This document shows positions 1 through 64,000 of a DNA stretch of 64,000 nt, one piece after another. The stretch is taken from NCBI GenBank assembly GCA_951406725.2, contig OX597821.1, positions 9,982,001-10,046,000 on the forward strand, written 5' to 3'. The first letter of the stretch is position 1. Each line of letters opens with the position of its first letter. The notes beneath the pieces are model-generated. The model was not told the origin of the DNA. It did no database searches and saw only the letters and a list, made by a program, of their open reading frames with translations. This DNA comes from Octopus vulgaris. Its lineage: Eukaryota. The translations under genes were made by a program, and so were the position numbers.

Positions 1-4
1 GCAT

Positions 5-42
<38 letters not shown>

Positions 43-100
43 CATATAATATATATATATATATATATACCATGTATATATAACTTATATATCACTTATA

Positions 101-344
101 CTCTCTCTTTTACTTGTTTCAGTCATTTGACTGCGGCTATGCTGGAGCACCGTCTTTAGTCGAGCAAATCGACCCCGGGACTTATTCTTTGTAAGGGCAG
201 TACTTATTCTATCGGTCTCTTTTACCGAACCGATAAGTGACGGGGACGTAAACACACCAGCATTGGTTGTCAAGCAATGCTAGGGGGACAAACACAAACA
301 CTCAAACACACACACATACATACATACATATATATATATATATT

Positions 345-375
<31 letters not shown>

Positions 376-529
376 ACGACAGGCTTCTTTCAGTTTCCGT
401 CTACCAAATCCATTGGTCGGCCCGGGGCTATAGCAGAAGTCACTCGCCCAAGATGCCGCGCAGTGGGACTGAACCCGGAACCATGTGGTTGGTTAGCAAG
501 CTATTTACCACACACCCACTCCTGCGCCT
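101..529 (-). mobile_element. tRNA-derived SINE, family A (internal TA/TG microsatellite)
   Basis: Reverse complement reads AGGCGCAGGAGTGG..GTGGTAA..GGTTCCGGGTTCAGTCCC (Pol III A/B-box-like head) and ends GCTCCAGCATAGCCGCAGTCAAATGACTGAAACAAGTAAAAGAG; near-identical copies at 5227, 11364, 53331, 59124. Confidence 0.9.
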
Positions 530-627
530 ATACTTATATATATATTATATATATTTCATATTATATATATATATATATTATATACTACATATATATATCT
601 CATGTTATATATATGTATACATATATC

Positions 628-840
628 AGGAGCACTCCGTCGGTTAGGATGACGAGGGTCCCAGCTGATACTATCAACGGAACAGCTTGCTCGTGTAATT
701 AACGTGCAAGTGGCTGAGCAATCCTCAGACAGGTGTACCCCTAACGTAGATCTCAGGCAGATTAAGCGTAACAAAAACTGTGACAAGGATGGCCCTTTGA
801 AATACACTTAAAACTCATTGTTGCCAGCTGAGTGGACAGT
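628..840 (-). mobile_element. SINE family B, 5'-truncated
   Basis: Reverse complement is similar to the body of the tRNA-headed copy at 34655-34950 (CTCAGC.GGCAA..ATGAGTT, AAAGGGC, TTGTCACA, CTGAGA, CGAC.GAGTGC). Confidence 0.7.
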
Positions 841-1299
841 CGACAGACACACACACGCATATATGTGTGTATGTGTATATGTGTTAGGGAATGTGTGAGT
901 GAATGAGTGAGAGATTGTGTATATGAACGTGCACGCACGCATTTGTATATGTATGATTATTTTTATTTTCTAAACACAACGGTAATGTAATTTTGAGGTT
1001 AACATCCCATAACGTAGGGGGTCAGACGGAATAAATAATGTCTAAAATTCAAAAATTGGAAACGAACGAAGTATCAGATCGATATGACTTGAAACCTTCA
1101 AGAGGTTACCCAGAGATGTCGGAGTACAGTGCCAAAAACAAACAAAAGAGAGTACAATTAAAGATTGAACGAACACGCTCACACACACACAAACACACGC
1201 ACCCGCGTACACATACGCACCCTGTGTACACACACGTACACACACACACACACAGAAGTGCAAAGAAAGTGACAGCAAATTGGTATGAACTGCAGTCTG

Positions 1300-1490
1300 G
1301 CATAGATGCTAGCGGTAAAGTGCTTAACGGCAGTTTTTTTCATCGTTTTTAATTCAACATTTCGTTAGGACCATTTGCGTTTGTCTTTTTCAGAGGTTAA
1401 TAAATTATGTACCTGTTGAGCACTGGGGTAGATGTAAATGACTTATTCCCTCCTATAAAACTGATGGTCTTGTGCTAAAAGTAAAATCTC
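1300..1490 (+). mobile_element. degraded SINE family C
   Basis: Contains TAAATTATGTACCTGTTGAGCACTGGGGTAGATGTAAATGACTT, matching the reverse complement of 15500-15726. Confidence 0.55.
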
Positions 1491-1836
1491 AGAAAACGGC
1501 AATGTATGAGAGAACTGTGTAGGAAAATAATATTTAAATATGATTCGAAAAGGATGAGAAGCGGGTGGGATCCTGAGAGGCGGGTACTTGCGTGAGATTG
1601 TTTCTACCCTTATGCGCGCGACTGCTTGTGTATATGTGTGTTTATGTGTTAATGCATGGCTGTTTTTAAATCTCTTTTTTCCTGTTGAAGGTCAAATCGG
1701 ATCCACCAAGTCTTCTGATGAAAATCGTTCAACCGGAAGTTACACATTTATGTTATTTTTTTTCTTTTCAAACACTGTCTATCGCTGACTAACGTAATCT
1801 ATGTGTGTCTTTCTAAGTAGTGTTAAGATGCTTCCT

Positions 1837-1883
<47 letters not shown>

Positions 1884-2029
1884 CTCTCTCTCACTCTCTC
1901 TTTCTCTCTCTCTCTATATATATATATATCCATCTCTCTTTATTTCTCTTTGTTTTGAGGATGGGAAACTGAACTGCTACTTCTAGGGTGCATATGTTAG
2001 TGTATGAATTGGTTACAACATCAATAAAA

Positions 2030-2215
2030 ATGCTTATCGTTTTTTTTTTGTCTTATTTCCTCTTTCCGCGCCATTACATTCTGAGTTCAAATTACGCCTC
2101 GTTGACTTCTTGTTTCATTCTTTCCAGGGTTGATAGAATAAAGCACAAGTCAAGTATTATGGACGATGTCGTCGATTATCCTGTCCCTCTCTAAATATTT
2201 GATCTTGTGTCTGTT
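2030..2215 (+). mobile_element. degraded SINE family C
   Basis: TTACATTCTGAGTTCAAATTACGCCTCGTTGACTT..TTTCATTCTTTCCAGGGTTGATAGAATAAAG matches family C. Confidence 0.55.
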
Positions 2216-2392
2216 TAGATAGAATTCGATAGAGGCTATGGTTTTTTTTTTTCAAATGTTTCATTGTGTTTGTGCTAATTTTCCTATTTAAAATTGTGTC
2301 TAAAATTTGAAATTATTCTGAGAAAGTGAAAAGTATTTATAATTTAAGCATATAACTTTTGAGGCCAACATCACATATTAATAACTTTAGTA

Positions 2393-2570
2393 AAGCGGCT
2401 CGCTAGCGCATTCTCTAAGACACCGGAGAAAATTCTTAGAGGAACTTCATCCATTTTACATTCTGAGTTCAAATACCACTGAGCTCTACCTGGCATTTCA
2501 TCCTTTCGAGGTCGATGTAATCGATCAGTCGCTTCCCTATGATTTTAGGTTTTGTGGTTGTACTAGAAAG
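2393..2570 (+). mobile_element. degraded SINE family C
   Basis: TTACATTCTGAGTTCAAATACCACTGAG..TTTCATCCTTTCGAGGTCGATGTAATCGA. Confidence 0.6.
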
Positions 2571-3159
2571 GATATAACCTACATCAGTTTGTGGAAATTA
2601 TTTTACTTTCTCAACATTCAAGAATGAAAATGTTTTCTTTTTTTCCTTGATGTTTGTATATGAACTCAGAACATGCCTTAAAGCAACGTTCTAATGTCTT
2701 TATCAATCTATCGCAAAATATTAATAGCATGGCTCCGTCTTGTGAAGATTACGTTTATAGAGTGACGTTGCTAGATACATATCAAGGTCACGTTTAAACG
2801 GAGACTTACTATTGAGAAGGGAAAGACATTTAAGGAGTCCATAAATGAATATATACATAATCATTCGAAAACAACATGCTCACAAACGCATGTATCTGAA
2901 TATTGAAACAACATACATATATGTTTATATGTAAGTGTGAATGTGTTAACACATGTTTCATATGTGTATATAGGTGTGCTTGTGGAAGTTTCAGTTTGTA
3001 CGAGTGTGGAAGTGTGTGCATATGCGCGCATCTGTCTGATTATCTGCTCTCTAGGAACATATAATATATGTGCATTTGTATATATATATAAATATATATA
3101 TATATATGTATATATATATAATTATATATATGTCTATATTTATATATGTGTATATATAT

Positions 3160-3207
<48 letters not shown>

Positions 3208-3344
3208 GTATGTATATATAAATGTTTTTATTTTTCATACCCTTCGAGAATTTATCCCTAATTCGTGGTTATGACTTTAACTGTTCTTTCTAGCGTAATG
3301 CATTCCTATGATAGAAGCCTCTTAATGTGTTTTCATGGACACTG

Positions 3345-3438
<94 letters not shown>

Positions 3439-3758
3439 TTAATGTAGGATAAAATATTTTCCTAAAAAAAATTTTATCAATGGCTAGCATGTTAAAAAAT
3501 ACCTTTAAAGGTTAAATTTATAAACAACTTATAAATAAGGGCAAACGAAAATGTTTCTAATGCCAAATATGCCGAAATTAGACACTTAGTCCATAACTAT
3601 ATAATTATTCACAATACGCACGCTATTCAGAAAAGGTCGACAGAAATTTCCAAAAATTCCATTATTACCATATCGGGCCGATTTTAGGGTTAGTTCATAA
3701 GAACCCTCCCTTCGTCAGTGATAAATGTGGCAAAGAAATTAATGAGATATTTACTCAA

Positions 3759-3918
3759 ACCCATGGAAGAAGCAAACACTAAGTCATGTGCACAATTAAG
3801 TACCGCAAATACATCAAAATAGAAATTCTCCAGCCAAAATGGGCTGGAGAATTTCTATTTGGATGTATTTGGGGTACTTAATTGTGCACATGACTTAGTG
3901 TTTGCTTCTTCCATGGGT
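3759..3918. repeat. near-perfect hairpin (77-bp arms, 6-nt loop), probable inverted Penelope-like pseudo-LTR
   Basis: 3759-3835 is the reverse complement of 3842-3918 with 2 mismatches; flanked by (TA)n/(TG)n; degenerate hammerhead motif adjacent at 3671-3724 (-). Confidence 0.85.
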
Positions 3919-3927
3919 ATTTATAGG

Positions 3928-4062
<135 letters not shown>

Positions 4063-4228
4063 GTATGTATATATGTATATATTCACAATTTAGGTCAGAA
4101 AAATATATCGGGGTATCTCTCTTTCTCAATTCCTTTCTCCACATCCTTTCTTGTAACACGGATGTGAGATGGCATGTCTTTTGTTGCGCTATGTACACGA
4201 GCCTTGTGTTGCGGTTGAATTATTGTTG

Positions 4229-4840
4229 TTAACACAGTGTTATTTTCGTGAAAAGAAATTGTTTTTCTTGTTTTTTTGTGAGGGGTGGGGGTGGCAAATG
4301 TTTTTTAACACGGAGGTGTTGTGGGGGATGTTTTCCTGTGTGTCTGTAGTGTGCCTGCTTGCTTTCTTTATCGGCGGCATGGCGTCTGGAGCTTGGGCTT
4401 TTTTCTCTTGCGTGATAGCACCGTCGTAAAATCCATCTCCGCTTCCACCACAATTGTTGTGTCTTCTGATTTTTCTCTTGGGATTTTTATTTCTCTTTTT
4501 CCTTCTTTTCTTCTATTTTTCTGTTCTTTTTTTTCTTTCTCTTACTTTTTTTCGGTGATCATTAGTGCTTTCTTTAATGTTTTCTATTTGAGGAGGGGCT
4601 TCATTTTTTTTTGTTTTTATTTCGCATTCTGAGCAGACGTGGCCCTTTTCGATTCACTTGAAGCATTGAGGCCTACGTCCATAGATTGCGACTCTGACAC
4701 TTAGCCCAACCCCTATAAAAACTCTATCGGGCATCGTTTCTAGCACTTCGTTTGAAGCCACTACCAGCATCTTGACGGTCTGTCGTCTCCAGTTCACAGC
4801 CTCCCTCAGCTTCATTTGCAGTATCCCCATCTCTTCCTCC
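4229..4840 (-). pseudogene. degenerate Tx1/L1-type ORF1 (gag-like CCHC knuckle) remnant
   Basis: Translates ..VRVAIYGRRPQCFK*IEKGHVCSECE followed by a K/E-rich region; same architecture as LSVVVEGRPPVCYKCKSRGHMKDVC in the intact ORF at 46473-47855. Confidence 0.75.
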
Positions 4841-5174
4841 ATATCGTATATATAATATTTATATATAATATTTATAGCTTTACATATAATGGCTGAATTA
4901 TACATAATGCTATAAGCTTTGTCACTTCGTTCAGTGTTGCCCCCTTTCATCTACAAATGAGCGACAAGAGTCAACAAACTCGAAATATCGATATATCTGA
5001 TTCTCGAGAGAGGGCGACACTGAACGAACATTTTTACCATAAGAGAGGATTATTTCTCCAAGGTAACTGCAGTGTATTTGCCTTTAGCAGAAGAAATATG
5101 TGACAAATATATTTCAACTAACCTAAATTGTGATTAGACGTACACACTGCTCAGCACATGTACTACGATATATA

Positions 5175-5226
<52 letters not shown>

Positions 5227-5227
<1 letters not shown>

Positions 5228-5597
5228 TCTCTCTTTTACTCTTTTACTTGTTTCAGTCATTTGACTGCGGCCATGCTGGAGCACCACCTTTTAGTACTTA
5301 TTCTATCGGTCTCTTTTTGCCGAACCGCTAAGTGACGGGGACGTAAACACACCAGCATCGGTTGTCAAGCAATGCTAGGGGGACAAACACAGACACACAA
5401 ACACACACACATATACATATATATACATATATACGACAGGCTTCTTTCAGTTTCCGTCTACCAAATCCACTCACAAGGCATTGGTCGGCCCGGGGCTATA
5501 GCAGAAGACACTTGCCCAAGATGCCACGCAGTGGGACTGAACCCGCAATCGTGTGGTTGGTTAGCAAGCTACTTACCACACAGCCACTCCTGCGCCT
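5227..5597 (-). mobile_element. tRNA-derived SINE family A
   Basis: Near-identical to 101-529 and 53331-53746, with an internal deletion. Confidence 0.9.
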
Positions 5598-6076
5598 GTA
5601 TATATATATATACAGTCCTATATATTTATAAATCTCTATATGTTCTTCTTAATAAGAATGTACTAAATAACTTACTTAGTACATCGAGTTAGTTGTCATT
5701 ATGAGAGGATTGGAAGAAGTAGCATCTTGATCATTATTTACTAAGATTCGAACGCTTCATATTCAAAGCAATATATCAATATCGATACCTTATCAAACAT
5801 TAGAACGACGTAAATGTTATGAACAATATTCTAACTCGTGCATAGAAAATAGATGCCATACATGTAAGAAGGAAATATTTATTAGGTGTATTGAAAAGAG
5901 ACCGAAAGATCAGTGATGGAAAGGAGTGACGTTGCAAAGGTAACTGAAATGTTACAAACATTGGTTCTCATTCCTAAGGTATTTTTCGATGTTATTATCA
6001 TTATTATCATTATGGCGGTGCCCCAGCATGGCCACAGCTCATGAGCTGAAACTAGAATCAATCAATCAATCATCAA

Positions 6077-6080
6077 TCAA

Positions 6081-6153
<73 letters not shown>

Positions 6154-6225
6154 CCAGGTCACTCCCTGGAATCGAACTCGTGCTCTTAACCACTAAGCTA
6201 TATACTGTTGGGCATAATAATAATG

Positions 6226-6318
<93 letters not shown>

Positions 6319-6496
6319 GTAATAATAATGATGATGATGATGATGATGATAACAGAAAAATACCAAAGGAATGAGAACCCAGGTTCGAAATTTCCCCAAG
6401 ACACCTCATGAAGGCTGGAGGGTATATCAGCCGAACAGCTGTGTTAACAACAAAAAAGATGAGGACAAACATCCGTCAAGTGTAAATAATGTAAAT
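6077..6496. mobile_element. tRNA-head/(AAT)n/hammerhead-like-tail SINE family D, internally inverted copy
   Basis: tRNA-like head on - strand (6153-6210) flanked by (TAT)n and (AAT)n; + strand tail 6350-6496 matches 25840-25944 and contains ACAC-CTCATGA-AGGCTG..CAGCC-GAAC-AGCT-GTGT. Confidence 0.7.
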
Positions 6497-6499
6497 ATA

Positions 6500-9400
6500 T
6501 AGTTTCAGTCCCACGACTGTGGCCTTCCTTAGGCACCGGCGTTTACTTTGCTACACTTTCATTAAACCTCCTCTGATCTGTGACATTTGGTGGGTGAGGG
6601 AGTTCGGCGTTGCTACTCTCATCTGTGTTTCGTTCCTAGAACAAATGACAGAAGGGGATCTCGTTTTGTTTTGAAAATGCCTACATCCACACCATGCAGG
6701 TCAGCTCAGGATTTGTTGGGGTAGGGATATTGAAGTGTTCTGGGCCTTTGAAGCATTCGCTCCTGTATCCTGATGACAATGATGGACTTGTGTTACCATG
6801 CAGTAGCGCCGCGTTCAGCTGTTTCTGTAAGTGAAATTGTCAAAAATATGGAACAAGATTCTCTAGGAGTCTTTTAGATGTATATTACTATACAATTGCC
6901 CCACCTTCACTCCAGTCAGTAGAGTTTTAAGTCTCCCATTAGATGACGCGTTGCATTGTATCGATCTTCCTTGTGTAGCTTTGCTGGATCGCGTCGTGTT
7001 CCATCGTTAGTTTTACAGTTTTTGGTGACCACAGTTAGGTGCAGTACTCCAGATAGCCGAGAGCAGTCTTCTAAAAGACCATCATGGTTTCCTTTCCTCT
7101 TATGAGGAAAGTTCGAAGGACCATCCGTCCAGACGTCTGCATTTTATTGCCAACTTGGTGATGTGCACCTGGAAAGATGCACCATTACCCATGCCAAGCC
7201 CAGGTCACGCAGTGATGTTCTTTCAGGGATTGGAATCCCTCCTTGGCCAGCGAATTCTATCTGCTTTTTATTCAGCTTCCTGTGTTGGTAACGCAGCACT
7301 TGGAATTTTTGCAGCCTTAAACTGTATGCTATTTTCCTTAGCCCACTTATATATTGCGTCCAACTTACTTTGCAGATGCACAGCGTCTCCAGGGTTCTGT
7401 CTCCTGTGAGAGACTTTTGTATGATCTGCATGTCTAGGAATGTACTAGAGAAGCTGCTGCCATGTCAGAGAGGGCCATTATGAATAGCCGTGGCTCCAGC
7501 TCAGTGCCTTGTGGAACACCGTTCATCATTTGTGTTTTCTTGGGGCTGTCCTGATTGATCACCACTACTTCATTTCTACCTTTTAGAAAGTCATGCAGCA
7601 ATTCTCCAAGCTTTCCAAGTATGCCAAAATTACGAAGCTTGTGACAATGCATACCATAGTCGACTTTTTCAAAGGCTTTTGCCAAGTCGAGTTATATCAC
7701 GTCAGCATTTGAGTTGCTTAGCAGCTGCTTTAGCACCCAACCATAATTTTTACAAGAGCTGACAAGCAACTTCTACCTGGTCTGCCGTGCTGGGTGTTAT
7801 TCGGTAAGTCATTCTCTTCGAGGAATGCAATTCATTTCCTTCGGACTATTCTCTCCATGACTTTGCTGCTCTGCTTCCTCCTTTATGGATAGGGCATATT
7901 ATTCCCTTCTTAATTTGTCCGGGAGCTTACCATTTGGGAAGCTCTGAAAAAGCAGTTGCAATGGCTTTGCAATAACTCGTTTGCATGACTTGAGGACGAT
8001 TGCTGGGAATCCTTCATAGCCAGCAACTGAGATTGCTTCCATATCATCTATTGCTAACATTACATCGTTTTCTTTGATGTTGATGTAATCAGTTGTTTTT
8101 GCATCTCGCTCAGCTTCTGTAGCGGTAAAGAATTCTACGGGTATGCTAACTTGCATGTGCTGTAGGGGTGGGTTGAATAAACTTTTGAACTTTTTTTTCA
8201 GTACCTCACTTATCCTCAATGGGTTTCCTGCGAGGGAGCCATCATTTTGGAGGAGTGGCCCTACTCTGCAATGCACAGACACAATCTCCTTGGCGTACCT
8301 AAAGAAAGCTGTAGGGTCTGATTTTATATTTCTTATGAACCAGTCTTCTCTATTTGATCACTCCTTCTTATGGAAGTGCTTGAGTTGTCTCTCAATCTCT
8401 CAATCTCCAGCAGCTCTGATTCCAGATAGAGTTTCTCACTGCCGATGAGTTCTCTGTTGAGGTAGTTTGCAAGCTTTGCTCACCATCTCATAGGAACTTA
8501 ATTCTCCCTAGGAATCTTGTTTTTATATGCAGTTGTCGTTCTCTCTGGAACAAAGTTGAGGCTTATAGCTTGCATTACGGACATTATCCATTTCATGTCT
8601 ATGTCTGGTGTAGAGAGACACAGAGAACAGTCCTGTTTGGTGATCTCTTTCTCAGTTAATTTCCAATCTGCTTTGTGGTAGTTCAGAATTTATAGGTTTT
8701 AGGTGCTTCTCATAGGCTTCATGTCTGTGGGTTCTTTTGGTCCATACATTTTTGTGATCCGAGATTAGTGTCAGAGTCACTTTCATATTATGGATGGGAT
8801 CCTCATTGTTTATGAAGCAGAAATGAAATATATTGTTTGTCCTGGTTGGTTGGAGTATTATTTTCTCCATATATGATTTGTTGAGCAGGGTTTCCACCTG
8901 GCTTTGCTCACATCGCATCTTTCCTCAGAGTAAAAATCCTTCGAGCGATTTAACATTGGGCAGGTTAAAGTCTCCCATATGAAGTACACTGATGTATTCT
9001 TCTATTTTGGTTTAGAACTCTTCTATTCTTGCAAGGCAGACTTCGAATAGGCCCGTGTGATTTGGCGCATCTGGTGAGAGGTAAGTAGTACACATAACTA
9101 TGTCGAGTTGTCTTATATGTACAGTTAGTGTGTCACACAGTGAGTTTGCGAGGGAAAAAAAGATCTGAGGTGTGAGATCTTCACGGATGTACATTGCAAC
9201 TCCTGTCTTTTCTATCGTTTTGGTATTTGTATTTCGGTATCTGCGATATAGGATTTTAAGTATGTTTTAATACGTGTTATGCATATGGCTTGATTGCATG
9301 TCACTGGGTCTCTCAGAAAAGTAATTTTTGTTGAGTTACTGAGTTGTAACAGTCCTCTTACATTTATGAAGTATATTGGTGTTACCTTTGTTCTCATGCC

Positions 9401-10200
9401 AGTGGTGGCCCCCCTGGATCCGTTGTTTGCGGGGGCGGAGTTGCGTATTGATGGGGATAGCTCAACCGCTGTACTTGAAGTCAGGTTAGATGTTGCACAA
9501 CCTTTTCAGCCACACAAAAACAGATTGTTATTGAGCTGCCAGCTTCTGGATAAGGTTGGGTTTCAGAGGTAATGCGTACTACATCAGTTTATTTTAGACT
9601 TGATGCAGGTGATGCACGGCTTTTTCCTCTATGTAGTTTTCCTGTGTCTTTTCGAGGGAGACATTTGCTTTTGATCTACCTGTTGTATGGTTTTGGAAGC
9701 ATGAAGCGGCTTTTTGCGGTATCTTTTCTATGCCAGCAGTCACCACTTGTGTAGGCTCCCTAACTGTTTGTAGTTTGCATATTATCTTTCTGACTATTTC
9801 GTTTTACTTTCGTTTTACTTTGCTTCATTTTTACTCCTATCGTCATCACTTTTACTTCTTTTAGCTTTATTTTTTGTAGCCCTTAATTGTTTCTTTCGCA
9901 CTCATGTGCGTTGATACAGGTTGTGGTAGGGCCATCGGTGCTGGTGTATTTTTCCTTAGCAGGGCTCTCGATTTTGATATTTGTTTCTCTTGCAGATCAG
10001 AGAGGAAAAGGAAACATCTCTCAATCACATTGGGATCTCCATCCGTGTCATCATTTTGGCGTTTCTGTGCAAAAATGGAATCCAGTGTGTTAATGTGAGG
10101 TCTGATGAGAGCATAGAAGCGGATAAATTCTTGCTTTATGTTTTTTTCACTCTACCTGTTTTGTGGTCCTTATATAGCCATTGCTGTTTAGAGCCGCCGT
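6500..10200 (-). mobile_element. degenerate near full-length CR1/L2-group LINE (ORF1 remnant, AP endonuclease, RT)
   Basis: Broken ORFs: FINVRGLL (APE start, ~9397), GDLNLP, QPTRTNNI, AGYEGFPAIVLKSC, LAKAFEKVDYG and GVPQGTELEP (RT motifs); many stops and frameshifts. Confidence 0.9.
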
Positions 10201-11069
10201 TATAATATTATTTGAATTGTCCCCTTCTGCTATTTATCACCCTCTCAGTAAGACTTTCATTTCATGAATGAACCAGTTTCGTGACATGCTTAGCCTACTG
10301 TTTCCTTCTGTATATATCTAGAGAAAGACTGAGATCAGGAGAGATACGGAGAAAAGAAGAAAGATATATGAAAGTCGTTCTGATCTATGTGTGCACAGAT
10401 AGGGAATAAATACCTATGTGTCGTTGAGTATATATCAATACACTTTCTATAGGTATATTCCTGTAAACACAAATATTTATATAATGGGAAAATAAGGAAG
10501 AATGTAAAGCGTAATGATGAAAAAGGCAAAAGTTCAATTGCATTCATTCTTATTGAAAGTGGAAGAATAAACTGACAACGTGAGAAAGTAAGTGTTTCTA
10601 TGTGTATGTAGATGTGTTTCTGGGTATATGTTTGTTTAAGTGAGGATGTTGTATGTGTATGTGGGTGTATGTGTGAGACGCGTAAGGGGGAAAGTATATG
10701 GTAGGAAAAATGCCTACAAACATTGAGTAAATGTTTACAAGACACAAGAGGCAAGTATTGGGAACTCAACACATTTGATATTTAACATAATAATAAAAAA
10801 GTGAGCGAGATTGGGTCGTCAAGTGAAAGAGGCATGGATAGATGTGAAGAATGAAAGCGTGATTGTCAGAAAGAGAAGTACTATAATGTTTATTTTCAAG
10901 CGAATAATATATGGGACAAAAACTAATATGATATCAGTTAAGAGCTGGAATTATCGAGTTGAATATCGACTTAAACTGCATGGAAGAGGGAGCATGTTTC
11001 AATAATAACAGAATATTTTTCTGATGGAACCTATTTTGTAATCAGGAAAACTATTCAAAAGTCAAGAAA

Positions 11070-11330
11070 AGGAGTGGCTCTGTGGTGAGAAGCTTGTTTT
11101 CCAACCACATCATTATTGCTTCAGTTTCACTGCGGGTCAACTTCAGTAAGTGTATTCTATTATACTCCCAGCATTGTGAATGGATCTGGTTGACGGAAGC
11201 TGAAAGAAGCCCGTTGTATATTGGTTCGGTAAAATACTTAGCTTCAAATATAAGTACTGATGTAAATTCGTTCGACTAAAAGGAAGTGCTCCAGCATGGC
11301 CGCAGTCTGATGCATGTCAAAAAGTAAAAG
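11070..11330 (+). mobile_element. degraded SINE family A
   Basis: GGAGTGGCTCTGTGGTGAGAAGC..GACGGAAGCTGAAAGAAGCCCGT..GTGCTCCAGCATGGCCGCAGTC. Confidence 0.75.
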
Positions 11331-11363
11331 GCACAGGGGTGGCTGATGTCTGAAAAAAATTAA

Positions 11364-11784
11364 AGGCGCAGGAGTAACTGTGTGGTAAGTAACTTGCTTA
11401 CCAACCACATGGTTCCGGGTTCAGTCCCACTGTGTGGCACCTTGGGCAAGTGTCTTCTACTGTAGCCTTGGTCCGACCAAAGCCTTGTGAGTGGATTGGT
11501 AGACGGAAACTGAAATAAGCCCGTCGTATATATGTATATATATATATATATGTATGTATACGTATGTATGTGAGTTTGAGTATGTTTTTGTCCCCCCAAT
11601 ATCTCTTGACAACCGATGCTGGTGTGTTTGCGTCCCCGTAACCTAGCGGTTCGGCAAAAGGGACCAATAGAAAAAGTTCTAGGCTTACAACGAATATGTC
11701 CTGGGGTCGATTTGCTTGACTAAAGGTGGTGCTCCAGTATGGTCGCAGTCAAATGAATGAAACAAGTAAAAGAGTAAAAGAGAG
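11364..11784 (+). mobile_element. tRNA-derived SINE family A, full length
   Basis: AGGCGCAGGAGT..GGTTCCGGGTTCAGTCCC head, internal (TA)n, AGTAAAAG-repeat tail. Confidence 0.9.
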
Positions 11785-13229
11785 TTTAAAATTATTGGAA
11801 AATGTTGAAACAAATGATAGATTTAAAAGAGCGAGGAGATGTTAAAAAGAAAAATAGATTTGAAATTATACGATTATGCAGCAAACATATTTAATGAAAA
11901 TACAAAAAATATAGATAAAAAATATTATCCAGGTAAGTGATATGGAAAGGATTTAAATCTAAATCTGAACGGCTTAAGTAATTTTCGATTACTGGAATCA
12001 AAACAGTATAATGGATATGCTTCAGATGAAATATCGAAGACGTGAAACACCTTTTTGACAACATATTTTGTACGAAGTAAGATGCAGCAAAATTGAGTGT
12101 CTCCAAAGGAATTAAAGTATTAAGAAAAAGGAAAATACATGTATGTGCCTGTGTGGGTGTGTGTATGGGTGTGTGATTGTGTGCGTGTGTACTTGAGAAT
12201 TGCAATGAAAACCATTGTGTGTGTGTGTGTGTGTGTGTGTTCATTATATTTAGCCAAATGATGTCAGTTGGCATTGGTACATAGGTCTACGAATCCAGTT
12301 CTACAAAATATGGATATGAAATTTCTGCTATTGAGTATATTGGTTTTTAAAATATTTTTGTTGGTCCTTTTGTCGAAAATTAGTTAGTAGTTTTCGATGG
12401 TGTTGCATCAATTTGGATTTCTAAATGTATAAAGGATTTTGTGAATATCTTTTCAACTATGTATAAGTAGGTTCCTTCAATTTAGCATCCCAAATTAATT
12501 TTCGAACAACACAATACGTGTTTACTCTTATATTATGCATTGAAACGACATAAGGCAATATTCCTTGATTGTTAACTCAACTGCTAATATTCCAGATTCT
12601 TATAGTTCTTTTATAATTCTTCGGTTTATAAGCAGAATGTAATTTCTGGCTATTTTTATTGCCGTAGTAATTCGTTTTCAGAGAGATTGTGTCACCATTT
12701 TGCAGTACCTGCCAAAAGCTGATAACTTTCTCTCAACCAGATGAATTTCTTATTGCTAAGGTAATGTAGGTTGAATGCAGGTAATGGAACAATCAGAAAT
12801 TATAGCGTGTCCATTATTTTCTGTAGCAAGTTGACAGTAGGTAGTATGAATATTTTGTTGAGGAAAATTTTATATAAAATGTCGATTAATTTACGTATTT
12901 AATAGGAGAATATTATATTCCATATAACTTATATTAAATAAAAATGTGTAATACTAGATATTGTCATGGAAGGGTATTACGCTAATAATAACATACGCAC
13001 TGTTTCAATTTCACGTCTTGTTTGTTAGTCATTTGGTTCAATACCTAACCAACAAACTAATCGATCAGTTGTATAATGTAGTGATTGTTAATTTGTGTGT
13101 CAAATTTATTTCAACGTTGTTTGCAACTCCGGTGTTCGCGACTTCATCACTCTTTGCATCATTCACATAGCCTACTCTCTCATCCCAATGTCTGCTCTGA
13201 ATCTGTCCGAAAATTACTCTTATACCTTT

Positions 13230-13890
13230 GTATGTACATGCTTGTGTGTTTGTATTTAGATGTGTGTTTGCTTAAAAGAGATAAGGGTGAGAGTAAATGA
13301 AGCGTGTGAGTTTGTGTGAGTGCATGAGTTTGTATCTGTGCACGCTTGATTACGTGAGTGATTGTGTGTGTACACCCACGTGACTATTTGTATCTGTGTT
13401 TGTGGGAGCGTGTGTGCCTGAGCCGTTCGTGACCTGTTTAAAGCGAGAACATTTTTCAAAGACAGCTCAGGTTCAGATCCACTGGGTTTTGCATATCATC
13501 TCGTAAAAAATTATGGTTGTATGGTGCATGTTCGTATGTAAGTAAGTGTGACTGTTTGAGTGTTTACTCATGTGCGCATGGATGCGTATCTTCGTGAGTG
13601 TCGGTGTGTACATCTGTGTATACGCTTATATGTGTGCATTCTTGTGCTTGTGTATGTATTATTGTGTAGCTATGTGTTCCCACTTGTGCGCGCGCGTGTG
13701 TTCGCCTGCGTGTCTGTGTATTTGTACGTCTGTATGCATGGTGTGTTTGTATGTGTTCGTTCATGTACGTGCGCGCGTACGTATGTGTGTGGATATGCAT
13801 GTGATTGTGTTTTCGTGTGCTTGCGCACTTGGGTTCACGAGTGAGCGCAGGTGTATGCATGCACGTATACATGTATATGTGTGTGGACGA
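13230..13890. repeat. degenerate (TG)n low-complexity tract
   Basis: Alternating purine-pyrimidine TG/CG/TA sequence; source of the spurious C/V-rich ORFs. Confidence 0.8.
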
Positions 13891-15499
13891 GCTCTTTAAA
13901 AATGAAATTCAATAAGAAGCTGCATGTATGGGTTCAATGAGCAGCCATAGGTTTCGGTGTGGCTGGGAACGAGGCCGGTTGCTTCATTACGAGGCGGGAC
14001 AGAAAACTTTGGCAATCCCCAAATGAACACTCTATATCTGTAACATTATAGCAGAGGAACCTGATAGGGTTATTCTAGCTAGCACACCTGGGACGATGGA
14101 GAGCATGTAGCACATAGCTAACTTCACTCATCAGAGTATTAAGGTTACGATAGATTACCCCAATAAGACCTCTAACAATATACTCCCTGTCTTTGACTAC
14201 AAACAAGTTTCATATCTTACATGCGTATTACCCGAAACTCATTGCCTCCAAATATTTTATAGTCAAGAACTAGGCTTTATCACGCAATGCGAATATGAAA
14301 GTACCAATGGCGGGCTTAAGAGAATGAAAAATGTGTCCCCATTGTGTGATGCCTATGAAATAAAAACATATACACAGATCTTTATGTATAACATGATTTT
14401 TCTGGCTACTACTACAGACATTGGATAATATCATATGTAAGGACCTCATTGGAAACCACACTAGATACAGGGGTAAAAAATGGGACAGACTACAGAATAT
14501 TTATGATAAAGCAAACACAGTAAACACATGGTAAGGCAAACAAAGCAACGGCAGATATATTTCAAAGGGTGATGTGTGTAGAAGTTACCCCTACAGGTTT
14601 AGGAAACCCTGAAGGATACAAAACTTAACACCAAGTTTGTTGAAACTGAACGTGGTCTACAGCATAAAGTGCATGAAGTGGAGGTTGTAAGAACCGGAAT
14701 ACATGTATTGAGAAGATCTCTAGAAGTTTAGTGATGAGGCTAAATTAACTTTGGTTGGAGTATAATGACAGTAAATAGTCGTCTGTACTCGCTCAGCATG
14801 CCGTAGATGAACATAGTGGCATGAGGAACTGATATGTTGTCTAAACCCACAAGAGATCCGAAACCTCAATAAATAAGTCTGTTCGCACAAATATAACATT
14901 ACTAATACTTAACAGAAAATATATAAACTAGGTAGTAGAACTAGAACTCCAATGCATGCAGGGGTTCATCTGCGTGGGTAGGGGATGCTTATATATGAGG
15001 TGCTATAGTGAAAAACACACACACGTGATAGTGTGTCTGTTTGTACCATCACCACCAACCACACACACGTGCGAGCGCACACACATCTATACACATATGT
15101 GTATATTGGGTAGCATTGGAACGACAACAAATTGCATGGAAACCCCATTACATACGATTTCTGTGCACGTCCACGCACATCCAGGCAAGCGTACAGGCGC
15201 TCATCTGTGGATAAAGGTGGATACAGATAAGGTATGAGAAGAATGACAGCAAGATTCGAGGAAATCCATACAAATCGAATATGTATACCTATGAACACTT
15301 CCAATGCACAAACATACACAACCATTCACGTCCACGACCACGCGGAGACAGACGCTCAGACTAACATGCACACGTAAACAAACATACACTCAGAAACACA
15401 GGAACACTCACGTACACACTCAAATTAACGCAGATGCTCTAAGGCACACGCACACACACATGAATCCAGTTCATAAGGAAATTATCCCTTTACCTATTT

Positions 15500-15726
15500 C
15501 TTTTTTACCCACAAGGGGCTAAACACAGAGGGGACAAACAAGGACAGACATAAGTATTAAGTCGATTACATCGACCCCAGTGCGTAACTGTTACTTAATT
15601 TATCGACCCCGAAAGGATGAAAGGCAAAGTCGACCTCGGCGGAATTTGAACTCACAACGTAACGGCAGACGAAATATGGCTGCGCATTTCGCCCGGCGTG
15701 CTAACGTTTCTGCCAGCTCGCCGCCT
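15500..15726 (-). mobile_element. tRNA-derived SINE family C (CORE-like), full length
   Basis: Reverse complement AGGCGGCGAGCTGGCAGAAACGTTAGCACGCCGGGCG..GTGAGTTCAAATTCCGCCGAGGTCGACTTTGCCTTTCATCCTTTCGGGGTCGATAAATTAAG; second copy at 16702. Confidence 0.85.
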
Positions 15727-15936
15727 TACAATTATCCCTATACCCATTAAACTTTACAGTGTGACAAGCGAATATCAATACACCTGAGATCAAACTAAGC
15801 TTGCACAAAAGTCCGAACATTAAACATTTCTTGGATGTCGCATGCATACACACCCACCAACAGATAACCACGCATAGAAGTAGAATGCATGCGTACACCC
15901 TCCCCAACACACAAACGTTTCGTGTAATCTCTTTTT

Positions 15937-16143
15937 CACGAAAGGCTGTTGAAAATTTCCTGGCTTTTGGTAAAAGAGAATAAAAGAGGATCAGATAATT
16001 ATGATTTTATAAAAAGAACAAAATATCTCCTCTCAATTTTACATATAATTGTTGAGGTCCTTCGGTTTTTCTAAGCCCTCTTAAAAAACTCGGAAGGTTC
16101 GGTGTTACCCTGAAAACCAGGGACTTTTCAGCAATCTCTCGTA
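15937..16143. mobile_element. mariner-type non-autonomous element (MITE)
   Basis: Imperfect terminal inverted repeats CACGAAAGGCTGTTGAAAATTTCCTGG / CCAGGGACTTTTCAGCAATCTCTCGTA; related left end at 19803-19912. Confidence 0.6.
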
Positions 16144-16666
16144 TCTACTTTTTTAAGCAAAAACACAACTATAAGCTCACATACAAGCATACATACACAC
16201 AGACATAATCCAATTCTTCAACAGACGCAGATTAGACCTTGGGGAGCGAGAGAGAGAGAGAGAGAGAGAGAAGGGGGAGAGGGAGAGAGAGGGGCCACGG
16301 AGAAGATCCCACGCAGCGACGAAAGAAATTGGAATGACAAATATACGAATGAAAGTTGAATCATCACGCTAAACAAACGAGTGATTAGTTAGATGTTAAA
16401 ATATTTAACCAAATGACTAACAATACAGGAGAAATATTGAAACAGATTTTGGGTTATTATTAGCATTGGAGTTTTGACTCACCCACGACACAGAAAGGCT
16501 TGTTTCAAAACACCAATTCCCATTACGAATCTCAAAAACCACATACAAAATTGAAGTATACATATATTAATTTTCCCATATAAGAGAACTCAGGTTTAGA
16601 AAGAACGAGAACATAAAACACAAATAAGTAACTTTGAACACCACTTATCATCTAACGTGTGTGTAC

Positions 16667-16701
<35 letters not shown>

Positions 16702-16703
<2 letters not shown>

Positions 16704-16898
16704 CTTTACTACCCACAACGAGCTAAACAAAGAGGGAACAAACAAGGACAGACAAACGGATTAAGTCGATTACATCGACCCCAGTGCGTAACTGGTACTT
16801 AATTTACCGACGCCGAAAGGATGAAAGGCAAAGTCAACCTCGGTGGAATTTGAACTCAGAACGTAACGGCTGACGAAATATGGCTACGCATTTCGCCG
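16702..16898 (-). mobile_element. SINE family C, 5'-truncated
   Basis: Closely matches 15500-15695. Confidence 0.85.
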
Positions 16899-16916
16899 GA
16901 AAAATCATACAGGAAT

Positions 16917-17192
16917 TCATGATATTTTAGCGAGTGAAATGTAACCGAATTTTGTCAAAATCAGCTGACAGTTATGCTGATGAACCAGCTTATCCTCGTC
17001 AAAGAGATACTCAAATAATTCTGACGGTGTGATTAATTTACACGAGGCAAGATGAGGACAATATTCAGTGATTGTTGGAGCCCTCAATATAAATTCCAAG
17101 GTCGTTTCAGCCGATGGACATATCCCGAAAGCATGCCTCAGGGTATTGAAAGGATGCTGAATTATTCCTGAAGAACAGGTGGTTTTATACAA
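16917..17192 (-). pseudogene. possible piggyBac-like transposase fragment
   Basis: ITPSELFEYLFDED resembles the N-terminal 'xPxELFxxFFDD' motif of piggyBac transposases; short and degraded. Confidence 0.35.
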
Positions 17193-17211
17193 TTGGCATG
17201 CAAAGAAAATG

Positions 17212-17253
<42 letters not shown>

Positions 17254-17258
17254 ATATA

Positions 17259-18863
17259 CAGTTGCGAGCAAAATGTTCAGAACGGCATTGTTTTCGCCAG
17301 AAAAGTAGGTATAAGTTTTTATCAAAACTTTAATTACACGATAATTACAATATTAATTATTATTGTCTGAGATTTTGGTGTAATTTGAGGGGATAATACA
17401 AAAGTTATGGATGATTTAGTGATCTTCTGCCAAACCCATGCCGGCCAAAATGATCAGAACGGTTGCTTTTACTCTGTGTTTTAGTATATTTAACTGGCGA
17501 TCTCTAATGTTTTGAATTTGTTTACGTGATGGTTCGTTTGCTAAGCATTAGTAAGAATATCTGCAGTGCACCTTGTTAATATAATGCCATTTACTCCGTT
17601 ACCAATTCGTCAGCAGATTATTAAGCTTCGAAAGAAAGATAATTTAAGTATTGGGTATATTGCAAAGATTGTTAACAAGTCAAAAAGTATTGTTCACGGT
17701 ATTCTTAAGGTCTTCGATGATTGTGGTTCATGTAAAGCAAGAAAATCTACAGATAGGCCAAGAAAAACGACCAAGAAAGAAGATCGTGCTATGGCAAAGT
17801 TGGTTAAAAAGGACAGATTTAAAACTGTTGCTGCTGCTGTTTCTCGGGAAATGAGCATTATACTGAAGAAAACGTTATCTCGAAAAACTGACTCTCATCG
17901 TTTAGTTGAACATAACCTACAAGCAAGATCACCTGCAGTGAAGCCACTGATCAGCTCCAAAAATAAAAAGTGTCGTCTTACCTTTGCAACCGAACATGTG
18001 TTGTGGTCTCAAGAAAGATGACAAACGGTGCATTTCAGTGATGAATCTAAGTTTATGTTATTTGGCTCAGATGGGAAAAGTAGGTGAAAAGTAAGTGAAA
18101 AATTGTCGCCTAAATGCCTTAAGACTAGTGTTAAATTCGGTGGAGGAAGTGTCATGGTTTGGGGAATGATATCTGGAGATGGTGGGGGCTCTTTGGTGCG
18201 ATTACATGGAAAGGTAAATGCAGGAGTTCATAAACAACTTGTAAAAGATCATGCCTTGCCTGTGCTGAGAAATTCAACTAAGCAACCACCCATATTCATG
18301 CAGGACAATGCCCCATGTCACAAGGCTAAGGTGGTCATGAACTTCCTCAAGGCTGAAAAGGTTATTGTTATGGATTGGCCTGCTCAAAGCCCAGATCTCA
18401 ATCATATTGAAATTGTGTGGAATATTCTAGAAGAACGTTTGAAAGCCAGAAATCCTAAAACAACCGAGCAATTATGGAATGCCCTTCAGGAAGAATGGAA
18501 TAAGATCACCTAGCAAGAAATTGAAAATTTAATTTCCTCATGCAGTCGAAGATGTCAAAGTGTGATTGAAGCTAAAGGGCTTCACACTAAATATTAAATA
18601 ATTCCAGTATTCTCCGTCATTTTTGATTATTTTATTTTTCAACAGTTCTGATCATTTTGGCCGCCATGGGTTTTGCAGTAAATCACTAAATCATCCATAA
18701 CTTTTGTATTATCCTCTCAAATTACACCAAAATCTCAGACAATAATAATTAATATCGTATTTATTGTCTGGGAAAGTTATTGAAAATAAAACAACTTTGA
18801 TAAAAAATTATATCTACTTTTCTGGCGAAAACAATGCCGTTCTGAACATTTTGGTCGCAACTG
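17259..18863 (+). mobile_element. full-length Tc1 (DD34E) transposon with long IR/DR-type inverted repeats
   Basis: TIRs 17259-17460 and 18645-18863 starting CAGTTGCG, TA flanks; each TIR carries two direct repeats CAAAATG(T/A)TCAGAAC. Confidence 0.95.
17584..18597 (+). pseudogene. Tc1 transposase pseudogene
   Basis: HTH region (IAKIVNKSKSIV..RPRKTT), FSDES, KFGGGSVMVWG, QDNAPCH..WPAQSPDLNHIE (34 residues between D and E); stops at 18019 and 18511 and a frameshift near 18080. Confidence 0.95.
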
Positions 18864-20021
18864 TATATATATATATATATATATATAGTGCCTAGCTAGG
18901 CGACGTAATAATAATTATAACCAGTAAAAGAACAATAATACGATAAAAGATGTGGAAAACAACTAGAATAATGTGTGTGTATGCGTATATGTATGTGTGT
19001 AAATACAGGAAATATTTACGTGCGTCTATATGCGTATAAAAGTAAAGGAGGATATGTAATGATTTTTGCGAGTCATATTTCTATATATTTATTTGCCAAG
19101 ACATCTAATTAGAATAAGACGAAAGAATACTTGATATTCAGATTAGATGATAAAAAGTTCAATTGTAAGTAAGAAAGAAAATTATAATTAATGTCAATTA
19201 AGAATACAGAGTTGTATTAAATCAATAAATTCACAAGAAATCAAATAATAACTCAAATAAAGAATAAAATGCATATATAAGTATACATAAATATTTAAAA
19301 AAACCAATGTGTAATTCTTACTCCCTAGAGTTTTAATATTCATCATTTCAGCTGTTTTCTGGTACTGTTACTGTCATTATGCTATTATATTCAACTTGAA
19401 ATTTATTCATATCTATGTTTTCCATTGAATACTTTTGAAACATTCATTGAATTCACGTCTAAAGTGAATAAGAATATTGTTGTATTAATAAAATATGTAT
19501 AGTTTTTACTATTTAACATTTATTAATGTACCAAGCAGACAATCATCTTTCATATTGGTAAAACATTCTCGAATATTGCACGCGTAGGACACATTTAGGT
19601 GTCACTTCCAACACCTAGATTTCTGACACAGGAACGAGGTTCATTTCATTTGTTTTGCATGTATGAAGAAATTACTGAGTAAATACAAACTTAATAAACT
19701 ATTTGCTGAGGTGATCTACATGTGTACATATACGTAGATTAGTTTCTTAATATATATATATATTTATACGTAATTTTGTATATATAAATTTCTATGACGA
19801 TATATGAAGTGGTGCTGAAATGGTCGTGACTTTGGGTAAAAGAAAATACAGGAGGATCAGTGAATTATGATTTTATCCAAATTATCTCCCTCTCAGATAT
19901 ATACACTTATTAATCATGTATATTCACATATACATGTTTAATTGTGTGTGTGTGTGTATATATATACATGCAATTGTGATGTAGATAAATATTTGAAATT
20001 AAGGTAGCGAGCTAGCTGAAT

Positions 20022-20190
20022 GAGTTTTGTGTCGGACAAAATTCTTAGTATCTTTTCATTTCTCTTTATATTTTCAGTTAAAACTACTACGTGGACAGCT
20101 TCCACGTTCGTCTTCTAGGTATCGCGTTAAATTAAGTTGACCATTCGGGTGGATGTAATCAGCGAGTGCCTCCCATAAATCTTCAGACTG
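20022..20190 (+). mobile_element. degraded SINE family C
   Basis: AGGTAGCGAGCTAGCTGAAT..TCGGACAAAATTCTTAG head; GGATGTAATC in body. Confidence 0.5.
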
Positions 20191-20362
20191 CAAATAAGTA
20201 TTTATCCAGCGTTGTTCGGGATTAAAATGGCGTAGTTTTTCATTGTTTTCAGTTCCACATTTCTCCTAAAACGGACAGGTCAGTTTTAGCTTCACCTCTA
20301 TTATAATGTAAATATTTTTCAACTCAAAATATTCTGTACGTGTATACTGTACTTTTTTGATA

Positions 20363-20706
20363 ATTCCTCCTGGAATTTATCTTGAGATGTATAATATATT
20401 TGTTGTAATCTTTTGTGCCCATTATTTCAATGAGCTTGTTAAACATTTTTATATTCTCAACATACTCTTGTCACCAAAGAATGTATATTTATATGTATTT
20501 TAGTACTCTGTGTCAACCAATATTCTGTGCATGTTTGAATATACAGATACAACACCAATACCAATATCAATTCCTTCTGGAAACTATCTTAAGCATGTCC
20601 TTGAGAACGATTATTTATGTTGTAATCTTCTGTGCCCAATATTTTAAGGAACTTGTTGAACTTTGTTATGTCCTTAACATGACCCTGTCACCAAAGACTA
20701 TATATA
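20363..20706. repeat. diverged direct duplication (~215-bp period)
   Basis: TTCC.(C/T)CTGGAA..TATCTT.AG and GTTGTAATCTT.TGTGCCCA..TGTCACCAAAGA each occur twice. Confidence 0.75.
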
Positions 20707-20893
20707 CGTAATGTAGCAATTTGCAACAACCAATAATTAACGCAACCAAACTTCTACACGTTACTTTTGATAATCTTTTTCCAAAGAGTGAAACCGGTAA
20801 AGTAAATACACATCTTTTAAATTGCATTTTCAAACCTTCTTTCGTATATAATTCCACTCGTGCGGTACCCCACAACTCCACTTTGTTATGTAT

Positions 20894-20969
<76 letters not shown>

Positions 20970-21089
20970 ATATATGTATATATATGTATATATATATATA
21001 TATATGTGTGTGTGTATATATATACGTATGTGTATATATATATACACATAAATACATACATACGTACATACATACATTTATGCATACAT

Positions 21090-21485
21090 GACTGCTTGGT
21101 TTAGAAGCTTATTTGCTAACCACATAGACCTCGGCTCTGTCCCACTGCGCAGCACCTTGGGCCAGTGCCTTCTACTATAGCTTCAGGCCAACCAAAGCCT
21201 TGTGAGTCGATTTGGGAGGCGGAAACTGATAGAAGTCCGTCTTATATATGTGTGTGTGTGTACGCGCATTTGTTTGTGCGCATGCATGTACCCCATCACC
21301 GTTTGACAACCGGTTGGTTTTTTTACATCCACAAAACCTTGCTGTTCGGCAAAAATAACAATAGAATGAGTACGAGTCTTAAAAAAAAGATACGTCTTGG
21401 CGTTGATTGGGTCGACTATAAACACTTTAAGACTCCAGCATGGCCACAGCCAAATAACCGAAACAAGAACGATAATAAAAGAATA
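21090..21485 (+). mobile_element. degraded SINE family A
   Basis: GTCCCACTGCGCAGCACCTTGGGC..ACCAAAGCCTTGTGAGT..CTCCAGCATGGCCACAG. Confidence 0.8.
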
Positions 21486-22208
21486 GAAGTATATATACAC
21501 ACATATAGTTTGCAAATAATGAGTATTTACTAGACACTTTTCGCGCAACAGGCACAAATGTACATGATAAGAGACATCATTAACATTTGCTGCACAATCT
21601 CCTGAAGAACATTTTTTCTCCTATTGACAGGTGGAAATAATATTTTCACCTTCTCAGTTTTCAATCGCTAATTTCAATTTTTACCCCGTACATGTGTTCC
21701 GCTTCAAGCAAGAAATACATGCAACGCATACTAATAAATAGGCTAACTTTGATTATATTCCACCTATCAGCAAATTCAATATAATATCTTATAGAATAGC
21801 GTGGAAGCAGAGTAATTTTGTAGTTGAATAAGTGTACATGTATATATTAGTATCTGTATGCAAAAATTTATTGGTATGCATATATTATTTTGGTTTATAT
21901 ACTTTATCTCTACTGGGGAGTGCAAAGTAATCGTTATTACAGATCTTGAAATCTTAAGGCATCGGATTATCCAAAATTGGTAAGTCGTCTTGCTCATTAC
22001 TTTGCATTTGAACTTGGGTTATAATTAGAGGAAATATTTAGAGCAGATTGTGTGCATTTGACATATATTTCTAGAGTACAAGATCTGACATATTCAGTGC
22101 ACTCAATTTTAATTATATTTTTATAATTATATACTAAATATATATATACATACATATGTATACATACACACAAAAATAAACATACTCACACACACACACA
22201 CGCTCACA

Positions 22209-23130
22209 TCTAGCTATATAATAAAGATGAACGTCTGTGTGTGTGTGTGTGTGTGAAAGAGAGAGAGAGAGAGAAAGAGAGAGTGTCCATCTCTATTAAG
22301 AAAGGCTAAAGCACCTATATAAAATATATACGTAATTCCTATGTACGATTTTACATCAAATACAATGAAATTGGTCCGATGTCTCTATGTGCCATCCGAA
22401 GGGAGCTACGGGTCTTTTTCCAACATGTTCGACAACCCCAGTTCCGAACTAAATGACTGGTCTAAGGGTTATATATAAACGTACTATACTTTTTTGAACT
22501 TAAGTATTGCAGCAAACAATAATACAAATAGATTTTCTTACAAAAATATAGTATGATGTTTACAATGTTCATGCGAAAGACCAATCATGAGAACAAAGAA
22601 TATTATTGAAAATAATTTAGATGAATATTTTGAGTAAATTTAACCAGAAACCTATAAACTTTGTTGTTTACGACACAGGAATTGTCAATTATCAGGTTCA
22701 GTTTTTAAACTCACTGGAGCCACAAGGAGCTCCTCGTCATTGCTTTCCATTGAAAATCGACGCTCCAATCATGTTTCTGCAGATCTAGAATTGTTGTGAA
22801 GATAATAACGAGAAATGCCATAGATTCCCAAAAAAATTTCCGTCTGTGGAAAAAGGCGAATATGCTTTTATTCCTCGCTTATCGCTAATAACTTCCAAAA
22901 ACATTTCAAAATGAAACGACTTCAATTGTCTTTCTTTTGCGATATACATTAATTAGTCTCAAGATCAGACTTTGAAAGTTACTGCTTTGCAATTAGAGAA
23001 GGCATATTTTTCACACAGTCAGTTATATGCTGGTGCTCGAGAATAGGGAAGATGGACAATATCTTCATTTTCGCCCCAGCTGGTAAAACCCGAAGCTTTG
23101 TCTATAACTAAAATTTGCAGAATGAATGAT
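22209..23130 (+). mobile_element. non-autonomous Helitron remnant with PIF1-helicase C-terminal fragments
   Basis: 5' TCTAGCTATATAATAAAG; translated patches FLNSLEPQGAPRH..LKIDAPIMFL, FKMKRLQ, SQDQTLKV, FSHSQLYA typical of Helitron helicase. Confidence 0.7.
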
Positions 23131-23361
23131 AACGTTGAACTGATATTATCAACGTCACATTATATTCGTCTAAACAAAGCTATTTGTATTTTGCTTGTTG
23201 TAATACTTAAGTTCCATAAATTATAGTACATATACTTTTAGTTTTCTCCCGAACACATATTTACTTATCTTGTACTACACATAAGCCGAGTTACGTGCGA
23301 TGTTTGCTTCATTTATAAACTGAAATACAAGACACCATACATCAGAATTTTATATGCACAA

Positions 23362-23465
23362 GCCTGTAGAATTCTTTACCGTTAGAGAAGCTAAACGATA
23401 TGCAGCAACAATTGATTACATCAGCATCAAAAGAAAGGATGTAGTGCTAGAAACAGATGATATGG
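23362..23465 (+). mobile_element. short fragment of the CR1-like LINE family
   Basis: PVEFFTVREAKRYAATIDYISIKRKDVVLETDDM aligns with PVEFFTATEAERDAKTTDYINIKENDVMLAIDDM at ~8040-8140 (-). Confidence 0.75.
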
Positions 23466-23871
23466 GCGTATTCTATATATACGTATATATTCGAACTTTT
23501 AAGACTGGGTCCAATTGTGTCGGATATGGGGATATTTCTGCAGATAAACACTTTGAATTTAACTAACATTGGATCAACTGAAAAACGATGTGTGTCAACA
23601 TGTAATATCGTTTTTTAACATGTATGTTTTTTTCAATTGAATACCGTTTTATATCTAATTACGTTGATTCAAAAGAATCAATTTAGAGATGCGTTTTTAT
23701 CTATCCATATTTTTTGTTCTCTATTGCTGTGAATTTTTCAAAATTCTTCTAGGTGTTATTTCAATCTACTTGTCATACATGAGGAACGTTAGATATAGTT
23801 AACCAAATTAATTTAAAACTGAGGGCTTTTTTGAAATCTGCCTATATATTTTAACTCATTTTTTCTTATTT

Positions 23872-23964
<93 letters not shown>

Positions 23965-24163
23965 AATAAGAAATTGGAGGGGATCAATAGGTGGTTCATC
24001 AACTTTTAGACATTATATTATTTTATGTCAATTTATTTATTTATTTATTTACTAAAATAACAATTACAAGAATATACATACATGTATAACATATTATGCT
24101 TTACCTATAAAATATATAATGATACCAGTAATTATTAAAATATAACATACGGGAATATAAATT

Positions 24164-24435
24164 GGGAAAATATCTTACAGCTGTTTCAGTCAAGAGGCAA
24201 AAATACCTCATTCTACTGTTATTCCTCCAGTAGACTGAAGTAATTAGTAGATGAAATTGAGGTACTTGTGTGTTCCTCTAAGTCTTGTCAGAGATTTTGG
24301 AAAGTACCTGACGTATCCTAGATAAACACCCAAGTACCTCCATTTCATCTACTAATTACTTCAGTCGACTGGAACAATAATGGTAGATTGAGATATCTTT
24401 GCCTCTTGGTTGAAACAGCTGCAAGATATTTCCCC
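24164..24435. repeat. long hairpin containing two degenerate hammerhead copies
   Basis: 24164-24274 is reverse-complementary to 24325-24435; both arms end GAAAC-AGCT-G(T/C)A-AGATATTT, with CTGACAA/CTGACGT near the apex. Confidence 0.8.
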
Positions 24436-24723
24436 AGAAAGAACAATAACCCAACAACCGGTCCTTGGGTGCAAGGTTGTGCTTGGTGGTGGTACGGTTC
24501 TCCTCTGTTCGAAAATATAAGGATACAGAATGTCTTTGTGTCATATAACCAGTTGAAAATCATGTTTCCTGGGGCTAAATAATAGTGACATTCGTCCCAT
24601 CCTGGGAGTTCCATATTACGTTGGAAAAAGTCATTGCTTCATGGTGCTGTTACTGTAAATCTCTCTTTGGAAGATGTAGAAATAATATTTCAAATATATA
24701 TATATATATATCCGCTCTATGCA

Positions 24724-24903
24724 AAATCTACAATGGTTCCGTAACTCCTGCCTCGGCTATAATCGTGACGACCTGGTAATTCGTTACATATTTCACATAT
24801 ACAGGTGATCTAAACGACTAGATACGCTGGGTAAATGCTGTAACGGATTACCAGGGTTCTAAGTTTATAACCAAGACATGGGTTTTTGAACCACTGTAGA
24901 TTT
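24724..24903. repeat. diverged ~70-bp inverted repeat (MITE-like)
   Basis: AAATCTACAATGGTTC..CCTGGTAATTCGTTACA pairs with TGTAACGGATTACCAGG..GAACCACTGTAGATTT. Confidence 0.65.
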
Positions 24904-25514
24904 CCGATATAGCGGATATATAATTGATCATATATGAGGAATAAAATGGTATGTCAAGACTTATGATTCATTACTTTTCACCACTAGCATTCATTACAGA
25001 TCTTGGTTATCTTGTTTATGTCTGACTTACAAATTTTGATTATAAAGTTAAGGCGTCCACTAATAAGTTGTTATGCGCCAAAGAGCACTTTTCACGCTCT
25101 ACTTTTCAGGAACGTGATACGAATGAATGCACATAAAATTATTTTGCTGCCAATTTACTAATCTGGATTTTGAAAGGCAAAGTATGCATTAGCTAGTGAT
25201 TTTTTAGTAGATTTTAGATTTTTGTTGCTTTCGATGCAGGGAAACAGTAGTTTCCGTTCTGATTAAGTTTTTATTTATAAGTTTTCAATTGTTGTACGTA
25301 ATATTTCATTAAACAATTTTGAAATGCATACCTAGATCCATGCATACATACACACAGACACACCCGTTCACGTATATTTGCACACATCTTTCCCTCTCTG
25401 TCTGGCAGTCTCCCTGTCTCTCTGTATATATATATATATTTGTATATATATATATATAAATATATATATATATGTGTGTGTGTGTGTAGGTGCGTGTTTA
25501 TGGCGCTCTCTCTT

Positions 25515-25546
<32 letters not shown>

Positions 25547-25673
25547 GAGAGAGAGAGTGAGAGCTAGAGAGAGAGAGAAATAGGCATGCGTGTATATATA
25601 TATATATGTGTGTGTGTGTATGTGTGTGTATAAAGTAATAAACTAAGGATTTTTAAAGTTATATTATATTCAT

Positions 25674-25944
25674 AGTACATATGGCGTAGTGGTTAAGAGC
25701 GCTGGCTACTAACCCCAAGATTCCGAGTTCGATTCTAGGCAATGACTTGAATAATGATAATAATGATAAAGATAATAATAATAATGATAACAATAGTGAT
25801 GATGATAATAATAATAATAATAATAATAACAACAACAACATTGAAAAATACATTAGGAATGAAATACCAAATTCGAAACTTCCCCAAGACACTTGATGAA
25901 ACAAACACGAGGACAAAAATCGGTCAAATGTAAATAATGTAAAT
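25674..25944 (+). mobile_element. SINE family D: tRNA head + (AAT)n + Penelope-like tail
   Basis: A box TGGCGTAGTGG, B box GTTCGATTC, loop CTACTAA, then (AAT)n/(AAC)n, then tail shared with 6350-6496 (CCCCAAGACAC.TGATGAA..GAGGACAAA..GTAAATAATGTAAA). Confidence 0.8.
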
Positions 25945-26001
25945 TATCGGATTGTTAATTGAATCCCTCTATTAAATTTATTGTTTATATTTGTGTATAC
26001 A

Positions 26002-26050
<49 letters not shown>

Positions 26051-27114
26051 TTATTTATTCATTTATATATATATATAAAGGCAGTGCTCCAGCATGGCAA
26101 CAGTCAAATGGCTGAAATAAGTAAAAGAGTAAAATGGAGTATATATATACACATACATATATATATGTACATATGTTTCTGTACATTTATGTATATATAT
26201 ATGTGTGTGCGTGTGTATAGTTATTGCGTTGCTTCAACATAGTATTGCGATAGTGTATGAATGCGAGTGTTCATAGCTCTTTGTATAAAATTTGATGAGG
26301 ATTAAAATTCTCTGCATAAAGGCTAAAAGTCTATGCAAAGTTGAAATCTTATAATCTGATATAACACGTTTAACCAGGTAAAGTATAATGAACATTAGAC
26401 AATAACATAGGTACAGAGTAAAACAAATATGCATATATGAAAGTTTCTTTTTTTGTGTGTATGTGTGTCTGCGTGTGTTTCTTTTGAAGTTTGTTGCCGG
26501 TATAAAAAGTAATGTAATTTTTTTCAAAAATATGTCATATCTTCCTTTATGTTATACTTGACGCCACTTTTCTCATAATATTTTTTCTACTTTTGTCTGT
26601 CTCTATTATTCCTTTAAGCACTGCTTATGTGTCATACATGTAACAGCTTCTATTAGCGGTTGTTGATTTTTTCTTTGACATGCGTCGCCTCTTTCACTTT
26701 CATACTTTTTCTTGTGATTGTTATGTTAACCTACATGTAACAGAGTGCATCCAGCAATAAAAAGAAATAGGACGCGCAAGAAAAATGAATGAGAAAAAAA
26801 AAAGAAGTAATTAGAAATGTGATAATGTCAACTACATATTCCCAGGAGAGAAAAAAATAGTACCATCGGGTTGGATGATATCAACGAACAAAGAGTAGAA
26901 AACAAATTGGTGAATCAACTGTATAAAACTTTGCAGTATGTCAGGTAGTAAGATATATGCGAGATGGAATAGATCAATAGATATTTCAATTAACGTATAT
27001 GGATAAGAATAATAATGTTAAGACGTGTATCCATATAATTTATACAGAATATTCAAACATATAAAGAAATGAAATACACAAATACACAGAGAACAAGGTG
27101 TCATCATACAACTT

Positions 27115-27781
27115 TTTTCCTCCTTTGTACGGCCACACCTTGAATACTGCTGCCCACTGTGGTCTCCTCACACAAGACAAAACATCTCCAGAATTGAGTC
27201 ACCCCAGAGGGCACTCACTAAACGAATTGAAGGCATGGCTGCTCTCGATTATTGGGATCGCCTTAAAGCCTTGAAACTTTACTCCCTCCAGCGTCGCCGT
27301 GAGCGGTACATCATTTGTACGATGTGGAAAATATACCGCCAACTTTGCCCAAACGACCTAAACATTAGCTTCAAGGTTCATCCAAGACTGGGACCACGGG
27401 CCATACGTCCCCTGCCCAATTCAAGATCACAACATACATGTACACTGCAACATAATTTCTTTTCCTCAACTGGCCCTGCCCTATTTAACATTGTCCCGAG
27501 GGAGATCAAAGAGGAAAAGGATCCCATCAACTTTAAACGGAGTCTGGATAGATTCCTTCAAAGAATACCAGATAAGCCACCCATAATTGGATACAACTCG
27601 CCCAACAAGAACTCACTACTTGAACAAAACTGGATACAACTCACCCAACAAGAACTCACTACTTGAACAAAACTTGACTTAAACAGGATTCGAATAACCC
27701 TATCAGGTGGTGCTATTAAGTTAGACATGGCCTGGACCAATCTTTGGTCGAAACATATCTAAGTTTATGTAAGTCTAAGTT
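27115..27781 (+). mobile_element. 3' end of CR1-like LINE (5'-truncated)
   Basis: VRPHLEYCCPLWSP..YWDRLKALKLYSLQRRRERY..GPALFN..FKRSLDRFL; short TCTAAG-repeat tail; family mate at 56270-56825. Confidence 0.9.
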
Positions 27782-27959
27782 TATATACATAAACTCTAAG
27801 CCATATAAATGTGATAAACGTTACAGACAATAAATTTACAATTCTTGCCCTCCAACGATGGTTTTGCTCTTAAAATTATGGGAAAGGAATTTTTATTTAT
27901 AACAGAAAAGTATTAGTTTTTACATCTTTAATTTAACGTTTTGTAATATATAATGTTTT

Positions 27960-28271
27960 GGAAGCACATCGTTAGAGTTATCTAAAAGAATTTCTATCCA
28001 TTACTCAACATTTAGGGATAGAAATAAACGTAATAGTACCGGTCTCAGCAAACTGATTTGGGATTTAAAAGACCACAATGAACAGTTTCATTTAGAATGG
28101 TTGATTCTCTCAATTTCGATACCATATGACAAAGGCAAGGAATTCTGTCTTCTCTGTAATTCTGAGCTATTTTTCCTTATATCTTCTAAAAGTACTCTAG
28201 TAAACACGCTTATAGAACGAGCATACAGATGTAAGCATGGGCAAAAATATACATTTAGTGCATATAAGTAG
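27960..28271 (+). pseudogene. Penelope-like element GIY-YIG endonuclease C-terminal fragment
   Basis: Open frame GSTSLELSKRISIHYSTFRDRNKRNSTGLSKLIWDLKDHNEQFHLEWLIL..CLLCNSE..LVN..CKH..*; homologous to 54678-55100. Confidence 0.85.
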
Positions 28272-28467
28272 TCTCTATCATTATATATAAATTAAACTTT
28301 AATTTCCTTCATATTTAACATACACTATTTGTATCCCTACTCTTTCTGTTAGCTACTTATGACGTTATATCATATAAGGTTTTTTTAAACAATATTAATA
28401 GCGTTCTGTCTATCGCTATACAAATCCATCATTTTTTGCAAAAATTTCTTATGGACGGGTTTCGCTT

Positions 28468-28563
28468 TTTTTACTTTCCTGAGGATAAGATTGCATTGTT
28501 TATACCATTTATTCTTTTGAATAGTATCAGTGGAATTTTCGAAACATGTGTCGAAAGTAAAAA
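28468..28563 (+). ncRNA. minimal type I hammerhead ribozyme (Penelope pLTR type)
   Basis: Stem I TTTTTACTTTC/GAAAGTAAAAA (11 bp), core CTGAGGA, long stem II, GAAAC-ATGT-GTC with palindromic ACATGT and GUC cleavage triplet (28550-28552); stem II closing pair is mutated (T/C). Confidence 0.8.
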
Positions 28564-28638
28564 TTGATTATGCCTGCGTTAAACTCCATTTATTTATTCA
28601 TATATATATATATATACATATATACACGCACACACACA

Positions 28639-28720
<82 letters not shown>

Positions 28721-28882
28721 TATTCAAATTCAGAGAGTGGAGATGTAACATTAATATGATTTATTAATTGCAAAATTTCAACACATTTACAGCTGTTTCC
28801 ATTTTCTCGAAGATTAAATTTGAGTAATTCATTGTATTGGGCAAAACCCCATGGGAGGATTAGCAAAAGACATACCATAAGA

Positions 28883-28932
<50 letters not shown>

Positions 28933-28933
28933 A

Positions 28934-29018
<85 letters not shown>

Positions 29019-29680
29019 TGCATACTTGCATATATATATATATATGTGTGTACTTAAATTCATTTATAAAATGCATGTGTCTATATACATAGTGTGATTT
29101 ACGCGAGTATCCATGTATCATTTTAAAAAATTTGAATAACAAAAGAATATTTATATACATTCCAGCTTAGAATAAAAAACATGCAAAAATTAATCTGTTG
29201 GGATATGAATACATGCTTGAGAGAGATATGCGAACGCTCACCACGCACTTGACCTGCTCAAATCTTATAGAAGGTTAAAAATGTAAACCCTTAAACCTTT
29301 CTTCAAACATTTGTTGGGAAAAAGTACCACAACAAAGGAAATAAACGAAACCTCAATTTCCTATTCACGGGCGCACCTGAAAGCTACGTAACTTCAAAAA
29401 TAGTGACGCATATAAGCAGGCATAACAATGAATTCTTTGCCTTACTTTTACAAACTCTTCTACCAGAACCTCTACATGTCACCTATTTCGTTTTCTTCGT
29501 CTACTTCTACGTTTCACTCTTTTGCTATTATTTTCTCTCTCTGCTTTCCTTTCATGCTACAATCTATTTTTTTTTGTTCAAACACTGTTGTATTTGTTAT
29601 GACTGATCAAATTATCCCGTCACATGCGACTGAATGAGCTGCAAAAATACATCACGGAACAATACCTATACTATGCTTAC

Positions 29681-29751
29681 TGGATCAGCTGATCCAGAAT
29701 TGTATCGAACCAACTTAGATGAGAAAGAAACCTTTTGGTGTGCCCATGTAT
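29681..29751 (-). CDS. candidate internal exon of an unidentified host gene (71 nt)
   Basis: Acceptor tatttacttctag, donor CCA|gtaagc, open frame (x)TWAHQKVSFSSKLVRYNSGSADP; no recognised homology. Confidence 0.3.
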
Positions 29752-29804
29752 CTAGAAGTAAATATCAACCTCACACAGTACATATATATTACTCTGTGTG
29801 TGTG

Positions 29805-29859
<55 letters not shown>

Positions 29860-32800
29860 ACTTTTACTATATGATATTTTTATAGCTATAATGGAATTTA
29901 TAAATTATGTGAAGCTGAAACTTACTACTTTGATTATTCACTAGATCACGTAAAACTTGCAACATACTTTTTGATCAGAAATTAACCAAAAAATTTATGA
30001 TGACTTGTAAGAATTTTATATCGTTTATAGGAAAATAGTTGATAAATCAAAGACTTAATTTGACATTTTTACATTTATTAATAAGCTACCATAGTCACAA
30101 TAATCAATCACCTATTATACATTGAAATTATGGCGGTTATATATGCAGTGTTTTTTAGCCATACGATATTATTCGGATGTTCCGTGATTTTTTTAGGCCT
30201 ATTTACGAAACTAATATCGAACACGACATTTTGCGCGTGCAGAGATGATTCTATTAAATATATGTAGCGACGGAAAGTCAGTGTAATACAATATGAACGA
30301 CTGGTAGTTATTTCGACTGCAATATTTATGCTAGTAATGCGACTATACAGACAGATTTTCTTATTTCTTTCTCGCCTCTCATAAACAGTCGCAAAACAAA
30401 GACAGGCAATGAACAATATAATTAGCTGTATATACATCCTCAAATGAGCAATGGTATTCTGATAGACGCAAAAATGTTGAAAGAGCTGCAATTTCCTAGT
30501 AAGTAGCCTTAGAATACTGCAGTTAGTAGGGCGATAAAGAAGCAATTAATAATGAAAATTAGACTGGAAATAAAGAAAGAAACAATGTACAAGATATCGA
30601 ATGTAATTATAGTCGAAAAGAATGAAACTAAGCAAAATAATTACATGAGAAATTATTAAACTATGAATGCTATGTGCGGAGATTTTAATTCGATTTCTGA
30701 GTCACAAATCTAAAAAAGGAGGAAAAGGACATTGATCTTCTCACTACTTAATTTTTCAAAAATAATTAATAGGCGAATTTAAGGCTGTTATATTGAATTG
30801 ACGGCAACCGGGTTCAATAAATCATTAGGATCGTGAATTAGATTAGATCCACAAGTTGTGAATGGTATTTGAAGCATTTGCTCATTAATATATTATTCTC
30901 TTCTAGCAAATTAATGGTTTTTACATAATGGCAGATGAAATGTAATGCAAACAATGAAAAGATGTGCCGCCGTTATTGCTATGTTTAGCTTTAGAAATTG
31001 ACATGCTAAATGTCACATGATATTATATGTTCAAATGCCGACGGATTTCGAAGGCTTGGCTTGGAATGTTTCAAACATATCAAAGAAAAAAGAAGAAACT
31101 TAATAAATGACCGGATATTTTCATCCAATGGATTCCAAACAGATAATGATACACAAAAACCTGTGAAGGACATCGTCAAAAATATTTAGGTGTCGGTGTG
31201 AGCTCTCAGAACTGTGGTGCAGAGGAACATTCAATACACGTTGTATATACTGTAGGGAAGCCAGTCCATGTCTGCAAACGCTGTGTTAAGTGAAGTGTTA
31301 AGAGAACAAAAATCATTTCACATAAATGAGCTTAAAGCGCCCATGGTCCTTTTTTTTTAGCACCAGAAGGATAATCCTTCACATTTATGCAACACCTAAT
31401 ATTTTTCTGAGATATCTTTAGTTAGTCATCAAAGCATGTCGAAAATGTCAAATTCCACACATGGCAATAATGACAGGACAGTTTTTCTTTGAATGAAAAA
31501 ATCACTGGAGCTTTGAATAATATTTTACGATTGCTAATTGAAAACGAGCAGCATTTTTATTAAAATAACTTTAGGTTTTTGCTACATCGAAGTTTTTTTT
31601 TTAATTAAATAAGTTCTCAAAGAACTCTATACCTTTTGACAATCGTTTGTGTCTCGAAGCTTAATTGAAACTATACTCATCTATTTCATACAGAGTGATG
31701 TTACATTTGATTGACCAAGTTATGGTCAATTTAATATTCTACGTATTGAGAATCCAAGAACATTCAGTTAACGAGGTAGTGTGAGTTTTCCTTTTACTCT
31801 TTAGAAAATGTGTATATGTATACATGCTGTGTATATGTGTATATGTAGGTTATCTAAATTTGGGTTTGTATGCAAAGGCATCGTATAGCAATGTACTATA
31901 TGATGTTTAGGAATGTAGTTCATGAGTTCTCGTAGGTGCCAATGTATATAGAAATGAGCTTTTAGTTAAAGGAGATTTTACACAATATCTAAAGTTACAC
32001 TTTATGAGGGATATTCATTGAAATAGCAAGATTATTATTCTTACTTGAATACTTTATACACAATTCACAGTGACGATGTAATACCATATTATAAATTAAT
32101 GCTCTATTAGTGGCTATAATGTATGTGGTGGATTACGCAAATTTGACTGCATACCTGCTAAAGATAGTACTACTATTAAAGGTAGAAACTTAACCAATGC
32201 ATTAAATATACATTTTATCCGAGATTACAAATTTTGAAACAAGTAACGTTCGTCTTTTCGAAATATTTTAAGTTTGCTTTTGTAGTTGTCACCAATTTCT
32301 ATTGTTTACTCATTAAGGTACACGTTCTCCTATAGTCACAGGAGGGTTTTGATTGTCAACCAATTACAACTTGACTTCTATGTATATCTTTTTGATTCAC
32401 GTCATCTGTTAACGTTTATACTTTCTATTGTCGTCTATAGTGCTTGTGGTCTATATTCTTATTTAGTCTAGTTTCCAGCAAATGAAAACGGTCTTATTCT
32501 AATATCAGCTATTTCAATAGAAGTTAAACTATACAAGCCGTATTCGGCCGACGAAATTTCACCAGTTTTAAATACTTATTATAAGGATTGTACTCATTGT
32601 TATGACTACAGGTGCCAGTTGCTCACTATGCGTGATTGCTGTTCTCATTTCGAGCGAAAATCCCCTTACCAAGGCGGTTTGAACAAATCATAAGCTGAAG
32701 GAGTGATGGTCGCGCTGTGAAATCTTGTATTCAATAATTTTAACTTTTTTTTTTGTTAACCGCATTGTTTCCTCCAAGATATATTGAAATCTGACCGTTC

Positions 32801-34654
32801 AAAAATACTTGAAAATAACTAGTATAGACTTCTCTTGAAAATGAACAAAATAATATGGCATCGTCTTTTTGTAAATTAAGGCGTCTGAAGGTACAGTGTT
32901 TGAAGAGTACGAATTTAAGGCGTATGAAAAGATATGAAAATAAAGGCTGTCTTAAAGCCTTTAAATTGAAATTATTTAGATTTGTAGTCGGCTCTAATTT
33001 TTACTCCCTACAATTTCATATTCATTTTTTTAGTTCTTGTCCGTTTTAAGGTTGTATCGGCGTGAACTACTATACTAGATAAATGAATTATTTAATTAAA
33101 GTACCCGTCTTTTTAAAGTTGTTTATTCCATAGTTGGTAATATTCCAATTTAATATTCCTAATGACGTTAATTAGTTCATCCTTAAACCTTCCTAATCGG
33201 CAGTATGTGAAGGCTTTCCACATGATTTAGATACTCGTTTCATGCCTAGATCATTTTCATTTTCCTTTTTAAGTGTTCAATGTCATATGCTCTCCAGCGC
33301 ATTTTGTTCCTTTAATATGAAGTTTAGCGTATATCATCTTTCCAATGGAATATACTAAACTGAAAAGCCGGAGATAAATGCCTTCATTTCGGGGGCAATT
33401 CTCCAACAACACTCGCGTACAGGAGTGGAGCAACGAGATTTGCGACGACTAGTAAAATAACAAATAACATTTCAAAGTATATTTTGAGAAACGGAATTTA
33501 AAAGTTCGAACATCCAGAAAAATATATTGAATCAATCCAAATAATATTCTCTACAAATTGTAACTCCTGGGAACAATACTGCTTACGTGTTCGAGGCGCA
33601 TCTTAACCTTATATTGATCATTAGTTAATCTACATGAAATCCTTCATTTATCGAAAATCCCTGCTTGTACAATTTCGCACGTAATTAATATATATACGAG
33701 CGGTAATCAAAAGAAATCGGAAAGGCTTTCTGCAGCTCAGGCTTCCATTGCTGGAAACCACTTCATTTGACCCCCAGGAATCATTCTGCCGACTGGCATT
33801 GTCCTTTCAGATAGTACTGCCAAGTCGTTCATGTATTGTTTTGTTTTTTTTGCAGTGTTTAGTTGAAGGGAAAGGCGAAGTGCGAAAGAAAAAGGAACAA
33901 GTAAAACAGGGAAAAAAACAGGGAAACTAGTGGGAAAAAAACACAGGCTACGCTTTCAGAAATTTAGGATAATGTTTTCAGAAATAACATATAAGTTTAC
34001 CATTAATTCCGTGAAATATTCAGGGGTCCCGGTAGTAGAGACTAATTTATAAAGTGTTTCTTTTTTTATACTATGTCGATATTTTTTCATTTAATCTTAT
34101 ATGCATTTTCCATGATCTTTCATTTCACCAATGTAATTTCAATTTCTTTGCATTTTTGATCATTCTGATGTGAAAGGAGGGATATTAGCGTGCATGAGTG
34201 TTTTTAAATGTAATCTGGAGAACTAGTGAGGCGAGTTTACCTAATATTGGCTTACTCATTTTGCCCCAGGATAATTTGTCAAAGAGAACGGTGATAATTT
34301 TCTGAAACAGTATTATGAATATATGGAAGGGTATTTAATGGATTTAGGCGGTGTCATATGACGGCCGCATTTTAATGTTTGAAGCAAGTAACGAGAAAAT
34401 AAAATACTTACAAAATACCTTTTCCGCCCGTCTATAATTCTCATTCTCTGTTTAATCCTAATAGTTTTTGTTGATCAATATATTAAAGACATTCTTGTAA
34501 AAATATGCAATGATTAAGTGTCGCTGTTTTGAATCTGAGCGCGTTGATACTTAGCCTCTTTTCTTTTCATTCAGATAATAGGTAAGAGCATTAATGTGCT
34601 TCTCACATGTCATTGATTTATAAACATAGATGTTTGCAATACATTTCACCTCGG

Positions 34655-34950
34655 GAGTGAAAGCGCGTGACTTGGTACTTAATGGTACTCCACTTACGGT
34701 CGTAAGGCCGTGAGTTCAATTCCCGGTTGTGCGCTCGGTTCTTGAGCAAGATATCATATTTGACATTGCCCCTGTTTACTCAGCAGGCAAAGATGAGTTC
34801 TACCAGTAATTCAAAAAAGGGCTCGCTTTGTCACATTTTGTGCCACTCTGAATTTTCCTGAGAACAACGTTTGATTACGCGTTAATTTGAAAATAAGGTG
34901 GTTTATTGATGGTTGAGCTGGAATACTTGACATCATAATCGACAGAGTGC
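34655..34950 (+). mobile_element. degraded tRNA-derived SINE family B
   Basis: GAAAGCGCGTGACTTGGT..GTGAGTTCAATTCCCGG (B box)..CTTGAGCAAG; body matches the reverse complement of 628-840. Confidence 0.7.
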
Positions 34951-37563
34951 CATTTTTAACCTAGGGAAAACCGGCCAATTTTATCTCCCTACCAGCTTAA
35001 CTTACTGCTAATGTAACTTCTCCTTTGTAGAACATATCTCTGACTTTTATATACCTCTCTCCATACATTATATTATACTAATCCCTGTTATAACGTCAGT
35101 ATCTACTTTTCGTAAAGCAACTGGAGTTAGTGGAAATTCCATCTCATATCACATAGATTACATAAATCGTACACATAATCCATCACATACTTTGATGGGA
35201 AAGAAATTCAAGCAGAAGCTGAAACAATCACAGGTGATCTATAAACATAATACTAGCATCATTCTTTGAATTGATCATTTCTACACTCCACTATGAATCC
35301 CCACACAATTTTTTTCTTGGATTTTCATTTTCTGTAGAATGTTATATGGAGGCATATTTCAGATTTCTTTACTTATTCTGTTTGTTAGCATTATTACTTA
35401 TTCTGTTTATTATGCATTATGCATTTATAGGCATCTTGAGTATTTTTTCATAACAAACCAAAAGTAAAAAGTAAAGCCAAGATAATTATCATTGCAACGA
35501 GAAACTTCGCTCTCGATTTATCGGATTATAAGCTTAAATATGATACACAATGGCATTAATATCTGCATAATATGAATTACCTGGAGTTAAATATTTTGAA
35601 CTTTTATTGTAAGATTTTATCAGATACTCATTGAAAGGAGTGGGAGGAAATATTTGTTTTAGTTCAATAAATTTCTGATTTAGAGTTTTTTTTGGTTAAT
35701 TAGAAGTTAGTTGGTTAATCTACAAACTTTGTTTTGAAATTACATTCTCACTTGAGTTAGATGACCAGTAAAGTTTGTGGGTACGAGTAAATGTTTGATT
35801 CCGTTTGATCTGTGTTAGAACAATTCTTGTCAAACACTTTGTGTGATACTTTGGTTCGCTGTGAAATGCAGTAAAATTATTATAAGATGATTAGATACAT
35901 AAATTAAATTCAAAATGGAACTGCACCACAATGCATTGCGTTTTAACCCTTCTGATTCATTATTCTTTTATTATATTTCATTCAATCATTCTTTAGTCAT
36001 TCGTTTTAGTCATTCTCTTCTGTTAATTCCCAGGCAACTTCATGCGTTGTGTACGTACAATGTTCTAGTTGGGTGGCTATTAACAGATATGAAAGAATAG
36101 AATTGCATTTGTGACTCTACATTATTTACCTTTGCTTCGTTGTTGATTTGGAAAACTATATAAGTTTTATCTCATTAAAAAGTACATTTTGCTTTATCGA
36201 CATTCCATATTGAATTCAATATCTCAAAGAGTGGAGAAAAGTAAATCAGAATAAGTATACGTAACCGAAATTTAAATAATTTTAGAATCATCATTACGTG
36301 AAGTATCTTTACTACAACGAGAACTTGCAACTGGATTTTATATTAATTTTGCTTTTTTTGAGACAAAATATATAAATATGAAATAGATGTTTCGACTCAC
36401 CATAGCACAAGCTAAAGCGTGTAATTTTAATTAATGAAAAGGAAGTGCTGGTATTAAGGTATCTAGTTGTTTTCACTTGCAAAATATGTATTTTTCAAAA
36501 CGAAGTAAAAAATCTTAAAATCGGCTGTAATTATATAGTCTTCCAGTCTCATTACTATGAAGGTATGACGTTGTGGAGATAAAAACTGGAGGAACACGTT
36601 ACAGAGATTTAAAAATTGGAGAAACTCTTTACTTTTAGTAAATAGCGAGAGAGAAATGTTCTGCGTTTAGCAGAGCGGTATCATCTTTAGTGTTGTGTCC
36701 TGTGAAATTTATAGTTTCGCGTTGGTGACATGACCTGTTCATTGTAGGTTTCTAAATAAACAGAAATACCTAATAAAATCAGCATGTATATTCTTACTGT
36801 TACTTTTGTTTCATCATTGATTGTACGTTTTTATTATATCTAAAAATTTGTTATATTAATATATTTGTCTATATGTGTTTACTTTATGCATTTTTCAGTA
36901 TTATGTATACCAGTCATGTATTCGTGTACATTATTGATATGTAAGTGCATTTGGAGGTGTTTAATCATATGTAAGTTTACATATACATTTATGCATTCAT
37001 GTGTGTGTGTGAAGGGGTGTCTGTCTCCAAAACTCCAAAGTTGAGTTACGCTTTCATGCTTGGATTTCTAAAATACGATAACATTGATCAATAAAAAAAT
37101 TGTCCCAAGGAAAAGAATACTTGTATCTCATGTTTTTTGTATACAGAATTCAAAAATAATGTCTAATTATCTGTATCTCCCACAGTTTCTCTGTTCCACG
37201 ATATCCCTCTCAGTTCCTGTTACGTGGGTTAAATTTCAGTTAAAATGTTGAAATGTGAAGCTAATGGCTTAAAAACTACGCCTAATTAAATTTTTCATGA
37301 TTCGAAAATTAACCTGGTGAAATTATAAATCTAGTTATTAGAATCAAAGAGTCGCTGAATATATATGAAAAATATATGAAGTGAACAATATATAAAAATA
37401 CTAACACAGAAAAAGCACAAAAAATACTAAGACACAGAAGCACTGAAAATATTTAATATACTAACACACAGAAAAATTAAAACAAAAACAGTGAAAAGAA
37501 TCTCGTTTGAAGAATCATGAGTGAAAATCAACATAGAACAAGTGAACCACAACGCAGTGTGCG

Positions 37564-37577
37564 GTTGTCATGGTAAC
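37564..37577. promoter_or_regulatory. RFX X-box motif
   Basis: GTTGTCATGGTAAC fits the 14-bp palindromic X-box GTTNYC-AT-RGNAAC, in a locally GC-richer unique patch. Confidence 0.45.
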
Positions 37578-37759
37578 AAACTACTATTGCCACGCTGTCT
37601 GCTAGCTTAATAACCCACATTTTCCAAACTTAATTCCAAATAACATCAGATTATCTAGTTTACGAGATAAAATAATTGGTTGATCATAATTCGGAGTTGC
37701 TTCGGTACACCAAAATTGAACAAAATTTCCGAATGAAAGAGACTACAACTGTATTAAGA

Positions 37760-38125
37760 CGGAGAGCTAGTAGGATCCTTTGCACGCTGGGCTGAATGCT
37801 TATCGGATTGTCGACCCTCCTTATGCTCTGGGTGCATATGCTTCGGGCATCGATATTGCGGGTTCGACAAAATAAGTACCAGTCAAACACTGGAGTCAAT
37901 TTTACTGACTAAATCCTCCCCTCAAATTGCTGGTCTTGTATCAAAATATGAAACTATTAAGATTGTTGTTGCTGTCATAACGCTCTGGGTTCAAATTCGG
38001 CCGAGGTCGACTTTGCCACTCATCTTTTCTGAATCAATAAATATTAGTACGAGTCGAGCACTGGAGTCATTGCAATAGACTATTCCCCAACACTGAAATT
38101 GTTGACCTCGTGCAGCATTTTGAAA
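37760..38125 (+). mobile_element. two tandem degraded family C SINEs
   Basis: AAGTACCAGTCAAACACTGGAGTCAAT, and GGGTTCAAATTCGGCCGAGGTCGACTTTGCC..GCACTGGAGTCA. Confidence 0.7.
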
Positions 38126-38129
38126 TCGA

Positions 38130-39695
38130 GGTGGTCAGCACTGATCTAAGTATTAAAGGTGACAGGAGTAATGATCAACCAGATGTCGGTGGGCCAGCAC
38201 CTCGGCATCTGGAGAGGCAGGTATATGCCTACTAACTGCATTGTATGGCTCTTGACGGAAGGACCAGTTAAATTGCTCGGGATCTGGTATGGTCCAGACC
38301 TCAAGGTGAACAAGAGTTGGAGCAAGGTGAGGAGCAGGTTAGCCAATCTCACTTAGAAACGGGTAGAGAGGAGGCTGTCCCTGAATGGTCGGGCGGAGAT
38401 GATGGATGCGTACATCGCTTCTGTCAACTACTACGGTCTGACCGTCGTCCCAATCCCAACTTCGTGCCTAATAAAGTAGGAGCGCCTTGCTCTTCCGATT
38501 TCAATGGAAAGGACGTTTTCCGCACGTCAGTCGGTCCTTCTGCTTTCAGCAGCCTGTGACTGGATGACTGAGCATGTCGTGGCCAACGTTGTGCAGATAT
38601 GCACCGAGAATACGACATCTCCAGCTTTTCTTTAACGGTGAAAAGGTGTAGTCGCCGTCAAACGGAACGTTCCGCAGTTCATCTAATTGACAGCGCTATA
38701 GTCATGGGTGAAGTGCAGGCCAAGAAAGGGCACTTGACATCTGGAGTGTAGGAAAGCGCTCACAGCCTTCTGCAAGTCGGGGACCGCGGTTGGTGGAAGT
38801 TCCACCGTATAGGGAATTTGTGGACGGAAAGAGCGACGTACTTGGGGATACTCTGGGCGTCGAAGGGGATTAACTAACTGGTCTTTTGCGGAGTACCTTT
38901 GGGCCAGAGCCTATGGATATCTTCCAGAGATCCCTGGCCTTGTAGCGCTATCGGGAATATTTGCCGGTTCGAGATAAGCTCTACGAACACGGTAGTGCAG
39001 TCAGTTGGTCATATCTTAGATGTACGTAGTGTAATGAAACCGTCCTGTATGCACTCGTCCAGTGTCAAGGTATTACTGTCTTGCGGAGATTTCTCATACT
39101 GCTGTTGTTACGTGTTGGACGGTTCCGGTTATCTGCTGAGTCCATTGTGAGGATCAACCCACAACATTCTCTGGGCCGTTGCTATAGCGAAAGAGTTAGG
39201 GTGGTGAACGAGAATGAAAGAACACAAGACATACACTTTCCTATTTGACGGAGTTCTCACCGACTTTTTCAAGTTCTACTTGAAAAGTAGAGAGAGGAGT
39301 TCATCCCTCCAGGAAGTTTGTTAAAATGTGAGTGGATGTTGCGAAAATGGCTCGTGTGAATGGGACTACACTGAATATTCGTCTGTAAGCCGAAGCAGTT
39401 GAGGGAAAGACGGCTACATATTGGGAGTGCTCTTAGCAGTCAGAGTAACCAGACTATGTGGTGTCAGGTTGGCCTCCGGGAAACTCCCCACTATTGGGGA
39501 ATTTTACATTTTTTGTTGTTGTTAACTGTTATTGAGTGTTTTATTGCTTACACTTTTTTTCTGGTTTAAACCCCACTTGTTCCTTGTTTGTATTTTCCCG
39601 ATACGTTTTCTGTACGGCCCTTCTGGCCAATAAATAATAATTATTATTATTATATTGGCTTTTCGACGTTTTGTACGGCTCTGGCCAATAAATTA
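38130..39695 (+). mobile_element. 5'-truncated Tx1/L1-clade LINE ORF2 remnant with 3' UTR
   Basis: EGPVKLLGIWYGPDL..RRLSLNGRA (post-RT), LPVRDKL..C..C..ET (zf-RVT-like), T-rich 3' UTR ending GGCCAATAAA twice, then (TAT)n/(AGT)n. Confidence 0.75.
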
Positions 39696-39727
<32 letters not shown>

Positions 39728-39755
39728 GTAGTAGTAGTAGTAATAGTAAAAGTAT

Positions 39756-39818
<63 letters not shown>

Positions 39819-39899
39819 GCTACATGTGTATTTAATTAACAGAATTATCATCTTTAGTTTTTTTTTAACAGCATATCTGTTCAGATCCATAAATTGCCA

Positions 39900-41900
39900 C
39901 TTTTCTGAAGGTCATGAGTAAGTGTCTCAGTTCCGAATCTTTTTCTGTCACTTAGCAGCTCGGGCGCCATGCCGAGTGACATTTGTTGTCTTAGTTTTCC
40001 ACAATCTCTTTCGTACTTCTCATCCCCCTCCCAATCGCTTTGGTCTTCACTCATTGCAAATTATCTGATGTTCTTTATTTTGTGTTCTATAATCAAATTT
40101 GTCTTTGCCCAGTCTGGCATCATCAGTCATTATGGAGAAATTCCCTTCGGTGCTTAGCTCCTATCCTCATTCACAGTTTCAGGTTTCTCTTCACACCAAT
40201 TGTTCTGTTATTTGGATGTCACGCACTCGAGTAACATTCCAATGATGTCTATTATCAACACAGTATTCCTCCGCTTAAACTTTTGTGCTAGCTTAGAGAT
40301 GACTAATATTATCCAGCAGATTCTACATTTGATCTCTAAATGTTGCCGATCGATGCCTTTATTAGAGTCGATCATCTGATTGTTCCTGGGCAGATCTCTT
40401 TAGCGCATTGGCAACTCGTTACTCGTTTAACTCCTTCAACCAAATTCAGCGTTCCTTACTTTCAACATACTCTGGTTGTTGCTGAATTAGCCATGTACTT
40501 CTATTTCTTCCCATCCGTTTGCATGATTGTTCATCCTTCTGCTCTTGCATCTTAATGCTTGTGTCACTTTCTGTTCCACTTTAGCTTCTGATATTATTGA
40601 TTTTGCAATAAATACAGCACAAAGTTTCAGACTCATTAAAGCAGTTCTAAGCGGTTTTCAACCTCCTTCATTTCGAAGAAGATAGACCCCGCCGGTGGTT
40701 GTATGATCATTCATTGTGGACTGCTCGCTAGTTGTTCTACATCCTGCAACTAGAAGTTAGTCCAATAGAGAAAGAGATCACAGTAGCCTAAGTATTTATT
40801 TCATTAATAATTTCTAACACCTTCCTATTGCTTATGCTCTTTGAAGTTCGTTTCGTTAAAATCATAAGCAGGTTAATATGTTCTCAGTATATTTCTCAGA
40901 GGGAGTAATGCTATGAAGATGAGTAATGGAGTGTGCAATTCTCTTTGGTATATACCCAGCATATTCTCCAATTTACTTTGTAATCGTTTGCGCATTTCCC
41001 TCACTATCATAGTTTTTGCCAAATAGTTGTCTATCTTCACATTAGCTTCGAGCAATCTCCGTCACTTCAAGAGGAAGCAGATGGGAACATTGTCTTAGGA
41101 GATTCTGTAATCTCTCCAGGCAAGACTTAAGATTTCCTATCTGACTAGTGCTACATTTAATATCTTACTATCGACATACATCAGATCAACTGTTCTTGAC
41201 ATCTATCCGAAACTCTTTTGCTCCTCTGGAACTAAATCCCCCTTTCCATTTATATTTCATGTGTCTGACGCCAGTTTATAATTTTCTCGTAAATGGTAAG
41301 CATAGATTTATAAGTTCATAGATTTATAAGTTCTTGCGCGTCTTTCTTTTTGTAGTTATTCTATATCAACACTGTCCTTTCTTTTGTCATTTATGTTGTT
41401 CTTCTATCTTCTATGTAATGTAATATGTAGAGTCGTGTATGGCTGTGGATACATGGGAATTTGCACGAAAAATGTATGACAGCTGGTCGACGAGCGTTCA
41501 AATGTGATTCCTTCATCTCTTTCAAATTCTCGTCCGTAATAGTTACATTTTCCAGTTTTACTCCGTCTTCAAATTCTATTTTAAAAATTCTCACAACAGT
41601 TCTGCCTTTTATATTGTGTTGGATTTTTTTTGCTCCAAATATTTTCATCAAATTTTCTAACTGTTAAATCACCTGGAATATACTTCCAATGTTGTTTCTC
41701 TTAATTGTTGAACTGTCTATTATACTGGTAGCAGTTTATTCGCCGCTGGCATCTCTTCTGTTTCCTGACTAAGCTTATTTTGATATTTTCCTGAGCTGCT
41801 TTGTATATAATGCTGTATTTAAGTAGTAAAGTAGTGGGGCAGTATAGCTGTTTGAGATCTGTTAAATATTTAGCTCTTCATTCACAACCTATATATATCA
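39900..41900 (-). mobile_element. highly degraded RTE-like LINE (tentative)
   Basis: Strong A-rich bias on - strand and an RTE-like 3' end near 39930-39990; no intact motif readable. Confidence 0.35.
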
Positions 41901-42613
41901 CATGTTCCACTGTTGATTCCTTTCAGAGTATAGATTACTTTCTTTTTACAAACTTTTAATGAGTCTTAATTCCCGTGTCCAAAAGTAGTCGTTAGTTGTT
42001 TCTTTTGTTACAAAATATTTGTCTAATTCATTACCATTTCACAGAATTATCTGGTTCCCTTGTTTCTACTCTTTTTGGGAACAAAAAATAATTTTGATAA
42101 CAGACATGGCAACATCCACCCTCCGAATTGAGTCTTTACAAACGTTTAACCTTCGTAAAGACTCAGCGTGCTTACTCTGTCTCCTTCATAAGCTCGCGCT
42201 TCATAATAATTTTTCTATCGTCTTGGCTTAACAGCCCTCACCGTTGGCTTTTACTGTTTTGTGCTCATTGTTCTTTTCCTTGTTACCAATTTCCCCCTCC
42301 GAAAAAATTCTAAATTTTATTTAATTTGCCTTGTCCTCGTAACGCGGAGTAGTTGAAACAGGGAAAACTGAAGAAGGGGAATATTCTTTATGTTGTATGT
42401 CTCGTTTCTCTGTTTTTTTCGTTGTTTGAAAAAAGTTCGTTTCTATATTTTTGTTTTTATATTTTCGTTTCTCATTGTGTTCAAAATTGTTGGTGTCCTG
42501 TACCTATATATATGTAGGTATGTACATATATGTATGTATATACGCATATATTTATATATTTTTATATATTATTATATGATCGAAAACCACGCATCTTTTT
42601 CCAAGTTTAAGTT

Positions 42614-42746
<133 letters not shown>

Positions 42747-42877
42747 TAGAAACAAACACCTTTTATCAATTCAATAATGAAAAATTAAATTATACCATTT
42801 AGAAAGATTACATATTATAGAAAGATTAAATGTAAGATAAAACATATAACAATGATTAATTAATATGCAAAATAGTA

Positions 42878-42946
<69 letters not shown>

Positions 42947-43600
42947 TATAATGGAGAAACCTGCTTATTAATTAGGGGTGTAAGAATTACTAAGAGTAGT
43001 AACAGAAAGTAATATTAAAATTTTGACCGTGTGGAAATATTTTTATAAATTCATGTTCTAAGCAATATTGTATGATTTCGATATGATTTCTGCAATTTTT
43101 GAATATTTTAAACTCCAAATTCTTGCAAATTTAATTATTCATTTCATTCACTACGTCCAATCCTTCATAAACCTAAATATTCATTGTATTCACTGCGGAG
43201 TAGATTTTAATATTGAACACTCTTTACTATATAACATTCACTATATAACATTTTAATAAACACCATTAATCCGTTGCAGGTACTCATTCTAGCTCGCCTC
43301 TATTTCCATGAACGATAATTTAACAGTAGCTATAGAACATTGATACGAGACTCAATTCCAAGAATATCATCAGTTTCCGGAGTTTGCTCAATTAATTTTT
43401 TGTTATATTACTATAATTTTAAATTGATTTTGTGTTGAATGAACACATGCTATTACACAAAATAGCTGTATAACTTTGATATGAGGCACAATCTGAAGCA
43501 TATTTCCAGTTTTCGGAGTTTGTTAAATGAATATTTTTGATAAAATGGAGATGTACTTGCATAGCAAGTTACCTGATCTGAGACCGTGCACTGAAACAAA

Positions 43601-43892
43601 AACAACAGTTGCAGGGTGGAAGGTGTTTATAAGCCATTTAAAAACACACAGAAACCGTTAGATTCAAATCAATATTTAAATTTAAGTTGCCAAAATATTT
43701 TCGTCGTTTTCAGACCGGGACCTATTCCCTGACCTGTTCCGCGCAGCACGGAATATTTTTTCAGTAAAGAGGTCCCGGTCGAAATGCGACGAAAATATTT
43801 TCACAAATTAAATTTAAACGTTGAAGAGAATCTTACGGTTTTTGCGTATTTTTATATGGCTTATAAACACCTTCTACGCTGCAATTGTTGTT
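43601..43892. repeat. long hairpin (~130-bp arms) with hammerhead-like motif at the apex
   Basis: 43601-43732 is reverse-complementary to 43761-43892; each arm reads ..GGTCCCGGTC..CGAC-GAAA-ATATTTT. Confidence 0.8.
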
Positions 43893-43939
43893 CTTGATGA
43901 AATGAAAATTCTTTAATATACCGGATATATATATATATA

Positions 43940-45240
43940 TATTAATGAAGAAGTGATACTGTCGGTATGGCTACTTAGCGCTATAAGCCTTACAACAATA
44001 ACTATCTGATCCCTGCTATTTCTAGCATGCTTAACAAGATAGTTCTTTATGAGCTTTCATTTATATATAATATGCGACTGAAAGAAGAAAATTTAGCAAC
44101 AAAGGCACACCGGCAGAGAGACAAGACGGGCAACTGAATCAGATGCAAAACGACTGAAACAGATCTCTGAATATCCACGGAAACGTGGACGTGATTCTCT
44201 TTCCGCTACGCATGACTGACAGGTCGAGAGGAGAATAATGATGCCAAATCACAAATTGTTGATGGAGCACTAAAGAGATCTTTTCTTTGTGATCATATGG
44301 AAGTAGTGGAGTTGACAACTAATCTAAAACTGCTTATGGACGGTCAGTCATTTTGATGAAAGAGAGTTTGCTAATTACGTTCTTGATGCAGGAAATGATA
44401 ACATTTCTGTTGTACAAAGCCTAGGTGAATTCAAAATCGAACTAACCAGTGACCTTTGGTTTTGAAAGTGGTACTCTTACAGATCTATGGGATTTTGTAT
44501 ATGCTGGCCTAAAAGGTACCTTCATAAACCCTGTGTGGCTTGCAAATACAACCATTATTAATCTAGCAAATGAAGCTGCACCATTTGTGAATGATTTTCT
44601 GTTGTCCAAAATCGCCGGTGAGCTAAAAATATACTGAAGTTTAGGTACAGTTGATAATGAAACTGTACACAATCGAATTCATAAAAGAACTTACACCATC
44701 AGCGTTCTTAACTAATGGACGTTGCAATGGCACAAGCTACATCATTGTCAGTTTAGATGACCATGTTAATTAGGTTGAGGCTGCTTTTGGTCCTTATGCA
44801 GGGTCAATTCTGCTTGTCCCAAGAATATCATATGTGTCTCAAGAAGTGGATTTTCCATTCACATTCACATTTACACGCAAACAATTTCTTATCAAGCCAG
44901 CTTTTGCCTTTATGTGCTACAAGGCGCAGGAACAGACTTTTGAATAAATTGGAATGTATCTTCCGACGCAATTTTTCTCACTTTGTCAGGTGTATGTTGC
45001 ATTATGTAGAGTTCAAATGTCAACTAATTTTTAGAATATTGGCTGAGAGAAAGGGAAACGGTATGATTACAGACAATTGTGTCAACAAGGAGATAATACT
45101 TAAAAGCAAAATATGCTTTCCAGCAAGTTTCAGTCAATAGAATTAACTCATAAATTACATGTAAAGAAACATGTAATATTTGTGCGGAATTACACTGTTT
45201 TGGCATATTTTTAAACATGCCGAATGAATGATATAGTTAT
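43940..45240 (+). mobile_element. Helitron remnant (PIF1-like helicase fragments)
   Basis: IVDGALKRS..VELTTNL; FTFTRKQFLIKPAFA..KAQEQT..IGMYLP..QVYVALCRV; NCVNKEII. Confidence 0.7.
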
Positions 45241-45673
45241 ATAATATGATTTTTTATTTGGGTATATTTGAAAAATGAAGCAAACGCCATTCCCATGTAC
45301 ACAATTACTGCACCAGACTTTCGTGTGTATGTTTGTGTGCTGTGTGTGTCCATCCATCCATCCATCCATCCATCCATCCATCCATTCATCTATCTATCTA
45401 TCTATCTATCTATCTATTTATCTATCTATCCACACCTATGTAAGTCCTACAAATTATTAATCATAAATATATATAACAGATTGACTCTTTAAAAAAGAGA
45501 GATTATGACTGTTATAAAATAATGAAAGCAATATTTACTAAACAAGTGAACGCTATTATACAAAGAAATAATTATACGTAAAATATCATAAAGATTATTA
45601 GAATTAAGAAACAAATGTGGAAGTATTATTGAGTGGTTGGCAGATAACCCTCAGGAGGTCGGTCTTTCTGCTG

Positions 45674-45710
<37 letters not shown>

Positions 45711-45772
45711 TAAAAACGGCAAGATAACAAAAGAAAGAAAGAGACCTCAATATTATGTAAATAGAGGAAATT

Positions 45773-45973
45773 TATCTGTAAAATAATATGTGACAATTAT
45801 TCAAAAGCCAAGATAAAACTCTGAGTTTCGGATGCCGAGGTGGAAATCCACAACACCATCTCTTCGGTTATCAGGCCAGATAACCGAAGAGATGGTGTTG
45901 TGGATTTCCAGCTCGGCATCCGAAACTCAGAGTTATATCTTGACTATTGAATAATTGTCACATATTATTTTAC

Positions 45974-45978
<5 letters not shown>
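45773..45978. repeat. near-perfect hairpin (100-bp arms, 6-nt loop) built from two head-to-head hammerhead-like units
   Basis: 45773-45872 is reverse-complementary to 45879-45978; unit reads GATAA-CCGAAGA-GATG..CATCC-GAAACTCAGAGTT-TTATC. Confidence 0.85.
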
Positions 45979-46017
<39 letters not shown>

Positions 46018-46222
46018 TATTGAATTTCCAAATGTCTCAGAGAGACATAAGCAGTGGTGGGTTGATATAGTGGTTGTATACTGTCAACTCAACGTGACAG
46101 TCCCGTCAAGGGAATCACCTCACCGCTATTTAGCCCTAGGAAGCTTCGATACTTCCTGTCGGCTTTGATACATTTCCTGTGTCCTTATATTTGCAAAGGG
46201 GAGGCAAACACCCCCACCAGTT

Positions 46223-46290
46223 AGGACTAGCACTTGAAGACATGCATGTTTCTGAGTCTTGCTCGTCATCAGTCCAGGATAGGAAGTCCT
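46223..46290 (-). ncRNA. type I hammerhead ribozyme with intact catalytic core
   Basis: AGGACT-TCCTATCCTGGA-CTGATGA-CGAGCAAGACTCA-GAAA-CATGCATG-TC-TTCAAGTGCT-AGTCCT: bulged stem I, GAG/CTC stem II, palindromic ACATGCATGT stem III, GUC site at 46241-46239. Confidence 0.8.
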
Positions 46291-46472
46291 TTTCTCTTTA
46301 TTATAGGCACAATGGCCTGAATGCAGAGGGGACATAACAGTACAATATAGGACATGGGCACATATAAAAAAATACAGAAAGGATGATTTGAAATGAAGTA
46401 TTAACAATGAGTTAAATGAAATGGCTTACGAGTCCCCCAAAGCTCACAGTTTGTTTTACAATTACAGTTATA

Positions 46473-47855
46473 TTATTCGGGGTGTTCGTCAGTAATGTAA
46501 ACGAGTAATTCCTCCTGCTCTATAACGCAGGGCAAACTGTCATATCGAACGTAGTGCGCAATGCACACAACTGTATTTGGAAACAAATTAATTAATTTTT
46601 TTACCGTCTCATTATCTAATATTACTGCTTTTAGTTCGTTATCGTATATCCTCGGGTTCAATTTCACTCTCGTTAGACCTTTCATTATCGCTAATTTTTT
46701 CTCGATTTCTTTATCTTTTCGGTACAACATTACAGCTCGGAAATTTCTTCCTTTGGGTCTTCCTCCTTTCTTGCATTTTTTCAGATATTTTTCCACATTT
46801 GTTGACCATATTTCTATTTCCTCCAATCTTTGACCTTCACTCAATTTATTTGTTGTATTTTTCCTTTCGGGTGCTCGCTCCTGTGTCTCGTTGGCAGACT
46901 TCTTTTTTGTTTTTTTCTTTTTTTGGTCTTTGGGTGCTGATTCCACCCGTATTCGCTTTCTATCCTCTTTTTCTTCTGTTCTCTCCTTTTCTTTCTCCTT
47001 CTCTAGCTCGTCGCCACTTTCCATATTATCTGTTGTCATGATTGTTTTTCGCGCTTGTAGTTCTACATTCTCTCTTTCTAACTCCCCTGTCAAAGCTTTT
47101 ATTCCTTCCTCCAGGTTTATCATCTCCTCTTGTATTTCTCTTTGAGGACACACATCTTTCATGTGCCCTCTGCTCTTACATTTATAACACACTGGAGGTC
47201 TCCCTTCCACCACGACACTCAGTCGTTTCTCATCGGGGAACACCAACTCCTCCGGGATGTTGTACAAATCTGGCAGGGTTATGTGGATTAGGGCTTCCAC
47301 CGCATAACCCCACCAGTTTATTTCATTCGACTTTTCCATCTTCAGTATGTCCACGTCCTCCTTGCAGTTATAAATTATTGCAGCTGCTATTCTTTCGGTA
47401 TCAAGTTCCGGTGGAATTTTACTTATTCGCACCGTCACCGCTCGTCTACCACAGTAAGTAGGTAGTAATACCCACTTATCTGATCTCAACGCTGTCGTTG
47501 CATTCCTTTTTGCGTCATCTTCACTTTCGAAGCGAACGTCTACTGTTGCGTATTTTCTACCTCTATTGTAGGAGGTAGTTCTTTCTTTTATTTCTTGTAA
47601 ACACTTTCCAATTTCTTCCACTTCTGCCACTTCTATTCTTTTTGAGACCACACTCCATGTTCTGTATGTTATCGTTTTTTTCTCTGCTCTTTTCACTTCG
47701 TCTTCTGATGGTGTAATCCTCAGACAGTCTCCTTCCTTTTTGAAGCTGTCATAGTATTTCCCCAGATTTTTCTTCTCAATAATTACTTCTTTTAACTGTA
47801 ATGCGTCAGCAGACAGGCTTTTGCCTGCTGCTTTCGCATAAGTCCGGGCTTGCAT
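46473..47855 (-). CDS. intact Tx1/L1-type ORF1 protein (RRM-like region, CCHC zinc knuckle, K/E-rich tail), 460 aa from ATG
   Basis: Uninterrupted ORF; TYAKAA N-terminal motif, VTVRISKIPPEL, LSVVVEGRPPVCYKCKSRGHMKDVCP (C-x2-C-x4-H-x4-C); AATAAA at 46302-46297; no ORF2 follows. Confidence 0.85.
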   Translation of the reverse strand: MQARTYAKAAGKSLSADALQLKEVIIEKKNLGKYYDSFKKEGDCLRITPSEDEVKRAEKKTITYRTWSVVSKRIEVAEVEEIGKCLQEIKERTTSYNRGRKYATVDVRFESEDDAKRNATTALRSDKWVLLPTYCGRRAVTVRISKIPPELDTERIAAAIIYNCKEDVDILKMEKSNEINWWGYAVEALIHITLPDLYNIPEELVFPDEKRLSVVVEGRPPVCYKCKSRGHMKDVCPQREIQEEMINLEEGIKALTGELERENVELQARKTIMTTDNMESGDELEKEKEKERTEEKEDRKRIRVESAPKDQKKKKTKKKSANETQERAPERKNTTNKLSEGQRLEEIEIWSTNVEKYLKKCKKGGRPKGRNFRAVMLYRKDKEIEKKLAIMKGLTRVKLNPRIYDNELKAVILDNETVKKLINLFPNTVVCIAHYVRYDSLPCVIEQEELLVYITDEHPE

Positions 47856-48295
47856 ACCCAACAAAGAATTCAACAATTATAACGTTCAACACAAAGCAAC
47901 AGTTTTCAACAACAATATGCAACAACAAAATTCAACTCAAAACCGCTAATCCAAAAAACCGACCCAAACATTCCCGCGAGAGGTTACCATCTAAAGTAGC
48001 AAGTCGTGCTAGCTGAGATGGCTGCAACCGCTTTACAAATATAGGATATTTTCAGTGAAATGTATTCACTGATCACAAAAATTAGAAATATTGAATTTCT
48101 AAATGTTTCAGAGAGACATGAGCGGTGTTGGGGCGATATAACGACACAGAAAATGTGTCAAAGCCGACAGGAAGCGTCGATGCTTCCTAGGGCTAAATAG
48201 CGGTGGTGTGATTCCCGTTACAGGACTGTCACTTTGAGTTGACAGTATACAACCACTATATATATATATATACATAAATACGTACATATACACAC

Positions 48296-48358
<63 letters not shown>

Positions 48359-49505
48359 AACGTATATATATGTGCTTGCATGTATGTTAGCCTGAATGTA
48401 CATATGTTATGTATGTATGCATGTATGTATATCAGTACCAGTAGTGACGTCAAATAATTTCAACCGTACATTATTACGTCATTTTTCCAGAATCTATAAA
48501 GATGTTATCGTAAACATAATTTTGTCGATATATAATTCATTCTTGTATGCTTTGTCCAATTGAAATCTGGAAATTAAAAGAGAAAATGTCTAGAAATCGG
48601 GAGCGAATTTTTAGTGAAATTAGTCTCTAAACTTTTAACTGTCCAGCGGAAGAAATTGTTTGACATTGACCGATAGAAACATACCTATAATTTCTATAAA
48701 ATCTACATAGCAAAGGAGGTTATAGGTAATAATTGATTTTCCTGTCGTAATATCCGCGTCTAGATATTTTGCTTCTGACAATTTCTCACTGTAATTTAAC
48801 CCATCTTGCTTGGCGTGCACCTACTGTTACCCGAAATTAATTTTAGTTTTTGTGTGATTTGATGCATTAATTTATGTAATTTATATGAAGTTTACCCCCG
48901 TTTATATTCGCTAGATTAGCATTTCCCTTGAACTTTGTTTTTTACAGCTGCGATGTTATTGAATAAAGACCTGTTACAAAATGCTTATTTCTTTATTTTA
49001 AGTACACGCGTTCGCCTGATCAAAACTGTTCATTTCCATCAGCTTTACGGAGTGGGGTTCATATACCTAATTATTTCCTTTACAGCTGTTGTGGATTATC
49101 TTGATTGATGCTCACTTCCTTAAATAAAATTTGCAACACATTTCAAGAGATTAAATTATTAAATTTGAATTATTTTATGACATAAAAATGGTCGAAACGG
49201 ATAACGGTAATTACATAATGAGAAATTTGGCCCATTATATGCAGCGAGAATTTCATTATATTAAATGAGGGATGGATACTTCAGTAAACATTGCCTTTTG
49301 GTAAAACATGCAAAAATGTAAGAGAGGATTCATTGTCTAATATTTCATAGAATTTAACTGTTGCTTGATCACTTTTATATTTCAATTTTGTGCAACTGCT
49401 CATATCAAAACTTCCTGATACTGCTCTTTCGATTAGAGTATTTTTATATATGCTATGCAAAACAATGTACTTTCGGTCAGAAAGACTATTCAAATTCTAA
49501 ATAGG

Positions 49506-49600
49506 AAGTATTATGAAATGTCTAATATAAAGTATTATGAAATGTCTAATATAAGGTATTATGAAAATCTAATATAAAGTACTAAAGTAATATAAAGTAC
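49506..49600. repeat. short minisatellite (~24-bp unit, ~3 copies)
   Basis: AAGTATTATGAAATGTCTAATATA repeated. Confidence 0.85.
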
Positions 49601-50835
49601 AACGACAATAGTAGCTACAAAAAACTGGGAATTCACCTTCAGGGACCAAATCGTTTGTGAATTTGATGGTAACAGAGCGACAGAAATCATTCTCTCCTAT
49701 ATTTTTACTACTTTTACAACCACAATTAAAATTTTAGTTGGTAGCTAACCGAAAGTGGTTTTTACTAACCAATATTGGTATTTTTACGTATTTTTAAGCT
49801 GTTTAGATGCATCTAAATCCTGTCATGTTAAGCAGACTGAAATTGAAACTTATATTAGTCGTGGTTCCCGTTAATTTTTTGTTACAATATCTAACAGACA
49901 AAAGAATTTTCTGTATTGTATAGCTATTCGGATGTATTTAACTATGTTTAGCTAGTCAAACAATTTGAAGCTTCTTTCTAGATGGAAGAAATACATCTTA
50001 ATTTCAGTAGGATCTAAATAACTAAGCATTATTATCTAAAAATCTATGACATTATTCCAATATGACTTTCTCGTATTGTTCTTTCATTTGAAGTGTTTTT
50101 TGATTTCATTTGCTTTTACTTTCATTATCATTTTCCCTTTGACTATTTGTCTCTGTTTCTCCCTTTCATTCTTATCTTCTTAACTGGAATATTTCTAAAA
50201 CTTTTGCAAATAACGATGACTTATCTATGTAGACATTCACATAAATTCAATATTAGTAATGAAAAGATTGAAATGATGTATTATATGAATGCTTCTATTA
50301 AAGTAGTTTATCGGTGTACATTCGATTATCAATGTATCAATGCTTACATCTTGTCTTAAATTAATTATTCTTCTCTTAGACATAATATGAAGAACATCTG
50401 CATCAATTTTGGCAAATCAGAATATTTTTCTGTTCACTCAATCTTACATATCATTTATTAATACGTCCCATAGATCAACTAAACATACATAAACGATGGA
50501 AATTACGTACATTTGCCAAGCAATTATTCATTTAACACTGCAACAAAGACATCTGGTCTTCAGATAGTTCATAGTGAATTATTAGAATACAATTAAATAA
50601 GTAAGACTCTTGTAGAAACCATGAGTTAAATATCACGGTTATTATGAAATGAAAGAAGAATTAAAATCGTTACGTACCACCTGTACACAATCGCAAATCC
50701 GTCAATTATAAATCCCTACATAATGTGTTATAATAATGTTTTCAATGCGTAGTTTGTGCATTGGTTATATATCATGCGTCAGTGTATATGCTCACACAGA
50801 TGAATTATAATATTAGTAACACACACACACTGACA

Positions 50836-50887
<52 letters not shown>

Positions 50888-51519
50888 GTTACAAGTAATA
50901 GACTATTTATTATATTTCTTCTGTAATAAACTGATATTAGAAATTTACAAATTTGCACAAATTATATGCATGCAGACAAGGATAATTTACGAGTTAACGA
51001 AAAGGTGGGGAGTATCCTTGGTGTCATGAGTATCTAGAAATGGCATCAAGTTCTAATGTATGTCACACGTGTCCGATTAATATACGAAACCTAATGGGAT
51101 TTTCTTTAATGAATGTTTTGGTGTAAATGCTCTTAAAGGGAAATAACTATTTGTTCCAGAACATTAATTTATACTTCAAACTATACTTCAAACTGCTGAA
51201 GTTGTAATTTTTAGATATACAATCCTTAGGAGAGGGGCCGCTGGCATCATAAAACATTTTGAATACTTCAAAATCTTTATTACATGAGAAATCGTTAAGA
51301 TAGTGATTGTGAACAGTACATTGTGGGGTACTTATGCGTCCTCACGAATTTCCTCAAACTAACTTTGTCATCACTCTGGCTAAACACTGATTAATTTTTC
51401 CAAGATGATGTGTAGTTGCATCAAATTTTGCTTAAAGTTTAGGGTGAATCGACGTCAGTACTCAGAACAGGAGATATGGCAGGAGAATCGGCTTCAGTAC
51501 TCGACTGATCTTTTATGTC

Positions 51520-52545
51520 TCTTGGCAGTGTGGTCTTTTCAACATAGCCCACCCACTACTCTAAAGGTCCACAAACTTCTTCCGACGATATTGCAGAGGT
51601 TGGGTCCCTTTGGACAAGGAGCATCTATCTTGTTCTTTAAAAAATCATGAAGTCATCAACAGCATGACTCATCAACTAGTTAGAGGAAGCACAACAGCTA
51701 TTGAAACGAAGAAATGGTGTGATGGAGCATGGTCCTGAGGAGATATGATCTCTTTCGTAATTTTCCCTAGTCGTTGGGCTTGCTAGTCTTTTGTAACTGT
51801 CTCAGAAAACTGGCCAATAACTGCCCTTTAGTATTGTAGCCATTTAAAATATGGTCAATGAACACAATGCCGTTTGTCTCCTACAAAGATGAGTTCATCA
51901 CCTTCCTAGCAGATGAAACGATCTTGGCTTTCTTCGGGTCATGGATTATATCTCTGGCTCTGGCTAAAAGAGTTTAACCTCACACTTATCCTTAGTTAAG
52001 GAAACATTCAAGGAAATCATGTGTATCTGTCTGAAACAGTGTGAAAATTTCCCATGATATGATCAGCTTGGTGCGGTTTTGATCAAGTGTTATACCACGG
52101 GGCATCGACCGAACCGAAACTTCAGCATGCTAAGGTCATTGTGGAGAATATTCTAAAATCTATCATAAGGATTTGCTAATTACATTGGCTTTTCATTTAT
52201 AGTCAGTTTCCTGTCATTCATCAAGACGTGGTGAGCAGGATCAATGTTCTCCTTGTTTGTAGCTGTTGAATGCCAAACAGATAACGTTGAAGTCTCTCCC
52301 TACTCCTAAAATCAGCAACCAACTTTTGCACTGTAGATATATCCGGGTGTCATCCTCTAATGTAACAGTTATATCAGCCTCTATAGCTTTCGAGGTTAAA
52401 CCATTTTACTGCAGGAATTATCAAATACCATCATGCCACATTTTTTTAGATGAATCACTACTTGTTACATTGGAAATGTTGTTTAAGCAATCACAAGCCC
52501 GTTTACCTGGAAAGAAACAAGGCTGTACGGAAGACGGAAATTAAT
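51520..52545 (-). mobile_element. degraded mariner-like transposase remnants
   Basis: RRKKFVDL near 51560-51600 resembles the mariner C-terminus; LPYSL near 52520 resembles PPYSPDL. Confidence 0.35.
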
Positions 52546-52561
52546 TTCTATGAATTTGGAA

Positions 52562-52618
<57 letters not shown>

Positions 52619-52925
52619 TGTATGTTTATATACATGTGGGTGTATTTAGGCGTTTGCAATTACATTAGAAATTCCATTGTGAAACACTCTTAATGGCTTA
52701 TATTCTATCAATTCACATACGATCGAATAGTGATACACAGCTTAAACACACTTCAACTATCTATCATCTCTCTGTCTATATATATATTATATATATATAG
52801 ATAGTAGTGTACATTTAAACACAAGAGGAAGCTACCTTTAACAGAAGGAGCAGTCAATACGACCAAAACCACATATTTAAGAGCAATTTTCGAAGGGAAG
52901 AAAAAAAATTACCTTGTTATTTTTT

Positions 52926-53303
52926 GCGGTTATAACTAGGTTTCAAACTTCTTTAGCAAATAAAATAATTTGCTAGGCGAATTCTCATCTGCAACCGTGC
53001 CTTAACAACTAACATAATTCAAAGACAAATAACACGTGTCTCATCATTATATGTTGTAATTTTCCAGAATTCACCGCGCAAGCGCAATTTCAGTCAGCTG
53101 TGGATAGATGATGCCGAGCTGATCATCGAAAATACTAAGATCACATTCGAATATATATATATTCATTGCCGACTGAAACTGCGTTTGCGCGGTGAATTTT
53201 GAAAAATTACAACATATAATGATGAGATACGTGTTATTTGTCTCTGGATTATATGTTAGTTATTAAGGCACGGTTACTGATGAGAATTCGCCTAGCAAAT
53301 TAT
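52926..53303. repeat. long hairpin (~135-bp arms) ending in a hammerhead motif; probable pLTR of the Penelope copy at 54678-55600
   Basis: 52965-53098 is reverse-complementary to 53168-53303; - strand CGGTTG-CAGATGA-..-GAAA-CCTAGTTA-TAACCG, + arm retains CGGTTA-CTGATGA. Confidence 0.8.
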
Positions 53304-53330
53304 GCTGGAATATTGTATCTCCAGTTCCAT

Positions 53331-53532
53331 TCTCTTTACTCTCTTTTACTTGTTTCAGTTATTTGACTGCGGCCATGCTGGAGTGCCGCCTTTAGTCGAG
53401 CAAATCGACCCCGGCACTTATTCTTTGTAAGCCCAGTACTTATTCTATCGGTCTCTTTTGCCGAACCGCAAAGTGACGAGGACATAAACACACCAGCATC
53501 AGTTGTCAAGCAATGCTAGGGGAACAAACACA

Positions 53533-53576
<44 letters not shown>

Positions 53577-53746
53577 CATATATACGACAGGCTTCTTTCA
53601 GTTTCCGTCTACCAAATCCACTCACAAGGCATTGGTCGGCCCAAGGCTATAGCAGAAGACACTTGCCCAAGATGCCACGCAGTGGAACTGAATCCGGAAC
53701 CATGTGGTTGGTTAGCAAGCTACTTACCACACAGCCACTCCTGCGC
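53331..53746 (-). mobile_element. tRNA-derived SINE family A, full length
   Basis: Near-identical to 101-529 and 5227-5597. Confidence 0.9.
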
Positions 53747-54677
53747 ATAGGCAGAACGGTATACATATAAGGTTCCTGTACTTCACAATTAAGTTCCAAT
53801 AGTATTTAAAATTGGTCATTCCAAGCACAGAGTTTGTAAACGGTGTCATTGAATCGAGTTTTTTTTTAAAGTGACTTAAAAGTTGGGAATGTGTTTGTAA
53901 GGACACATTACAATTAAGAAGAGAGAAAAAAGAAAAAGAGAAAAAAAAAAGGTGGGGAGAGAGGTAATAGAGTAATGAAGAGAGATAACGTGTACTGGTT
54001 AGTGGTCAATCAGGATAAATTGATAGAAGGAATATGGAGCTGAGGGTGATATAGAGAGAAAGATATGAGGGTGTAAAGAGTAAAGGAGAGTCAGGTCGAG
54101 GGAATGTGGGGTGAGGGTAATACAGAGAGAAAGATATGAGAGTGTAAAAAGATGAGAGGGTGAATAGTAAAGGAGTGTCATGTATGTAGTGATAGAGCCT
54201 AAGTGAAGAGCAGAGAGGGGGATGTAGGGGTAGTAAAATGGTGGAATGAAGAATTTGGGAATATAGGTTAGGTTACTTAGAGGACCGGTCAGTCCTTAGC
54301 AGTACAAGAATATATACGTGATGAAGTATACACATGCATATATTAAATATGTATATAGATATTTATACACATCAACACATACAAATACAACACGTAATCG
54401 CATGAATAGATACATAGGAACACCAATATACACGTGTATCCGTATGTATTAACACCCGTGCACACGCAGGTATATATAGCTTGCATACAGACATATGCAC
54501 ACACATACACACGCATACGTACACACACATACGTACACACGCATATACATACAAATACAATTAAATGGTCGTGATATTCAGTTATGAATGAGGAATTAGA
54601 TAAGGATTAGGAGTTAATATGGAGATTTATAAGGTTGTTGGGATTACCTTAGGTGTATTGTGGAAATAAACTGTAAT

Positions 54678-55600
54678 TTAGGCATTTAGATTTGTGGTAG
54701 GATTTGAATGTGTGAATAAACGGTGACTGTACGTGCTTAGTGCCGCATTATGTTTATTTATCAGTGTTGGAGAGTTGTGCTTTAATATTGTAAGCGCCCC
54801 CGTCAGGCAAAGCCCGCAGGTTGGGCGTTGACCTCGGTAGGGAAGTCCTGAGTCCAGTATGGACCACGTTAAATTATAGGGTATATTTTTATTTTTGAGA
54901 TGATGTATGTGGTTGGCAAGTGTTGCAGATTTACTATGTTTGTTGCATCTAAAAGAATGTAGGTGAGCGGCATATCGTTGCTTAAATTTTTTGGTTGATT
55001 CTATGTATATGGCTGGAGAGTTGTGTAATAGATTAAGAACATTGCATTTGTAAATTATATTATATATTCCGCAATGGGTTTGTAACAGGCAGATGATTCC
55101 AGGACGGTAATTACAATTAGGTGAATTTTGGGGATTGTGTGCAGAGATGGAGGAGGTAATATTGTCACAGGAAAGGTTAGAGAAGGGGGTAAAAAAATTT
55201 AGATTATTAGTATTGTTAACGTTATCATTACCATCATTGTTACTATTACTTATGTTGTTATTAATTGTACTATTTGTAAGTGTGGTAGAGATTGTGGTGG
55301 TGTTCCGGGCAGTGTCAGTAGCAGGCGTTTGGTTTTTGTTGTGGTCTAATTTAAATGTATCTATGCTGGAGCTGTGTGTATTTTGAGTGTTCGTATGGCT
55401 AGAGTTGTAATTATGTGAGTTTTCATAGCAAAGAGAAAGCTTTTGCTTATTAGAGGCTACTACAATAGATTCGAAATTGGGTGGGGTACAATAGGATAGT
55501 TTCAGGGTCGATCTATTAAAGATAGAATGATATTTATGTTGCCCATGGAAGTTAGAGTCTAGTAATTTAAAGAAGGATTTAGCTAAGTTCTTAACGTTAT
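54678..55600 (-). pseudogene. Penelope-like element 3' ORF fragment (RT thumb, linker, GIY-YIG endonuclease; Nematis-like)
   Basis: HKYHSIFNRSTLKLSYC (thumb), CNYRPGIICLLQTHC linker, IIYKC..IYIESTKKFKQRYAAHLHSF..LANHIHHLK..WSIL..CGLCLT..LINK; 5'-truncated at (TA)n. Confidence 0.85.
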
Positions 55601-55603
55601 GTA

Positions 55604-55654
<51 letters not shown>

Positions 55655-55676
55655 GTATGTATATGTATACGTATGA

Positions 55677-55707
<31 letters not shown>

Positions 55708-56269
55708 GGAAACATATGATTACTATTTTGGTGGGTTCGATTATGTATCGGGAAATATCGGGAACTTCTCATTTACATGAGAAGATATAGCTGTCATGGT
55801 GGAAATTGTAAATAAATTCTCCGCGAAGAGCTTTTAATTAAATCGAAGTGAGATAGTGAATTGTCTGGATATATTGTCTCAAAATATGTTGGAAGACCAT
55901 CAGGTCTGGCATGCCTACAAAATAGGTTTCCTCGATCTGGTTTGACGTGATTTTAACAATGAAGAAAATCAGCTTCTCATCACGGAAATAGATATTGATT
56001 TTCAGTCAATCGATATACACCAGTGAGATCATACTGCGTCATCATGTAATTAACAAAGCCAAAGACTAGCTATCATCTTCTCTGGGATAAAAATATTTAA
56101 ATCATAGCAGTTTTTAATTAGTATCCATGTTCAAGAGAATCATGATGTTTGATTTCATTAATAACGCGTGAAATAAAAGTATCGAAACAGCCGTTAGAAA
56201 TTGTTAAATTACAGAGCAAAAGAAAGAACTTCAAGAAGATGACGAGATATCAATAGATATACAGCTACA

Positions 56270-56825
56270 TATACTTAGATATGTTCCGACCAAGATTGGT
56301 CCACACGGTGTCTAACTTAAGAGCCTGACAGGATTAGCTAAATCCGTTTTAAGTCAAGTATTGTGCTATCATGGTCCAGTCGTATAGGGAGTCCTTGTTG
56401 AGAGAGTTTTATCCAGATGTACGTGGCTTATCAGGTATTCTTGAAGAAATTTGTCCAGATTCCGTTTAAATGTAATGGGATCGTTTTCCTCTGTGATCTT
56501 TTTCGGGACAGTGTTAAATTGGACAGGGCCTTTTGAGGAAAAGAAATTGTGTTGCAGTGTACTTATGTGTTGTGATTCTGAATATGGCAGGGGATGTATG
56601 ACCCATGGTCCTATACTTGGATGAAGCTTGAAGCTCATGTTGAGGCCGTTTGGACAATGCTCGTAGTATATTCTGCTTGTCGAGCAAATGAAGTATCGCT
56701 CACAGTGTCGCGAGAGAGAATAGAATTCCAATGCTTTAAGGTGGTCACGTTTGATCATGATCATTCATACCCTTAATTCTGTTGGTGAATGACATCTTGG
56801 ATGATTCAATTTTCGAAATGTTTTG
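56270..56825 (-). mobile_element. 3' end of CR1-like LINE
   Basis: LKALEFYSLSRHCERY..LQHNFFSSKGP..FKRNLDKFL; same family and same 3' terminus as 27115-27781. Confidence 0.9.
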
Positions 56826-57380
56826 CTATATATATATATGTGTGTGTGTGAGTATGTGTCTGTGTGTGTGTGTGTGTATGCGTGTGTGCAGCGTGGTGTG
56901 TGTATGTATACATCTTCTTACTTATTCAGGATCACAACACACAAATACACTTTAATAAAATTTCATCTATTCAACAGGCGCTACACTATCCAATAAATGA
57001 TTTTACCATGCCACCGAGACGTATAAAGACGCACCTGACCGCCTTATCCCTCCCATAGTCTCTACCATAGAGGAACGAGCCAAAATTCTGAGACCATTCT
57101 ATTGATGCTCCCTTGTCACGAATGAGGTCACTCAATGACAACTCCGTCTCGCACCCGACAGGTATACTATCAGCTTAGATATTGTCTTCGTCGACACAGT
57201 CAAACTGATTGCGAAATAGTCACCACCTCGGGCGTACAATGTCTTGGACATACTACCTCTGACATCCACCAGCTATTTTCAGTTATAGATACCAACACAA
57301 ACTCTAGTTTACTCCGCAACACACGTAGAAACTGATCAGGGCTGCCTATATATTTCAGCGTCTCAGGTTTGTTCACGATT

Positions 57381-57930
57381 ATTAGGTTGTCAAATATGAA
57401 ATTTGTAGAAAAGAAAAAAAGTTGGCTAATACTTTCTAAATACTAGGAATAGTTTTATTCATCAATACCCATATTATCAATACACTTTTGCCATTTCAGT
57501 GGTAGCTTGTCGAGTCAGAACTGTAAAGGCCTGGTAATCTAGAGTCAATAAAATCTTGAAAGGCCGGTTTTACAGCATCGTCGGAATTAATTTTTTTCCT
57601 ATTAAAATATTATTCATTTTGACAGAAAAAGTGTTAGTCAGTGTGTGCAAGATCAGATGAGCATGGTGGATGATGGAGAACATCCCACTCTAAATCCTGT
57701 AGTTTCACCAATGTCATTTTTGCGATATGTGCTCTGGCGTTGCAATAAAACAGGAGTGAATTTGTTGACCAATCTAGGCTGATATTTTTGTGAAGTTTCT
57801 GCATCATTTGGTCTTTTTGTACTGTGTTTTGGTGGCTCGTCTTTGTCCATCCAAGGTGCTGAACGTGTAAGGTTGTTATATCGGATACATTTCTCCTCAC
57901 GTATTACAATTGAATGCAAAAATGATTAAT
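57381..57930 (-). mobile_element. mariner transposon 3' remnant
   Basis: NARAH..LQDLEWDVLHHPPCSSDLAHTD (cf. DNARPH..PPYSPDLAPSD); TIR-like TATTAGGTTGTC end. Confidence 0.8.
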
Positions 57931-57947
57931 TTTTGTGACAAGAGGGT

Positions 57948-58103
57948 TGAGTGGCTGAGTTGTAAGTAGTTGCTTACCAACCACATGGTTTCAGGTTCAG
58001 TCCCTCTGCGTGGCTTCTTGGGCAGGTGTGTTCTACTATAGCCTCGGGTCAACCAAAGCCTTGTGGGTGGATTTGGTAGACGGAAGCAGAAAGAAACCTG
58101 TCG

Positions 58104-58165
<62 letters not shown>

Positions 58166-58366
58166 ACAGGATTATATATATATATAAGTAAAAGTAACAA
58201 ACTGAAACAAGCCCGTCGTATATAAGTATATATATGTATGTATGTGTGTGTATATGTTTGTGCGTCTGTGTTTTGTCCCCCCACCATCGCTTGACATCCG
58301 ATGCTGGTGTGTTTAGGTCCCCGTCACTTAGTGGTTCGGCAAAAGAGACTGATAGAATAAGTACTG
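57948..58366 (+). mobile_element. SINE family A with rearranged microsatellite middle
   Basis: GAGTGGCT..GGTTCAGTCCC..ACCAAAGCCTTGTG; the GAAAC..GTCGTATA segment is duplicated around (TA)n. Confidence 0.85.
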
Positions 58367-58539
58367 TATATCATGCAACAAAATGCATATACCTTGCTAT
58401 AAATTTCATACTTCACGACCTAGTACTTACTTAGAACTTCACTATCTTACTATAGATTGTCACTATCTGCAGAAAATGCGCCTTCTTCAACCAGGCGTGT
58501 GCACGATATCCTCAAGCTCACGCCATTTTATAAGGATGC

Positions 58540-58680
58540 CTCCAAAATAAAGAAACATTGAATAACATGGACCAACACATCAACTTCACCCACGAACGGT
58601 GATGGTTCCCTCTCCTTGGTTGACATTTGGATAAGCATCACAAGTGAGGGTAAAAGTGACACAGTTTTACCGAAAGACAG
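58540..58680 (+). pseudogene. Penelope-like RT C-terminal fragment
   Basis: LNNMDQHINFTHE / DGSLSLVDIWI resembles the PLE RT motif LNxxxxxIxFTxE..LPFLD. Confidence 0.55.
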
Positions 58681-59123
58681 GTTACTGCGATCTCTTTGCC
58701 CATTACAGGGATGCCATTTCCCCGCTACTACCATGATACCACTACCAGCTTCGTCATCTATACCAAGGTACACAACAATCACGTCTACCATTACCACCAC
58801 TGAATTCATCGCTTAGACTGCCGCATTCACCATCACTAATTCTACAAACTTAAAGCCTACAGCCAATCTTCCTCGTCTACAATCTAATACCTACGGTATC
58901 AGCTACAATAGCATTTGTAAATCTGATGAGGCTAGCATCAACAACGGACTATGTAAAACGGCAGGATGTATGTAAATACACAATTCTTTAACTGCTTTCA
59001 TTTTAAGAGAGTATTTTGCACCCAAAATATAAAGGCTTAAAAAATCTTTACATTTCTACCTCCTTAACAGCTTTCCTTACTTCTGATTTCGTTTAATTTT
59101 TTCAAGGATATACATATATTCAT

Positions 59124-59523
59124 AGGCGCAGGAGTGGCTATGTGGTAAGTAGCTTGCCTACCAACCACTTGGTTCCGGGTTCAGTCCCACTGCGTGGCAT
59201 CTTGGACAAGTGTCTTCTACTATAGCCTCGGGCCGACCAAAGCCTTGTGAGTGGATTTAGTAGACGGAAACTGAAAGAAGTCCGTCGTATATATGTATAT
59301 ATATATGTGTGTGTTTGTGTGTCTGTGTCTGTCCTCCTAGCATTGCTTGACAACCGATGCTGGTGTAATTATCTCCCCGTTACTTAGCGGTTCGGCAAAA
59401 AAGACCGATAGAATAAGTATTGAGCTTACAAAAGAATAAGTTCCGGGGTCGAGTTGCTCGATTAAAGGCGGTGCTCCATCATAGCCACAGTCAAATGACT
59501 GAAACAAGTAAAAGAGTAAAAGA
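59124..59523 (+). mobile_element. tRNA-derived SINE family A, full length
   Basis: Same head, body and tail as 11364-11784. Confidence 0.9.
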
Positions 59524-59698
59524 GAGAGAGAGAGAGAGATAGTATATATATACATATTCACACAAGTATATACAATATACATACACATACATACATGCAG
59601 ACATAAATTGATACATACATATATATATACATACATATATATATGTACAAGTTACAGACATATATTCTTGAACATATACTTATGTAGTATGTACTTAT

Positions 59699-59748
<50 letters not shown>

Positions 59749-62049
59749 TGTATGCATGTATGTGTGAGTGGGCATGCGTATGTGTCTGTGTTTGTGTGTA
59801 TGTGCAATATAATGCATGTTCATCCATAATTGTGTATTAAAGTTTCCTGCAGGGGTGACTTGAGAAAAAAATTGCATCGATTGACGGATGCTCTGTCATG
59901 ATATCCAGACAGATACTGCCCTGAGCTAAAGTACTTGGAATTTATATTTTATCTGAAATACGATCTTCTAAGTAGAATTTTTCGAGTCAGTCTAGCGCAA
60001 ATAATGATTGTTTACATAGATACAAGGTCACACAAGTATTGATTTATGGCAAAGTGGTAAATTGATTAATTTCGCTGCCAATACAGTCCCAAATCATTTA
60101 GTATGGCATTGATCTTCTAATAATGAACTGAAAATAACGTATGTTCTTAATGTGTAGATGCAATAAATCTAAACTGGGGATATACTATATCCTTTGGCTC
60201 TTGTACCATCTACACGAATGATTACGGGCTTTAACATAGACATTTTTCTTGAGCGTTCAGGAACCATATTCAGAAGAACTACATTGGTCATAGACACTGA
60301 CTTCCTCTATTTCAGAACCGCTGAAAACTTAAAAAAAGACGTAGACAAAATAATTTCCTTGGACAAAACAATAAATGTTTTTGTTATAGGGTTTCATTGA
60401 ATTATATTTATTCTTTACAGTATTCACATTCGTAGATAATTTTATAAAAGCCTACTCCTTATGAAACCAACTCATTTAAAAAAATACATAATTAAAAAGA
60501 ATTCAAATTCATTCTCGATATTGTTCACTTCATACTCCCTAATTATTTCCATTCACTGCGTAGAAACTTTTGAGTTATGGAGTAAAAAAAATATTCCAGT
60601 GTTATATTTTTCTTATATTTATTCTAACATTTCCATTATTTACAGCGGGTGAAATTTTCGGAAATACATATATTTACTCATTTTTATTTCATACGTTGGT
60701 CACTGTATCGTGTTCTGCCTGCCTGCCTGCTAAGTTTTTTCTCCGTCTCCCTCCAAATTTTTTTGTATTTTTAAAGCTATATACTTATCTAGTGAACTAC
60801 ATATTTATCGATCAATCAAGTTATGACTTTGCGTAATTTCTCTAACATAGCTGGACAATTTCAAATATTTCAAACAAAAACCGACTAAAAGAAATTTATT
60901 AAATGTAGTATGCTTCCTCTTTCGTTACGATTTCCAATTCCTATTGTGTTTTTAATTTTTCTTTCCTCAAAATTCTCTGTTACAGCTTTTACGACTTAGT
61001 TAAGGCACAATCTCTCTTACAAATTTCCCTAAACATAAAATCACAATTTAAATATTTGTGATTTCAATGAAATATCGAAAAAGGTTATAAAATAAATATA
61101 TTGAGCGTGATAGAAATTATATTAATTGATCTTCACATCATTACTTGAAATCTGAATAGAAATAAACCTTCAGCGAGATTCCCTTAAAATGATAATTGTG
61201 ATCCATTTACAAAGAATATTGCGAGTCTTAGAATTTGAATTAACAATTACAGCTTTGTGTTTCCTACTAAGAATAGTTTTATTATCATTTAAATATTTCG
61301 CAGCAGTAATTGCATTGTTAATAAGAGTGGTGAATATCTTAATACATTTAAAGTTAACACAAAATGTTCAAGGTAAAATTTAATTACATATCTTCACTCA
61401 ATTACTGCGTTTATATTTTAATAATGACTCAGGCACAAAGAGTAAACGACTAAAATATAAAATGAAATGTGTAACATATTTGTCTAAGAATTCTATATTG
61501 TAAACTCTGAAGCGAATTTAAATAATATTCAAAGTTAATTTTCGTAACCTTAAAATATTCACAGAAATTTATTTTCTGCAAGATATGAAATTAATTTCTT
61601 TCCTCCTTATTTTCACTTATACATACATTCGTAGTTACATGCGTAAATCTATGTGTATGTGTGTATGCACATATGTATATAATGAAATAAAAATACAGGA
61701 AAAAGCATTCGAAAAATAAAAAGAGAAACAAAAAGAGAAACAAACGCGAGGCCTAGGACAAGCAAAGTACTAATATGAAGCTAGGAGAAAGAAAATAGTA
61801 GATGCTTTAGGTTTCAAGCACAGATCTTCTTCGGAAACAAGAAAAACAGTAAAGCCCAAGGGGAAGAAAGAAGTAAGAAAAAATTCGCCACGAGTCCAGT
61901 ATGGTTACACTTTTGAAGTGACCAGAAGTAGAAGGACTTTATGGAATTTACAATTAACTGCACCAGGGTTCCTCTTCCACAGGGAACCAGACCTAATGGT
62001 ATACCTGCGGATGTAGATCCAGCCCCTGCTTTGCCGGGTCCTGTCTCTG

Positions 62050-64000
62050 ATCACGTTGCACCTCCAAGGGCATCCATTCACGGTGATGCCCTCAATCTTA
62101 ATTATGTGTGTATAGCTCACATAATTCGTCTGTGGCAGACGAGATTGAGAATTTTTATGCAACCCTTCGTTCAACTATTGAGCAAGTACCTCTTCATAAT
62201 TTTCTAGTTATAGCTGGTGATCTGAATGCTAGACTAGGACCCGATGAGACCAAGTTTACTTTCAACTCTAAAACTAATCGGAACGGAGAAATGCTCAAAG
62301 ACTTGTGGGAGGAATTTAATCTCTACACTTCCAACAATTCTTATGAAACCAAAAGGTCAACTTTGGACATTTGAGTCCTCACTTGATGATAGGGCACAAA
62401 TTGACAACCTCATCTTTCGAAAGAAATGACGCAATAGTGTTAAAGACTCGAGATCCTACTCTTCCTTTAGTTCTGTCGGCTCTGACCACAGAATTGTATC
62501 AGCTACCGTTAAGCTTAGTCTTCGCTCATCCAAAAAAGCTAAGCTTCACCCGATGAAAATGATCCACTGGGAGGAAGTCTTATCTAACCCCGATTTGTCC
62601 AAACAATTTACTATCGAGGTCTATAACACATTTCAATCTCTGTCTACTTCTGAAATAGATGCTGAGAACATTGAAGGAGTATACATCAGCCTCATCAAAT
62701 CAACAGAGGAAGTTGCACTGGCTACTCTTCCCAAAAGGAAGAGTAGGGGCCAGAGCAAACCTTCTAATTCCCCAAATGTCATCGAAGCCAGAAACCATCT
62801 AAAGTCTATATCACTAGCTTACCACCTTTCTCCATCCCAGTCACTGAAGATCCAACTCATAGCTGCCAAGAAGAATCTTGATGAGGCTTACTTGAACGCC
62901 GAGGTCGACTTTATCAATGACAAAATTAGTAAACTATCCAAAGTACACATTAGTAAAAAACACCATCTCGCCTGGAAATCCATCAAAGACCTATCAGGCG
63001 AAAATTCTGGGTCATCAATTAGAATTAAAGGGGGATCAGCTAAGAAGCGTTTAGAAAATTGGTCAACCCATTTTAAAAACCTCCCTGGGAAGAATGCCAA
63101 AATCCCTGATAACCCCACTCTTCCAAGTGTGCCAATATCAGACACGCTGGACATCAACACCTCCCCTTTTACCATATTTGAACTAACAGCAGCCACCAAG
63201 CAACTAAAAGCCTCGAAAGCATTTGGTCCCGACAACATCCCAGCTATAATTTGGAAGGATGATAGATTTCACACACTTTTGCTCAACCTCTGCAACCACA
63301 CTTTCCATCTTTGTCGCTCCCAAGATTTGGCACCAATCTCAAATCATTCCAATACCAAAAAAAGGCCATTTATCCCTCGTCACCAACTACAGGGGTATAT
63401 CTCTAATGTCAATTGCTGCAAAACGGTACAACAAACTGATCCTAAATCGTCTTGTCCTTTTTGTTGAACCTTTGCTCCGAAAGAACCAAAATGGATTCAG
63501 ACATGGGCGCTCAACGCTGAGCCAGATACTATGCCTACGCAGACTTATTGAAGACACAAAAGCATTTAATCGCGATCTTGCAATGGTATTTGTAGACTTT
63601 TCTAAAGCGTTCGATTCTGTAGATAGGTACAAGATGTTTGAAATCCTTAAGCTCTATGGGATACCAGACAAAATCATTTCTGCCATCAAGGTCCTCTACA
63701 CAGATACGTCTTCAACCATCTTAACCCCTGACGGAGAAACATCATCTTTCTCAATCAAAGCCGGAATACTGCAGGGAGACACACTCGCCCCATTTCTTTT
63801 CATCATTGTTGTTGATTATGTGCTACGTATGTCAGTTGATACCAACTCTGGCAAGGGTTTTGAAATAAAACCAAGAAGAAGTTCCAGACACCCAGCTGAG
63901 TACTTGACAGACACTGACTTTGCTGACGACATCGCTCTTATCAGTGATTCTCTCTCCAATGCCCAGTCTCTTTTACAATCTCTTGAACAAGCCTCAAATT
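62050..64000 (+). mobile_element. RTE-group LINE, APE-RT ORF with frameshifts; continues past the window end
   Basis: ENFYATL..IAGDLNARLG, QIDNL, SDHRIV (APE); KAFGPDNIP, NYRGISL, QNGFR, FVDFSKAFDSV, GILQGDTLAPFLF, FADD (RT). Confidence 0.93.

Follow-up and report, generated by a model that had tools for sequence, protein, structure and literature searches.

On the minus strand of the window (the whole stretch of Octopus vulgaris DNA analyzed here, 64,000 nucleotides from a host genome of 2.8 Gb), two mobile elements lie one inside the other: an ORF1-only LINE derivative sits within a hammerhead retrozyme that has a Penelope-type structure and is placed in (AT)n. The account that we favor, and hold to be probable, is that a half-LINE flanked by a target-site duplication (TSD) occupies a ~350-nt retrozyme, where it was likely inserted by a LINE reverse transcriptase (RT) at a TATA-defined start, and that the filled unit was likely copied by Penelope-type machinery. 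An earlier note on this DNA had offered, as one reading, a Tx1-derived insertion nested in a repeat of the Penelope-like element (PLE) type, and this is borne out by empty monomers, TSDs, and copies in other targets. Its other reading, a ribozyme-bearing unit borrowing a PLE RT, is supported for the filled retrozyme, but not as one element bounded by inverted terminal repeats of its own.

The natural empty monomer L058 spans the insertion point, and its alignment covers both halves of the locus. Because this monomer aligns on both sides and a duplication is present, the cassette is an insertion and the "inverted repeats" are the Penelope-type arrangement of the retrozyme. Read along the minus strand, the locus starts at an (AT)n-rich microsatellite (5' flank, 48257 to 48371; repeat scan), followed by an inverted 5'-truncated retrozyme piece (48136 to 48261, plus strand), which was recognized by comparison of the arms and corresponds to the inverted copy of the PLE arrangement as described in PMC8557442. 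The upstream part of the retrozyme (48008 to 48140), which aligns to L058, comprises the end of the preceding monomer (direct repeat, 48140 to 48081), a hairpin, a TATA-like box (48045 to 48036, with two changes relative to L058), and an Inr-like site (48020 to 48012), and may serve as a promoter. Next are the 5' copy of the TSD (47996 to 48007), which is degenerate and was placed by the L058 alignment, and the 5' leader of the ORF1-only element (47856 to 47995), delimited by the junction table, although the L058 alignment continues with mismatches to 47983; the first ~15 nt of this leader are target-like and may be a remnant of a target carried along. ORF1 (460 aa, 46473 to 47855) precedes a 3' untranslated region (46291 to 46472) identified by its tail matches, with a LINE-type tail stem-loop (46317 to 46306) and AATAAA (46302 to 46297). 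The 3' copy of the TSD (46279 to 46290; junction table and L058 alignment) falls within the extended stem I region of the predicted type I hammerhead (46231 to 46280). The downstream part of the retrozyme (46011 to 46290), aligning to L058 from 46290 on, contains the hammerhead and the remainder of the ~350-nt monomer and runs to the (AT)n microsatellite at its 3' flank (45976 to 46011; repeat scan).

The inverted arms (46065 to 46190 and 48136 to 48261) differ at 12 of 126 positions and are thus ~10% apart, in agreement with the dozen or so differences in ~125 counted in the earlier note, and a 60-nt direct repeat (46010 to 46069 and 48081 to 48140, seven differences) links both ends. The note had also correctly recognized the intact minus-strand frame with its CCHC knuckle, the AATAAA, the hammerhead, and the lack of an RT, an endonuclease, or poly(A) in the element. 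It was mistaken in reporting no TSD, as the degenerate duplication is bridged by the empty monomer, and in treating the repeats as the terminal repeats of the cassette, as these are the 5' half of the retrozyme, the inverted piece, and the 3' half. A leader is present as it stated, but the first ~40 nt of the ~175 nt assigned to it are retrozyme and TSD, leaving a leader of ~140 nt that is the element's own.

ORF1 is predicted to encode two RRM-like domains (approximately aa 50 to 135 and 136 to 220), a CCHC knuckle (aa 222 to 238), a charged helical middle, and a C-terminal domain. An AlphaFold2 model of aa 1 to 250 built from 66 sequences reached a pLDDT of 90.6, compared with 38.8 for a single-sequence model of ORF1, and the model of aa 251 to 460 was poor and gave no fold assignment. 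With the ORF1 model as the query, Foldseek returned tandem RRM proteins (E 2.6e-5) and VIA-align gave a Z of about 8 per domain, which is a middling score. ZCCHC3-type RBD clusters are listed in the Atlas with a score of 0.91. The Pfam zf-CCHC match scored 18.2 bits, below the 20.8 cut-off. According to these models, the protein is a LINE ORF1 of RRM-RRM-CCHC composition. Named homologues of the ORF were found in Octopus species (O. bimaculoides and O. sinensis) and Argonauta.

The ORF1-only family is old and multi-copy. Many near full-length copies were present among the 40 scored of 3,231 candidates in a DNA search, the best being 88 to 90% identical, and the 150 scored of 13,569 candidates in a protein search were all strong matches, including many open frames of 440 to 480 codons. 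The exact 21-nt tail had 79 matches genome-wide and none in the control, and units of ~1.8 kb that lack an ORF2 were seen to follow one another in head-to-tail arrays. A truncated ORF2 at one locus led to full LINEs, which form three families with homologous ORF1s and carry an ORF2 of 1,128 to 1,134 aa with an APE-RT-zinc finger arrangement (PF03372, PF00078, and PF13966 in the closest relatives). The tail stem-loop and AATAAA of the ORF1-only element are common to all three full LINE families and to a SINE, with base pairs swapped. Judged from domain content and target preference, the parent LINEs appear to be Tx1-type, and one distant match to them bears the name Transposon TX1 protein.

Among the matches listed, none of the ORF1s linked to an ORF2 exceeded 37% identity to the window protein, and no ORF2 was found behind an ORF1 of at least 40% identity, each such row being followed by a tail or left unassigned; none of 40 further loci contained an ORF2. 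A midpoint-rooted tree of 39 rows places the window protein in a clade of 11 rows (100/99), which contains a protein from O. bimaculoides and none of the ORF1s linked to an ORF2. The possibility raised in the earlier note, that the family always occurs with an ORF2 and never near a hammerhead, can be set aside because no ORF1 of at least 40% identity was seen with an ORF2 and hammerheads follow 23 of 30 sampled tails (counted by eye).

Mammalian HAL1 (half-L1) elements are described as non-autonomous, encoding ORF1p only, and having several origins (PMC5753468). The octopus element is likewise an ORF1-only LINE derivative that was amplified with TSDs, shows purifying selection in its source lineages, and has its 3' end in common with an autonomous LINE. 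HAL1 proper is of mammalian L1 origin and has a poly(A) tail, whereas the octopus element has octopus homologues and an RRM-RRM-CCHC ORF1, is apparently Tx1-type-derived, is site-specific, and lies in arrays and inside a ribozyme repeat; its tail in most copies ends a few bases past AATAAA, mostly without poly(A). Drosophila HeT-A is also a non-LTR element that encodes Gag/ORF1 only, forms head-to-tail arrays, and borrows its RT. The octopus element resembles it in the first two respects and likely in the third, and is unlike it in that HeT-A belongs to the Jockey clade, is telomeric, and has neither a TSD nor a ribozyme.

The hammerhead reads, on the minus strand, as the 5' strand of stem I (46280 to 46273), the core (46272 to 46266), stem II, GAAA (46252 to 46249), a palindromic stem III, a predicted cleavage site after 46239, and the 3' strand of stem I (46238 to 46231). 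The exact core pattern was matched 279 times genome-wide and not at all in the control. Across 68 related motifs, the stems stay paired while the pair types change (stem II, G-C in 48 and A-T in 18; stem I pair 4, T-A in 51 and C-G in 9). As the parser demanded three stem I pairs, only stem I pairs 4 and 5 and the pair types are informative, and this variation is supportive rather than a formal test. Since Rfam has no matching model (neither the locus nor an empty dimer gave a hammerhead match), the assignment as type I is based on the motif and the stem variation. The minimum-energy fold was not better than those of shuffled sequences (z −1.1), which is expected because the motif is small and stem III is palindromic.

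Most sampled hammerhead loci are empty and consist of a monomer of 349 to 355 nt in partial tandems and inverted pairs (with periods of 349 and 355 nt at L037 and L054), a length that falls in the range of 150 to 450 nt used to define non-LTR retrozymes. By motif and monomer criteria, the host repeat is a ~350-nt non-LTR retrozyme with a predicted type I hammerhead. Non-LTR retrozymes of mussels are characterized by a type I hammerhead, a length of 350 to 390 bp, partial tandems, and no coding capacity in the account given in PMC7229834, and non-LTR retrozymes have been proposed to be non-autonomous, non-coding derivatives of PLEs (bioRxiv 10.64898/2026.07.22.740005). The octopus host repeat resembles them in its monomer length, its type I hammerhead, and its partial tandems, but the filled form is ~2.1 kb and carries the 460-aa ORF, which is under selection, and so is not non-coding. 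Its partial tandem with an inverted 5'-truncated copy, its microsatellite targets, and its hammerhead are features of PLEs, from which it differs in that no PLE RT, with or without GIY-YIG, is present in the element. Assignment to DIRS or Ngaro was rejected, as there are no tyrosine recombinase/RT ORFs, truncation is variable, and TSDs are present.

A tail followed by a hammerhead was found in 82 rows, comprising 37 full-length copies (29 of which keep the upstream half of the retrozyme), 9 cut by the edge of the locus, and 36 truncated copies. Hand curation of the truncated rows removed those without a cassette, arrays, later insertions, and nested cases; 11 clearly 5'-truncated, hammerhead-ending copies then lacked the upstream half, and one (L103) kept it together with a TSD. 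Some of the missing upstream halves may be due to later deletions or to 3' transduction by a LINE RT. At eight hand-curated loci an inverted piece of the cassette lies at the 5' end, and in five of these the tail and hammerhead occur on both arms with 87 to 97% identity. To our knowledge, twin priming does not yield head-to-head pairs in which the tail and hammerhead are duplicated. Two end positions are common to 31 of the 36 filled copies and 17 of the 25 empty ones, often beside microsatellites. Because plain LINE insertion into an existing retrozyme must leave the upstream half in place, truncated copies without it are best explained by copying of a unit from the 3' end of the retrozyme, and the filled retrozyme was likely copied as a unit by Penelope-type machinery. 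Integration of PLEs is reported to yield partial tandems and inverted 5'-truncated copies in microsatellites, with a hammerhead in the repeat (PMC8557442).

It is improbable that LINE-type insertion was the only process, with the apparent composites arising by read-through 3' transduction or by later deletions and inversions and no PLE step involved. The 29 full-length copies that keep the upstream half would fit such a history, as would TSDs that match the local hammerhead subfamily, and no autonomous PLE with the same repeat was found within 1.5 kb on each side of 30 of the 279 hammerhead loci. However, the ends of the truncated copies, most of which lack the upstream half, coincide with the termini of the retrozyme itself and lie next to microsatellites, and the head-to-head pairs duplicate the tail and hammerhead in the way described for PLE integration (PMC8557442). 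At one of the 30 loci a PLE fragment lies nearby, bearing its own, different hammerhead. A Terminon-like unit, considered on account of a PLE RT upstream of array L066, was dropped because this RT belongs to an unrelated neighbor and most arrays have no hammerhead between their units.

Junctions were tabulated for 91 full-length units. TSDs of 15 to 21 bp begin a few bases after AATAAA and are present at most full-length copies, those at non-retrozyme sites included. The targets comprise at least six hammerhead subfamilies, target-spaced arrays, a Helitron-like repeat, a second unrelated repeat, and single sites. This range bears on a further explanation, in which a protein-coding retrozyme was born once as a single fixed, non-autonomous element of PLE type and the empty monomers are its deletion products. 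Cassette and hammerhead subfamilies do tend to go together, and variants recur across loci in some of the 5' TSD copies, but the same retrozyme was entered at two or more positions, the arrays are spaced by duplicated target, and other ORF1-only lineages occupy the same site. TSD-flanked copies in the Helitron-like repeat, in the second unrelated repeat, and at single sites, all outside retrozymes, already largely refute a single birth, which we consider very unlikely.

After 31 rows had been dropped from the junction table (14 weak, 15 array-internal, and 2 offset), 60 copies in 22 target clusters were left; 41 of these copies and 13 of the clusters have a TATA-like box 24 to 36 nt upstream, compared with 6.5% at random positions. 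Several clusters are related retrozymes, so that the independent count is lower than 13 of 22, and the automated table mis-anchors some sites (among them L003, L011, L069, L079, and two microsatellite rows), which were retained in these counts. By hand tally, 7 of 13 targets have the box (binomial p 6e-6), or 7 of 16 when weak new sites are included (p 3e-5), both motif and tally having been set post hoc. A fresh sample left 20 copies after filtering, of which 13 were box-positive, all in target families already known, and the box was present at none of six new sites, at least three of which were array-internal while the others were weak TSD calls. The window copy lies at a second site, which is 12 nt farther downstream than the main one, and its TATA-like box is mutated. 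These position statistics support the view that the ORF1-only element targets promoters behind a TATA-like box, and the spacing suggests that the insertion point would be the transcription start.

Two of the full LINE families also insert in other repeats. One inserts in the same Helitron-like repeat, 36 to 39 nt behind the same box at three of five outer junctions, and often lies in arrays together with ORF1-only units; because the target and box are shared and the arrays are mixed, this family probably donates the RT for that branch. In another, the site is set by sequence and lies in a SINE without a TATA box (6 of 6 copies), which counts against promoter targeting. At the retrozyme site only two LINE/SINE-type tails were seen, with no partner ORF2 shown upstream, as candidates for a donor to the retrozyme branch. 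TBP exons were located in the genome.

The insertion site may instead be set by sequence preference of the endonuclease or by annealing of a co-transcribed target, the link to TATA then reflecting survival of copies behind a promoter followed by hitchhiking; we give this somewhat less than an even chance. It accords with the sequence-specific targets of the full LINEs, with the target-like remnants carried by leaders, and with the distribution of box-positive copies, most of which belong to three multi-copy targets, to which the fresh sample added no new positive target. Against it, the target sequences share no obvious motif, and the hand tally placed a box at 26 to 33 nt in 4 of about 10 one-off sites and in all three multi-copy targets.

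Under the account favored here, the RNA of the ORF1-only element would be recognized by the 3' tail, with its stem-loop and AATAAA, that it has in common with the full LINEs, and a borrowed full-LINE endonuclease-RT would insert it by target-primed reverse transcription, giving duplications of 15 to 21 bp and head-to-tail arrays at one site. Landing in the sense orientation 12 to 45 nt upstream of the hammerhead core would keep the ribozyme whole and supply a promoter-poor element with a promoter. Read-through RNA ending in the retrozyme could then act as a substrate for a PLE RT, which would insert it into (AT)n and so produce 5'-truncated copies and partial copies in inverted orientation. 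ORF1 may owe its retention to a role in cis on the RNA that encodes it, as a chaperone and possibly in targeting. A bolder version, which we put forward tentatively and regard as doubtful, is that a LINE lineage without an RT kept ORF1 as a targeting module for the TATA-defined Pol II starts of mobile elements, resulting in a protein-coding retrozyme served by both Tx1 and Penelope RTs and possibly in a ribozyme-cut circular RNA of ~2 kb.

Members of the Tx1 clade (Tx1L in Tx1D, Tx1-Mar with SINEU, Keno, Kibi, and Koshi) are reported to insert in repeats, to form tandems, to have passengers mobilized in trans, and possibly to rely on flanking transcription (PMC4494074). The octopus element, like these passengers, sits in other repeats, but it is protein-coding, and its targets, a retrozyme and repeats unrelated to it, are entered at a fixed distance from a TATA-like box. 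For SINEU-3, the same source (PMC4494074) tested the idea that it hitchhikes on its target and rejected it, whereas the truncated octopus copies point to hitchhiking. A precedent for ORF1-linked promoter targeting is Dictyostelium TRE5-A, an L1-group element described as position-specific relative to a promoter, with an ORF1p that binds TBP, Brf1, and Bdp1 (PMC5911963). TRE5-A differs in being autonomous and in inserting upstream of Pol III genes in the opposite orientation, while the octopus target would be a TATA-type start entered in the sense orientation. If insertion does follow the TATA box, this would be the Pol II equivalent of the targeting seen in TRE5-A and would offer a starting point for programmable promoter-proximal integration.

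A repeat annotation of octopus gives L1-Tx1 and Penelope classes at a coarser level, with class totals in its supplement (PMC13282606). No ORF1-only element targeting retrozymes was described in the literature searched, Repbase and most subscription papers being outside the search, so that these families may already be catalogued. The locus joins three things described apart in that literature: LINE derivatives that encode only ORF1, Tx1 elements with specific targets, and animal retrozymes without coding capacity. Sequence-level evidence that retrozymes are moved by PLE-type machinery and can bear a coding cargo of 1.7 kb comes from the truncated and inverted composites. Because ORF1 is the sole gene kept and is under selection, the family is also a natural test of the role of a LINE ORF1 in cis when the RT comes in trans.

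Selection on ORF1 was assessed in 38 copies and the window copy by separating shared from private changes. For changes shared between copies, omega was 0.12 within the RRM-RRM-CCHC part and 0.25 over the full ORF, compared with 0.78 for private changes. These values indicate that ORF1 is under purifying selection in the source lineages and is required by the source elements. The earlier note had taken the intact frame of the window copy to be special; three of the 39 aligned copies are free of stops and frameshifts. In run X2 (62 million letters, kind unrecorded), contigs 98 to 100% identical over 46166 to 48165 were found, with a depth of about 500 and no indels in the ORF. In this run the repeat ends were covered at lower depth, contrary to run X5, as would fit a transcript, but the contigs show no level, strand, or ends. 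The contigs and an open frame in an old-looking locus, with its arms 10% apart and its nearest other copies at 88 to 91%, are what a domesticated ORF1 gene of the L1TD1 or ZCCHC3 kind might present. Domestication is nonetheless highly improbable, since the changes private to the window copy (4 synonymous and 14 nonsynonymous) give an omega of 0.88, like that of dead copies (Fisher p 1.0). The window copy looks neutral rather than domesticated, an ordinary, neutrally ageing member of the family whose frame is still open.

Several other ORF1-only lineages were found at loci elsewhere in the genome (L061, L073 to L076, L116 to L118, L123, and L136), sharing 30 to 45% identity with the 460-aa ORF1 of the window. 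Some of these lineages are located behind the same hammerhead site as the family in the window, and ORF2 may have been lost repeatedly, in more than one event, among ORF1-only lineages.

ORF1-only units also target an unclassified repeat with CCAAT-like and TATA-like boxes (L267 to L280; about 490 candidates). A nonautonomous Helitron-like repeat (L253 to L266, e.g., positions 1150 to 2250 of L255; about 280 candidates) is a landing site common to ORF1-only units and one full LINE carrying both ORFs, and mixed arrays of the two exceeding 20 kb have been built there. Inside this repeat, a TATA-like box is followed by part of a LINE ORF1 that the repeat has captured. In a tRNA-type SINE, one site serves for the insertions of a young family of Tx1-type LINEs (L131 to L133 and L144 to L146), with TSDs of 12 to 16 bp; the tail of this SINE is similar to that of the inserting LINE.

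Adjoining the nested element, within (AT)n, is a palindrome of a Penelope-like element (PLE)-type repeat other than its retrozyme (window positions 45708 to 45981; arms of 106 nt, 94%). Both arms carry a hammerhead-like motif whose core is altered at one conserved position. Other remnants in the window comprise a GIY-YIG region (54678 to 55772) and reverse transcriptase pieces (62553 to 63467 and 27235 to 27666), which, from their motifs, we take to be of PLE and LINE origin, respectively, and a Tc1/mariner transposase (17584 to 18513) matching Pfam HTH_Tnp_Tc3_2.

Follow-up and report, generated by a model that had tools for sequence, protein, structure and literature searches.

A hammerhead ribozyme on the minus strand of the window (that is, of the whole 64,000-nucleotide stretch of Octopus vulgaris DNA analysed here) lies just behind the poly(A) signal of an intact ORF, and the question raised by this locus is whether the ribozyme serves to end the mRNA of that ORF or belongs to another element in which the ORF has become cargo. 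The hammerhead most likely marks a PLE-type (Penelope-type) end and is not a device ending the ORF1 mRNA. The arrangement as a whole is best explained, with a probability of roughly 0.58, by a non-autonomous Penelope-type, retrozyme-like unit of ~354 nt, whose ribozyme this is and which took in a 1.7-kb polyadenylated cassette for a predicted RNA-binding protein of the LINE-ORF1 type, the composite having been copied into (TA)n by Penelope enzymes in trans.

First of all, the motif is a genuine type I hammerhead. The core elements CUGANGA, GAAA and NUH and the three stems, by which membership of the class is judged, are all present (as listed in Table 1). A type I descriptor run over both strands of the 64 kb matched this site only, compared with a mean of 0.01 matches over 100 block-wise dinucleotide shuffles. 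The sequence-only reading had named an intact CUGAUGA/GAAA/GUC core, a palindromic stem III suited to dimeric cleavage and a stem I whose internal loop is closed by AGGACU/AGUCCU, and all of these were found as described, an 8/6-nt internal loop separating the distal and proximal helices of stem I. Its placement of the ribozyme about 60 nt behind a poly(A) signal and in the sense of the ORF is likewise correct: AAUAAA is 58 nt upstream of C17 and 6 nt ahead of the first ribozyme base. When the UTR was shuffled 5,000 times, this hexamer arose in the last 30 nt in 1.3% of cases and anywhere in the UTR in 9%. The Rfam check which had been proposed gave nothing, since no family reached gathering score anywhere in the 64-kb window and the 25 matches at E ≤ 10 in 45900–48400 do not include a hammerhead model.

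Table 1. Features of the hammerhead element, in positions of the window, and domains of the encoded protein, in residues.
Feature	Position	Strand	Remarks
Type I hammerhead	46223..46290	-	descriptor match and fold
Stem I, distal	46290-46285 / 46228-46223	-	AGGACU / AGUCCU, 6 bp
Stem I, proximal	46276-46273 / 46238-46235	-	UGGA / UUCA, 4 bp
Core CUGAUGA	46272-46266	-	
Core GAAA	46252-46249	-	
Stem II	46264-46262 / 46256-46254	-	GAG/CUC, loop CAAGA, 3 bp
Bulged C	46265	-	
Extra A before G12	46253	-	
Stem III, palindromic	46249-46240	-	ACAUGCAUGU
GUC	C17 = 46239	-	cut 46239/46238
(TA)n microsatellite, element 3′ end (target)	45977..46009	.	sequence
Tail, segment B, ~60 nt	46010..46069	-	direct copy of 48140-48081, 7/60 differ; start of a next unit
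End segment A, 126 nt	46065..46190	-	inverted copy at 48136-48261, 12/126 differ
AAUAAA, then GAGAAA (46296-46291)	46297..46302	-	likely 3′ end of captured cassette
Cassette 3′ UTR, U-rich, 182 nt	46291..46472	-	ends AAUAAAGAGAAA
Intact ORF, 459 aa	46473..47855	-	predicted LINE-ORF1 type
Cassette 5′ UTR	47856..47982	-	putative boundary
Decayed copy of first 26 nt of hammerhead (46290-46265)	47983..48007	-	17/26 columns identical
Unit start	48008..48140	-	B copy (48140-48081) and leader
Inverted, 5′-truncated copy of segment A	48136..48261	+	without tail, without hammerhead
TA-rich microsatellite, other end (target)	48262..48355	.	sequence
Protein: two predicted RRM folds	about 47-136, 133-220		residues
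Protein: CCHC knuckle	221-237		residues; followed by long helix, charged linker
Protein: C-terminal domain	about 339-430		residues

One part of that description stands in modified form, namely the closing of stem II by a C-A pair. The apposition of C46265 and A46253 exists, and a closing pair directly before G12 is absent, but the same bases can also be read in the PLE style, as a bulged C46265, a canonical G10.1-C11.1 pair (46264/46254) and an extra A at 46253. PLE hammerheads are described, in the excerpt available of PMC4209133, as having an unpaired base between A9 and G10.1 together with a G10.1-C11.1 pair. The octopus copy shares with them the extra nucleotide, the pair, the palindromic stem III and a low expected activity; it differs in the added A before G12, in its short 3-bp stem II and in a long two-part stem I, which is like that of canonical retrozyme ribozymes and unlike that of the PLE hammerheads of that excerpt.

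The hammerhead sits inside a 2.25-kb insertion in (TA)n, which on the minus strand consists of an inverted 126-nt end copy, then one 2,071-nt unit, and then the ~60-nt tail. The inverted copy stops before reaching the hammerhead, so that the locus has one hammerhead only. It has been reported that PLE insertions show an inverted 5′-truncated copy, an optional tail and a (TA)n target (available text of PMC8557442 and PMC3846280); judged by its sequence arrangement, the locus carries this PLE signature, all three marks being present. With the hammerhead near the end, the likeness extends to the insertions in the excerpts of PMC8557442, PMC3846280 and PMC11167929, and the differences from these PLEs are that the octopus element has neither RT nor GIY-YIG and that its tail is ~60 nt long, not the usual 30–40 nt, the latter being a point against the best explanation. 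The only ORF in the element is of the RRM/CCHC type; no second ORF was found in the 3′ UTR, and no RT or GIY-YIG ORF in the whole element, which is therefore non-autonomous; no autonomous partner with the same ends came to light. According to the excerpt of PMC11167929, the tail of a PLE in vitro reflects two internal RT start sites, insertion proceeds without need for hammerhead cleavage, the authors found no reads starting or ending at the cut site, and the PLE hammerhead concerned cleaves only when protein is present. In a transcript starting upstream of 48140, segment A is predicted to pair with its inverted copy at -207 kcal/mol.

The protein encoded by the ORF is predicted to be of the LINE-ORF1 type with the order RRM-RRM-CCHC. 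An RRM directly before a CCHC defines one class of LINE ORF1 in the available text of PMC3905857, and here two predicted RRM folds stand directly before the CCHC knuckle. The structure model has a mean pLDDT of 73.6, with 82–95 in blocks across residues 21–270; Foldseek gave 15 matches at E ≤ 0.001 (best E 3.5e-5), those listed being RRM proteins, and VIA also matched RRM proteins (best Z 8.6, rmsd 2.9, 83 aligned). Atlas rows at 0.88–0.92 include ZCCHC3 RNA-binding domains and CCHC, zf-CCHC was recognised in 14 of 23 aligned members at E ≤ 0.1 with the window copy below the curated cut-off, and a sequence search of the PDB gave matches to the zinc knuckle and to low-complexity stretches but to nothing else. 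HAL1 elements consist of an ORF1 only, and the octopus cassette resembles them in having an ORF1 without ORF2.

The HMMER library search yielded 432 relatives at E ≤ 0.001, whereas word-index searches for proteins gave either no match or a single protein that was already known. Twenty were looked up and ten have names, of which nine are octopod (Octopus bimaculoides, O. vulgaris, O. sinensis, Argonauta hians), the tenth being a plant knuckle-repeat protein that matches the knuckle region only. No ORF2 with APE and RT lies downstream of the ORF at the locus, and a search among longer proteins for the ORF fused to an RT, itself a weak search, came back empty. LINE ORF1s are separate ORFs, so a missing RT fusion does not settle the origin of the ORF. 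Assignment to a LINE clade is tentative, the ZCCHC3-type Atlas rows reaching just 0.88–0.90 and none of the 72 relatives scanned (from 168 stored, the remainder mostly <200 aa) having an RT or endonuclease domain. Tx1 would be a plausible donor, because Tx1-clade elements target other transposons (excerpt of PMC4494074) and because recently active L1-Tx1 (13) and PLE (31) families occur side by side in O. vulgaris (PMC13282606). Of the majority differences that the 40 listed substitution rows (out of 623) show in the ORF, 4 are synonymous and 16 non-synonymous, the neutral expectation being 0.27; no purifying selection is therefore visible on the window copy, which looks like drift though the frame is intact.

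Several further observations concern this protein family. The C-terminal alpha/beta domain (window about 46840–46570, minus strand) had no usable Atlas match and is common to 8 of the 168 stored relatives, and distant relatives show a similar L-x-x-x-F-P-x-D-V ending of it. In other copies, a +1/-1 indel pair at 47042 and 47051 keeps the frame. At about 4845–4260 (minus strand) lies a second, decayed and truncated family member (profile i-E 1e-20, tblastn matches to 20 stored relatives), followed by TA-rich repeats and with no hammerhead core nearby. P0063, P0072, P0105, P0116, P0136 and P0151–P0165 form a distinct clade on ENA contigs; one cluster in it, with 28 members on contigs of up to 1.1 Mb, is likely a young multicopy family in another eukaryote, and alignment of this clade against viral and metagenome contigs gave no confirmed loci.

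The repeat end also occurs without the gene. In an X4 contig, a joint 46290→48046 lets the leader run straight into the hammerhead and skips the gene, the 33 intervening letters matching leader 48040–48008 at about 25/33 by eye, and an X5 contig with a joint 46278→47996 skips it also; these are two single contigs, of which one has a short side of just 28 letters, while for the other the letters between its sides are given as not known. Taking the two joints as boundaries, removal of a 1,692-nt cassette would leave the 354-nt unit, and it has been reported that mussel retrozymes measure 350–390 bp (excerpt of PMC7229834). No tandem of the short unit was seen in the contigs from X1, X4, X5 and X9.

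At the place independently marked by these joints, the leader (48007–47983) repeats the first 26 nt of the ribozyme. Among the element's 1,756 25-mers this one scores highest, at 17/26, and of 5,000 random 25-mers drawn from the window 2 do as well; the repeat is likely, from its sequence and position, a target-site or template-switch duplication. Together with the A-rich end AAUAAAGAGAAA, which is no true poly(A) run, this duplicate may be a mark of LINE-type retroposition at the locus, and the direction was probably capture rather than deletion. The duplicate differs at 9/26 positions and segments A and B, pooled, at 19/186 (binomial P 0.0007, Fisher P 0.002). The duplicate is thus more diverged than the A/B repeats, which date from the insertion, so that the capture is likely older than the window insertion and the composite would have moved at least once. 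That the leader might contain a complete but decayed second ribozyme was considered and rejected, the unanchored local alignment being no better than shuffles (1,305/2,000), and only the anchored 26 nt of likeness stand.

The duplicate and the A-rich end also bear on the opposite history, in which an ORF1-like gene, a hammerhead and a PLE end would form a long-standing octopod element, gene-less units would have arisen by deletion, and the protein would package or chaperone the RNA and its ribozyme; such an element would be a retrozyme with coding capacity, or else an accessory unit within a split PLE system, comparable to the accessory ORFs of Terminons. The family is large and divergent, some of its members keep the C-terminal domain, no RT fusion was seen, the Logan contigs encoding P0011, P0030, P0078 and P0166–P0168 are 1.7–1.9 kb, near the unit size, and the protein-dependent cleavage described above would suit a chaperone. 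The 26-nt flanking duplicate and the A-rich end, however, resemble an insertion scar, and the decayed ORF remnant at about 4845–4260 has no hammerhead core nearby, though it is broken at its 3′ end. This history is regarded as rather unlikely. An equally doubtful extension of it is that octopods harbour long-lived protein-coding retrozymes, ~2-kb units which would encode their own RRM-RRM-CCHC chaperone, pass from tandems to monomers or circles, borrow a Penelope RT/endonuclease and have their ribozyme refolded by the protein; such a lineage would be an endogenous counterpart of delta-virus-like RNAs, or else a split PLE whose nucleocapsid comes in trans.

The age of the duplicate bears on another account, namely that a HAL1-like ORF1-only derivative of a LINE jumped, perhaps site-specifically as Tx1 does, into a retrozyme already at this locus, so that the composite itself never moved. 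The preference of Tx1-clade elements for other transposons would fit, and so would the occurrence of the UTR and ORF in several diverged contigs, none of those listed running on into the element ends. A duplication made after the PLE insertion should, however, have diverged no more than A and B (10%), and the observed 9/26 makes this account improbable.

The copies examined are contigs from four of the 24 runs listed, X1 and X4 (organism A), X5 (B) and X9 (C), none of them recorded as an RNA run and X1 being of unrecorded kind, with a likeness threshold of 80, and the counts are numbers of contigs, not copy number. Joints from 46192, 46212, 46225 and 46233 to 48136–48181 are inversions at other truncation points, each in one contig, the 46225 joint being seen in two runs. 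In X4, 17 contigs have loose ends that pass from 46065 into TA-rich sequence without a tail (agreement 0.59). Variants at 46062–46063 appear in 33–52 contigs per DNA run, against 1–29 contigs at those of the listed positions in the ORF and UTR that show a variant; within the UTR, 46411–46473 has other letters in 3–12 contigs per DNA run. None of the 40 substitution rows listed, out of 623, falls inside the ribozyme. X1 contig 2 spans the ORF, AAUAAA, the hammerhead and A (46166–47051) with 15 other letters and 2 gaps and may be an allele of the locus; the listed bridges from cassette to end are X1 records 2 and 5 and X9 record 32 only, all near-identical to the locus, so that they too may be its alleles, and no diverged contig among those listed links the cassette to the element ends. 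In addition, a loose end in X9 (3 contigs, agreement 0.71) carries a ribozyme variant with the 6-nt palindrome ACAUGU and the 3′ arms UCUG and GGUCUU. Its 5 changes in 10 paired 3′ positions can all still pair with the 5′ arm of the window copy (P about 0.024), which gives one-sided support for stem I, as the 3′ arms alone of the variants were read.

Two observations on the copies stand apart. In a deep X1 contig, the listed differences cluster in 46557–46696, some of them common to the majority of the DNA runs, which hints at recombination between copies. Within the window, 24439–24698 (plus strand) is a 5′-truncated, ~60%-identical relative of the 3′ half of the hammerhead, A and the tail, which ends in (TA)n and whose score was reached by 0 of 465 random segments; at the stem III position it reads ACCGGU-C-CUUG-GGUGC, that is to say, a different palindrome, with a decayed core and possibly also an A ahead of the decayed GAAA. 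The pattern of the element end had 0 matches in metagenome contigs.

According to the preferred reading, in which a Penelope-type repeat took in the cassette, the cassette would have reached the 5′ arm of the ribozyme either through insertion of the LINE type, possibly that of Tx1, or through template switching by an RT, with ~26 nt duplicated in the process, and AAUAAA would thereby have come to stand just upstream of the hammerhead; this capture would have preceded the window insertion, the duplicate being far more diverged than the insertion-age repeats. Two fates would then be expected for the RNA: polyadenylation within the ribozyme would give an ORF mRNA without the mobile end, and uncut read-through RNA would retain both A and the tail. 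Cleavage by the ribozyme at 46239 would likewise strip these two, so that only uncut read-through would carry the internal RT start sites and is likely the template for PLE enzymes in trans. A precedent is the pLTR-framed host-gene cargo moved in trans in Adineta vaga (excerpt of PMC3846280). The likely job of the ribozyme, inherited from the short repeat, would be the trimming of tandem precursors, mainly as a dimer or with protein help; with one ribozyme at the locus, no circle would be released from it alone, unless it is transcribed as a tandem.

For the monomer, the active hammerhead fold is predicted at -5.6 kcal/mol against a minimum of -16.2, and for the dimer the double hammerhead at -27.9 against -40.0 kcal/mol for the best two-strand fold. 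Pairing probability is high solely for distal stem I (0.64–0.88), and in the predicted ground state the core is paired with stem III and the 3′ strand of stem I, aided by the repeated CAUG. The stem III duplex between two copies reaches -13.3 kcal/mol. The folding models leave out tertiary contacts, so the energies suggest cutting that is weak and dependent on a dimer or on protein, not zero; this copy is predicted to misfold and probably cuts weakly.

These predictions bear on the proposal of the sequence-only reading that self-cleavage at 46239/46238 could define the 3′ end of the ORF1 transcript or give a circularisable unit, in competition with polyadenylation. The last point holds as a conditional one: a poly(A) site usually follows its signal by 10–30 nt, and poly(A) addition behind 46297 would land in the 5′ arm or core of the ribozyme, which would make the two events mutually exclusive. 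A ribozyme kept for ending the mRNA or for making circular RNA would also fit the sense orientation and the spacing, the duplex which two stem III copies can form, and the tolerance of a mismatched stem II base: the axolotl hammerhead with such a mismatch still cleaves, 22% in 1 h as a monomer (excerpt of PMC7229834), and cleavage is not abolished in U10.1-U11.1 variants (PMC3088659). Against it stand the single ribozyme at the locus, by which the circularisable unit as it was stated falls, the predicted misfolding as monomer and dimer, and the presence of the same PLE-type end without a gene. Since the repeat end occurs without the gene, the best explanation for a ribozyme at this distance from the poly(A) signal is the place where the cassette went in, not selection to end the mRNA, and a dedicated mRNA-end device seems a poor prospect. 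A non-autonomous DIRS-type element, which the 126-nt inverted ends and the CCHC protein might recall, is hardly credible, since B, the internal end copy, runs in direct orientation next to the left end where the internal complementary region of DIRS is complementary, the left junctions vary among copies in their truncation points where fixed inverted ends are expected, and neither RT nor tyrosine recombinase is present.

Among known systems, the metazoan non-LTR retrozymes share with the octopus unit the type I hammerhead, the palindromic stem III, the weak stem II base and PLE-type ends (excerpts of PMC7229834 and 10.64898/2026.07.22.740005); the putative gene-less unit, at 354 nt, would lie within the about 170–400 nt of retrozyme units. 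In the same excerpts they are tandems with two or more ribozymes and are described as non-coding (10.64898/2026.07.22.740005), whereas the octopus locus combines a single ribozyme with a 1.7-kb coding cassette. Canonical PLEs have no RRM/CCHC ORF1 according to the legend of Fig. 1 in PMC8557442. Compared with the pLTR-framed cargo in the available text of PMC3846280, the octopus cargo differs in being an ORF1 of transposon type which is multicopy, brings its own poly(A) signal and sits at the 5′ arm of the ribozyme. With Tx1 in Tx1D (excerpt of PMC4494074) it shares insertion into another mobile element; it differs from LINE ORF1 elements in that its ORF ends in a hammerhead and PLE end, was likely moved by PLE enzymes, and has an extra conserved C-terminal domain. 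The Terminons of bdelloid rotifers also link accessory ORFs to hammerhead-bearing PLE ends, but they are telomeric, giant and equipped with RT, whereas the octopus element is 2 kb long and internal, in (TA)n, and an RRM-CCHC gene is not among the accessory ORFs listed in the available part of PMC6431247.

A hammerhead in a PLE-type end is ordinary; its combination with an ORF1-type gene is unusual. In the literature searched, no description was found of an ORF1-carrying composite of retrozyme or PLE, or of an octopus hammerhead; Repbase, Dfam and the O. vulgaris consensus library, which were beyond this scope, may include the family. The words 'hammerhead' and 'ribozyme' are absent from the text and supplement of the O. 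vulgaris repeat paper (PMC13282606). If the composite is a family, it would mean exchange between LINE and PLE systems, would account for part of the many 'uncharacterized' octopus gene models as mobile cargo, and would provide a natural pair of ribozyme and RNA-binding protein for asking what role the PLE hammerhead has and whether it needs protein help. Should the composite be unique, it would still be a neat case of nested retroposition.

The window also holds other remnants. A decayed ORF at 54678–55772 (minus strand) gave no Pfam match, no likeness to the ends of the hammerhead element is listed for it, and by eye we take it to resemble the linker and GIY-YIG end of a Neptune-type PLE. 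The segments 62430–63999, 27073–27666, 56369–56764, 7899–8357, 17545–18513 and about 44200–45100 resemble, by eye, pieces of LINE RT, Tc1/mariner transposase and Helitron-type helicase, two of which gave no match when searched with Pfam. Finally, five fold-back palindromes (45770–45981, 43597–43896, 24163–24436, 52965–53303 and 3759–3918) are 79–95% complementary, the first of them abutting the (TA)n of the hammerhead element, and could represent truncated ends of other PLE families in head-to-head arrangement, or else MITEs.
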